Below are positions 1 to 13,122 of a DNA stretch of 13,122 bases, one piece after another. Numbering within the stretch: the first letter of the stretch is position 1; every line of letters starts with the position of its first letter. The DNA is from a virus (Duplodnaviria > Heunggongvirae > Uroviricota > Caudoviricetes). The DNA lies in IMG/VR virus record IMGVR_UViG_2526164662_000025. One strand, given 5' to 3'. The notes under the pieces were generated by a model that made no database searches, had not been told where the DNA came from, and saw only the letters and a list, made by a program, of their open reading frames with translations. The position numbers were made by a program, and so were the translations under genes.

Positions 1-616
1 CTGCATTTATCCTTCGTGATATCGGACGTTGGCTGGTCATATTCATCCGCGACAGCCGGACCGCTATAACCGCACTCGTCACCGCGATAGGTCCAGGTGC
101 AGGTGTTGGCCAGCATGATACGTCCCGGAAAAACAGCGCCATCCGTTTCCGTCGGCGTGGACAGTACAAAGGAGGCACTCACCGCGCTCAGTTCGCTGCA
201 CTGCTCGATGCGCCAGCGGCTGATCACCTCCTGCTCCGGATCGGCGTCACTGTTTCCGTTGACGAAGTTCACCGCATCCAGAAAACGGGCGTAAACCTTA
301 CGCCGGACCACCGTTCCGCCGACCAGACTCTGCAGATCTTCCGCCATCCCGGTGACCATACCGTACAGGTTAGAAACCGTCAGCGTGGGGCGCGTACTGG
401 TGCCTTTGCCATTCAGTTCAAAACCGCTCCCCTGAATGGGATACGGCTGATACTGTCGCCCCTGCCAGGTGACCGGCTCACCTTTTTCGTTCTGCTCATT
501 ACAGAAAAATAACGTTCACCACCGACCTCTGTCAGATCGATTTCCCAGAGCACCACGCTGGCCGACTGCTCCGCACGGGTGCATTCATTCAGTGTTTCCT
601 GCCGGATATCCTGCAT
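1..616 (-). pseudogene. L: Minor tail protein L (lambda gpL-like), frameshifted and 3'-truncated by the window edge. The N-terminal 37 codons are in the frame starting at 616; the rest of the conserved protein is in a different frame, open from 506 to position 1.
   Basis: ORF 413..616 starts MQDIRQETLNECTRAEQSASVVLWEIDLTEVGGERYF, then runs into unrelated residues and a stop. My manual translation of the adjacent frame from 506 down to 1 gives FCNEQNEKGEPVTWQGRQYQPYPIQGSGFELNGKGTSTRPTLTVSNLYGMVTGMAEDLQSLVGGTVVRRKVYARFLDAVNFVNGNSDADPEQEVISRWRIEQCSELSAVSASFVLSTPTETDGAVFPGRIMLANTCTWTYRGDECGYSGPAVADEYDQPTSDITKDKC with no stop. The frames switch at an A5 run on the plus strand (505..509), which is T5 in the coding sense. 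Confidence 0.8.
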
Positions 617-945
617 CAGTTCACCACCTGTTTAAACTCTGCGCTGAACTCAACACGCAACATACTGACCTGCGACGACCATTTTGCGCAGGTCACCTTT
701 ATCTGCCTGTAACCATAAGGCGGCGTCCACAGAAAGGCCTTCCAGCCCCCGTGCTCAGCCAGAAACGACTCCAGCGCCGTGGCCTCCTCACGGGAGACAG
801 ACAGCGTCACGCTGTACGTTTTCAGGTCAGCGTTCAGCCCGGCATGCACACGCTGGGAATAGCCATCACCAAAGCGCACCTCCCTGACGGAAGGGGCCGA
901 TGTCACATCCATACCGGGTTTCACTTTCCAGCGGAAGGTTTTCAT
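616..945 (-). CDS. M: Minor tail protein M (lambda gpM-like), 109 aa
   Basis: Protein MKTFRWKVKPGMDV...SAEFKQVVN matches lambda gpM in length and sequence as I recall it. Its start overlaps the H stop as ATGA and its stop overlaps the L start as TGATG, typical translational coupling. Confidence 0.9.
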   Translation of the reverse strand: MKTFRWKVKPGMDVTSAPSVREVRFGDGYSQRVHAGLNADLKTYSVTLSVSREEATALESFLAEHGGWKAFLWTPPYGYRQIKVTCAKWSSQVSMLRVEFSAEFKQVVN

Positions 946-3503
946 CGTCCACCTCCGGAGAACAGGCCACCATCACGCATCTGTGTCTGAATTTCATCAC
1001 GGGCACCCTTGCGGGCCATGTCATACACCGCCTTCAGAGCAGCCGGACCTATCTGCCCGTTCGTGCCGTCGTTGTTAATCACCACATGGTTATTCTGCTC
1101 AAACGTCCCGGACGCCTGCGACCGGCTGTCAGCCAGACTGCCCGGTGTACCGACATAACCACCGGTGGCATAGCCGCGCATCAGCCGGTAGAGATTCCCC
1201 ACGCCAATCCGGCTGGTTGCCTCCTTCGTGAAGACAAATTCACCACGGTGAACAATCCCCGCTGGCTCATATTTGCCGCCGGTTCCCGTAAATCCTCCGG
1301 TTGCAAAATGGAATTTCGCCGCAGCGGCCTGAATGGCTGTACCGCCTGACGCGGATGCGCCGCCACCAACAGCCCCGCCAATGGCGCTGCCGATACTCCC
1401 GACAATCCCCACCATTGCCTGCTTAAGCAGAATTTCTGTCATCATGGACAGCACGGAACGGGTGAAGCTGCGCCAGTTCTGCTCACTGCCGGTCAGCATC
1501 GCTGCCATATTCTGTGCAATACCATCAAAGGTCTGCGTGGCTGCACTTTTTACCTGCGACATACTGTCCGTGGCGCTCTCTTCCCACTCACTCCAGCCGG
1601 ACTTCAGGCCTGCCATCCAGCTCCCGCGAAGCTGGTCTTCAGCCGCCCAGGTCTTTTTCTGCTCTGACATGACGTTATTCAGCGCCAGCGGATTATCGCC
1701 ATACTGTTCCTTCAGGCGCTGTTCCGTGGCTTCCCGTTCTGCCTGCCGGTCAGTCAGCCCCCGGCTTTTCGCATCAATGGCGGCCCGTTTTGCCCGTTGC
1801 TGCTGTGCGAATTTATCCGCCTGCTGCGCCAGCGCGTTCAGGCACTCCTGATACGTAACCTTGTCGCCAAGTGCAGCCAGCTGGCGTTTGTACTCCAGCG
1901 TCTCATCTTTATGCGCCAGCAGGGATTTCTCCTGTGCAGACAGCTGGCGACGTTGCGCCGCCTCCTCCAGTACCGCGAACTGACTCTCCGCCTTCCACAA
2001 ATCCCGGCGCTGCTGGCTGATTTTCTCATTTGCTCCGGCATGCTTCTCCAGCGTCCGGAGTTCTGCCTGAAGCGTCAGCAGGGCAGCATGAGCACTGTCT
2101 TCCTGACGATCGCCCGCAGACACCTTCACGCCGGACTGTTTCGGCTTTTTCAGCGTCGCTTCATAATCCTTTTTCGCCGCCGCCATCAGCGTGTTGTAAT
2201 CCGCCTGCAGGATTTTCCCGTCTTTCAGTGCCTTGTTCAGTTCTTCCTGACGGGCGGTATATTTCTCCAGCGGCGTCTGCAGCCGTTCGTAAGCCTTCTG
2301 CGCCTCTTCGGTATATTTCAGCCGTGACGCTTCGGTATCGCTCTGCTGCTGCGCATTTTTGTCCTGTTGAGTCTGCTGCTCAGCCTTCTTTCGGGCGGCT
2401 TCAAGCGCAAGACGGGCCTTTTCACGATCATCCCAGTAACGCGCCCGCGCTTCATCGTTAACAAAATAATCATCCTTGCGCAGATTCCAGATGTCGTCTG
2501 CTTTCTTAAACGCAGCCTCTGCCTTAATCAGCATCTCCTGCGCGGTATCAGGACGACCAATATCCAGCACCGCATCCCACATGGATTTGAATGCCCGTGC
2601 AGTCCTGTCTGCCCAGGTCTCCAGCGTGCCCATGTTCTCTTTCAGGCGGCGGGTCTGCTCATCAAAGCCTTTCGTGGCGATATCGTTCGCCGCCTGTAAG
2701 GCCCCGGCCTCATCACCGGAACGCTGCAGCTGCGCAACATACGCAATCTGCTCTGCCGTCACGTTACGGAACTGGCGCGCCATCGCAATCAGCCCCGACG
2801 TAGGGTCGGTGGTCAGTTTTCCGAAAGCCTCTGCAACCTTGTCCACCTCCACACCGGATGCAGAAGCAAAACGCGCGACACTCTGGTTGATGGCATCAAA
2901 CTGTTCACCACCACGCACACCGGCATTCACCAGGGCTGCCAGTGACTCACTCGCCTGGTTAAACGTCAGCCCTGCGGCCTGTCCGGCTCTGGAGAGCGTC
3001 AACATGCGATCGGCAGTCAGTCCGGACTGATTACCGGAAAGAACCAGGGTTTTATTAAACGCTGAAAGCGTGGAATCTCCCTGGTACCAGGCGTACGCCA
3101 GCGCACCTGTCGCCACCGCCAGCGAGGTGACCCCGACCATCGGCAGGGTGATCGCACCGGCAAGCCCCCTGAGCATGGGGATCATCCCGCCGAAGGAGTC
3201 CTTCACCTGACCGCCCTGTTGCAGCAGGATCAGCCAGGGATTCTGACCACCGGCAAGCTGCGTGGCGATATCCGTAAACTGTGCGGGCAGGGTGCGCATG
3301 GCCGCTTTATACTGTCCGACGGAAATCCCGGCTTTTTGCGCAGCCAGCGCCTGACGGCTCAGGCCCTGTTCAACAGCAGTGGCGGTTTTTCTGGCGTCAG
3401 TATCCAGTCCTGAAAAATGACGCCTTACCCGGCTCATCTGCTCATCGAAACGGACCGCATCCAGACTCAGGTCAATAATAAGATCACCAACCGGCTGGGA
3501 CAT
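942..3503 (-). CDS. H: Tail tape measure protein (lambda gpH-like), 853 aa
   Basis: 853-aa ORF, the length I recall for lambda gpH. It has the N-terminal MSQPVGDLIIDLSLDAVRFDEQ motif, a long charged coiled-coil-like central region (AEQQTQQDKNAQQQSDTEASRLKYTEEAQKAYERL...) and a Gly-rich C-terminal segment. It lies between G-T and M. Confidence 0.95.
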   Translation of the reverse strand: MSQPVGDLIIDLSLDAVRFDEQMSRVRRHFSGLDTDARKTATAVEQGLSRQALAAQKAGISVGQYKAAMRTLPAQFTDIATQLAGGQNPWLILLQQGGQVKDSFGGMIPMLRGLAGAITLPMVGVTSLAVATGALAYAWYQGDSTLSAFNKTLVLSGNQSGLTADRMLTLSRAGQAAGLTFNQASESLAALVNAGVRGGEQFDAINQSVARFASASGVEVDKVAEAFGKLTTDPTSGLIAMARQFRNVTAEQIAYVAQLQRSGDEAGALQAANDIATKGFDEQTRRLKENMGTLETWADRTARAFKSMWDAVLDIGRPDTAQEMLIKAEAAFKKADDIWNLRKDDYFVNDEARARYWDDREKARLALEAARKKAEQQTQQDKNAQQQSDTEASRLKYTEEAQKAYERLQTPLEKYTARQEELNKALKDGKILQADYNTLMAAAKKDYEATLKKPKQSGVKVSAGDRQEDSAHAALLTLQAELRTLEKHAGANEKISQQRRDLWKAESQFAVLEEAAQRRQLSAQEKSLLAHKDETLEYKRQLAALGDKVTYQECLNALAQQADKFAQQQRAKRAAIDAKSRGLTDRQAEREATEQRLKEQYGDNPLALNNVMSEQKKTWAAEDQLRGSWMAGLKSGWSEWEESATDSMSQVKSAATQTFDGIAQNMAAMLTGSEQNWRSFTRSVLSMMTEILLKQAMVGIVGSIGSAIGGAVGGGASASGGTAIQAAAAKFHFATGGFTGTGGKYEPAGIVHRGEFVFTKEATSRIGVGNLYRLMRGYATGGYVGTPGSLADSRSQASGTFEQNNHVVINNDGTNGQIGPAALKAVYDMARKGARDEIQTQMRDGGLFSGGGR

Positions 3504-3948
3504 ATCTCACACCTCCTGGAATCCCCGCTGAAGCCATCATTAATGCGGCATCATCCACCATGACATCCGCCACATCCGCAGACGATAAAATATCGCCCCC
3601 TCCGTCCCCACCGAACCGGACGCCTCCGGCAAGTCCTGCCGCTTTCTGCATCAGCATTTTGTCCTCATCCGGCCTCTCCACCTGCTCTTCCTCATGCCGG
3701 GGGACAAGCAGACTGAAATCAGAGGGATGCATATCCGGATCGCAAAAAAACAGGCTGAGTACAGCGTACATCAGCCCGGAAAAATGCATATCCAGTTGGG
3801 TATCCTGAAAATAATGCGTGCGGTAAAAATGTCGCCAGTCGGCATATTCGGTGGATGTCATCCCGGCAAGCATGGCGCGCCAGTCAGGCCTCCCCATCTC
3901 TCGCGCCAGTCTGAGGGCAAAATTCAGCTCGCCGTCGAAGACTTTCCC
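3484..3948 (-). CDS. T: T segment of the G-T tail assembly chaperone fusion, reached by -1 programmed ribosomal frameshifting from G. The full G-T product spans 3484..4355.
   Basis: The -1 frame relative to G is open from the slippery site to a stop at 3484 and encodes ...VFDGELNFALRLAREMGRPDWRAMLAGMTSTEYADWRHFYRTHYFQDTQLDMHFSGLMYAVLSLFFCDPDMHPSDF... (ORF 3484..3897 in the track is its M-initiated part). This is the arrangement known for lambda G and G-T. Confidence 0.8.
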   Translation of the reverse strand, partial: GKVFDGELNFALRLAREMGRPDWRAMLAGMTSTEYADWRHFYRTHYFQDTQLDMHFSGLMYAVLSLFFCDPDMHPSDFSLLVPRHEEEQVERPDEDKMLMQKAAGLAGGVRFGGDGGGDILSSADVADVMVDDAALMMASAGIPGGVRYVPAGW

Positions 3949-4355
3949 GCAGAAAAATCATCATCAGTAAGCGCGTTATTTTTCGCCACTTCGGTGATAT
4001 CCGTATCCACATGAACAGCCCCGCTCATCCCGGACAGACGCAACACCACGTCTTCCGCCCGGGCAATGGCATCAGCAGGCCAGGTGGTGAGCACCTCCTG
4101 TTCGATCTGCATCACAGCCTCATTCATTGATGGTGACTCCGTTTTCTGTGGATGGTTATGCCACAGGGACATCGCCACCAGAAACGCGCCGGTTCTGACA
4201 AGGTCTTCCACGCTCACCTGCAGGTTACCGCTGGCTTCAGCCTGTTCTGCCCGTCGTTTCAGCAGGGCAAGATGCTCGATACGCTGCAGCGCAGACAGCT
4301 CGGAAAGCGTGACGGACACACCGTTATATTCAAATTGTTCGGTTTTCAGAAACAT
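3924..4355 (-). CDS. G: Tail assembly chaperone G (lambda gpG-like), 143 aa
   Basis: Protein MFLKTEQFEYNGVSVTLSELSALQRIEHLALLKRRAEQ... matches lambda gpG. An AGGAGG-like RBS (aaacGGAGGtaatATG on the minus strand) precedes the start, and the gene sits directly downstream of V. Confidence 0.9.
   Translation of the reverse strand: MFLKTEQFEYNGVSVTLSELSALQRIEHLALLKRRAEQAEASGNLQVSVEDLVRTGAFLVAMSLWHNHPQKTESPSMNEAVMQIEQEVLTTWPADAIARAEDVVLRLSGMSGAVHVDTDITEVAKNNALTDDDFSAGKSSTAS
3942..3948 (-). promoter_or_regulatory. -1 programmed frameshift slippery heptamer G GGA AAG, the G to G-T shift site
   Basis: Plus strand reads CTTTCCC at 3942..3948, so the minus strand reads GCG GGA AAG TCT in the G frame, 9 codons before the G stop. 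This is the same heptamer and position as the known lambda G/G-T frameshift site. Confidence 0.8.
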
Positions 4356-4368
4356 GTATTACCTCCGT

Positions 4369-5121
4369 TTACCCTGCAGCGCCCGCTTCAGTAACGGTGA
4401 CTTCAGCTACCGTGGCAAACTGACCATTACCGGAAATCACGGGGATACTCACTTTTCCAGCCTTAACCCCCGTCACAGTGATCGCCATATCTTTCACAGC
4501 AATGGTTCCCGTTGACGGATCGGCGGAAACCGCTCTGAACGTTTTGTCGGTTGCACTTTCCGGCTCAAAAGAAACCGTCAGGGTTGTTGTTTTCCCTTTT
4601 GCCACCGTACCAGATGTCGGCGTCACCTTAATCGCAGTGACCGGCGTAATTTCGCTGCGTTCTTCCGCCACAGAAGGTTTACCCACGTTGGTCACTTTCA
4701 CCGTACGGGTGATCACTTCCTTCGCCGTTACGGCCTTACCGATACTGCTGACCCAGCCACGGAACACATCCACCGTGCCGTTCGGGAAACGGATTTTATA
4801 GGCCCGCACATCCCCGCTTTCAAACCAGCCTATAAGCCCTTTCTGACCTTCTTCTCCCGGTTTCCAGGCCAGCGTAAAACTGGTATCTCCTGCAGACTTC
4901 TGCCCCTGCCCGGTCGCAGTCCAGTCCGCGTCTTCATCATCCAGGTAGTTATCATCGTAGGGTTCTGCCGTCATCTCGCCCGGCGTCAGATCCTTTACCT
5001 GTGCCAGTCGCTGCCAGTTATCGTCTGACAACGGGTTTGCATAGGCATCACCCTGACCGTTATAAACCCACAGGGTGGTACCGGCACCTTTTACCGGTGC
5101 CAGAGGATTTGGTGTTGGCAT
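4369..5121 (-). CDS. V: Major tail tube protein V (lambda gpV-like), 250 aa
   Basis: Protein [57 protein letters not shown]...[41 protein letters not shown]... closely matches lambda gpV, including the C-terminal Ig-like region ([28 protein letters not shown]). Confidence 0.95.
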
Positions 5122-5128
5122 ATCGTCC

Positions 5129-6467
<1,339 letters not shown>

Positions 6468-6470
6468 GCC
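6468..6470. repeat. Right copy of the 3-bp target site duplication (GCC)
   Basis: Identical to 5207..5209. On the minus strand it encodes Gly106 of U, the codon at which the IS is inserted. Confidence 0.75.
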
Positions 6471-6785
6471 CTGCGTAACCATCGTGGTAATCAGGCCTGA
6501 CAGTGCCGGGATCGCACTCATCGCCGGATAAATCCGGCTTTCCATCCACGAATCCAGCTCTGAATCCGGCACCTGAGCAGGCAGGAAAACTTCAATATGC
6601 AGCTCCGCCTGCCAGGTATCGCTGTCCAGCGCTTCGCCCGTGTATTCAGCGCCGGTGAGATAAACAGCAATTGCCGGAAAATCCGCCTCATCAAAAACAG
6701 CGGGGCGACCATCAAACAGCGTCGCCCCGTGTTCATGCTGCTCGAGTGCATCCAGCACTGCAGCACGGATATCAGTATGTTTCAT
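6468..6785 (-). pseudogene. U: 5' fragment of tail terminator gene U (codons 1-106), disrupted by the IS insertion. As it stands it would give a 118-aa chimera ending in 12 IS-encoded residues.
   Basis: MKHTDIRAAVLDALEQHEHGATLFDGRPAVFDEADFPAIAVYLTGAEYTGEALDSDTWQAELHIEVFLPAQVPDSELDSWMESRIYPAMSAIPALSGLITTMVTQG matches lambda gpU. After Gly106 the reading frame enters the IS right end ([12 protein letters not shown], stop at 6429). Confidence 0.9.
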
Positions 6786-7357
6786 CGCTTTATCACAATC
6801 CTTAGTTGTTGTTTCAACGCATAGCCCAGTTCTTTTGGCAGACGTTCTCGCCGGATACGGTTAACGTTCTCATCAAAAGCCTGCTTCAGTGGGGCCGCCA
6901 TCGGAATTTTAACCACCTGAATGGGAAGACGATTACGCTTTTTCCTTCCTTTATCGTCATTGCCCTTCGCATACCGGGCTTCTGGCAAACGTTGCATAAC
7001 ATGCCAGCGCCCATTATTTAATCGCTGGATGAATGCCCGCTGATAACGATGCTGACCGGCTTTAAGTATGCTGTTCGGACGATGACCAAGCATCCTGATC
7101 CCCAGCTTAATAGCAGGGAGATCACCGCGGTTAACGATAATTCTGGCATTCGGATTTCTGACCGTCGCCCGTTTCAGTCTGGACCGTTCCTTTACCAGTT
7201 TCCGGCTCACCCTGGTCTCCCGGGCAACCTGTGATGAAGACTGATTAATCGCCGTTGTAGCCACGCGGTTAATAGCCATTGCTGAAGCCGACGGAATGGC
7301 GTTTTTACGAACCCGGCTCAGATTTTCAATCGCCTGATCAAGCCCTTTTATCGCCAT
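6782..7357 (-). CDS. Z: Tail completion protein Z (lambda gpZ-like), 191 aa
   Basis: MAIKGLDQAIENLSRVRKNAIPSASAMAINRVATTAINQSSSQVARETRVSRKLVKERSRLKRAT...RIRRERLPKELGYALKQQLRIVIKR matches lambda gpZ. Its stop overlaps the U start as ATGA. Confidence 0.9.
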   Translation of the reverse strand: MAIKGLDQAIENLSRVRKNAIPSASAMAINRVATTAINQSSSQVARETRVSRKLVKERSRLKRATVRNPNARIIVNRGDLPAIKLGIRMLGHRPNSILKAGQHRYQRAFIQRLNNGRWHVMQRLPEARYAKGNDDKGRKKRNRLPIQVVKIPMAAPLKQAFDENVNRIRRERLPKELGYALKQQLRIVIKR

Positions 7358-7371
7358 AATTCACCCTGCGT

Positions 7372-7725
7372 TTATCGTCGCCGGTTAACTGCGGGTGGTT
7401 GCCCACGGTTCAGCCAGAGATAACAACTGCCCCCGTCATCCGGAGAAACACGATCCACCCAGAACGTCTCACCATTAATGGTCAACGTGTCACCACGCCG
7501 CACGGCACGAACCGTATCCGTCCGCACAAATAATGACGGGCTGCTTCCTTCAATACGGATCCCACTACTGGCAAACCCCAGCGACTCCGGATCGTCAAAA
7601 ACCCCCTGAACTTCGCCGCCACGCTGTGCACCGGAGGTGAACTGCGCACTGATGCCCATCACTTCAACAATCGTACTGTCCACCCCGGCAAGGGCGGCAT
7701 CAAAGGCATTCTGAAAATCACGCAT
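7372..7725 (-). CDS. FII: Head-tail joining protein FII (lambda gpFII-like), about 117 aa
   Basis: MRDFQNAFDAALAGVDSTIVEVMGISAQFTSGAQRGGEVQGVFDDPESLGFASSGIRIEGSSPSLFVRTDTVRAVRRGDTLTINGETFWVDRVSPDDGGSCYLWLNRGQPPAVNRRR matches lambda gpFII. I chose the ATG at 7725 because it gives the lambda-like N-terminus; the track's upstream start at 7761 would overlap FI by 44 nt. Confidence 0.85.
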   Translation of the reverse strand: MRDFQNAFDAALAGVDSTIVEVMGISAQFTSGAQRGGEVQGVFDDPESLGFASSGIRIEGSSPSLFVRTDTVRAVRRGDTLTINGETFWVDRVSPDDGGSCYLWLNRGQPPAVNRRR

Positions 7726-8092
7726 AAACAGCCATTCCACCATCAACGTGTGTTTTTGCATCTGAGGACATAATCAGAATCACCCGACCAACATCCGCAA
7801 GCTCAACGGATTCCCCCGTTTCACCATCAACGCCACAGAGATGGAGGCAGGTCAGAACTCTGATGCGCGTTAACGCGCCGGATGTTTCCTCACGAACATC
7901 ATGAGCCGCGTTTTCCCTCTCCCGGATATCCATATTCATAACCTGTACATCATCGCCGGATGACTGCATTTCCTCTTCCCATTCTGCCACCCGCTGCGCT
8001 ATCTCTGCGGCACTCCCGGATATATCCGGCTCACGCCCCAGAATCAGGGCCAGTTCATCAAGCCGTTTCAGATTTTGCTCTTTCGTTGCCAT
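7718..8092 (-). CDS. FI: DNA packaging / head assembly protein FI (lambda gpFI-like), about 124 aa
   Basis: Sits between E and FII as in lambda and is acidic with a flexible-looking central region. The start at 8092 (MATKEQNLKRLDELALILG...) has a strong RBS (cacAGGGGGAtgatATG); the track's upstream start at 8140 has none and would overlap the terminator-like hairpin. Sequence similarity to lambda FI is weaker than for neighbouring genes. Confidence 0.75.
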   Translation of the reverse strand: MATKEQNLKRLDELALILGREPDISGSAAEIAQRVAEWEEEMQSSGDDVQVMNMDIRERENAAHDVREETSGALTRIRVLTCLHLCGVDGETGESVELADVGRVILIMSSDAKTHVDGGMAVYA

Positions 8093-8106
8093 ATCATCCC
8101 CCTGTG

Positions 8107-8135
8107 AAAAAAGACACGGGGGCATTTCGCCCCCG
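8107..8135 (-). terminator. Intrinsic-terminator-like hairpin plus U-tract between E and FI (possible attenuator)
   Basis: Minus-strand RNA after the E stop would read CGGGGGC-GAAAU-GCCCCCG (7-bp all-GC stem) then UGUC UUUUUU, followed immediately by the FI Shine-Dalgarno. Confidence 0.4.
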
Positions 8136-8143
8136 CTCACGGA

Positions 8144-9172
8144 TTATTTCACCTGTACCACCACAAACTCATCCGGGTCCGGCAACACCATCAGCGGCGC
8201 GGACTGCGTCATGGTAAATTCACGGGCGGGATCCCCTACCGTCAGCCAGTGTTTCGGATAACGGGAAGAGGCCACCACACCTTCGGACAACGCCTGCGCA
8301 TCCTGAATGGCACCATAGCAACGAATGCCCTCTGCTGCCGTATTCCCCAGGACCAGCGAGCCCTCAGGCAGATAACGTTTTTCGGTACCGTCCTCTGCCA
8401 CATAAGACGTTTTTGCCACCACAATGGCCAGATCGCCGTAATACCCTTTGAAGGACACCACCGCGCCCAGGTCTTTCACCGCTGTTTCGAGTTGCGAATT
8501 AGAGCCGCGACGGGTATCCAGTTTTTCGCGGAACAATTTAAAGCCATTCAGCAGACGCCAGACGGTACCGTCCATAATGGCAATATTCACAAGACCGCTG
8601 GCCTGGTCGCAGTAGAGGTCAAGATCATGTGTAGGATCGAACGTGTCACGATCCTGTTTTGACCACTCCTTACCACTACCCTGAGTGATGTTATTCTTCG
8701 TCGACCTGCCAAAATCGACCTCAATTTTCTCGAACTGGTCTCCTTCCATCGTGTATTTGCCATACAGCACGGCATTCACCGCCTGCATTTCTTCCACCCG
8801 GACAATGGCGTGCTCTTCCTGTTTGAGGTTATCAGTGATGATACGCAGACGACGGTAGGCCGGGTCGTTCAGCTGAGCCGGATCTTCACCGGGAAGACGC
8901 TCAACCGCCTGCTGGTAATTAAATTCGTGTTTCGGCTTGACGTAGCCCGGACGTAACACGCGGGTTTCACCACCACGATGACGCAGCACTTTTCCTTCAA
9001 CAACCGGGGAAACATAGGCCGCCACCGGCGTTTTTCCGGTAATTTTGTCCAGCATCACCTCTTCGGTATGGAAATTCACCGTACGGCGGAAAAACAGCTC
9101 CAGAAACAGCGCACGAAATTTCACTTTTTGTTCGGTATAACCGAGTAACTGGCGGGTCGTAAACAATCCCAT
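8144..9172 (-). CDS. E: Major capsid protein E (lambda gpE-like), 342 aa
   Basis: MGLFTTRQLLGYTEQKVKFRALFLELFFRR...PGYVKPKHEFNYQ...VEEMQAVNAVLYGKYTMEGD...KLDTRRGSNSQLETAVKDLG...DPAREFTMTQSAPLMVLPDPDEFVVVQVK aligns along its whole length with lambda gpE (341 aa). RBS gAAAGGAActgatttATG. Confidence 0.95.
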   Translation of the reverse strand: MGLFTTRQLLGYTEQKVKFRALFLELFFRRTVNFHTEEVMLDKITGKTPVAAYVSPVVEGKVLRHRGGETRVLRPGYVKPKHEFNYQQAVERLPGEDPAQLNDPAYRRLRIITDNLKQEEHAIVRVEEMQAVNAVLYGKYTMEGDQFEKIEVDFGRSTKNNITQGSGKEWSKQDRDTFDPTHDLDLYCDQASGLVNIAIMDGTVWRLLNGFKLFREKLDTRRGSNSQLETAVKDLGAVVSFKGYYGDLAIVVAKTSYVAEDGTEKRYLPEGSLVLGNTAAEGIRCYGAIQDAQALSEGVVASSRYPKHWLTVGDPAREFTMTQSAPLMVLPDPDEFVVVQVK

Positions 9173-9200
9173 AAATCAGTTCCTTTCATTCAGAAATCAG

Positions 9201-9222
9201 TCAGGCCACCGCGGTGGCCTGA
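9201..9222. repeat. 22-bp perfect palindrome (TCAGGCCACCG|CGGTGGCCTGA) in the D-E intergenic region; potential RNA hairpin or protein-binding site
   Basis: Perfect dyad symmetry read directly from the sequence. It lies 8 nt after the D stop and about 28 nt before the E start; no canonical U-tract follows on the transcribed strand. Confidence 0.5.
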
Positions 9223-9229
9223 TAACGTG

Positions 9230-9577
9230 TTACGGCAGCGCCGCGTGACTCAGGGCACTGCCGGCAAAGGCGTTGGCCTTTTTGTGTTCATCCACACTTT
9301 CAGGCCAGCGGATTGCCTCCGTCGCAAAGGTCCCCGACTTGTAATAGGTCAGCGCCGTCTCTGTGCCTTCAAGCGGCAGTACCAGTATGCCAACCGCACT
9401 ACCGGCTTTCTGTCCGTCCCAGACCACCAGTTTCCCGGTGGCCTCATCCAGCATCAGGGGCGTCAGTGCCGGTGTTGCCGAGGAAATCCCGCTGCTGCCT
9501 GTGGCGGTATGAGCCGGATCATTACCGGCAAAAATACGTACTTCCGCACGCTGTTCAGTGATAGTTTTCGTCACCAT
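9230..9577 (-). CDS. D: Head decoration protein D (lambda gpD-like), 115 aa
   Basis: Shares motifs with lambda gpD (DPAHTAT, TPLMLD, WDG, AVGIL, YKSGTF, AFAG) and has similar length and position. Strong RBS (caacAGGAGGtttttacaatATG). Confidence 0.9.
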   Translation of the reverse strand: MVTKTITEQRAEVRIFAGNDPAHTATGSSGISSATPALTPLMLDEATGKLVVWDGQKAGSAVGILVLPLEGTETALTYYKSGTFATEAIRWPESVDEHKKANAFAGSALSHAALP

Positions 9578-9613
9578 ATTGTAAAAACCTCCTGTTGATG
9601 GTCAGCACTGGCT

Positions 9614-10216
9614 TCATGGCATGGCCATGAGCATTTTCACGTCCGCATCACCGTCTGCTGACGTCTGTGGCACGCCACCCTGTACCGCTGCCGGTGAATG
9701 GTTCGCCATGATGCGTTCAAACATGGCGGTTGTGGATGCAGAGACCGGTTCTGCCTTACCTGATCCCGCAGCCAGCACAGCCCGGGCGCTCTCCACAGTC
9801 ATTCCCGGGCAGGCAGCCAGCTGTTCAGCCTGCGCCTCAGCCCCTTTTGCCTCATCCAGTGCCATGATCTGATCACGGAGTGAGGGTCCGGCATCCGCCT
9901 GCGGTGAAGCAGCCAGGATCGGGCGGGCTTTTTCCACCGTCATCTCCGGCATCGCCGCCAGCGTTGCCGCCAGTTGTTCACGACCTTTCGCTTCTTCACA
10001 CGCCATAATGCGATCGGCTTCACTCTGCGCGGATGCCACCGGCTGCTGTGGTGCCGCCGCGGCCAGAATCGCCCGGGCCTGTTCAACGCTCATGCCCTGT
10101 TGTCCTGCCAGCATCGTGGCAAGCTGTTCACGTCCTTTCGCTTCCTGGCATGTCAGGATCCCCATCACTCGCTGGTTCTCCTGCGCGGCGGCTTCCGTTG
10201 CAGTTAATTGCGGCAT
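9614..10216 (-). CDS. Nu3: Candidate nested in-frame scaffold protein (Nu3-like), translated from an internal start within C, about 201 aa
   Basis: Internal ATG (Met302 of C, at 10214..10216) is preceded by a strong SD: minus strand reads gtcAGAGGAGGcactATG. In lambda, Nu3 is known to be made from an in-frame internal start within C. Sequence-context evidence only. Confidence 0.5.
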   Translation of the reverse strand: MPQLTATEAAAQENQRVMGILTCQEAKGREQLATMLAGQQGMSVEQARAILAAAAPQQPVASAQSEADRIMACEEAKGREQLAATLAAMPEMTVEKARPILAASPQADAGPSLRDQIMALDEAKGAEAQAEQLAACPGMTVESARAVLAAGSGKAEPVSASTTAMFERIMANHSPAAVQGGVPQTSADGDADVKMLMAMP

Positions 10217-11119
10217 AGTGCCTCCTCTGACATTACTGTTCAGCGCCGTGGCCATCACACTGATGGCATCCGACGCATTGATTAATTCATCCGCCAGCCC
10301 GGCCTCAATGCCGGACTGACCTTCAAAAACGGCGGCCTCTGTTCCCGTGACGGCATCAACAGACAGACCGGTATACATCGCTACTTTTTCAGCAAACATC
10401 CGGCGCGCCGCATCAATGCGCTGTTGCATGTCCTGGCGAACCTCTGCCGGCAACGCTTCAAACTGATTGCCATCCACCTTGTGCGCCCCTGAGTAAATCA
10501 GCGTGATATCAACACCGGCCTGCGCCAGATGACCGGCATAGCTGACATGGCTCATCATCACGCCAATGGAGCCGATACGGGATGTCTGGGTAACCAGCCG
10601 TCGGGAGCAGGCCGACGCCAGCAGCATGGCTGCAGAGCAGGCCGTGTCATTGCACAGTGCCCAGACCGGCTTCTGCTGACGGAGGCGGTAAATCATGTCA
10701 GCGCAGTCAAACGCGCCGGCGGCCTGCCCGCCCGGACTGTCAATGTCCAGCAGTACGCCCCGCACCTGGCTATCCGCCATTGCCTGCTGAAGACAGGCGA
10801 CAATGCCGTCATAGCCTGTCATTCCGGAAAATGGCCGCATACCCCCCAGCCGGTGCACCAGCGTGCCGGTCACCGGCAGTACAGCAATACCGTTCACCAC
10901 CCGGTAAACACGGGCCGGTCGTTTACCTCCGGCCATGTACTCGTCCGTTTCAGCCAGCATTCCGGGAGCATCAAACTGTACCTGCTGTTGTGGTACCGAA
11001 AGACTTGATGCCCCCATCTCGCGCCCGAGCGCGCAAAAGAAAACCCGCGCATAGGCGGGCTCCAGAAGCAGCGGTTCATTGAATGCTGCGGCAATAATGT
11101 GTGAAAGATTACGTCTCAC
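9614..11119 (-). CDS. C: Head maturation protease / scaffold protein C (lambda gpC-like, S49 SppA/ClpP-type peptidase domain plus C-terminal repeat-rich scaffold region), 501 aa
   Basis: N-terminal region (AAFNEPLLLEPAYARVFFCAL, GIAVLPVTGTL, KPVWALCND, SRRLVTQTSRIGSIGVMMSH, ITLIYSGAHKVDGN) matches lambda gpC. It lies between portal and D and overlaps the B stop. The C-terminal third contains tandem repeats. Confidence 0.9.
   Translation of the reverse strand: MRRNLSHIIAAAFNEPLLLEPAYARVFFCALGREMGASSLSVPQQQVQFDAPGMLAETDEYMAGGKRPARVYRVVNGIAVLPVTGTLVHRLGGMRPFSGMTGYDGIVACLQQAMADSQVRGVLLDIDSPGGQAAGAFDCADMIYRLRQQKPVWALCNDTACSAAMLLASACSRRLVTQTSRIGSIGVMMSHVSYAGHLAQAGVDITLIYSGAHKVDGNQFEALPAEVRQDMQQRIDAARRMFAEKVAMYTGLSVDAVTGTEAAVFEGQSGIEAGLADELINASDAISVMATALNSNVRGGTMPQLTATEAAAQENQRVMGILTCQEAKGREQLATMLAGQQGMSVEQARAILAAAAPQQPVASAQSEADRIMACEEAKGREQLAATLAAMPEMTVEKARPILAASPQADAGPSLRDQIMALDEAKGAEAQAEQLAACPGMTVESARAVLAAGSGKAEPVSASTTAMFERIMANHSPAAVQGGVPQTSADGDADVKMLMAMP
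9758..10180 (-). repeat. Three tandem, diverged ~45-aa (~140-150 bp) coding repeats in the C/Nu3 C-terminal region
   Basis: Protein repeats ENQRVMGILTCQEAKGREQLATMLAGQQGMSVEQARAILAAAAPQ / EADRIMACEEAKGREQLAATLAAMPEMTVEKARPILAASPQ / LRDQIMALDEAKGAEAQAEQLAACPGMTVESARAVLAAGSG, followed by a degenerate fourth (FERIMANHSPAAVQ). Confidence 0.65.
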
Positions 11120-12701
11120 GTGGTGTTGTCTCCTCTTCCGGCCTGCGACTCTCCGCTATCTGCTGCTCATACGCCTGCGCTATCCACACCGGACGTGAGA
11201 GTCCGGCTTTTTGTCGCTCAGCAGATTCCCTGACCTGCTGGCGGAAAATGTCCTGATAATCCTCGCCCATCAGCGCCAGCTCTTTCTCATACGTGCTCAG
11301 TCCGGCCTCAATGCGCATCACCGATTCCTGAACCTCCTTGAGCCCGTCAATGGCCATTCTTCCGGCTCCTATCCACTCTGCCCGTGACCAGGCTGATCGC
11401 GCCTGATAAAAATCAAAACGTGCCCGTGGCGGACGAATAATCCCCCGAAGAAGTGCCTCTTCCAGCCAGCAGGAAAACATCTGCGTGGCCAGCCGGGCCG
11501 CAATAAATTTTCGCCGCCCCATAAAATAGCGCCACGACTCATTGGCGGAGGCGCGGGCACTTGAGTAACTGACCTTCGAGTAATCACGGGACAACTGTTC
11601 GTAGGAAACGCCAAGACCGGCGGCGATATACCGCAGCAACGCCTGTTCAAGCGCAGAAAATCCATTGTCTGAATCCTGCGCAGTCTGTAGTTTCAGATCA
11701 TCACCAGGGAAAAGGTGCGGAATTTTGACACCGCCCAGTGTCACGTTATTCGTGTCATACCAGCTGGAGAACTTCTCCAGAATATTAATAAGCGGATTAT
11801 CTTTCTGCTCCTGTGGCGCGCCGGCGATATATTCAAAGGCCTTTTCGGTATCAAGTTCACTTTCAATCGTCGCTGCATACATGGCTTTCACAATGGCCGA
11901 CTGAAGCTGTGTTGCCTGCAGGGAATCCAGCATCTTCAGCCGTTCCATGACGCTGTAAAACTGATTAGCCCCACGGGTCTGCCCGTCCTCCACCGGCTCG
12001 AAAATATGCAGCATGGCCGGACGCCCGGTGGGTAGTTCACGCGGGATCCGTTCCCATCGTCCACTACCAGAGAACGGAAAATCATCCTCACAGATATGGT
12101 ACGCAACGGCACGGCCATATCGATCGACCTCCACCCCGGCCCGCAGAAAACGGTTCCCCATACCGTGTCCTGGCGTGTCCACCCGTTTCGGACTCACGGC
12201 TTTAAAACGCGTACGAAACAGTTGCGTGCTCTCCGTATCCCAGACCGGCTGCACAAAGATTTCGCCGTTAAACGCATGAACGCCCACACCTTCACGGATA
12301 AATTCCGTAAACGTGCGTTTCCCTTCCACGTCGATCTCGCCAGACATCCCTTCGGCGTATTCCGACCAGGCCGCCTCCACCTCATCGACAAAACTTTTTG
12401 CTGCAGTCTCCCGCATCCCCAGCCAGCGCCAGTTCGGACGGTAGCTGATCAGAAACATATGCCCGACAATATGATCCTTATGCAGTGCCACCGCATTGGC
12501 CGCTATCCCGTTATTGCGCACCAGATCATCTGCACGGGCATTGCCCAGACGCAACGCGGGCAACAGGGCCGCATCGGCACTCTGCGCCGGTGGCAACCAC
12601 TCCGCCATTTGCCCGCCAAATCCTGCACCGCCCCCGTTGTAGCTGAGGCTCTCCCGAAGCGGAACACCGTTCACATCAATCAGGACAGGCGTTCGTTTCA
12701 T
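11109..12701 (-). CDS. B: Portal protein B (lambda gpB-like), 530 aa
   Basis: Matches lambda gpB along its length as I recall it (for example GNARADDLVRNNG, FEPVEDGQTRGAN, LQSAIVKAMYAATIESELDT, LLRYIAAGLGVSYEQLSR, WIGAGRMAIDGLKEVQE). Its start overlaps the W stop as ATGA. Confidence 0.95.
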   Translation of the reverse strand: MKRTPVLIDVNGVPLRESLSYNGGGAGFGGQMAEWLPPAQSADAALLPALRLGNARADDLVRNNGIAANAVALHKDHIVGHMFLISYRPNWRWLGMRETAAKSFVDEVEAAWSEYAEGMSGEIDVEGKRTFTEFIREGVGVHAFNGEIFVQPVWDTESTQLFRTRFKAVSPKRVDTPGHGMGNRFLRAGVEVDRYGRAVAYHICEDDFPFSGSGRWERIPRELPTGRPAMLHIFEPVEDGQTRGANQFYSVMERLKMLDSLQATQLQSAIVKAMYAATIESELDTEKAFEYIAGAPQEQKDNPLINILEKFSSWYDTNNVTLGGVKIPHLFPGDDLKLQTAQDSDNGFSALEQALLRYIAAGLGVSYEQLSRDYSKVSYSSARASANESWRYFMGRRKFIAARLATQMFSCWLEEALLRGIIRPPRARFDFYQARSAWSRAEWIGAGRMAIDGLKEVQESVMRIEAGLSTYEKELALMGEDYQDIFRQQVRESAERQKAGLSRPVWIAQAYEQQIAESRRPEEETTPRET

Positions 12702-12904
12702 AACCTCACTCCCAGCGGACGACGGCGGCGGCTTGTTGTCCCCAGCACTGACTCCGCATCATTGATCGCCCGGTTAAGATCATCCAGAGAGGCCACCGTA
12801 TATTCAATTCTTCGTCCATCTTTCTGGACAGACACCACCCGTTTACCGGTTAATAAATCAAGGCGCGCCTGACGCAGCGCCTGCAGTTCAGCGACTGTAA
12901 CCAT
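12698..12904 (-). CDS. W: Head-tail joining / head completion protein W (lambda gpW-like), 68 aa
   Basis: 68 aa, between terminase and portal. Recalled similarity to lambda gpW (LTGKRVVSVQKDGRRIEYT motif). Confidence 0.9.
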   Translation of the reverse strand: MVTVAELQALRQARLDLLTGKRVVSVQKDGRRIEYTVASLDDLNRAINDAESVLGTTSRRRRPLGVRL

Positions 12905-13122
12905 TCACTCCTCCGGACAGCTTCGCTGCCAGTTCTTTCAGGGTTGGCCGGGTCGTCTCTTCTTCCCGGGATTTTGCCAGTACAGCCAGATCAAGCTGCC
13001 AGCGTTGCACGGACACACGTAATGCCGCGTAGGCATACACCAGGCAGTCCAGCGCTTCGTTACGCCGCTTTTTGTTATCCCACAGCAGACGCATCTTTCC
13101 TTTTTCCCACTTCTCCACCAGC
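12888..13122 (-). CDS. A: Terminase large subunit A (lambda gpA-like), C-terminal end only; the 5' part lies beyond the window
   Basis: Minus-strand frame is open to the window edge and ends at 12888, overlapping the W start by 17 nt. The C-terminal residues (...KGKMRLLWDNKKRRNEALDCLVYAYAA...) and the position immediately upstream of W fit the lambda terminase large subunit. Confidence 0.8.
   Translation of the reverse strand, partial: LVEKWEKGKMRLLWDNKKRRNEALDCLVYAYAALRVSVQRWQLDLAVLAKSREEETTRPTLKELAAKLSGGVNGYSR

What the first reader, a model, noticed from the sequence alone, without database searches (positions are those of the whole stretch)
413..616. Tail gene L is frameshifted at a homopolymer run (A5 at 505..509 on the plus strand)
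The first 37 codons of L (MQDIRQ...EVGGERYF) are in one frame, and the highly lambda-like remainder (FCNEQNEKGEPVTWQGRQYQPYPIQ...) is in the adjacent frame, stop-free from 506 to the window start. One extra T in the coding-sense run (TAT TTT TTC TGT) would restore a single ORF. This is either a genuine inactivating mutation, consistent with a decaying prophage that also carries the IS in U, or a homopolymer sequencing error. L has no known programmed frameshift.
Basis: seen in the sequence. Interest (0 to 1): 0.5.

Follow-up and report, generated by a model that had tools for sequence, protein, structure and literature searches.

The report
One-base frameshift in prophage tail gene L
A lambda-type tail gene in this draft E. 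coli contig is broken by one missing T in a run of six, and this is either a base-calling error or a trivial recent mutation in a prophage that was already dead, so it is ordinary.

Summary
Gene L (minus strand, ATG at 616) reads 37 codons and then meets a T5 run (A5 at 505-509 on the plus strand). All intact homologues have T6 there. Frame 0 ends at 413 after 67 codons, and the rest of L continues in the -1 frame to the window start.

The window is a complete 13,122-bp contig (AIGU01000052.1) of the 2012 draft genome of E. coli DEC10F. Its closest relatives are identical over 720 bp of L and M except for this one base. It is also the only indel in 13.1 kb against the nearest complete genome.

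The prophage is already defective, because a 1258-bp IS3-family element splits gene U. The same insertion is present in the relatives that carry T6.

In 5,426 complete E. coli genomes I counted T6 at 6,741 places, T5 at 7 and T7 at none. Five of the six T5 genomes are assemblies with frameshifts in all neighbouring tail genes. Isolated T5 calls occur only in UM146 and in a second draft from the same DECA project.

I rate a homopolymer miscall at about 0.6 and a genuine private deletion at about 0.35. Only reads or Sanger sequencing can decide. Nothing supports recoding. Interest is low.

The parts
505..509 (-). The T5 run in coding sense (A5 on the plus strand). Intact L genes have T6 here, and this is the site of the one-base difference.
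   Evidence: It is the only indel in 13.1 kb against OkiPb01717.
413..616 (-). The 67-aa ORF as deposited (protein EHW93056.1). It holds L codons 1-37, then 30 out-of-frame codons and a TGA.
   Evidence: It has no Pfam match on its own.
1..515 (-). The rest of L (codons 38-205) in the -1 frame. It is cut by the contig end, so the last 82 nt of the gene are not in the window.
   Evidence: The downstream piece matches PF05100 and so does the repaired product.
616..945 (-). Gene M (109 aa), intact. Its stop overlaps the ATG of L, as in lambda.
   Evidence: PF05939.
942..3503 (-). Gene H, the tape measure (853 aa), intact.
5210..6467 (+). A 1258-bp IS3-family insertion sequence with TG...CA ends and imperfect inverted repeats. 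It is flanked by a 3-bp duplication GCC (5207-5209 and 6468-6470) and it splits gene U.
   Evidence: The relative is annotated 'IS3 family transposase, programmed frameshift'. One search shows rve and HTH_Tnp_1 domains.
6468..6785 (-). The N-terminal fragment of tail terminator gene U.
   Evidence: PF06141.
5129..5209 (-). The C-terminal fragment of gene U.
   Evidence: using the coordinates of the annotated relative shifted by 113.

Best explanation
The deposited contig has five T where gene L has six. Most likely this is a homopolymer-length miscall in the consensus of a 2012 draft assembly (E. coli DEC10F, contig AIGU01000052.1). On this reading the real gene is an intact T6 L, and there is no biological mechanism. 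Shown here: the base is missing, the variant is private to this assembly, and the same T5 call recurs in error-prone assemblies. Inferred: that the miscall happened in this particular assembly.
For: 1. The window is a draft contig of DEC10F.
2. Over 720 bp of L and M it is identical to O26:H11 11368 and to OkiPb01717 except for this one T. OkiPb01717 carries the same IS-in-U prophage but has T6. No complete E. coli genome contains the window's 71-mer with T5.
3. Counts made by the same method in 5,426 complete genomes give T6 at 6,741 places, T5 at 7 places in 6 genomes, and T7 at none.
4. Five of those six genomes have H, M, K, I and J near the T5 annotated as frameshifted too. That marks them as indel-ridden assemblies.
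5. The only isolated T5 among complete genomes is in UM146.
6. The only T5 hit in IMG/VR is another draft from the same 76-genome DECA project, AIGA01000036.1, in a different prophage. That is an excess over the background of about 0.1%.
7. Truncated L products in the protein database shift overwhelmingly at homopolymer runs (T6, A5, G4). The ones I looked up come from noisy assemblies.
8. A published comparison flagged frameshifts in cas genes of other DEC drafts as possible sequencing or assembly errors (PMC5592225).
9. The site lies about 500 bp from a contig end.
Against: This is the only indel in 13.1 kb against the nearest complete genome, and every other gene in the window is full length. 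The contig is therefore not generally noisy. The prophage is already dead because of the IS in U, so a real L frameshift would cost nothing. Sister lineages have acquired lesions of their own: a stop in Z in OkiPb01717 and IS30 in DEC9B. A probably genuine T5 exists elsewhere. It is reproduced in seven Logan runs, in a prophage whose H gene is split the same way in the two runs whose contigs include H. I could not retrieve the sequencing platform of the DECA project. My recollection that 454 reads were used is unverified. If the assembly is Illumina-only, an error at a T6 run would be unlikely.
Confidence: 0.6

Rival explanations
1. This is a genuine, recent one-base deletion from replication slippage in the T6 run. 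It turns L into a pseudogene in a prophage that was already non-functional. The change is neutral decay and is private to the DEC10F lineage.
For: The IS3-family element splits tail terminator gene U, and the same insertion is present in OkiPb01717. Two further relatives, CAU16175 and PEC240, list an IS3-family transposase under their match to the window, though I did not check the insertion site there. So the prophage was defective before these strains diverged. Relatives carry independent lesions (stop in Z; IS30). The window differs from OkiPb01717 by 46 substitutions, so real divergence exists, and one indel alongside them is plausible. The L run is one of only about five runs of 6 nt or more in 13 kb, so it is a likely target for slippage. 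No other indel or broken gene in the contig points to poor consensus quality. A T5 reproduced in seven sequencing runs of another lineage shows that the mutation does occur.
Against: No relative shares it. Among about 6,750 L copies in complete genomes, many of them in defective prophages, only one isolated T5 is seen. A second isolated T5 in another draft of the same sequencing project is unexpected if both are natural.
Confidence: 0.36
2. The T5 allele is functional. Full-length gpL would be made by -1 ribosomal slippage of tRNA-Phe on U_UUU_U, or by RNA polymerase slippage on the run. That would make it a recoding site or a reversible switch.
For: A -1 slip after codon 37 (UUU re-pairing with the overlapping UUU) would give exactly the wild-type sequence Y-F-F-C. 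The two frames overlap over about 100 nt, between the -1 frame TGA at 518-516 and the frame-0 stop at 415-413.
Against: There is no canonical X XXY YYZ heptamer, because the frame-0 codons are UAU UUU UCU. The local RNA fold is not distinguishable from shuffled sequence (z = -1.5). The two-frame arrangement is not conserved: T6 is found at 6,741 places and T5 at 7, mostly in noisy assemblies. The flanks are identical to those of T6 alleles, so no recoding signal has evolved. T7 is never seen, and a tract of 6 is short for phase variation.
Confidence: 0.03

Closest known systems
Bacteriophage lambda gene L (minor tail / tail-tip protein gpL, Pfam PF05100)
   Same: After one T is added, 203 of 205 residues are identical. 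The gene order H-M-L is the same, and the M stop overlaps the L start in the same way.
   Different: The reading frame is broken after codon 37 by T5 in place of T6. The last 27 codons are missing because the contig ends.
Defective lambdoid prophages of EHEC/EPEC O26, O103 and O111 genomes (for example the homologous prophage of O26:H11 11368 and of strain OkiPb01717)
   Same: The whole window is 99.6% identical to the OkiPb01717 prophage, including the same IS3-family insertion in U.
   Different: Those prophages have T6 and an intact L. OkiPb01717 instead has an internal stop in Z that the window lacks.
Homopolymer-length errors of pyrosequencing and uncorrected long-read assemblies
   Same: It is a single-base undercall in a run of six identical bases. 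The same T5 call appears in assemblies whose neighbouring genes are all frameshifted.
   Different: Here it is the only indel in 13 kb.
Programmed -1 frameshift of lambda G/GT
   Same: It lies in the same tail gene cluster. The real G/GT slippery heptamer GGGAAAG is present and intact at 3948-3942.
   Different: The L site has no conserved heptamer, no conserved two-frame arrangement and no supporting structure.

Membership tests
Lambda gpL / Phage_tail_L (PF05100) | Sequence homology over the length of the protein | tested here: met
   The repaired product matches PF05100 at E=2e-89. It is 203/205 identical to lambda L and 205/205 to O26 L.
Lambda gpL / Phage_tail_L (PF05100) | Position directly after H and M in a lambda-type tail cluster | tested here: met
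   H is at 942-3503 and M at 616-945, both on the minus strand. Relatives continue with K, I and J.
Lambda gpL / Phage_tail_L (PF05100) | One uninterrupted reading frame | tested here: not met
   T5 instead of T6 shifts the frame after codon 37.
Homopolymer sequencing or assembly error | The indel lies in a homopolymer run and is private to one assembly, while the flanks are identical to those of relatives | tested here: met
Homopolymer sequencing or assembly error | The same miscall recurs in demonstrably error-prone assemblies | tested here: met
   Five of six complete genomes with T5 have all neighbouring tail genes frameshifted. Noisy GenBank assemblies show it too.
Homopolymer sequencing or assembly error | Raw reads disagree with the consensus, or the platform is known to be error-prone at homopolymers | not testable with these tools
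   No reads are available. The DECA announcement (PMC3370608) is not held.
Pseudogene in a decaying prophage | Other inactivating lesions in the same prophage | tested here: met
   An IS3-family element with a 3-bp target duplication splits U.
Pseudogene in a decaying prophage | The lesion is inherited by related strains or confirmed by independent sequencing | tested here: not met
   No complete genome has the window's 71-mer with T5. The exact 67-aa product is otherwise found only on an unrelated metagenome contig, 87% identical with 58 gap openings.
Programmed -1 ribosomal frameshift | A slippery heptamer X XXY YYZ in the zero frame | tested here: not met
   The zero-frame codons are UAU UUU UCU. 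Only single-tRNA slippage on UUU is possible.
Programmed -1 ribosomal frameshift | The two-frame arrangement is conserved among homologues | tested here: not met
   T6 at 6,741 places against T5 at 7 in complete E. coli genomes. In IMG/VR the T6 pattern gave at least 120 hits and T5 gave 1.
Programmed -1 ribosomal frameshift | A stimulatory RNA structure downstream | tested here: inconclusive
   The minimum free energy is -34.5 kcal/mol with z = -1.5 against shuffles, and the run itself pairs with the downstream A5.
Phase-variable simple-sequence contingency locus | A long tract with several lengths common in the population | tested here: not met
   The tract is 6 nt. T5 makes up about 0.1% of copies and T7 none.

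The most novel reading that the evidence does not exclude
The T5 allele is real and leaky. A -1 slip of tRNA-Phe on the U run, or an extra U added by RNA polymerase, would regenerate exactly wild-type gpL at a low level. The T6 tract would then be a recurrent mutational hot spot that dims tail production in resident prophages without abolishing it.
Probability: 0.03. Interest if true: 0.3.

Novelty: already known. Interest (0 to 1): 0.05.

Why it matters
It matters little. If the T5 is an error, L of this prophage is intact and the database entry EHW93056.1 is an artefact. That is a reminder that frameshifts at homopolymers in older draft assemblies should not be read as biology. If it is real, it is one more neutral lesion in a prophage already inactivated by an IS in its tail terminator gene. 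The useful by-product is a base rate. At this T6 run, complete E. coli genomes show T5 in about 0.1% of copies, and almost all of those are in assemblies with many other frameshifts.

Tried and rejected
1. I looked for the exact T5 allele elsewhere. The GTDB representative genomes gave 0 hits. IMG/VR gave 1 hit, which turned out to be another DECA draft.
2. Ten assemblies share the T5 product P0039, and I first took this as independent confirmation that T5 is inherited. I rejected that reading. The look-up retrieves only sequences that already have T5, and nine of the ten are full of sporadic homopolymer indels.
3. I tested whether the end of the contig is a collapsed repeat of other prophage L copies. 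A second L copy in O26 RM10386 is only 92% identical, so this gives no support either way.
4. I tried to establish the DECA sequencing platform from the literature. The announcement is not held, and searches for DEC10F, DECA and UM146 gave nothing usable.
5. The RNA fold gave no sign of a frameshift stimulator.
6. The metagenome contig with the identical 67-aa product is divergent and rich in indels, so it is not a relative and not a confirmation.

Full report
**What is in the sequence.**
- On the minus strand the window carries a lambda-type head and tail cluster. It runs from terminase A (cut at 13122) through W, B, C, D, E, FI, FII, Z, U, V, G, T, H and M to L, which is cut at base 1.
- L starts at ATG 616-614, overlapping the stop of M.
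- Frame 0 reads 37 correct codons (MQDIRQ...GGERYF), then 30 out-of-frame codons, and stops at 415-413. This is the 67-aa ORF at 413-616.
- The rest of L is in the -1 frame, open from 515 to base 1.
- The join is a T5 run in coding sense, which is A5 at 505-509 on the plus strand.
- Lambda J02459, O26:H11 11368 and OkiPb01717 all have T6 there.
- Adding one T gives a product 205/205 identical to L of O26:H11 11368 and 203/205 identical to lambda gpL. It matches PF05100 at E=2e-89. The 67-aa ORF alone matches no Pfam family.

**Where the window comes from.**
- An exact look-up of the 67-aa product shows that the window is the complete 13,122-bp contig AIGU01000052.1 of assembly GCA_000250095.2, E. 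coli DEC10F. The product is deposited as EHW93056.1.
- The accession lies in the range published for the 76-genome DECA collection.
- Both window ends are therefore assembly breaks. The missing 82 nt of L are an assembly matter, not biology.

**Context: the prophage is already defective.**
- A 1258-bp IS3-family element (5210-6467) has TG...CA ends, imperfect terminal inverted repeats and a 3-bp target duplication GCC. It splits tail terminator gene U.
- The nearest complete genome is OkiPb01717, at 99.6% identity over the whole window. It has the same insertion.
- Two other relatives, CAU16175 and PEC240, list an IS3-family transposase under their matches. I did not check the insertion site in them.
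- DEC9B and two bovine strains carry an IS30 in the homologous prophage.
- OkiPb01717 has an internal stop in Z that the window lacks.
- This is therefore a vertically inherited, decaying prophage. A real L frameshift would cost it nothing.

**How private the T5 is.**
- Over 720 bp of L and M the window is identical to O26:H11 11368 and to OkiPb01717 except for the missing T.
- Against OkiPb01717 the whole window shows 46 substitutions, partly clustered at 11322-11967 and 1131-1239, and exactly one indel, which is this one.
- No complete E. coli genome contains the window's 71-mer with T5.
- The exact 67-aa product occurs otherwise only on a metagenome contig that is 87% identical with 58 gap openings. 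That contig is unrelated and noisy.

**Base rates at this run.** I used short queries that can only seed across the run, and searched 5,426 complete E. coli genomes.

| Run length | Places found |
|---|---|
| T6 | 6,741, in 3,879 genomes |
| T5 | 7, in 6 genomes |
| T7 | 0 |

- I inspected all six T5 genomes. In ESBL 15, 377323_2f, ECO_1_S, SCU-301 and CFSAN029787, tail genes next to the T5 (among H, M, K, I and J) are also annotated as frameshifted. That is the signature of uncorrected homopolymer errors.
- Only UM146, whose record dates from about 2010 as I recall, has an isolated L frameshift.
- That single hit is 100% identical to AIGA01000036.1, another DECA draft. There the T5 sits in a different L allele and a different prophage, and its neighbours are intact.
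- In the protein database, 33 of 134 retrieved short L N-terminal products carry the T5 junction YFSVMSRT. Many others shift at the A5 run 22 nt downstream or at a G4 run. Some shift out of frame and back again.
- The NCBI assemblies I looked up are indel-ridden.
- One T5 is probably genuine. Seven Logan runs (SRR16936274-80) carry it, in a prophage whose H gene is split the same way in the two runs whose contigs include H.

**Weighing the two ordinary explanations.**
- For error:
  - The variant is private.
  - Clean, isolated T5 calls are essentially absent from modern complete genomes, at 1 in about 6,750 copies.
  - Two such calls nevertheless turn up in drafts of a single 76-genome project.
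  - Another paper has questioned frameshifts in DEC drafts as possible errors (PMC5592225).
  - The site is about 500 bp from a contig end.
- For a real mutation:
  - The contig shows no other indel or broken gene.
  - The prophage is under no selection.
  - The run is one of only about five runs of 6 nt or more in the window.
  - A genuine T5 exists elsewhere.
- The sequencing platform would weigh heavily, but I could not retrieve it. My recollection that 454 reads were involved is unverified.
- I put error at about 0.6 and a genuine deletion at about 0.36.

**Recoding.**
- A -1 slip of tRNA-Phe after codon 37 would restore exactly the wild-type Y-F-F-C sequence. Some leakiness is therefore conceivable.
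- There is no X XXY YYZ heptamer.
- The local fold is unremarkable, with z = -1.5.
- The flanks are identical to those of T6 alleles.
- The two-frame arrangement is not conserved anywhere.
- I give this 0.03.
- The genuine programmed frameshift of this cluster, GGGAAAG at the G/T junction, is intact at 3948-3942.

**Verdict.** The feature is ordinary: most likely a consensus error in an old draft, otherwise a trivial neutral lesion in a prophage that was already dead. Reads or a Sanger trace from DEC10F would settle it.

Noticed in passing
window 5210-6467 (duplications 5207-5209 and 6468-6470): A 1258-bp IS3-family element splits tail terminator gene U. It has its transposase on the plus strand, an A6 run at 5542-5547 that I presume is its own frameshift site, TG...CA ends and a 3-bp GCC target duplication. 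The same insertion is in OkiPb01717. CAU16175 and PEC240 list an IS3-family transposase under their matches.
   Followed up: partly
window 3948-3942 (minus strand): The known lambda G/GT programmed -1 slippery heptamer GGGAAAG is present and intact at the end of G.
   Followed up: partly
window 1 and 13122: The window is a complete draft contig (AIGU01000052.1). Both ends fall inside genes: L at base 1 and terminase large subunit A at 13122. These truncations are assembly breaks.
   Followed up: yes
window 11322-11967 and 1131-1239: The substitutions against OkiPb01717 are clustered, with 28 of the 46 in the portal gene stretch and 6 in H. This looks like recombination patches rather than uniform divergence.
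   Followed up: no
window 7189 (gene Z); L002 11766-12341: The sister prophage in OkiPb01717 has an internal stop in Z where the window is intact. The same defective prophage is decaying independently in different strains.
   Followed up: partly
window 483-487 (A5 in coding sense, GAA AAA GGT): Among truncated L products in the protein database, this A5 run 22 nt downstream of the T run is at least as common a frameshift site (junction NEQNEK|VSRS).
   Followed up: partly
L136 3100-3125 (AIGA01000036.1) and L143 (UM146, NC_017632.1 2218273-2218970): Two other assemblies from 2010-2012 carry an isolated T5 in L with intact neighbouring tail genes. One is a second DECA draft and the other is UM146.
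   Followed up: partly
L148-L150 (Logan SRR16936274-SRR16936280): Seven runs of one series carry T5 in L. In the two contigs that include H, the gene is split into the same four pieces. This is probably a genuinely decayed prophage with a real T5.
   Followed up: no

What the first reader, a model, noticed from the sequence alone, without database searches (positions are those of the whole stretch)
3484..4355. Conserved G/G-T -1 programmed frameshift (slippery heptamer GGGAAAG at 3942..3948)
The heptamer sits 9 codons before the G stop, and the -1 frame continues for about 150 codons to 3484 with a T-like sequence. This confirms the tail assembly chaperone pair and explains why the T segment lacks its own start and RBS. 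Annotation pipelines often mis-call T as a short independent ORF (ORF 3484..3897 in the track).
Basis: partly seen in the sequence, partly recalled or inferred. Interest (0 to 1): 0.35.

Follow-up and report, generated by a model that had tools for sequence, protein, structure and literature searches.

The report
Lambda-type G/GT tail chaperone frameshift site
This is the textbook phage-lambda G/G-T programmed -1 ribosomal frameshift site, intact in a lambda-like E. coli prophage; it is real and correctly interpreted, but ordinary and long known.

Summary
GGGAAAG lies at 3948..3942 on the minus strand, in register G_GGA_AAG with the 143-codon gene G (4355..3924). The -1 frame is closed by three tandem TGA codons until 9 nt upstream of the heptamer. 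It then runs 152 sense codons to the TGA at 3486..3484.

G matches the lambda gpG models and the -1 segment matches the lambda T models. The pair sits between the major tail gene V and the tape-measure gene H. Lambda has the identical heptamer and flanks.

95 of 97 evaluable close relatives keep GGGAAAG in register. 75 of 80 divergent relatives carry G_GAA_AAG at the same spot.

T-frame homology and third-codon-position variation begin right after the slip site. The ATG that annotation pipelines use (3897) has no Shine-Dalgarno sequence and is Phe in 41 of 45 family sequences.

One small error: AAG is followed by 5 sense codons before the stop, so the GGA codon is 7 codons before it, not 9.

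This is a member of the lambda G/GT system described in 1993, so it is not novel.

In this copy the neighbouring tail gene U is split by an IS3-family element, so the prophage is probably defective.

A stable RNA structure 7 nt downstream of the heptamer is limited to one clade and unproven.

The parts
3924..4355 (-). Gene G, tail assembly chaperone gpG (143 aa); zero-frame product
   Evidence: ORF and translation. PF06894 3.2e-50. TIGR01674 equivalog 9e-49. 69% aa identity to lambda G.
4362..4366 (-). Shine-Dalgarno GGAGG of gene G
   Evidence: Sequence. Anti-SD duplex -10.8 kcal/mol.
3942..3948 (-). Slippery heptamer G_GGA_AAG, in register with G (GGA = codon 137, AAG = codon 138)
   Evidence: Identical in lambda. 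In register in 95 of 97 evaluable relatives. The only in-frame X_XXA_AAG in 3347 codon positions.
3958..3966 (-). Three tandem TGA codons in the T (-1) frame; the T frame opens at 3957, 9 nt upstream of the heptamer
3924..3926 (-). G stop codon TGA, 5 sense codons after AAG; 3' limit of the 31-nt productive overlap
3484..3942 (-). T segment read in the -1 frame (152 aa + TGA). The predicted fusion gpGT is G residues 1-138 plus these 152 residues, 290 aa in all
   Evidence: Translation without stops. PF06223 6.3e-14. TIGR01715 8.3e-63, matching from T residue 5. Family alignment from the slip site. Third-position variability 1.38 against 0.82 and 0.65 bits in codons 2-15.
3895..3897 (-). Internal Met codon (T residue 16) that PGAP uses as the T start; not a real start
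   Evidence: PGAP annotation. Anti-SD duplex only -1.5 kcal/mol. Phe in 41 of 45 family sequences.
3863..3934 (-). Candidate RNA structure starting 7 nt 3' of the heptamer (outer 8-bp helix enclosing the UGGCGCG/CGCGCCA hairpin); clade-limited and unproven
   Evidence: z -2.15 in the window, -4.42 lambda, -3.67 N15, -3.37 phi80. Only rank 21 of 221 in an unbiased scan of the window. Not kept across 45 family sequences, about 62% of cells paired.
4369..5121 (-). Gene V, major tail tube protein (upstream neighbour; the T domain's partner in lambda)
   Evidence: PF16461 2.2e-68 and Big_2.
942..3503 (-). Gene H, tape measure protein (downstream neighbour; start overlaps the end of T by 20 nt; SD AGGAGG at 3517..3512 lies inside T codons)
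   Evidence: PF06791 7e-69 and PF09718. Anti-SD duplex -11.6 kcal/mol. Sequence.

Best explanation
This is the G/G-T programmed -1 ribosomal frameshift cassette of a lambda-like E. coli prophage.

Shown by sequence:
- Ribosomes start at the G ATG (4355), which has a strong SD.
- Zero-frame reading gives the 143-aa chaperone gpG, ending at TGA 3926..3924.
- The heptamer G_GGA_AAG lies in the 31-nt G/T overlap, in register with G.

Inferred from lambda:
- At the heptamer, a few percent of ribosomes slip back one base. The peptidyl-tRNA-Gly re-pairs from GGA to GGG, and the aminoacyl-tRNA-Lys (mnm5s2UUU) re-pairs from AAG to AAA.
- Decoding resumes at GUC and continues for 152 codons.
- The product is a 290-aa gpGT fusion with the junction ...SAGK-VFDGELNF...
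- The G parts of both proteins coat the tape-measure protein H. The T domain recruits the tail-tube protein V. The fixed, low GT:G ratio of about 1:30 is set by the slip efficiency.

T has no initiation signals of its own. The 137-aa 'T' CDS in automated annotation is a truncation artefact.
For: - Register and frames.
- Productive overlap of only 31 nt, bounded by three TGA codons in the T frame and by the G stop.
- Family membership of both halves and the V-G-T-H order.
- DNA is 86% identical to lambda G-T, with the slip site and flanks identical while the preceding 80 nt are diverged.
- GGGAAAG kept in register with the same 5-codon tail in 95 of 97 evaluable loci; the two exceptions are degraded copies.
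- An A_AAG slip motif at the homologous position in distant relatives: A_AAA_AAG in VT1-Sakai; G_GAA_AAG in N15, phi80, mEp043, Flotzy, Tritos, PSTCR8lys and 75 of 80 IMG/VR loci. The N15 record annotates it as the slippery sequence.
- T-frame conservation from the first codon after the slip site, and codon-position periodicity upstream of Met16.
- No SD at ATG 3897.
- The only in-frame X_XXA_AAG among 3347 codon positions.
- Literature: lambda uses GGGAAAG for G/GT with about 96% zero-frame reading (PMC3296357). The 30:1 ratio and the roles of the G and T parts are in PMC5009743, which also states that G_GGA_AAG is highly shift-prone in E. coli. tRNA-Lys thiolation tunes the shift (PMC7618472).
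Against: - There are no protein or ribosome-profiling data for this locus, so the frameshift is inferred by homology.
- The raw heptamer count in the window is not significant on its own.
- In this copy the tail terminator gene U, two genes upstream, is split by a 1258-bp IS3-family element. The prophage probably cannot build tails, and the site may be a still-intact relic rather than a feature under current selection.
- No 3' stimulator is supported across the family.
Confidence: 0.93

Rival explanations
1. T is an independent gene, translated from its own ATG at 3897 as a 137-aa protein, as PGAP annotates it. The heptamer is then incidental.
For: An ATG-initiated ORF 3897..3484 exists. It is the annotated form in RefSeq records of near-identical prophages.
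Against: - The anti-SD duplex is -1.5 kcal/mol, weaker than all ten real starts in the operon and typical of internal ATGs.
- The Met is Phe in 41 of 45 family sequences.
- The TIGR01715 homology and the family alignment extend 11 to 15 residues upstream of it, to the slip site.
- Codon-position periodicity in the T frame holds upstream of it.
- In lambda, T is made only as the G-T fusion (PMC5009743, citing Levin et al. 1993).
Confidence: 0.03
2. The cassette is an inert relic. It is intact in sequence, but the prophage is defective (U split by an IS), so no functional G/GT frameshifting takes place or matters in this host.
For: - An IS3-family element at 5210..6467 with a 3-bp target duplication interrupts U.
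- A 99.6%-identical prophage in another strain is annotated with the same IS insertion and also an internal stop in Z.
Against: - G, T, H, V, M and the head genes are all intact ORFs with strong family matches.
- G-T here is 99.9% identical to copies in prophages with an uninterrupted U, for example E2348/69.
- This rival concerns present use, not what the element is. It is compatible with the main explanation of mechanism.
Confidence: 0.5
3. The fusion arises by transcriptional slippage of RNA polymerase at the A run, not by ribosomal slippage.
For: None specific. A/T runs can cause RNA polymerase slippage (general knowledge; reviewed in PMC5009743).
Against: - The run is only three A residues (GGGAAAG). 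Productive transcriptional slippage usually needs about 7 or more identical bases (established knowledge).
- The conserved feature across relatives is the codon register X_XXA_AAG, including G_GAA_AAG, which is what tRNA re-pairing predicts.
- In lambda the G:GT ratio responds to tRNA-Lys U34 thiolation (PMC3296357).
Confidence: 0.01

Closest known systems
Bacteriophage lambda genes G and T (gpG / gpGT -1 programmed frameshift; Levin, Hendrix & Casjens 1993; Xu, Hendrix & Duda 2004, 2013, 2014)
   Same: - Same heptamer G_GGA_AAG in the same register, with the same 5 codons to the G stop.
- Same V-G-T-H order.
- 86% DNA identity over G-T.
- TIGR equivalog matches for both halves.
- The T end overlaps the H start.
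   Different: - G residues about 111-134, just upstream of the slip site, are replaced by an unrelated and 3-residue-longer sequence.
- T is 8 residues longer (152 against 144). It has a 4-residue insertion at HEEEQVERPDEDK and a different C-terminal tail (...VPAGW).
- The T/H overlap is 20 nt, against 8 nt in lambda.
- The host prophage has an IS in U.
N15 gp14/gp15 and phi80-type G/T pairs (same Pfam families)
   Same: Same gene order, same position of the slip site at the 3' end of G, and an A-site AAG to AAA slip. The N15 record explicitly annotates the slippery sequence.
   Different: They use G_GAA_AAG, where the P-site tRNA-Glu re-pairs imperfectly. T is shorter (113-115 aa) and lacks the duplicated C-terminal motif.
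IS3-family (IS911-like) orfA/orfAB -1 frameshift, and E. coli dnaX gamma/tau
   Same: Same class of bacterial -1 PRF on an X_XXA_AAG heptamer decoded by the single E. coli tRNA-Lys. A copy (A_AAA_AAG at 5542..5548, plus strand) sits in this very window.
   Different: From established knowledge, those sites use A_AAA_AAG with well-defined stimulators (an upstream SD-like element and a downstream hairpin) and shift at high efficiency. The products are a transposase or a truncated polymerase subunit, not a chaperone pair.

Membership tests
Lambda-type G/GT tail assembly chaperone frameshift cassette | Two overlapping ORFs located between the major tail (tube) gene and the tape-measure gene | tested here: met
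   V (PF16461) at 4369..5121, G at 3924..4355, T frame at 3484..3942, H (PF06791 and PF09718) at 942..3503.
Lambda-type G/GT tail assembly chaperone frameshift cassette | The upstream ORF is a gpG homologue | tested here: met
   PF06894 at 169.6 bits (cut-off 27). TIGR01674 equivalog at 164.9 bits (cut-off 74.45).
Lambda-type G/GT tail assembly chaperone frameshift cassette | The downstream ORF is a T homologue lying in the -1 frame relative to G and overlapping its 3' end | tested here: met
   PF06223 at 52.6 bits (cut-off 25.9). TIGR01715 at 209.6 bits (cut-off 77.35). -1 frame with a 31-nt overlap.
Lambda-type G/GT tail assembly chaperone frameshift cassette | A slippery heptamer X_XXY_YYZ in the G frame within the overlap, conserved among relatives | tested here: met
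   G_GGA_AAG at 3948..3942. Kept in 95 of 97 close relatives. A_AAG-type motifs at the same site in distant relatives.
Lambda-type G/GT tail assembly chaperone frameshift cassette | T has no independent translation start | tested here: met
   No SD at the only candidate ATG. That Met is not conserved, and coding-type conservation continues upstream of it. This is inferred from sequence, not from protein data.
Lambda-type G/GT tail assembly chaperone frameshift cassette | A gpGT fusion protein is made at a few percent of gpG and is required for tail assembly | not testable with these tools
   Needs a western blot, mass spectrometry and genetics. Known for lambda only (PMC3296357, PMC5009743).
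Lambda-type G/GT tail assembly chaperone frameshift cassette | G binds the tape-measure protein; the T domain binds the major tail protein; neither is in the virion | not testable with these tools
   Biochemical property reported for lambda (PMC5009743, citing Xu et al. 2014). No solved structure is detectable by sequence.
-1 PRF signals with a 3' RNA stimulator (dnaX / IS911 type) | A conserved stable hairpin or pseudoknot 5-9 nt downstream of the heptamer | tested here: inconclusive
   A 72-nt structure starts 7 nt downstream in the lambda, N15 and phi80 clade, with z from -2.2 to -4.4. In the window it ranks only 21 of 221. It is not maintained in 45 family sequences. The 8-sequence covariation signal did not survive the larger set.

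The most novel reading that the evidence does not exclude
In the lambda, N15 and phi80 clade, including this window, the roughly 72-nt stable RNA structure that begins 7 nt 3' of the heptamer (3934..3863) acts as a clade-specific tuner of the gpG:gpGT ratio. As far as I recall, and as far as the papers I could read show, lambda G-T is described as working from the heptamer without a defined structural stimulator. Such an element would therefore add a regulatory layer to a textbook site.
Probability: 0.12. Interest if true: 0.3.

Novelty: already known. Interest (0 to 1): 0.06.

Why it matters
The practical value lies in annotation. In the two near-identical RefSeq prophage records I opened (E2348/69 and OkiPb01717), T is a free-standing 137-aa CDS. 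In all 15 top hits listed it is named as a separate protein. Matches to this G-T stretch occur in 3498 of 5426 complete E. coli genomes. In the 10 phage records fetched and inspected (lambda's own RefSeq record included), none encodes G-T as a join, and only N15 flags the slip site. The correct product is a 290-aa gpGT fusion, so protein databases hold an N-terminally truncated T and lack the fusion. Biologically it adds nothing new. It is one more intact copy of the lambda G/GT frameshift, here inside a prophage that an IS insertion has probably crippled.

Tried and rejected
- **Family-wide 3' stimulatory structure.** RNAalifold on 8 sequences suggested two helices with apparent covariation. 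With 45 unique sequences, pairing fell to about 62%. The outer helix ranked 104th of 3159 alternative 7-bp helices by fraction of cells paired, and alifold predicted essentially nothing. Rejected as a family feature and kept only as a clade-limited candidate.
- **Upstream SD-like stimulator.** None is visible in the 20 nt before the heptamer.
- **Solved structures.** The PDB sequence search with the 290-aa fusion gave no relevant hit.
- **The search for homologous proteins with G.** It listed only relatives of 75% identity or more. The odd-length hits P0003 and P0075 are chimeric products, not natural in-frame G-T fusions.
- **Genome-contig scan.** It returned mostly lambda itself as contamination of unrelated assemblies, so it added no diversity.
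- **Literature.** Levin 1993 and Xu 2013 are not held. I could not verify what was measured about downstream sequence effects in lambda.
- **Raw heptamer frequency as a significance test.** Uninformative; replaced by the in-frame count.
- **Failed or wasted calls.** Two scripts failed on file paths or time limits.
Full report
**What the window is.** All large ORFs on the minus strand form a lambda-type late operon:

| Gene | Coordinates |
|---|---|
| gpW | 12698..12904 |
| portal | 11109..12701 |
| S49 protease | 9614..11119 |
| D | 9230..9577 |
| major capsid E | 8144..9172 |
| FI, FII | 7718..8140, 7372..7761 |
| Z | 6782..7357 |
| U | N-terminal part from 6785 |
| V | 4369..5121 |
| G | 3924..4355 |
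| T frame | 3484..3942 |
| tape measure H | 942..3503 |
| M | 616..945 |

Megablast places the window at 99.6% identity in E. coli chromosomes. Matches to the G-T stretch occur in 3498 of 5426 complete E. coli genomes.

**Checking the observation.**
- On the minus strand the sequence reads ...GAT GAT TTT TCT GCG GGA AAG TCT TCG ACG GCG AGC TGA.
- GGGAAAG occupies 3948..3942 and is the only copy in the window.
- Counted from the G ATG at 4355, the register is G_GGA_AAG, with Gly137 and Lys138 of a 143-aa protein.
- The -1 frame contains TGA TGA TGA at 3966..3958 and opens at 3957. The G stop is at 3926..3924. Only 31 nt exist in which a -1 shift can yield a long product, and the heptamer lies inside them.
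- From the final G of the heptamer (3942), the -1 frame runs 152 sense codons to TGA 3486..3484 without a stop.
Five sense codons follow AAG, so the GGA codon is the seventh before the stop.

**Is it more than chance?**
- The bare heptamer count is not significant: 2.0 are expected, and 173 of 200 shuffles have at least one.
- In register it is rare. Among 3347 codon positions of 12 intact genes there are 6 in-frame X_XXY_YYZ heptamers and a single X_XXA_AAG, which is this one.
- By inference from that rate, the chance that an in-frame heptamer of any kind falls in a given window of about 10 codons is below 2%.

**What the two halves are.**
- G matches PF06894 (3e-50) and the NCBIfam equivalog phage_lambda_G (9e-49).
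- The -1 segment matches PF06223 (6e-14) and the equivalog phage_lam_T (8e-63). The latter match starts at residue 5 of the segment.
- Aligned with lambda G-T (NC_001416 9711..10549), the DNA is 86% identical. The block TTTCTGCGGGAAAGT is identical, although the 80 nt before it are largely unrelated.

**Comparative evidence.**
- Of 97 evaluable related loci from IMG/VR and GTDB genomes, 95 keep GGGAAAG in register with the same 5-codon tail.
- The two exceptions are a copy with a 1-nt deletion in the T run just upstream and a pseudogenised Shigella copy.
- More distant members keep a slip motif at the homologous position: A_AAA_AAG in VT1-Sakai, and G_GAA_AAG in N15, phi80, mEp043, Flotzy, Tritos and Providencia phage PSTCR8lys.
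- In N15 the depositors annotated exactly these bases as the slippery sequence.
- Among 80 divergent IMG/VR loci, 75 have G_GAA_AAG at the homologous position. Four others (L119, L120, L123, L173) read GCA_AAA_TAG and one (L124) reads GAA_AAA_TAG there. That is an A_AAA tetramer directly before the stop, which looks like a P-site slip variant.

**T has no start of its own.**
- The T-frame protein alignment is conserved from the first codon after the slip site: [AV][FL]..E[LM].F.[LM].LARE[FM]GRPDWR.
- In the 14 codons between the slip site and the ATG at 3897, variability is highest at T-frame third positions: 1.38 bits, against 0.82 and 0.65 at positions 1 and 2.
- That ATG codes Met16 of the T part, and the residue is Phe in 41 of 45 unique family sequences.
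- Its upstream region pairs with the anti-SD at only -1.5 kcal/mol. Ten genuine starts in the operon give -3.9 to -11.6 (G -10.8, H -11.6), and 74% of internal in-frame ATGs do at least as well.
- RefSeq/PGAP nevertheless annotates T as a 137-aa CDS from this ATG in near-identical prophages. In the same record it does annotate the programmed frameshift of the neighbouring IS3 transposase.
- Lambda's own RefSeq record lists T as a separate CDS starting at the slip site, with no join.
- Other phage records (VT1-Sakai, phi80, mEp043, Flotzy, Tritos, PSTCR8lys) start T still further downstream.

**Mechanism.**
- Shown here: the register, the two frames, the homology and the conservation.
- Taken from the literature on lambda: GGGAAAG is the G/GT slippery sequence, with about 96% zero-frame reading (PMC3296357).
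- The G:GT ratio of about 30:1 is critical. The G parts bind the tape-measure protein, the T domain binds the major tail protein, and neither protein is in the virion (PMC5009743).
- G_GGA_AAG is highly shift-prone in E. coli (PMC5009743).
- Hypomodified tRNA-Lys (mnm5s2UUU) shifts more on G_GGA_AAG (PMC7618472, PMC3296357).
- Inferred for this locus: tandem slippage of tRNA-Gly (GGA to GGG) and tRNA-Lys (AAG to AAA), giving a 290-aa fusion with the junction SAGK|VFDGELNF.

**Is there a 3' stimulator?**
- Eight diverse sequences gave an RNAalifold structure whose outer helix starts 8 nt after the heptamer, with apparent covariation: score 0.232 against 0.111 in shuffles, 0 of 500 as high.
- The 72-nt segment is unusually stable in lambda (z -4.42), N15 (-3.67), phi80 (-3.37) and VT1 (-2.72), and less so in the window (-2.15). 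It is not stable in Tritos (0.06) or PSTCR8lys (-1.40).
- In an unbiased 72-nt scan the segment ranks 2 of 205 in lambda but only 21 of 221 in the window.
- With 45 unique family sequences, pairing falls to about 62% and alifold predicts nothing.
- Among close relatives, stem substitutions are few and mostly G-U compatible. That cannot be separated from amino-acid constraint.
- Conclusion: this is a clade-limited candidate and is not established.

**State of this copy.**
- A 1258-bp IS3-family element (5210..6467, plus strand) splits the tail terminator gene U. It has terminal inverted repeats starting TGTAGTGG and a 3-bp GCC target duplication.
- The prophage is therefore probably unable to make tails.
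- G-T itself is 99.9% identical to copies in prophages with an intact U.

**Verdict.** The feature is a member of the long-known lambda G/GT frameshift system. Its interest is low and lies mainly in annotation quality.

Noticed in passing
window 5210..6467 (+); slip site 5542..5548: A 1258-bp IS3-family (IS911-like) insertion sequence splits tail terminator gene U. It has inverted repeats starting TGTAGTGG and a 3-bp target duplication GCC (5207-5209 and 6468-6470). It carries its own -1 frameshift heptamer A_AAA_AAG, in register with orfA (5246..5593), leading into orfB (frame open from 5410 to 6459). The window therefore holds two X_XXA_AAG frameshift sites on opposite strands. PGAP annotates only the IS one.
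   Followed up: yes
window 5278..5400 (+): Full-length Rfam match to isrC, an Hfq-binding sRNA (RF01387; 150 bits, gathering score 39). It lies entirely inside the IS orfA coding region, so the Rfam family appears to overlap an IS3-family transposase gene.
   Followed up: no
window 3778..3743 (-): An intrinsic-terminator-like element inside the T coding segment. It is a 12-bp G+C-rich hairpin with one bulge (3778..3751), followed by G and a U7 tract (3749..3743). z is -4.45 with 0 of 200 shuffles as stable, and it is the strongest local structure in a scan of V-G-T-H (z -6.9). The same hairpin is predicted in lambda and VT1-Sakai (same fold, -16.4 kcal/mol), but not in N15, phi80, mEp043, Tritos or PSTCR8lys. 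The simple terminator scan missed it because of the bulge.
   Followed up: partly
window 3484..3650 (-); L001 1490..1647: Lambda-type T proteins (window, lambda) end with two copies of the C-terminal motif: LMQKAAGLAGGVRFG, then LMMASAGIPGGVRY. N15- and phi80-type T proteins stop after the first copy. In lambda this is a 47-nt direct repeat, 70% identical, 111 nt apart. The second copy carries the AGGAGG Shine-Dalgarno of H, read as Gly-Gly in T. This suggests an old duplication of the T-end/H-start junction.
   Followed up: partly
L086-L093, L095 (genome contigs): Contigs in assemblies labelled Neobacillus, Oceanobacillus, Pseudomonas, Kitasatospora, Shewanella, Chromatium, Leeuwenhoekiella and a Chromatiales MAG carry a G-T region with 0 mismatches to phage lambda over 839 nt. 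Where the record title gives coverage it is low, about 1x to 10x. This is almost certainly lambda control-DNA contamination of those assemblies.
   Followed up: yes
L119, L120, L123, L124, L173 (IMG/VR): A minority of divergent G-T relatives lack an A_AAG motif at the homologous position and read GCA_AAA_TAG or GAA_AAA_TAG at the end of G. That is an A_AAA tetramer directly followed by the G stop, which looks like a P-site-only slip aided by the stop codon. L121 and L122 read GCA_AAA_TAG there too, but also carry a GGAAAAG 12 nt upstream. In PSTCR8lys-type loci the G stop directly follows G_GAA_AAG.
   Followed up: partly
window 3949..3957 (-): Just upstream of the heptamer, the zero-frame codons TTT TCT follow a T, giving T_TTT, and the T frame is already open there. 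A low-level -1 slip of tRNA-Phe would also be productive. The motif is absent in lambda (GTT TCT), so it is probably irrelevant.
   Followed up: no
L003 8766..9341 compared with window 6782..7357: In the 99.6%-identical prophage of strain OkiPb01717, gene Z is annotated as a pseudogene with an internal stop. In this window Z is an intact 191-aa ORF. Decay of the IS-disrupted prophage therefore differs between strains.
   Followed up: no

What the first reader, a model, noticed from the sequence alone, without database searches (positions are those of the whole stretch)
8093..8146. Terminator-like hairpin and U6 tract between major capsid gene E and FI
On the transcribed (minus) strand, 9 nt after the E stop: CGGGGGC GAAAU GCCCCCG UGUC UUUUUU, then the FI SD and ATG. 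A GC-rich 7-bp stem followed by a U-run inside an operon suggests partial termination or mRNA 3'-end stabilisation, which would set a high capsid (E, D) to low FI/FII/tail expression ratio. Late transcription in lambdoid phages is Q-antiterminated, so read-through would still occur.
Basis: seen in the sequence. Interest (0 to 1): 0.35.

Follow-up and report, generated by a model that had tools for sequence, protein, structure and literature searches.

The report
Terminator-like hairpin after phage capsid gene
A GC-rich RNA hairpin followed by a U-run sits just after the major capsid gene of this phage-21-like E. coli prophage. Almost every relative, including phage lambda, has such a hairpin at the same spot, so it is a real but ordinary terminator-type element whose exact job is still unknown.

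Summary
On the minus strand the capsid gene E stops at 8146-8144. A hairpin follows (8136-8116: seven G-C pairs plus a G.U pair, loop GAAAU), then GUC, U6 (8112-8107), the FI ribosome site and the FI ATG (8092).

Within this one sequence it is only modestly unusual: 6 of 500 shuffles of the spacer fold as well. The comparative evidence is strong. Among 111 distinct E-downstream sequences from 316 loci, all but one or two carry a compact GC-rich hairpin at this position. These comprise 45 different hairpin sequences, with compensatory changes, many UNCG/GNRA loops and a T-rich, A-poor tail.

The D-E spacer carries a second conserved hairpin. In lambda that one scores like the known terminator tR2.

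So this is a selected, RNA-level, intrinsic-terminator-type element inside an operon that is transcribed under antitermination. Its role cannot be settled here. The options are 3'-end protection of capsid message, stopping polymerase that lacks Q, or partial attenuation.

A phage L genome paper already notes such intra-operon terminators and states that "their roles are not known". Verdict: a new member of a known kind, of modest interest.

The parts
8144..9172 (-). Major capsid gene E (phage 21 gene 7), 342 aa; stop codon TAA at 8146-8144
   Evidence: ORF list. Homologues carry PF03864. 96.5% identical to phage 21, annotated there as major capsid protein.
8116..8136 (-). RNA hairpin. 5' arm GCGGGGGC (8136-8129), loop GAAAU (8128-8124), 3' arm GCCCCCGU (8123-8116). 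Seven G-C pairs plus a terminal G.U pair.
   Evidence: Sequence, centroid fold, terminator scan top hit, dG -16.8 kcal/mol, 6/500 spacer shuffles as stable, pairing kept in all variants.
8107..8115 (-). U-rich tail GUCUUUUUU (U6 at 8112-8107). The stem-proximal part is interrupted by G and C.
   Evidence: Sequence. d-score +5.9 with this tail. Across relatives the 8 nt after the stem are 59% T and 8% A.
8090..8102 (-). FI translation start: Shine-Dalgarno GGGGGA (8102-8097) and ATG (8092-8090), 23 nt after the stem
   Evidence: Sequence. RBS and CDS start annotated at the homologous position in phage 21. FI is PF14000.
7718..8092 (-). Gene FI (phage 21 ORF1), 124 aa, DNA-packaging protein
   Evidence: Pfam PF14000, E = 1.6e-16. 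RefSeq name gpFI.
9196..9226 (-). Companion hairpin in the D-E spacer (core UCAGGCCACC GCGG UGGCCUGA). There is no good U-tract in this phage.
   Evidence: Second-ranked site in the scan. dG -17.8 kcal/mol and d = -21. 0/500 spacer shuffles as stable. A hairpin is present in all full-length D-E spacers of relatives (75 distinct; the one without is a truncated 28-nt spacer).
9230..9577 (-). Head decoration gene D (phage 21 shp), 115 aa
   Evidence: Pfam PF02924, E = 4.6e-25. Phage 21 annotation.

Best explanation
This is a selected RNA element with the architecture of an intrinsic (Rho-independent) terminator. It marks the 3' boundary of the major capsid cistron inside the Q-antiterminated late operon.

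What is shown:
- The hairpin, its U-rich tail and its position are conserved.
- Stem sequence drifts through compensatory changes, and loops favour extra-stable UNCG/GNRA tetraloops. Selection therefore acts on the transcript, not on the DNA sequence or on a protein.

What is inferred:
- During lytic growth, Q-modified polymerase reads through the site, helped by a ribosome terminating only 8 nt upstream.
- The hairpin then folds in the finished long mRNA. There it acts mainly as a barrier to 3'-to-5' exonucleases after endonucleolytic cleavage downstream, prolonging the life of the capsid (E, and with the D-E hairpin, D) message relative to FI and later genes.
- Polymerase that lacks Q (leaky or spurious transcription, for example in the lysogen) is stopped at the same site.
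- Any direct attenuation of downstream transcription in the lytic cycle is probably small.

My rough split within this reading: 3'-end protection about 0.4, blocking non-Q transcription about 0.3, true partial attenuation about 0.15.
For: - Architecture. d = +5.9, third on the sense strand.
- Positional conservation: 111 distinct downstream sequences and 45 distinct hairpins, all but one or two stable (dG -8 to -22). They start 2-29 nt after the stop and mostly end 17-24 nt before the FI ATG.
- Structure beyond chance: only 74/1760 spacer shuffles are as stable.
- Covariation: 0/500 shuffles reach the observed paired fraction or covariation score, and slid partners give 37-57% paired against 89%. 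The 21-like variants are 100% paired, including one G-C to A-U double change.
- RNA-level signature: 16 of 25 distinct 4-nt loops are UNCG or GNRA.
- Terminator-type tail: 59% T and 8% A. The T-run stays next to the stem when the spacer is long (L209, L207, L128, L161).
- Enrichment: sites passing the strict terminator rule occur at 10.9 per kb in E-FI spacers and 7.1 per kb in D-E spacers, against 0.45 per kb elsewhere in the same loci.
- 109/116 distinct spacer pairs have at least one site with d > 0 flanking E.
- Lambda calibration: D-E d = +22 and E-FI d = +9.7, against the known tR2 at +25.
- The hairpin persists where the U-tract is lost, which argues for a hairpin-only, post-transcriptional role.
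- Experts describe the same phenomenon and the same candidate roles (PMC8022706).
Against: - No transcript 3'-end, half-life or termination data were available. The mechanism is inferred from anatomy and conservation only.
- The U-tract of this instance is interrupted next to the stem, and its d-score is only just positive.
- The d-score (as computed here, with ViennaRNA energies) gave no positive-scoring site in the region where lambda tR' should lie (its position recalled, not checked), so it is a rough guide.
- The single-sequence fold z-score is unremarkable.
- Lambda also has terminator-like hairpins after I and J, so the link to highly expressed capsid genes is not exclusive.
- The hairpin lies within reach of a ribosome stopped at the E stop codon. 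On a heavily translated message that ribosome would often melt it.
- From memory, not checked: Sampson et al. 1988 found late-gene expression ratios explained mainly by translation initiation.
- A lambda Hfq RIL-seq study reported no stable RNA from this site. Only PreS, LPR2 and 6S were named, and its tables were truncated in the held copy.
Confidence: 0.5

Rival explanations
1. Partial terminator that works during lytic growth. A fixed fraction of late-operon polymerases stop here, so FI, FII and tail genes receive less mRNA than D and E.
For: Terminator architecture and T-rich tails. Leaky terminators after capsid genes do step transcription down in phiX174: TJ, TF and TG block 20-40% of it. 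The option is proposed for phage L.
Against: Q-modified polymerase resists hairpin-dependent termination (established knowledge of lambda and phage 21 Q). In lambda a stronger site sits upstream of E although D and E are needed equimolar. Several lineages keep the hairpin but have no U-tract. The stem lies 2-16 nt from the stop codon in most relatives, where a terminating ribosome would hinder hairpin formation.
Confidence: 0.15
2. Translation-level element for FI. The hairpin insulates the FI ribosome-binding region from the folded 3' end of E, and stops ribosomes that finish E from sliding into and re-initiating at FI. The U-rich stretch acts as an S1-binding enhancer upstream of the FI Shine-Dalgarno sequence.
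For: The distance from stem end to FI ATG is narrow, mostly 17-24 nt, which puts the hairpin at the 5' edge of a 30S footprint. In U-poor lineages the Shine-Dalgarno sequence follows the hairpin almost directly (L089, L091). The hairpin does not sequester the Shine-Dalgarno sequence.
Against: When the spacer is long the T-run stays with the hairpin, not with the Shine-Dalgarno sequence. The tail is T-rich but A-poor, unlike generic AU-rich enhancers. A similar hairpin precedes E, which needs no uncoupling from D. The narrow spacing is also what a terminator packed against an RBS would give.
Confidence: 0.1
3. Chance palindrome or DNA-level feature (protein-binding site, cruciform, recombination joint) with no role in RNA.
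For: The local sequence is GC-rich, and the 76-nt fold z-score is only -1.12. FI alleles downstream differ between otherwise near-identical loci, so a mosaic joint lies nearby.
Against: The hairpin is present at the same position with unrelated sequences in nearly all relatives, with compensatory changes. G.U intermediates pair only in RNA on this strand. UNCG/GNRA loops are enriched. The T-run lies on one side only, so the opposite strand is not terminator-like. Variable stems and loops exclude a sequence-specific protein site.
Confidence: 0.03

Closest known systems
Intra-operon terminators of lambdoid late operons, as described for P22-like phage L (PMC8022706)
   Same: A predicted Rho-independent terminator at the end of the procapsid/capsid gene module, inside a late operon with a single antiterminated promoter. 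The authors list partial termination or stopping non-antiterminated transcription as possible roles and state that the roles are not known.
   Different: It follows a different capsid gene family (P22 gp5 type, not lambda E type). That paper gives no conservation or covariation analysis. Here the element is traced through the E family and has a partner hairpin upstream of E.
Phage lambda's own E-FI and D-E spacer hairpins
   Same: Homologous position and same anatomy: stop codon, GC hairpin, U-rich tail, Shine-Dalgarno sequence, ATG. The lambda E-FI hairpin is also a 7-bp stem.
   Different: No sequence similarity in the stem (ATGGCCC/GGGCCAU with a UUCG loop, against CGGGGGC/GCCCCCG with GAAAU). 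In lambda the strong terminator-like site is D-E (d = +22) and E-FI is weaker (+9.7). In this phage E-FI is the only site with d > 0 (+5.9), and D-E has no U-tract. Neither hairpin is annotated in the lambda or phage 21 records.
Leaky terminators after capsid genes in phiX174 (TJ, TF, TG, TH) and T7 T-phi after gene 10
   Same: Hairpin terminators placed directly after major structural genes and read through by design. This makes capsid message more abundant than downstream message. phiX174 efficiencies of 20-40% were measured by RNA-seq. The T7 case is from general knowledge.
   Different: Those phages do not use a processive antiterminator, so partial termination is the working mechanism there. 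Here Q should suppress it.
Intercistronic stabiliser hairpins (for example the malE-malF REP, the Rhodobacter puf operon) and lambda tI/sib retroregulation
   Same: A stable stem-loop after the more highly expressed upstream cistron blocks 3' exonucleases, giving differential segment stability within one operon. In lambda int regulation the outcome depends on whether polymerase is antiterminated. Both points are general knowledge, not tested here.
   Different: There is no REP consensus and no Rfam match. The stem of 7-8 bp is far too short for an RNase III site like sib. The stabilising effect is not demonstrated for this element.

Membership tests
Intrinsic (Rho-independent) terminator | GC-rich stem of about 5-14 bp with a 3-8 nt loop on the transcribed strand | tested here: met
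   Seven G-C pairs plus G.U, 5-nt loop, dG -16.8 kcal/mol.
Intrinsic (Rho-independent) terminator | U-tract of about 7-9 nt immediately 3' of the stem, with U at the stem-proximal positions | tested here: inconclusive
   The tail is U-G-U-C-U6, or G-U-C-U6 after the G.U pair. It passes the scan rule of at least 5 T in 8 nt and gives d = +5.9, against +25 for lambda tR2. The proximal part is interrupted. A close variant (L168 type) has T5 directly at the stem.
Intrinsic (Rho-independent) terminator | Transcript 3' ends or RNA release at the U-tract, in vivo or in vitro | not testable with these tools
   No RNA data were accessible. A Term-seq data set for EHEC Sakai is described in PMC7547250.
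Intercistronic 3'-exonuclease barrier (mRNA stabiliser) hairpin | Stable, conserved stem-loop between cistrons, downstream of the more highly expressed gene | tested here: met
   It lies between E (hundreds of copies per capsid, from general knowledge) and FI. It is conserved with covariation and kept even without a U-tract.
Intercistronic 3'-exonuclease barrier (mRNA stabiliser) hairpin | Upstream mRNA segment outlives the downstream segment, and this depends on the hairpin | not testable with these tools
   Needs rifampicin-chase Northern blots or RNA-seq of stem mutants.
RNase III processing site | Roughly 20 bp or more of near-continuous duplex | tested here: not met
   The stem is 7-8 bp. 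The longest in the family is 11 bp.
Described RNA family (Rfam), including REP-like or sRNA families | Match to a curated covariance model | tested here: not met
   Nothing at gathering score in the window except isrC elsewhere. Only chance-level hits (E >= 3) near the site.
Hfq-binding 3'-end-derived small RNA | Stable short RNA ending at hairpin plus U-tail and bound by Hfq | not tested
   The lambda RIL-seq study names only PreS, LPR2 and 6S. Its tables were truncated in the held copy. There are no data for this prophage.

The most novel reading that the evidence does not exclude
The two conserved hairpins that bracket E (D-E and E-FI) act as a pair of gated terminators. They are ignored by polymerase that carries Q and is closely followed by a ribosome, but stop every other polymerase. 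After read-through they cap a processed, unusually long-lived capsid message. In that case mRNA segment stability, and not only translation initiation, would set capsid yield, and capsid protein would be kept tightly silent in the lysogen.
Probability: 0.12. Interest if true: 0.5.

Novelty: new member of a known kind. Interest (0 to 1): 0.3.

Why it matters
Intra-operon terminators in antiterminated phage late operons have been noticed before, but their roles are stated to be unknown (PMC8022706). This work adds three things:
- In the lambda-E capsid family the hairpin after the capsid gene is nearly universal.
- It evolves by compensatory change.
- It is paired with a second hairpin before the capsid gene.

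That makes a long-standing loose end directly testable in lambda itself with simple stem and compensatory mutants. It is also a caution for annotation and for phage engineering: these 40-60 nt spacers are not neutral linkers. It does not reveal a new kind of mechanism.

Tried and rejected
- One MAFFT alignment of all 41 hairpin variants put the clades out of register, so it was not used for pair counts. Two in-register sub-alignments were used instead.
- My first hairpin picker chose long, loose structures and mis-called the FI start at an in-frame ATG in the loop. It was replaced by a compact-hairpin search.
- Rfam gave nothing at the site.
- Literature look-ups failed because the papers are not held: Sampson et al. 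1988, Liu et al. 2013 (lambda ribosome profiling) and the Casjens & Hendrix lambda review.
- The lambda CRISPRi, codon-adaptation, SPP1, ONT-cappable-seq and phiCbK papers had nothing on this site.
- The supplements of the lambda RIL-seq preprint are truncated and list no E-FI or D-E entry.
- Rejected readings: RNase III site (stem too short); sequence-specific protein-binding site (stems and loops vary freely); terminator for the opposite strand (no T-run on that side).
- An N-terminally extended FI starting at GTG 8140 or the loop ATG 8125 was also rejected. The frame is open here and in lambda, but it is closed in L126, and the start codon and its Shine-Dalgarno-like G-run lie inside the hairpin.

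Full report
**What is there**

The window is the head-tail part of the late operon of a phage-21-like E. coli prophage, read on the minus strand.
- It is 96.5% identical to phage 21 over 1.1 kb.
- A 201-nt piece around the finding is 100% identical in several E. coli genomes and is present in 1560 of 5426 complete genomes.
- Pfam confirms the gene order D, E, FI, FII, Z, U, then V and G.

E ends with TAA at 8146-8144. After 8 nt comes CGGGGGC (8135-8129), then the loop GAAAU, then GCCCCCG (8123-8117). G8136.U8116 adds an eighth pair. Next come GUC, U6 (8112-8107), CACA, the Shine-Dalgarno sequence GGGGGA (8102-8097) and the FI ATG at 8092. Phage 21 records annotate the RBS and the start at the same place, and they annotate no terminator there. 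One caveat applies: the U-run is 3-4 nt away from the stem.

**Is it more than chance?**

Taken alone, only moderately.
- The 76-nt context folds no better than shuffles (z = -1.12).
- The compact hairpin (dG -16.8 kcal/mol) is matched in 6 of 500 dinucleotide shuffles of the 51-nt spacer.
- It is matched in 9 of 769 51-nt tiles of the sense strand.
- It is the top terminator-like hit of the window.
- It has a slightly positive Carafa-type score, d = +5.9, third on the sense strand.

**Related sequences**

I collected 316 loci encoding lambda-E-family capsid proteins, at 28-100% identity, from IMG/VR and from one genome per species.

Lambda itself has TAA-UC-AUGGCCC-UUCG-GGGCCAU-UGUUUCUCU...GGAGG...AUG. 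That is the same layout with no stem similarity.

The loci give 111 distinct E-downstream sequences and 45 distinct hairpin sequences. All but one or two have a compact GC-rich hairpin of -8 to -22 kcal/mol.
- The hairpin starts 2-29 nt after the stop (median 9).
- It mostly ends 17-24 nt before the FI start.
- Only 74 of 1760 spacer shuffles fold as well.

Covariation supports the structure.
- In an in-register alignment of 26 variants, 89% of cells pair.
- Four of the seven pairs show changes on both sides.
- None of 500 shuffles reaches the observed covariation score.
- Sliding the 3' partner drops pairing to 37-57%.
- In the 21-like subgroup every stem substitution keeps pairing: one G-C to A-U double change and three wobble changes.

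Sixteen of 25 distinct four-base loops are UNCG or GNRA. Together with the G.U intermediates, this points to selection on the RNA.

**Terminator character**

- The eight bases after the stem are 59% T and only 8% A.
- Where the spacer is long, the T-run stays with the hairpin rather than with the Shine-Dalgarno sequence.
- By the strict scan rule, terminator-like sites occur at 10.9 per kb in E-FI spacers, against 0.45 per kb in the rest of the same loci.

Some lineages keep the hairpin with no U-tract at all (L089, L091, the L238 group, L159). The hairpin is therefore the constant feature, and the U-tract is frequent but dispensable.

**A wider pattern**

The D-E spacer also carries a conserved hairpin: every full-length D-E spacer among 75 distinct ones has one, the single exception being a truncated 28-nt spacer.
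- In this window it lies at 9226-9196. It has dG -17.8 kcal/mol, none of 500 spacer shuffles is as stable, and it has no real U-tract.
- In lambda it is a textbook-looking terminator, AAAGGCCGC-CUGU-GCGGCUUUUUUU. Its score is d = +22, close to the known tR2 at +25.
- 109 of 116 distinct spacer pairs have at least one site with d > 0 next to E.
- Lambda also has such hairpins in the I-J, J-lom and lom-orf401 spacers.

**How it most likely works**

D and E are needed in equal numbers, yet a strong terminator-like site lies between them in lambda. The whole operon is transcribed by Q-modified, terminator-resistant polymerase (established knowledge). Efficient termination in lytic growth is therefore unlikely.

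The stem also lies within reach of a ribosome stopped at the E stop codon. That would further suppress termination on translated message.

I therefore favour a conditional element. It is read through by Q-loaded polymerase. It then persists in the mRNA as a 3'-exonuclease barrier that protects capsid message. It also stops polymerase that lacks Q.

A chance or DNA-level origin is effectively excluded. All of this is inference. No 3'-end, half-life or termination data were available.

**What is known**

- The phage L genome paper notes a predicted terminator after the procapsid module inside the late operon. [quoted passage not shown]
- The phiX174 terminators TJ, TF and TG after structural genes block only 20-40% of transcription.
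- T7 T-phi, REP-type stabilisers and lambda tI/sib are further analogues, from general knowledge.
- Rfam has no family for the element.
- The lambda and phage 21 records do not annotate it.

**Verdict**

This is a real, conserved, terminator-type RNA hairpin at the capsid gene's 3' boundary. It is a new, well-documented member of a known kind whose function is still open. Interest is modest.

Noticed in passing
window 5278-5400 (+): Full-length Rfam match to the Hfq-binding small RNA isrC (RF01387, 150 bits). It is oriented antisense to the late operon.
   Followed up: no
window about 5122-6431: About 1.3 kb lies between tail genes U and V that is absent at this junction in lambda and phage 21. 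It holds isrC and small ORFs with no Pfam match (6058..6381, 5602..5901, 5155..5310, all minus strand). U is 118 aa and matches only profile positions 1-109 of 130, so its 3' end may have been replaced. A very stable hairpin (6402-6363, -25.5 kcal/mol) follows the U stop. This looks like a moron-type insertion.
   Followed up: partly
window 9196-9226 (-); L316 (lambda) 6098-6120: A conserved hairpin lies in the D-E spacer of all relatives. In lambda it is a canonical-looking terminator (d = +22, like tR2) directly upstream of the capsid gene.
   Followed up: yes
window 3751-3778 (-) and 11044-11059 (-); L316 10279-10306 and 4487-4502: Two hairpin-plus-T-run sites inside coding sequence (gene T and gene C) score higher than the E-FI site (d = +22.5 and +10.4). 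They are conserved at the homologous positions of lambda.
   Followed up: no
L316 (lambda) 15466-15479, 18920-18935, 19613-19632: Terminator-like hairpins also fill the I-J, J-lom and lom-orf401 spacers of lambda. By my count from the lambda feature table, five of its six late-operon spacers longer than 30 nt therefore carry one.
   Followed up: partly
window 8123-8140 (-): GTG 8140 and ATG 8125 (in the hairpin loop, preceded by the G-run of the 5' arm) are in frame with FI. Lambda likewise has an in-frame ATG at the start of its hairpin. The frame is closed in other relatives, so this is probably coincidence.
   Followed up: partly
loci L092-L107 and others: Short, low-coverage contigs carry E genes with the same identity to the query as lambda's own (61%), and the two read through have lambda's E-FI spacer. 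They sit in assemblies of unrelated organisms (Neobacillus, Kitasatospora, Paenibacillus, Bradyrhizobium, Akkermansia MAG and others). This is most likely lambda DNA contamination or spike-in.
   Followed up: no
window 9578-9605 (-): One of only two sigma-70-like promoter matches in the window (CTGACC-16-TACAAT) lies directly upstream of the D start codon.
   Followed up: no
window 7950-8092 (-) compared with L084, L031, L019: Loci with near-identical E genes and hairpins carry clearly different FI 5' sequences. A mosaic recombination joint therefore lies at or just after the hairpin.
   Followed up: no

What the first reader, a model, noticed from the sequence alone, without database searches (positions are those of the whole stretch)
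9201..9222. 22-bp perfect palindrome between D and E
TCAGGCCACCGCGGTGGCCTGA is a perfect inverted repeat (centre CCGCGG) placed 8 nt after the decoration gene stop and upstream of the capsid gene RBS. A perfect palindrome of this length is unlikely by chance in a 57-bp spacer. It could form a stable RNA hairpin (processing or stability element, translational modulator for E) or be a dimeric protein-binding site. No U-tract follows, so it is not a classic intrinsic terminator.
Basis: seen in the sequence. Interest (0 to 1): 0.35.

Follow-up and report, generated by a model that had tools for sequence, protein, structure and literature searches.

The report
Stem-loop between phage decoration and capsid genes
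The 22-base palindrome is real, and it is the phage-21 version of an RNA hairpin that lambda-like phages keep between their head-decoration and major-capsid genes; it is an ordinary terminator-type stem-loop that has lost its U tail, not a new kind of element.

Summary
TCAGGCCACCGCGGTGGCCTGA (9201-9222) is a perfect 11+11 palindrome and the longest in the window and in the whole phage 21 genome. The late genes run on the minus strand. The palindrome lies 7 nt (not 8) after the stop of the decoration gene (shp/D) and 28 nt before the capsid gene (gp7/E) ATG.

As mRNA it folds into a 9-bp stem with a 4-nt loop (-16.8 kcal/mol).

- Among close relatives the loop varies freely. Only 2 of at least 12 variants stay perfect palindromes.
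- The stem is as conserved as non-synonymous codon positions.
- Lambda, mEp237, Gifsy-1 and other lambdoid phages carry an alignable hairpin (core AGGCCRC...GYGGCCU) at the same place. Four of its nine pairs are kept through compensatory changes.
- Those relatives have a U tract, and mEp237's depositors annotate theirs as a rho-independent terminator. The phage-21 lineage has lost the U tract, and its hairpin sits too close to the stop codon to terminate well.

Most likely role (inferred, not shown): a barrier to 3'-exonuclease decay, or a residual weak terminator, in the Q-antiterminated late mRNA. A DNA protein-binding site, an RNase III site and occlusion of the E ribosome-binding site are not supported. 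This is a new member of a known kind and of low interest.

The parts
9201..9222 (-). Core stem-loop: 9-bp stem UCAGGCCAC/GUGGCCUGA with 4-nt loop CGCG. As DNA it is a perfect 22-bp palindrome.
   Evidence: -16.8 kcal/mol. Stem diversity is low and loop diversity high. Compensatory changes occur across lineages.
9196..9226 (-). Possible weak extension of the helix (GUUA / UGAU with a bulged C) in the minimum-free-energy fold.
   Evidence: It includes two G-U pairs and is not tested for conservation.
9230..9232 (-). TAA stop codon of the decoration gene (shp / lambda D homologue, 9230-9577), 7 nt upstream of the hairpin.
9173..9200 (-). Single-stranded A/U-rich leader of the capsid gene (CUGAUUUCUGAAUGAAAGGAACUGAUUU). 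It holds the Shine-Dalgarno AGGA at 9184-9181 and two CUGAUUU repeats. It is not a U tract.
   Evidence: U-tract score is 1.1-1.25 against 4.3-4.95 in relatives. The ribosome-binding site is annotated in phage 21 records.
8144..9172 (-). Major capsid protein gene (gp7 / lambda E homologue), the cistron downstream of the hairpin.
   Evidence: Phage_cap_E, E = 1.5e-66.
8116..8136 (-). Companion hairpin directly after the capsid gene stop: GCGGGGGCG-AAA-UGCCCCCGU (9 pairs, 3-nt loop) followed by GUCUUUUUUC. It is terminator-like, so the capsid gene is bracketed by two hairpins.

Best explanation
The palindrome is the DNA image of an intercistronic RNA stem-loop in the late (head) mRNA of a phage-21-type lambdoid prophage. 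It is homologous to the GC-rich hairpin that lambda, mEp237/N15-type, Gifsy-1-type and other lambdoid head modules carry between the decoration gene and the capsid gene. In those relatives the hairpin has the full shape of an intrinsic terminator.

In the phage-21 lineage the stem is kept but the U tract is lost, and the hairpin sits only 7 nt behind the stop codon. It is therefore expected to terminate poorly.

Shown here: the structure, its position, its homology, purifying selection on the stem, compensatory evolution across lineages, and a neutral loop.

Inferred: because late transcription is Q-antiterminated, the hairpin probably acts mainly after transcription. It would stop 3'-to-5' exonucleases once the A/U-rich leader downstream has been cut, and so prolong the life of the upstream mRNA segment that contains D. 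The companion hairpin after E would do the same for E. A residual ability to pause or stop unmodified RNA polymerase may remain.

The perfect palindromy of the centre is incidental. A 4-nt loop that happens to read CGCG is self-complementary.
For: - Fold: 9-bp stem with a 4-nt loop, -16.8 kcal/mol. It dominates the centroid structure of the spacer.
- Distribution: identical in phage 21. The locus is present in 1944 of 5426 complete E. coli genomes.
- Diversity in 86 IMG/VR contigs: pi is 0.013 in the stem, 0.080 and 0.152 at third codon positions of D and E, 0.017-0.021 at first and second positions, and 0.22 in the loop. P = 0.0015 that 16 random third positions are as conserved as the stem.
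- Variants: only 2 of at least 12 are perfect palindromes, and all still fold (-5.9 to -17.6 kcal/mol). A stepwise path CGCG > CGUG > CAUG is seen in the loop.
- Cross-lineage alignment: shared core AGGCCRC-loop-GYGGCCU. 96% of cells are paired, 4 of 9 pairs have compensatory changes (U-A/G-U/A-U, C-G/A-U, G-C/G-U/A-U, A-U/G-U/G-C), and the covariation score is 0.349 against 0.145 in shuffles (0 of 500 reach it).
- Survey of 17 head modules of the capsid-E family: 10 of 11 with a D-E spacer of at least 50 nt hold a hairpin of -11.8 kcal/mol or better, none of 6 with a spacer of 28 nt or less do, and all 17 have a hairpin after E.
- Phage 21 late operon: the only four spacers of at least 50 nt each hold a strong hairpin.
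- Annotation: mEp237's depositors mark their D-E hairpin as a rho-independent terminator.
- U-tract score: 1.1-1.25 here against 4.3-4.95 in lambda, mEp237, 783R5, Serratia and Vibrio.
- Literature: a terminator 8-9 bp from a stop codon is almost fully repressed in vivo (PMC4824070). Terminator hairpins raise upstream transcript abundance (PMC11696848).
Against: - No RNA 3'-end, half-life or protein-ratio data exist for this site, so the stabiliser role is pure inference.
- Within the phage-21 lineage no compensatory double change was seen. Stem-mismatch variants (C6/A17, C7/A16, A8/C15, one deletion) occur in several contigs, so the constraint is not absolute.
- The 12 spacer positions outside the hairpin that were free to vary are also little varied, so part of the stem's conservation could be a regional effect.
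- Covariation rests on about five lineages. Similar GC-rich terminators can also arise by convergence.
- Most relatives keep a U tract, which an exonuclease barrier does not need. The ancestral role may therefore be true termination.
- Phage 21's major tail gene, also highly expressed, has no such hairpin after it.
Confidence: 0.55

Rival explanations
1. It is a working intrinsic terminator or insulator. It stops RNA polymerase that has not been modified by Q (spurious or read-in transcription in the lysogen or early in infection), or it terminates a fraction of late transcripts to grade expression along the operon.
For: It is homologous to hairpins with canonical U tracts in lambda, mEp237, 783R5, Serratia and Vibrio modules. 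One of these is annotated as a rho-independent terminator. The simple terminator scan lists this site. Authors of the phage L genome propose exactly these roles for intra-operon terminators in lambdoid late operons (PMC8022706).
Against: The U-tract score is 1.1-1.25 against 4.3-4.95 in the relatives. The first four tail bases are CUGA. The hairpin is 7 nt from the stop codon, a distance at which lambda tR2 was almost fully repressed by the terminating ribosome (PMC4824070). The richly annotated phage 21 record marks terminators at I-J and J-stf but none here. A terminator in front of the most needed head gene would be counterproductive.
Confidence: 0.2
2. It is a decaying relic: a former terminator hairpin that lost its U tract, is now neutral, and persists only because the lineage is young.
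For: All phage-21-type copies are at least 95% identical around it. Stem-mismatch variants exist in several contigs. No compensatory change was seen within the lineage.
Against: Stem diversity is 6- to 12-fold below that of neighbouring third codon positions, while the 4-nt loop inside it is as variable as synonymous sites. The A-U pair at position 8 differs from the G-C pair of relatives through a both-sided change, with a G-U intermediate present.
Confidence: 0.15
3. It modulates translation of the capsid gene. It could uncouple E initiation from ribosomes that terminate at D, or insulate the E initiation region from upstream structure.
For: It lies between the D stop and the E ribosome-binding site. 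The E leader downstream is predicted to be largely unpaired.
Against: Predicted unpaired probability of the E initiation region is 0.54 in the wild type, 0.44-0.54 in arm-scrambled mutants and 0.50 with the hairpin deleted. The hairpin does not touch the Shine-Dalgarno sequence. Relatives with no D-E spacer at all (Chi, PhAER-2, MA12) manage without it.
Confidence: 0.07
4. It is a DNA-level site: a binding site for a dimeric protein, or a cruciform or recombination signal.
For: It has perfect dyad symmetry over 22 bp. A variable centre is also typical of dimer operators.
Against: The copy is unique in the window and in the phage 21 genome, and only one stray half-site exists, inside exo. Most natural variants are asymmetric. 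Related lineages change both arms in a way that keeps pairing, not sequence. No regulator is known or needed inside the late operon.
Confidence: 0.03

Closest known systems
Lambda-family D-E intercistronic hairpin: lambda 6100-6125 region AAAGGCCGC-CUGU-GCGGCUUUUUUU, and mEp237 5938-5958, annotated 'rho-independent terminator'
   Same: It has the same position between the decoration and capsid genes, the same strand, a 9-bp GC-rich stem, a 3-4-nt loop and an alignable core AGGCCRC...GYGGCCU. The pairs are maintained by compensatory changes.
   Different: The phage-21 version has no U tract (score 1.1-1.25 against 4.7). It lies 7 nt rather than about 20-30 nt behind the stop codon. Its loop happens to be self-complementary, which makes the DNA a perfect palindrome.
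Intra-operon terminator-like hairpins of lambdoid late operons (discussed for P22-like phage L, PMC8022706)
   Same: Both are GC-rich hairpins inside a single Q-type antiterminated late operon, next to the procapsid genes. Their role is stated there to be unknown. Phage 21 itself has annotated ones at I-J and J-stf.
   Different: Those examples are predicted terminators with U tracts. This one lacks the U tract and is not annotated in either phage 21 record.
Intercistronic mRNA-stabilising stem-loops, such as REP elements between malE and malF, and terminator hairpins that raise upstream mRNA abundance (PMC11696848). The REP example is from established knowledge, not tested here.
   Same: All are stable stem-loops in a transcribed spacer, 3' of a highly expressed cistron, and do not require a U tract. 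This is the proposed way of working.
   Different: It is not a REP by sequence: the copy is unique and there is no Rfam match. Stabilisation has not been measured.
T7 T-phi terminator after the major capsid gene 10 (established knowledge, used as an analogy only)
   Same: It is a hairpin placed next to the major capsid gene that shapes the relative abundance of the capsid message.
   Different: T-phi is a true, partly efficient terminator for T7 RNA polymerase and lies after, not before, the capsid gene. The analogue here is rather the 8116-8136 hairpin.

Membership tests
Intrinsic (Rho-independent) terminator | GC-rich RNA hairpin in the sense strand | tested here: met
   9 pairs, 6 of them G-C, 4-nt loop, -16.8 kcal/mol.
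Intrinsic (Rho-independent) terminator | U-rich tract of about 7-9 nt immediately 3' of the stem | tested here: not met
   The tail is CUGAUUUCUG. The decaying-weight U score is 1.1-1.25 against 4.3-4.95 for lambda, mEp237, 783R5, Serratia and Vibrio homologues.
Intrinsic (Rho-independent) terminator | Far enough from the upstream stop codon for the hairpin to form behind RNA polymerase | tested here: not met
   It is 7 nt from TAA. tR2 placed 8-9 bp from a stop codon was almost fully repressed, with full activity beyond 30 bp (PMC4824070).
Intrinsic (Rho-independent) terminator | RNA 3' ends generated at the site | not testable with these tools
   No transcript-end data are available.
Lambda-family D-E intercistronic hairpin (homology group) | Same position, between the HDPD-family decoration gene and the Phage_cap_E capsid gene, on the sense strand | tested here: met
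Lambda-family D-E intercistronic hairpin (homology group) | Alignable sequence core, with pairing conserved through compensatory change | tested here: met
   Alignment A2 aligns the stem columns without gaps. 96.1% of cells are paired, 4 of 9 pairs change on both sides, and 0 of 500 shuffles reach the covariation score. Caveat: about five independent lineages.
mRNA-stabilising intercistronic stem-loop (functional class) | Stable stem-loop in the transcribed spacer, with the stem under purifying selection and the loop free | tested here: met
   pi is 0.013 in the stem, 0.22 in the loop and 0.08-0.15 at third codon positions, P = 0.0015.
mRNA-stabilising intercistronic stem-loop (functional class) | Upstream mRNA segment accumulates or lives longer because of the hairpin | not testable with these tools
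   This needs Northern blots, Rend-seq and half-life measurements.
REP/BIME or other repeated palindromic element; any Rfam family | Multiple dispersed copies, or a match to a curated model | tested here: not met
   There is a single copy in the window and in the phage 21 genome. No Rfam match at gathering score or at E <= 1.
RNase III processing site | About 20 bp or more of near-continuous double-stranded RNA | tested here: not met
   9 bp, or at most 13 with a bulge and G-U pairs. The length requirement comes from established knowledge.
Operator for a dimeric DNA-binding protein | Dyad symmetry conserved as sequence, usually in more than one copy, with a cognate regulator | tested here: not met
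   The copy is unique. All but two of the natural variants are asymmetric. Related lineages conserve pairing, not half-site sequence.

The most novel reading that the evidence does not exclude
The two hairpins that bracket the capsid gene may form one device. One lies after the decoration gene and, here, has lost its U tract. The other lies after the capsid gene and was found in all 17 surveyed capsid-E head modules, from enterobacteria to Vibrio, Burkholderia and Sinorhizobium. Together they could be a conserved, never-tested post-transcriptional mechanism that carves out and stabilises the D and E message segments. That would set the roughly 400-copy stoichiometry of these two proteins inside an operon whose transcription cannot be graded because it is antiterminated. 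On this reading the phage-21 version would be a pure decay barrier that has shed its terminator function.
Probability: 0.3. Interest if true: 0.4.

Novelty: new member of a known kind. Interest (0 to 1): 0.15.

Why it matters
The practical value is modest. The finding explains an eye-catching palindrome that is present in about a third of complete E. coli genomes, inside phage-21-type prophage head modules that include those of many O157, O111 and O145 strains. It is unannotated even in the carefully curated phage 21 record.

It also links the palindrome to lambda's D-E hairpin. And it offers a natural 'hairpin without U tract' allele with which the two proposed roles of intra-operon terminators in lambdoid late operons could be separated experimentally: stopping transcription and protecting mRNA.

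It does not reveal a new kind of element.

Tried and rejected
- **Rfam.** Searches at the gathering threshold over the whole window and at E <= 1 over 8050-9650 found nothing at the site.
- **Literature.** Nine searches found no paper on the phage 21 shp-7 spacer, the lambda D-E hairpin or lambda late-mRNA 3' ends. A look-up of the Casjens and Hendrix lambda review by PMC id failed. Only general statements could be cited.
- **A false 'independent' hairpin.** L043/L129 seemed to show an unrelated hairpin fused to the same E leader. It is the end of an IS200-family element inserted in the spacer (Y1_Tnp), so it was excluded from the survey.
- **Alignment-based scan of viral contigs.** It returned only close relatives, because the best 80 hits are kept. 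Diversity was obtained instead from a tblastn spread over GenBank phages and from scans with lambda E and Gifsy-1 E.
- **Protein-binding reading.** No second copy and no conserved half-site were found.
- **Occlusion of the E ribosome-binding site.** The predicted effect is negligible.
- **Bidirectional terminator.** The plus-strand tail is UAACGUG, with no U tract.
- **Compensatory changes within the phage-21 lineage.** None were found, only one-sided changes and G-U intermediates.

Full report
**1. Observation**

The window carries, on its minus strand, the head and tail genes of a phage-21-type lambdoid prophage:
- portal, 11109-12701
- S49 protease/scaffold, 9614-11119
- decoration protein (Pfam HDPD), 9230-9577
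- major capsid protein (Pfam Phage_cap_E), 8144-9172
- FI- and FII-like genes downstream

The 701 bases around the finding are 98.4% identical to phage 21 genes shp and 7.

The 22-mer TCAGGCCACCGCGGTGGCCTGA is at 9201-9222 exactly as reported. Its two 11-nt arms are 100% complementary with nothing between them. The spacer is 57 nt. The Shine-Dalgarno AGGA is at 9184-9181.

It is the longest perfect palindrome in the window and in the complete 42.9-kb phage 21 genome, where the next longest has 14 nt. An arm of 11 or more appeared in only 2 of 500 dinucleotide shuffles of the whole window.

**2. What it is**

As sense-strand RNA the 22-mer folds into a 9-bp stem (UCAGGCCAC/GUGGCCUGA) closed by the 4-nt loop CGCG, at -16.8 kcal/mol. 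This hairpin dominates the centroid structure of the spacer. The centre of a perfect palindrome cannot pair in a hairpin, so the 'CCGCGG centre' is simply the closing pair plus the loop.

The spacer is identical in both phage 21 records. The locus occurs in 1944 of 5426 complete E. coli genomes.

Scans of IMG/VR contigs gave at least 12 variants of the 22-mer:
- The loop and closing pair vary freely: CCATGG, CCGTGG, CCACGG, CTGCGG, CCGCGT, CCGCGC. A stepwise path CGCG > CGUG > CAUG is visible.
- Only two variants are still perfect palindromes.
- All variants still fold (-5.9 to -17.6 kcal/mol).

In 86 contigs (72 distinct haplotypes) retrieved by an exact match to the capsid-gene leader alone, nucleotide diversity was as follows:

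| Positions | Diversity (pi) |
|---|---|
| 16 stem positions | 0.013 |
| Third codon positions of D | 0.080 |
| Third codon positions of E | 0.152 |
| First and second codon positions | 0.017-0.021 |
| Loop | 0.22 |

Sixteen random third positions are as conserved as the stem with P = 0.0015. The stem is therefore constrained and the loop is not.

There are caveats. The few other free spacer positions are also little varied. Stem-mismatch variants occur in a handful of contigs. Within this young lineage no both-sided compensatory change was seen.

**3. Relatives elsewhere**

The same spacer in other lambdoid head modules holds a hairpin of the same size.

| Module | Hairpin and tail |
|---|---|
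| Lambda | AAAGGCCGC-CUGU-GCGGCUUUUUUU |
| mEp237 (N15-type) | AAAAGCCGC-UUGC-GCGGCUUUUUUU |
| Gifsy-1 | GAAGGCCGC-GAA-GCGGCCUUU |
| A Salmonella-type group (L423, L426, L429) | GCAGGCCGC-ACA-GCGGCCUGU, then UCUGUUUUU |

The mEp237 hairpin is annotated by its depositors as a 'rho-independent terminator'.

These align with the phage-21 hairpin with no gaps in the stem, around a common core AGGCCRC...GYGGCCU. Results on the 9-pair structure:
- 96.1% of cells form standard pairs, against 85% in shuffles and 18-44% when the partner is slid by one to three columns.
- Four of nine pairs show changes on both sides: U-A/G-U/A-U, C-G/A-U, G-C/G-U/A-U and A-U/G-U/G-C.
- The covariation score is 0.349 against 0.145, and 0 of 500 shuffles reach it.

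The number of independent lineages is small (about five). Still, the picture is that of one homologous hairpin maintained by compensatory evolution.

A wider survey covered 17 capsid-E head modules, after excluding one that proved to be an IS insertion:
- Of 11 modules with a D-E spacer of at least 50 nt, 10 contain a hairpin of -11.8 kcal/mol or better.
- The 6 modules with a spacer of 28 nt or less contain none.
- All 17 have a hairpin directly after the capsid gene, including this window (8116-8136, followed by GUCUUUUUUC).

In phage 21's late operon the only four spacers of 50 nt or more (D-E, E-FI, I-J, J-stf) each hold a strong hairpin. The curators annotated the last two as terminators but not the first two.

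**4. How it differs, and how it probably works**

The relatives' hairpins are followed by canonical U tracts. A decaying-weight U score gives 4.3-4.95 for them and 3.2 for Gifsy-1. The phage-21 hairpin is followed by CUGAUUUCUG and scores 1.1-1.25. It is also only 7 nt from the stop codon. In a controlled in vivo system, lambda tR2 placed 8-9 bp from a stop codon was almost fully repressed by the terminating ribosome and reached full efficiency only beyond 30 bp (PMC4824070). Two defining features of an intrinsic terminator are thus not met.

Late transcription in these phages is carried out by Q-modified, terminator-resistant polymerase; the Q gene and its binding element are annotated in phage 21. 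So even the canonical versions are thought to be read through in lytic growth. The authors of the phage L genome state that such intra-operon terminators are common in lambdoid late operons and that 'their roles are not known'. They suggest partial termination, or stopping transcription that lacks antitermination (PMC8022706).

For the U-less phage-21 version the property that remains, and that selection can still see, is the stable RNA stem. I therefore rank highest a post-transcriptional role as a barrier to 3'-to-5' exonucleases. Such a barrier would protect the upstream D-containing segment after endonucleolytic cleavage in the A/U-rich single-stranded leader just downstream. This agrees with the general finding that terminator hairpins raise upstream transcript abundance (PMC11696848), and with the classical behaviour of intercistronic stem-loops (established knowledge, not tested here). 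This step is inferred, not shown.

**5. Rivals**

- **A working terminator or insulator (0.2).** It is favoured by homology but opposed by the missing U tract and the 7-nt distance.
- **A neutral relic (0.15).** It is opposed by the contrast in diversity between stem and loop.
- **Modulation of E translation (0.07).** It is weakly supported at best. Predicted accessibility of the E initiation region is 0.54 in the wild type, 0.44-0.54 with either arm scrambled and 0.50 with the hairpin deleted. Several relatives have no D-E spacer at all.
- **A dimeric protein-binding site or other DNA-level signal (0.03).** It is not supported, for three reasons: the copy is unique, most variants are asymmetric, and related lineages conserve pairing rather than sequence.
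- **An RNase III site.** It is excluded by length.
- **A curated RNA family.** No Rfam family matches.

**6. Novelty and verdict**

The class is known, and lambda-type members have been annotated as predicted terminators. The phage-21 member is unannotated in both GenBank records, and I found no paper that discusses it. It is a new member of a known kind: a terminator-type intercistronic hairpin that has lost its U tract. Interest is low (0.15).

The most novel reading not excluded is that the pair of hairpins bracketing the capsid gene forms a conserved device that sets stoichiometry through mRNA stability (probability about 0.3). Decisive tests are 3'-end mapping after induction, in vitro termination assays, and stem-disrupting and compensatory mutants.

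Noticed in passing
window 8116-8136 (- strand): A second, terminator-like hairpin lies directly after the capsid gene stop: GCGGGGGCG-AAA-UGCCCCCGU plus GUCUUUUUUC. It sits in the 51-nt spacer before the FI-like gene and is not annotated in either phage 21 record. An equivalent hairpin follows the capsid gene in all 17 capsid-E head modules surveyed.
   Followed up: partly
window about 5198-6470 (+ strand): An IS3-family insertion sequence (orfA 5246-5593 with HTH_Tnp_1, orfB 5713-6459 with rve) sits antisense inside the late operon. It appears to truncate the tail-terminator gene U: the Pfam match covers profile positions 1-109 of 130. The prophage is therefore probably defective in tail assembly. 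The same IS has 9788 places in E. coli genomes.
   Followed up: partly
window 5278-5400 (+ strand): There is a full-length Rfam match to isrC, an 'Hfq binding RNA' (RF01387, 150 bits). It lies entirely inside orfA of the IS3-family element, so the match probably reflects IS sequence rather than a prophage sRNA gene.
   Followed up: partly
L129 (= L043) 1-416, IMG/VR contig IMGVR_UViG_2654587509_000011: An IS200-family element (Y1_Tnp transposase, with terminal hairpin CCUCCGGC-UAU-GCCGGAGG) is inserted in the D-E spacer. It joins the capsid-gene leader at ...ATTTCTGAATG, a few bases 3' of where the palindrome ends. The contig starts inside the IS, so the other junction is unseen.
   Followed up: partly
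window 9194-9200 and 9173-9179 (- strand): The heptamer CUGAUUU occurs twice in the 28-nt leader, once right after the hairpin and once right before the ATG. GA/UUU resembles the A/U-rich single-stranded sites preferred by RNase E (from memory, not tested).
   Followed up: no
L425 and L427 (IMG/VR), D-E spacer: Two Salmonella-type relatives carry a partial duplication of the hairpin arms (CAGGCTACAGGCCGCACAGCGGCAGCGGCCTG). This suggests slippage or repair at the stem-loop.
   Followed up: no
GenBank MT713136.1 (Aeromonas phage AP1, 254 kb) 250152-250396: This record holds 245 nt that are 98.4% identical to the start of this E. coli prophage's capsid gene (bases 428-672 of a 701-base query), with no feature annotated there. 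It looks like contamination or a chimeric assembly. OR849869.1, 'Staphylococcus phage SA 1298 Kay', likewise carries a Chi-like capsid gene.
   Followed up: no
phage 21 record M81255 5542-5936 (window roughly 9750-10150, - strand): The depositors annotate three repeats of about 110 nt, the 'Tri boxes', inside the scaffold gene, with function unknown. They were not examined here.
   Followed up: no

Follow-up and report, generated by a model that had tools for sequence, protein, structure and literature searches.

Introduction

In phage lambda (gpC/gpNu3, J02459.1), in N15 (gp5/gp6) and in phi80 (gp05), an S49 protease is found with a scaffold nested in its C-terminal part. Lambda Nu3 has been reported to interact with itself, with the protease C, with the portal protein B and with the capsid protein E; it is needed for incorporation of the portal and is presumably degraded by C (PMC3224144). 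Genes 5 and 6 of phage 21 are homologues of lambda C and Nu3. The 1993 record of these genes (M81255.1) carries within gene 6 three repeat_region features, named 'Tri1 box', 'Tri box' and 'Tri3 box', with the note 'function unknown; putative'. Unlike the protein considered here, the scaffold of phage P22 has no protease fused to it, and it is recycled rather than digested. Scaffolding proteins of the P22 type are similarly helical, largely flexible and internal, are removed before packaging and make their contacts through small helical elements; the coat-binding element is at the extreme C-terminus in P22, 80alpha and phi29 (PMC11565965).

The DNA analyzed here is a stretch of 13,122 nt from a tailed phage (Caudoviricetes, IMG/VR record IMGVR_UViG_2526164662_000025), called the window below. 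A preliminary description, made from the letters of the window, pointed to a tandem repeat in the C-terminal part of its head protease. In this work the repeat was compared with phage 21, lambda and more distant relatives.

Results

Gene 5 and its setting

Translation of gene 5 (Table 1) from its GTG start gives a product of 501 aa, the length stated in the preliminary description. The peptidase S49 model of Pfam (PF01343) matches gp5 at E 3.7e-35, with 121.6 bits against a cut-off of 24.9, and the SppA structures 3rst and 4kwb match the same domain at E ~5e-16. The gene is flanked by the portal gene on one side and by the decoration and major capsid genes on the other, in the same order as in the phage 21 records, and the minus strand of the window carries tail and tape-measure genes besides these. 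Domain and neighbours together agree with the proposal that the protein is head protease C, that is, a prohead protease of the lambda C type. Judged by this domain-level match, the ORF is assigned as an S49 prohead protease of the lambda C / phage 21 gp5 type. Gene 5 and the portal gene share 11 nt (window 11109-11119), where the GTG start meets the end of the portal gene; phage 21 has this overlap too, and it would fit a translational coupling within the head operon.

Table 1. Features of the gene 5/6 locus and its neighbours (positions in the window)
Feature	Position	Strand	Basis or remark
Portal ORF	11109..12701	-	ORF list
Gene 5 (lambda C homologue), S49 prohead protease with C-terminal scaffold region	9614..11119	-	ORF list, translation
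Peptidase S49 domain (aa 146-293)	10241..10684	-	Pfam PF01343
Shine-Dalgarno GAGGAGG, 4 nt upstream of the gene 6 ATG (10216..10214)	10221..10227	-	Read from sequence
Gene 6 (lambda Nu3 homologue), in-frame scaffolding protein, 200 aa (gp5 aa 302-501)	9614..10216	-	Phage 21 annotation
Unit R1, aa 312-357 (AQENQRVMGILTCQEAKGREQLATMLAGQQGMSVEQARAILAAAAP)	10049..10186	-	Contains 'Tri1 box', window 10046-10149
Unit R2, aa 365-406 (QSEADRIMACEEAKGREQLAATLAAMPEMTVEKARPILAASP)	9902..10027	-	Contains 'Tri box', window 9899-10009
Unit R3, aa 412-453 (PSLRDQIMALDEAKGAEAQAEQLAACPGMTVESARAVLAAGS)	9761..9886	-	Contains 'Tri3 box', window 9755-9868
C-terminal tail (aa 462-501), fast-evolving, no repeat unit	9617..9736	-	Lambda tail homology
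Decoration ORF	9230..9577	-	ORF list
Major capsid ORF	8144..9172	-	ORF list

The closest described protein is gp5 of phage 21 (M81255.1, OL657228.1), which is 98.4% identical in amino acids across all 501 residues of window gp5; when ev017 gp5 is included, the full-length identities are 98.4-98.6%. Phage 21 likewise has a GTG-start gene 5, an internal start of gene 6 with its RBS and three units at unchanged positions, and its genes follow the same order (portal, gene 5/6, the shp decoration protein, major capsid protein). The two proteins differ by point changes, for example IMVCEEANG in unit 2 of M81255 against IMACEEAKG in the window. The 13-kb window matches phage 21 DNA at ~92% identity over 89% of its length, which makes it a relative, probably a prophage. 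Its scaffold region is 100% identical to E. coli chromosomes, e.g. AP018808.

The internal start of gene 6

The Met that starts gene 6 is aligned with Met309 of lambda C, and the equivalent Met is annotated as the start of gene 6 or of the scaffolding protein in both M81255.1 and OL657228.1. The putative RBS that M81255.1 gives for gene 6 corresponds to window 10223-10227. PHROG 8399, 'head scaffolding protein', matches gp6 at E 1.5e-35, in three stretches. It appears from these sequence features that the internal start can yield a Nu3-like scaffold identical to the C-terminus of the protease. The repeats had been placed in a Nu3-like C-terminal region, and the nested start annotated in the phage 21 records supports that placement.

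In an old lambda record (J02459.1, 5132-5737; L003, 833-1438), Nu3 is instead a protein of 201 aa that begins at Met239, within the protease domain. At the corresponding position the window has Ile (aa 234; QQRIDAARRMF, against QSRMDATRQMF in lambda). Since the counterpart of lambda Met309 is kept in the window and is preceded by the strong GAGGAGG, the shorter scaffold start is the conserved one.

Three tandem units in the scaffold region

The scaffold region contains three tandem units, R1 to R3, that are repeats at the protein level. Their consensus is x-R-I-M-x(3-6)-EAKGRE-x-LA-x2-LA-x2-PGMTVE-x-A-x2-LAAAP, and the module is of ~40 residues. In BLOSUM62 local alignments the pairs of units scored 86-106, compared with 26-27 +/- 5 in shuffled sequences (z = 11-16), and none of 1000 shuffles reached the observed score. 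In addition, the PHROG 8399 profile, which represents the single-copy lambda Nu3, matches gp5 three times. The three tandem copies and the internal periodicity reported in the preliminary description are thus confirmed, and the span that it gave (9758-10180) agrees well with that of the units (9761-10186).

The cores of the units are 56-62% identical in amino acids and 57-67% identical in nucleotides, and the same codon is used at only ~40-50% of the residues that are identical between units. Tandem Repeats Finder reports no DNA tandem repeat in the window because the units are too diverged as DNA; the repeat is visible only in the protein. This divergence, together with the codon differences, indicates that the copies are old and have been conserved as protein. 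Slippage or misassembly had been discounted earlier on account of the divergence between the copies, and correctly so, as the nucleotide identities and the recovery of the 603-bp three-unit region at full length in 1865 of 5426 complete E. coli genomes (about a third) make clear.

There are two matches in the window to the CII-site pattern TTGYN6TTGY, at 9964-9977 and 10198-10211 on the plus strand; both lie inside gene 6 on the strand opposite to it, and OL657228.1 lists both as CII binding sites.

The periodicity might be thought to reflect an element of the DNA itself (regulatory sites or a recombination hotspot) or else an artefact of assembly or slippage. The two pattern-based CII annotations could be cited for such an element, and so could the short direct DNA repeats of 12-17 nt that recur at a spacing of 141-156 nt. 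However, the CII pattern is present at the rate of chance (2 observed, 2.1 expected), the units are better kept as protein than as DNA with half of their identical residues differing in codon, and Tandem Repeats Finder is blank. An artefact is countered by the identical architecture of independently sequenced phages and of the 1865 complete genomes. On the strength of the codon differences, the genome count and the chance-rate pattern, this explanation was rejected; we give it almost no credence.

The C-terminal tail and other domain searches

A degenerate fourth copy had also been proposed. The residues concerned (aa 462-501) score at or below the shuffle mean against each of R1 to R3 (z -0.3 to -1.3), and they align with the tail that follows the single unit of lambda (TALDRLM ... 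LLNTPV). This stretch was therefore rejected as a repeat unit; it is a tail that lambda also has. The tail is only 32-38% identical to those of Gifsy-1, Trabulsiella and Providencia, compared with 54-82% for the units.

Other searches of the region gave little. A helix-hairpin-helix motif (PF00633) fell under the Pfam gathering threshold and was rejected. NCBIfam holds no model for the scaffold part, the structure search returned no PDB entry covering the unit, and neither a sequence match nor a significant fold match to the helix-turn-helix coat-binding domain of the P22 type was obtained for the repeat region.

Comparison with lambda C

Lambda C is 439 aa long, in agreement with the length given in the preliminary description, and is 62 aa shorter than window gp5 (about 60 had been estimated). 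It is 54% identical to gp5 through the protease and the first unit. Alignment finds a single unit in it, at aa 357-399, as had been supposed; this unit shares the motif (ENSRIMGILNCEEAHGREEQARVLAETPGMTVKTARRILAAAP) and is followed by a C-terminal tail homologous to that of the window. The differences are the number of units, one against three, and a linker between the internal start and the unit that is 36 residues longer in lambda. The excess of 62 aa is accounted for by +97 aa (two units with their linkers) and +8 aa (tail), less 36 aa for the longer pre-unit linker of lambda and 7 aa in the protease part. The extra length had been ascribed to the added copies including a fourth; the two added units stand, whereas the fourth copy does not, the net figure including the longer linker of lambda. 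R1, which is of the type with a long first helix (VMGILxC), is orthologous to lambda's single unit. The major capsid proteins are also clearly homologous: lambda E, a T=7-type capsid protein, is 61% identical to that of the window (342 against 341 aa).

Number of units across phages and hosts

A word-indexed search with the 200-aa scaffold returned mostly truncated fragments from E. coli and Salmonella and was poor for counting units, so an exhaustive search of 1.84 billion representative proteins was made with the unit profile (E <= 0.001). It gave 470 matches, nearly all with a single matched stretch, which typically lay near the C-terminus of proteins of 400-530 aa or in short Nu3-like ORFs. 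One unit each is present in lambda, phi80, N15 and Aeromonas phiARM81ld. Among species-representative genomes, three units were found in E. coli, Shigella, E. albertii, Trabulsiella and Providencia, two in Buttiauxella, and one in Vibrio, Caulobacter, several Rhizobiales, Leptospira, Bryobacter and others. Besides phage 21 and Gifsy-1, three units occur in prophages of three more genera of Enterobacterales, namely Shigella, Trabulsiella and Providencia. The copy number had been suspected to be variable and it is so, since one, two, three and four units occur in nature; the effect on scaffold stoichiometry or capsid assembly kinetics that was suggested for it is a putative one.

In Salmonella, the Gifsy-1 prohead protease STM2605, a homologue of lambda gpC, has three units in the same order. 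Its overall identity to gp5 is 63%, each of its units is closest to the window unit of the same position, and its tail and linkers have diverged from those of the window to 32-36% identity.

Four units are found in a sister lineage of E. coli prophages (WP_096934546.1, 538 aa; CP076704.1, locus L009, 598-2214; also L008, 1-1043), which resembles the window in protease, first unit and tail architecture and whose capsid protein is 84% identical to that of the window. This variant is full-length in 105 of the 5426 complete E. coli genomes. Its units 2-4 are mutually 79-88% identical, and its DNA does contain a tandem repeat (period 138, 3.7 copies, 78% matches). It follows that the expansion in this lineage is recent or has been homogenised.

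Several unusual proteins were met in the protein collection. P0020, P0021, P0009 and P0015 are rare variants (1-4 member sequences) in which in-register deletions fuse neighbouring units and leave about two; they may be products of unequal recombination or errors of assembly. P0217 resembles Gifsy-1 gpC with Ala to Val, Thr to Ile or Met, and Pro to Leu or Phe changes throughout, a pattern that fits the translation of C-to-T (bisulfite-like) converted reads, and is probably an artefact of the collection. P0045 (270 aa, a single member) joins an N-terminal fragment with a DPPY motif, as in DNA methyltransferases, to a complete three-unit scaffold; it probably comes from a chimeric assembly or from a prophage that was rearranged. 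P0109, a distant Nu3-like protein of 198 aa, has two units; their identity is 62% to each other but only ~50% to any enterobacterial unit, which points to a duplication of the module that took place independently in another lineage.

History of the units and selection on them

Across three-unit proteins, units of the same position are 76-96% (R1), 69-88% (R2) and 60-79% (R3) identical, while the units within one protein are 43-62% identical. The greater similarity between like positions shows that the triplication is older than the separation of the phage 21 lineage from that of Gifsy-1. The units closest to that of lambda are the R1 units, with which it shares the longer first helix MGILxC. 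By these comparisons R1 is the ancestral unit, to which R2 and R3 were added by an ancient duplication of the lambda-type unit.

Against the orthologues of Gifsy-1, Trabulsiella and Providencia, every unit gave pN of 0.11-0.34 and pS of 0.55-0.96, ratios that are crude because synonymous sites are saturated. Amino acid identity to the orthologues is 54-82% for the units and 67-80% for the protease domain, and 32-56% for the linkers and the tail. These values indicate that each unit position is under purifying selection and point to the units, not the tail, as the conserved core of the scaffold.

The question arises whether the extra units could be a neutral spacer, such that only the length or flexibility of the scaffold matters and the additional residues are equivalent to the longer low-complexity linker of lambda. 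The 36 additional residues ahead of lambda's unit would fit this, as would the rare in-register deletion variants with about two units, and the major capsid protein keeps its length and its homology whether the phage has one, three or four units. Nevertheless, the conserved motif is kept in each added unit, and the units are orthologous position by position across E. coli, Salmonella, Trabulsiella and Providencia. Selection on them is nearly as strong as on the protease domain, and divergence is much more rapid in the true linkers. Each deletion variant is represented by 1-4 member sequences, against 1865 complete genomes with the full-length three-unit region. Because of the position-specific purifying selection a mere spacer role is disfavoured, and it seems to us improbable.

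Predicted structure of the scaffold

The 200-aa scaffold was modelled with AlphaFold2 from an alignment of 9 sequences (mean pLDDT 70, pTM 0.28). Each unit is predicted to contain three helices: gp6 residues 6-21, 30-38 and 44-53 in R1 (pLDDT 84-88), 66-71, 80-87 and 94-103 in R2 (pLDDT 79-83), and 113-118, 127-135 and 141-151 in R3 (pLDDT 74-79). The linker blocks have a mean pLDDT of about 63-64, with one stretch below 50, and the tail has 41-58. The model thus predicts small three-helix beads joined by flexible linkers, like beads on a string. The title of Medina et al. (2011) presents lambda gpNu3 as a protein that is intrinsically disordered but functional, and in view of this the predicted beads may fold only on binding.

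Discussion

Very probably, the locus is a gene 5/6 pair of the phage 21 type that corresponds to lambda C/Nu3 and is carried by a phage-21-like phage or prophage of E. coli, and its units are likely to be interaction elements of the scaffold. One reading frame would give both the 501-aa S49 prohead protease and, from the internal start, the 200-aa scaffold. The units would then serve in self-association of the scaffold, in contacts to the portal and to the inside of the capsid shell, or in both. Since the units are present in both gp5 and gp6, one would expect the protease to assemble together with the scaffold within the procapsid, and subsequently to digest the scaffold and itself. The expectation of co-assembly follows the established C/Nu3 arrangement. 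With three units each chain would be multivalent or longer-reaching, where lambda has instead one unit and a linker longer by 36 residues. It is likely that the units act in this way as a multivalent module for scaffold contacts and for targeting of the protease.

Two observations temper this reading. First, no consequence of the copy number is visible in the capsid proteins of phages with one, three and four units, whose length is the same. Secondly, the coat-binding element of the other phages mentioned above is C-terminal, so that its counterpart here would be the tail and not the repeats; the repeated element differs from that of the P22-type scaffolds in being internal.

Alternatively, the units may have been subfunctionalised, each position binding a putative partner of its own (the portal, the capsid protein, or the protease/scaffold), in which case the triplication would have produced a new adaptor for several partners and not a gain in valency. 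The signatures of the positions, such as the longer VMGILxC first helix of R1 and the AMPEMT loop of R2, are kept across genera, conservation decreases in the order R1 > R2 > R3, and contacts of lambda Nu3 with B, C, E and itself have been reported (PMC3224144). However, lambda accomplishes all of this with one unit. Furthermore, units 2-4 of the four-unit lineage are 79-88% identical, as expected from recent duplication or gene conversion, and such a homogenised array weakens the case for distinct roles of the positions in that lineage. Separate roles for the three positions are therefore possible but doubtful, and multivalent interaction is preferred as the role of the units.

The repeat itself is not new. 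The translated Tri boxes of M81255.1 are the cores of R1, R2 and R3, which means that the triplication was recognised when the phage 21 head operon was first deposited. By the feature table of that record the triple repeat counts as already known. A literature search found no description of the repeats; the 1993 paper on the phage 21 head genes was outside its reach. The triple repeat is a correct but ordinary feature that is very common in E. coli prophages. The practical value of the finding is small, in that a first reading of the raw sequence correctly recovered a repeat annotated decades ago.

A more far-reaching reading, to which we assign a low probability, is that the array of units is an evolvable dial of valency in Nu3-type scaffolds, with three positions that have distinct putative partners. 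The dial would stand at one unit in most lineages, at an ancient triplet, maintained position by position, in phages of Enterobacterales and at a recent four in one E. coli lineage. This reading is absent from the phage 21 GenBank records, which state only 'function unknown'. If it is true, the number of protease and scaffold chains drawn into each procapsid would change with the copy number. For the study of procapsid assembly in lambda-type phages, the unit counts of one to four, the orthology of the positions, the selection on each unit and the fast evolution of the tail are of use, and the natural variants with one, three and four units and near-identical capsid proteins form a ready-made series for tests of binding by the module.

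Follow-up and report, generated by a model that had tools for sequence, protein, structure and literature searches.

In bacteriophage lambda, the protease gene C is overlapped by a separate gene, Nu3, according to genetic work (Shaw and Murialdo 1980, cited in PMC8508860). The genetics and biochemistry of C and Nu3 are the subject of further reports (Ray and Murialdo 1975; Medina et al. 2010, 2011; cited in PMC8508860 and PMC3224144). The pair in coliphage 21 is genes 5 and 6. In both M81255.1 and OL657228.1, gene 6 ('scaffolding protein') begins at codon 302 of gene 5, 903 nt into it, and is directly preceded by a ribosome-binding site; M81255.1 marks its features of this kind as 'putative'. 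A note in the Gifsy-1 record also cites the Swiss-Prot entry VG05_BPP21, 'Head-tail preconnector protein GP5 [Contains: Scaffold protein GP6'.

Other viruses draw a protease and a scaffold from one frame as well. Phage Mu (I/Z) and herpesviruses (UL26/UL26.5) each make a long fusion of protease and scaffold alongside a short scaffold that is abundant. The two products have a common C-terminus, through which the protease is directed into the procapsid, by the same logic as that proposed below. Their proteases are unrelated in fold and sequence to the one described here, and in herpesviruses the short product is expressed from an internal promoter and transcript of its own rather than from an internal ribosome-binding site. 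Phage P2 gpO is one polypeptide, trimmed by autoproteolysis, and is not known to have an internal start.

The DNA analysed here, referred to as the window, is the whole 13,122-nt stretch of the Caudoviricetes record IMGVR_UViG_2526164662_000025 in IMG/VR. It represents the late head-and-tail operon of an E. coli prophage, lambdoid and of phage 21 type. Its minus-strand ORFs of 530 aa, C, 115 aa and 342 aa follow one another in this order and correspond to phage 21 genes 4, 5/6, shp and 7 (Table 1), so that C follows the portal gene and precedes the genes for the decoration and major capsid proteins. C itself is a long ORF in which an N-terminal S49 prohead protease is fused to a C-terminal scaffold region. 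Residues 146–293 match the ClpP-like family PF01343 Peptidase_S49 in Pfam (E = 3.7e-35), and the long ORF matches phrog_53, 'head maturation protease' (E = 2e-228). Its GTG start overlaps the 3′ end of the portal ORF by 11 nt. The counterpart of the GAGGAGA upstream of this GTG is annotated in M81255.1 and OL657228.1 as a putative ribosome-binding site.

Table 1. Features of the C locus and its neighbours in the window.
Feature	Position	Strand	Details
Portal ORF	11109..12701	minus	530 aa; phage 21 gene 4 equivalent
Shine-Dalgarno-like GAGGAGA of long ORF	11129..11135	minus	5′ of GTG; predicted pairing -9.1 kcal/mol
Long ORF (C), lambda C / phage 21 gene 5 homologue	9614..11119	minus	501 codons; GTG start 11119..11117
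Internal Shine-Dalgarno AGGAGG	10221..10226	minus	in codons Arg298-Gly299-Gly300 of C
Spacer CACT	10217..10220	minus	4 nt, between AGGAGG and nested ATG
In-frame ATG, Met302 of C	10214..10216	minus	putative nested scaffold gene start, phage 21 gene 6 equivalent
Nested scaffold ORF (candidate)	9614..10216	minus	603 nt including stop; 200 aa, 20.5 kDa, pI 4.65; predicted N-terminus (M)PQLTATEAAAQ
Repeat module 1, 'Tri1 box'	10043..10174	minus	C 316–359, nested 15–58; profile E = 1e-25
Repeat module 2, 'Tri box'	9899..10024	minus	C 366–407, nested 65–106; profile E = 2e-26
Repeat module 3, 'Tri3 box'	9755..9883	minus	C 413–455, nested 112–154; profile E = 6e-25
C-terminal non-repeat tail	9617..9754	minus	46 aa, common to long and nested products
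115-aa ORF	9230..9577	minus	phage 21 shp equivalent
342-aa ORF	8144..9172	minus	phage 21 gene 7 equivalent

The likeness to phage 21 extends over the whole gene, at 98.7% nucleotide and 99% protein identity. The two genes share the GTG start of the long ORF, the internal ribosome-binding site, the ATG at codon 302 and three 'Tri box' repeats, and both are flanked by portal, shp (head decoration) and major capsid genes. They differ by a handful of substitutions (e.g., A39S, T363A, V373A, N378K, HF-to-RI at 469–470 and A484P) and in their setting, the gene of the window being located in an E. coli prophage and that of phage 21 in a phage isolate. By this comparison the internal site probably marks the start of the phage's nested scaffold gene, which is already known, having been annotated as coliphage 21 gene 6 around 1992–93. 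The locus consequently offers little new biology and amounts to a rediscovery of gene 6, the Nu3 analogue of phage 21.

An earlier note on this DNA had read the minus strand as GTC AGA GGA GGC ACT ATG, with AGGAGG 4 nt upstream of an in-frame ATG at Met302 of C, and had proposed a nested Nu3-like scaffold gene. The sequence is present exactly in this form and the coordinates agree (codon 302 of 501), while the proposed gene is supported by the gene 6 annotation of phage 21, by conservation among homologues and by homology to lambda Nu3. Predicted pairing of the AGGAGG with the 16S rRNA 3′ end is -12.0 kcal/mol, the strongest among the 39 internal in-frame start codons scored in C; it is also stronger than at any other of the 17 gene starts that were scored on the minus strand of the window. 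The 4-nt spacing is short and near the lower functional limit in E. coli. RNA structure near the site is somewhat below average in strength, and its accessibility signal is weak: it ranks in the top 14% by folding energy and the top 24% by unpaired probability, and the unpaired probability of 0.47 falls inside the 0.41–0.57 range of five comparison gene starts in the window. As this signal is only mildly favourable, it was given no weight. The phage 21 record also places a CII-binding pattern across the start of the nested gene; this pattern occurs in the window at chance frequency (2 matches versus 2.12 expected) and was rejected as a functional feature.

Conservation of the site was examined in 80 genome loci, which reduced to 63 distinct full-length homologues with 42–99% identity in the protease domain. 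An in-frame ATG stands at the protease/scaffold junction in all 63. Of 55 distinct junction contexts, 48 have a GGAG at -15..-4 from this ATG and 7 are without it; among the other in-frame ATGs of these genes, 3 of 753 have one. Among internal in-frame starts, predicted Shine-Dalgarno pairing is strongest at the junction ATG, both in the window and in the majority of homologues, and this also holds for phi80, Gifsy-1 and the distant phage Chi. The junction motif sits at a domain boundary, within a variable linker. For lambda-like S49 protease-scaffold genes, out to phage Chi, GGAG-N5-ATG could serve as a simple rule for placing the scaffold start.

These data bear on whether ribosomes start at Met302 at all. 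It could be that only the 501-aa fusion is made, with the scaffold moiety acting as part of it or freed by autoproteolysis, and that the conserved G-[GAV]-x-M is a linker or cleavage motif. A boundary position within a variable linker would suit such a motif, and PMC8508860 describes the protease-scaffold fusion of phage P2 as acting as a single gene product. However, what is conserved lies in the nucleotides. GGA is the motif-forming Gly codon in all 47 of 47 cases, compared with a background use of 12.5%, and the codon that follows always has G as its first base while its residue varies (Gly 19, Ala 16, Val 10, Glu 2). The ATG also keeps a fixed distance, with 5 nt between GGAG and ATG in 37 of the 48 contexts. 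This pattern points to selection acting on nucleotides, with amino acids not conserved, as expected of a Shine-Dalgarno site. Lambda genetics, in which Nu3 is a gene separate from C (Shaw and Murialdo 1980, cited in PMC8508860), likewise argues against a fusion acting by itself, and we judge such an arrangement very unlikely. Slightly less probable again is that the Shine-Dalgarno-like sequence acts at the domain boundary of C to pause elongation or to aid co-translational folding, and is no start. The motif does fall exactly where the S49 domain, ending at about residue 293, gives way to the scaffold region. Yet a pause would have no need of an in-frame ATG 4–8 nt downstream, and every one of the 63 homologues has one. 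Pausing at Shine-Dalgarno-like sequences is itself disputed as a ribosome-profiling artefact, which further counts against this explanation.

Least probable of all, in our view hardly credible, is that the Shine-Dalgarno and ATG arose by chance and have no function, or that the true start lies elsewhere in the frame, for example at the equivalent of lambda Met239. The motif AGGAGGN{3,9}ATG is indeed not enriched in the window, with 2 matches versus 0.89 expected and at least 2 in 42 of 200 shuffles; the second match is the start of an 853-aa ORF, taken to be the tape-measure gene. The Met302 site nevertheless stands above chance because of its predicted pairing and its conservation in every homologue examined. 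A start elsewhere could draw on the lambda databases, which disagree on the nu3 start: most records put it at 5132, one at 5023. The start at 5132 is C Met239 and yields 201 aa; it aligns with Ile231 (ATT) of the window and not with Met302. Its column holds Met in 8 of 63 homologues and is start-capable in only 10, and the Val207 column is start-capable in only 16 of 63. By predicted pairing, neither the Met239 nor the Val207 start in lambda has a good Shine-Dalgarno. Initiation at Met302 therefore remains the preferred reading, and it is very probable, judging from sequence, that one reading frame gives rise to both a protease-scaffold fusion and an internally initiated nested scaffold.

Lambda C and the protein of the window are 58% identical overall, and both have an S49 protease domain and an equal operon position. 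Met309 of lambda C (nt 5342) aligns with Met302 of the window, and both carry AGGAGG-N4-ATG; the nested product matches lambda C residues 309–439 by BLASTP (E = 3e-18). The earlier note had suggested an alignment with the lambda Nu3 start as a check, which came out in two parts: the database start at Met239 does not align, and Met309, with the same AGGAGG-N4-ATG, does. The lambda precedent therefore holds in kind. The lambda product from Met309 would be 131 aa and 13,394 Da, compared with 200 aa in the window, and its length equals that of the phrog_8399 profile (131 positions). This agrees with purified lambda Nu3, which is reported to have a mass of about 13.4 kDa and to begin at C Met309. 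Lambda differs from the window in having one ∼42-aa module rather than three, a 36-aa insertion after the start and a different C-terminal tail. The resemblance in length between the 201 aa of the lambda annotation and the 200 aa found here is a coincidence. A modest reading of these comparisons is that the reference lambda nu3 coordinate (5132) may be wrong and that 5342 would be the conserved start. Full-text literature on the N-terminus of lambda Nu3 or phage 21 gp6 offered citations or general statements only, and the literature searched yielded no initiation profiling, N-terminal or mass spectrometry data on phage 21 or the prophage. The phage 434 record OL657226.1 holds a note beginning 'real Nu3 start ...'.

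The nested ORF shares its frame and C-terminus with the long ORF, and its product matches phrog_8399, 'head scaffolding protein' (E = 1.5e-35). It had been put at about 201 aa in the earlier note, which compares with a computed 200 aa plus stop. The note had also described it as consisting almost entirely of the repeat module; the repeats are there, in three copies, and their extent is smaller, at about 65% of the protein, followed by the 46-aa non-repeat tail. All three modules are also annotated in the phage 21 record M81255.1, where the GenBank label on the Tri boxes reads 'function unknown'. Tandem Repeats Finder detected no repeats in the DNA of the region, and the modules are visible at the protein level only. 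AlphaFold2 predicts module 1 as a small helical unit (pLDDT about 81–84) and the nested protein as small helical modules joined by disordered linkers, in an overall arrangement that is unreliable (pTM 0.28). Such an architecture is compatible with a scaffold protein and does not prove one. The tail is predicted as a single low-confidence helix and then disorder, and by analogy with other scaffold proteins it may serve in capsid binding. Sequence search found no PDB-chain match to the nested protein, and Foldseek of the AlphaFold2 model against the PDB returned nothing below E = 3.6. A helix-hairpin-helix Pfam match in module 3 was sub-threshold (E = 0.018, 15 bits versus a 24-bit cut-off) and was rejected.

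The number of Tri modules varies among relatives. Lambda has one, as do 54 of 64 homologues; some have two, the window and phage 21 three, and one database variant four. A protein database search with the nested protein also returned repeat-number variants, although most of its matches were fragments at contig edges that carry the label 'S49 family peptidase, partial'. Copy number might be tunable and set the number of the scaffold's binding sites for capsid or portal protein, beyond mere neutral repeat slippage, a tentative idea that we consider rather unlikely.

Initiation at Met302, taken together with the known systems, suggests the following scheme. Translation from the GTG, which overlaps the stop of the portal gene, would produce the 501-aa protease-scaffold fusion of 52.4 kDa, equivalent to gpC or gp5. 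The internal AGGAGG would recruit ribosomes independently to the nested ATG, giving the 200-aa scaffold alone, equivalent to Nu3 or gp6, with the C-terminus common to both products. Since the ATG has the strongest Shine-Dalgarno of the window and the GTG a weaker site, the scaffold would be expected to outnumber the protease greatly; we infer these relative amounts, like initiation itself, from the start signals. Because the scaffold region is common to both products, a small number of protease molecules would be built into the procapsid together with the scaffold, and the protease may later degrade the scaffold there. This role, as a procapsid scaffold that is removed by the protease, is ascribed by analogy to the literature on lambda C and Nu3 (cited in PMC3224144 and PMC8508860).

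The gene has a match in 2032 of 5426 complete E. coli genomes. Among the E. coli genome matches listed, the NCBI pipeline labels the locus only as 'S49 family peptidase', and an essential head-assembly gene is therefore absent from those annotations. A modest reading is that about 2000 complete E. coli genomes would lack the nested scaffold gene in their automated annotation.

The long ORF is the window's S49 protease-scaffold gene (C). It encodes a Peptidase_S49 domain at residues 146-293 (PF01343, E = 3.7e-35) and matches phrog_53 'head maturation protease' over its full length. Its neighbours are a 530-aa portal-like ORF on one side and, on the other, ORFs of 115 and 342 aa, the counterparts of the head decoration and major capsid genes. 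By megablast, the gene shares 98.7% identity over all 1506 nt with coliphage 21 (M81255.1, OL657228.1) and 95-99% identity with many E. coli phages and prophages. Of 5426 complete E. coli genomes, 2032 contain a match, with a median of 2 and a maximum of 7 sites per genome. For the 12 E. coli genome matches listed (H88-H99), the only label at the locus is 'S49 family peptidase', and no nested scaffold CDS is annotated.

Within C, the minus strand reads GTC AGA GGA GGC ACT ATG, confirming the earlier note's observation of an AGGAGG Shine-Dalgarno four nucleotides 5′ of an in-frame ATG at Met302. As a bare pattern, AGGAGGN{3,9}ATG is unremarkable; the window contains 2 matches against 0.89 expected, at least two occur in 42 of 200 shuffles, and the count by itself proves nothing. 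The second match is the start of an 853-aa ORF, taken to be the tape-measure gene. Predicted pairing with the 3′ end of 16S rRNA is more discriminating: at −12.0 kcal/mol, the nested ATG is the strongest of 39 internal in-frame ATG/GTG/TTG codons scored in C and also of 17 scored minus-strand gene starts in the window, ahead of the 853-aa ORF (−11.6), the decoration gene downstream of C (−11.0) and the GTG start of the long ORF itself (−9.1 kcal/mol). Predicted RNA structure at the nested start is slightly below average strength, similar to that at real starts, and is not a strong signal.

Features of the long ORF and of the gene nested within it (window coordinates unless C residues are given)
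Feature	Position	Strand	Basis
Long protease-scaffold ORF, 501 codons, GTG start	11119..9614	-	ORF list, translation
Internal Shine-Dalgarno AGGAGG	10226..10221	-	window sequence
Spacer CACT, 4 nt	between AGGAGG and ATG	-	window sequence
Nested start ATG	10216..10214	-	codon 302 of the 501-codon ORF, in frame
Module 1	C residues 316-359	-	profile, E ~ 1e-25
Module 2	C residues 366-407	-	profile, E ~ 1e-25
Module 3	C residues 413-455	-	profile, E ~ 1e-25

Phage 21 records already annotate this gene. In M81255.1 ('Bacteriophage 21 head gene operon'), gene 6 ('head-tail preconnector gp6') lies inside gene 5 and starts 903 nt into it, at codon 302, the same codon as the nested ATG in the window; a putative ribosome-binding site is marked 7-11 nt upstream of the gene 6 start, and three repeat regions (Tri1 box, Tri box, Tri3 box) are labelled 'function unknown'. 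The complete phage 21 genome (OL657228.1) lists the same nested CDS as 'scaffolding protein', with a ribosome-binding site, and the Gifsy-1 record carries a note that refers to the Swiss-Prot entry VG05_BPP21, 'Head-tail preconnector protein GP5 [Contains: Scaffold protein GP6'. The feature is therefore known, as phage 21 gene 6, the lambda Nu3 analogue, and the earlier note, in proposing a nested Nu3-like scaffold gene, had rediscovered it from raw sequence. Together with conservation of the site in homologues, the annotation supports that proposal.

Conservation was assessed across 80 genome loci encoding C homologues, which yielded 63 distinct full-length proteins with protease domains 42-99% identical to that of the window. 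In an alignment of these proteins the linker between protease and scaffold is highly variable, yet it contains an in-frame ATG (the junction ATG) in all 63. Among 55 distinct 60-nt junction contexts, 48 carry GGAG at −15..−4, compared with 3 of 753 other in-frame ATGs of the same genes, and 37 of the 48 have a 5-nt spacing. In 47 of these 48 contexts the motif begins with an in-frame glycine codon, and that codon is GGA in 47/47, although GGA accounts for just 12.5% of glycine codons in the compared genes. The codon after it has G as its first base in every case, yet its amino acid is Gly (19), Ala (16), Val (10) or Glu (2). Constant GGAG nucleotides with varying amino acids are what a Shine-Dalgarno within coding sequence should look like, unlike a peptide motif. 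In most homologues the junction ATG outranks every other internal in-frame start in Shine-Dalgarno pairing, and this is also true of phi80 (Met311), Gifsy-1 (Met302) and, more distantly, phage Chi (Met295); pairing is weak in the Felix-like phage Sf15. Many lambda-identical C genes lie on short, low-coverage contigs (loci L014-L022, L040, L041, L050) in assemblies of unrelated organisms such as Neobacillus, Kitasatospora, Akkermansia, Leeuwenhoekiella and Enterococcus, and look like lambda DNA contamination rather than real prophages.

The lambda precedent invoked in the earlier note holds, but not at the annotated start. GenBank/RefSeq place nu3 at 5132..5737 (201 aa, from C Met239); the HK630 and phage 434 records copy this start, and one lambda imm21 record differs (5023). 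Met239 aligns with Ile231 (ATT) of the window protein, in a column where just 8 of 63 homologues have Met and 10 a start-capable codon, and 16S pairing identified no good Shine-Dalgarno at Met239. Instead, lambda C Met309 (nt 5342) aligns with Met302 and is preceded by CTC TCA GGA GGG CGA, the same AGGAGG-N4-ATG arrangement, and it is through Met309 that lambda supports the nested start. Among lambda's internal sites, Met309 also has by far the best Shine-Dalgarno (in NC_001416, locus L003, positions 2333 and 2543 are record nt 5132 and 5342). Its product would be 131 aa and 13,394 Da, in agreement with phrog_8399 'head scaffolding protein', a profile of 131 positions; phrog_8940, with 201 positions, follows the older annotation. 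Purified lambda Nu3 is reported to be a protein of ~13.4 kDa. The database coordinates conflict with the conserved internal start, and the comparative data point to 5342 (Met309).

The scaffold might instead be translated only as part of the fusion and then released by proteolysis, or the site might be a translational pause at the domain boundary of C. Nucleotide-level conservation and the invariant junction ATG argue against both, and equally against a chance motif with the true scaffold start elsewhere, for which the few start-capable residues in the Met239 column are a further difficulty. The comparative sequence evidence thus supports a Nu3-like nested scaffold gene.

Translation from Met302 gives a product of 200 aa (20.5 kDa, pI 4.65), close to the ~201 aa put forward earlier; the similarity to the 201 aa of the lambda annotation is a coincidence. 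A profile made from the lambda copy together with the three repeats of the window delimits modules of ~42 aa, which make up ~65% of the nested protein and are followed by a 46-aa non-repeat tail, so the description 'almost entirely repeat' was overstated. AlphaFold2 (20-sequence alignment) models the modules as small helical units (block-mean pLDDT 74-84) separated by disordered linkers; after the last of them comes a C-terminal helix of low confidence, and the chain ends in disorder (pTM 0.28). No similar solved structure was found among PDB chains by sequence, or by fold with the AlphaFold2 model against the PDB. A single module occurs in lambda and in 54 of 64 homologues, and one homologue carries two; the six with three modules are phage 21-like, and the copy in the window is counted among them. 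Two- and four-copy variants are also present in the database. The module region occupies window 9755..10174 (-); its copy-number relatives are proteins P0021, P0015 and P0028 and locus L009, with three modules in the window, phage 21, Trabulsiella and Providencia, four in P0028, and one in lambda and most homologues. That close relatives differ in module number suggests that modules are gained and lost through recombination between the repeats. This variability, the GGAG-N5-ATG rule and the conflicting lambda nu3 coordinates are of minor annotation value.

The long ORF begins, with GTG, before the portal ORF has ended, and the two share 11 nt (window 11109..11119, minus strand); this suggests translational coupling and low-level expression relative to the nested ATG start. 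We infer that one frame yields two products with a common C-terminus: the internal ATG, with the window's strongest Shine-Dalgarno, would give abundant scaffold, and the upstream GTG, with its weaker ribosome-binding site and portal-stop overlap, little protease-scaffold fusion. By analogy with lambda C/Nu3, the common scaffold region would bring the protease into the assembling procapsid, where the protease would later degrade the scaffold. The lambda model is summarised in PMC3224144 and PMC8508860.

Two other sequences in the window recall known phage signals. TTGCAGTTAATTGC, at 10198..10211 (+), overlaps the first codons of the nested gene, and the equivalent site carries a CII-binding annotation in the phage 21 record, by match to TTGYN6TTGY; with 2 occurrences of that pattern in the window against 2.12 expected, a CII-binding site here is probably a chance match. 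GGGAAAG, at 3942..3948 (-), lies near the 3′ end of a 143-aa ORF (3924..4355), just upstream of a 137-aa ORF (3484..3897). It is identical to the slippery sequence at which the −1 frameshift of lambda G/G-T (tail assembly chaperone) takes place; as a bare pattern it is no more frequent than expected by chance (1 match, 2.0 expected).
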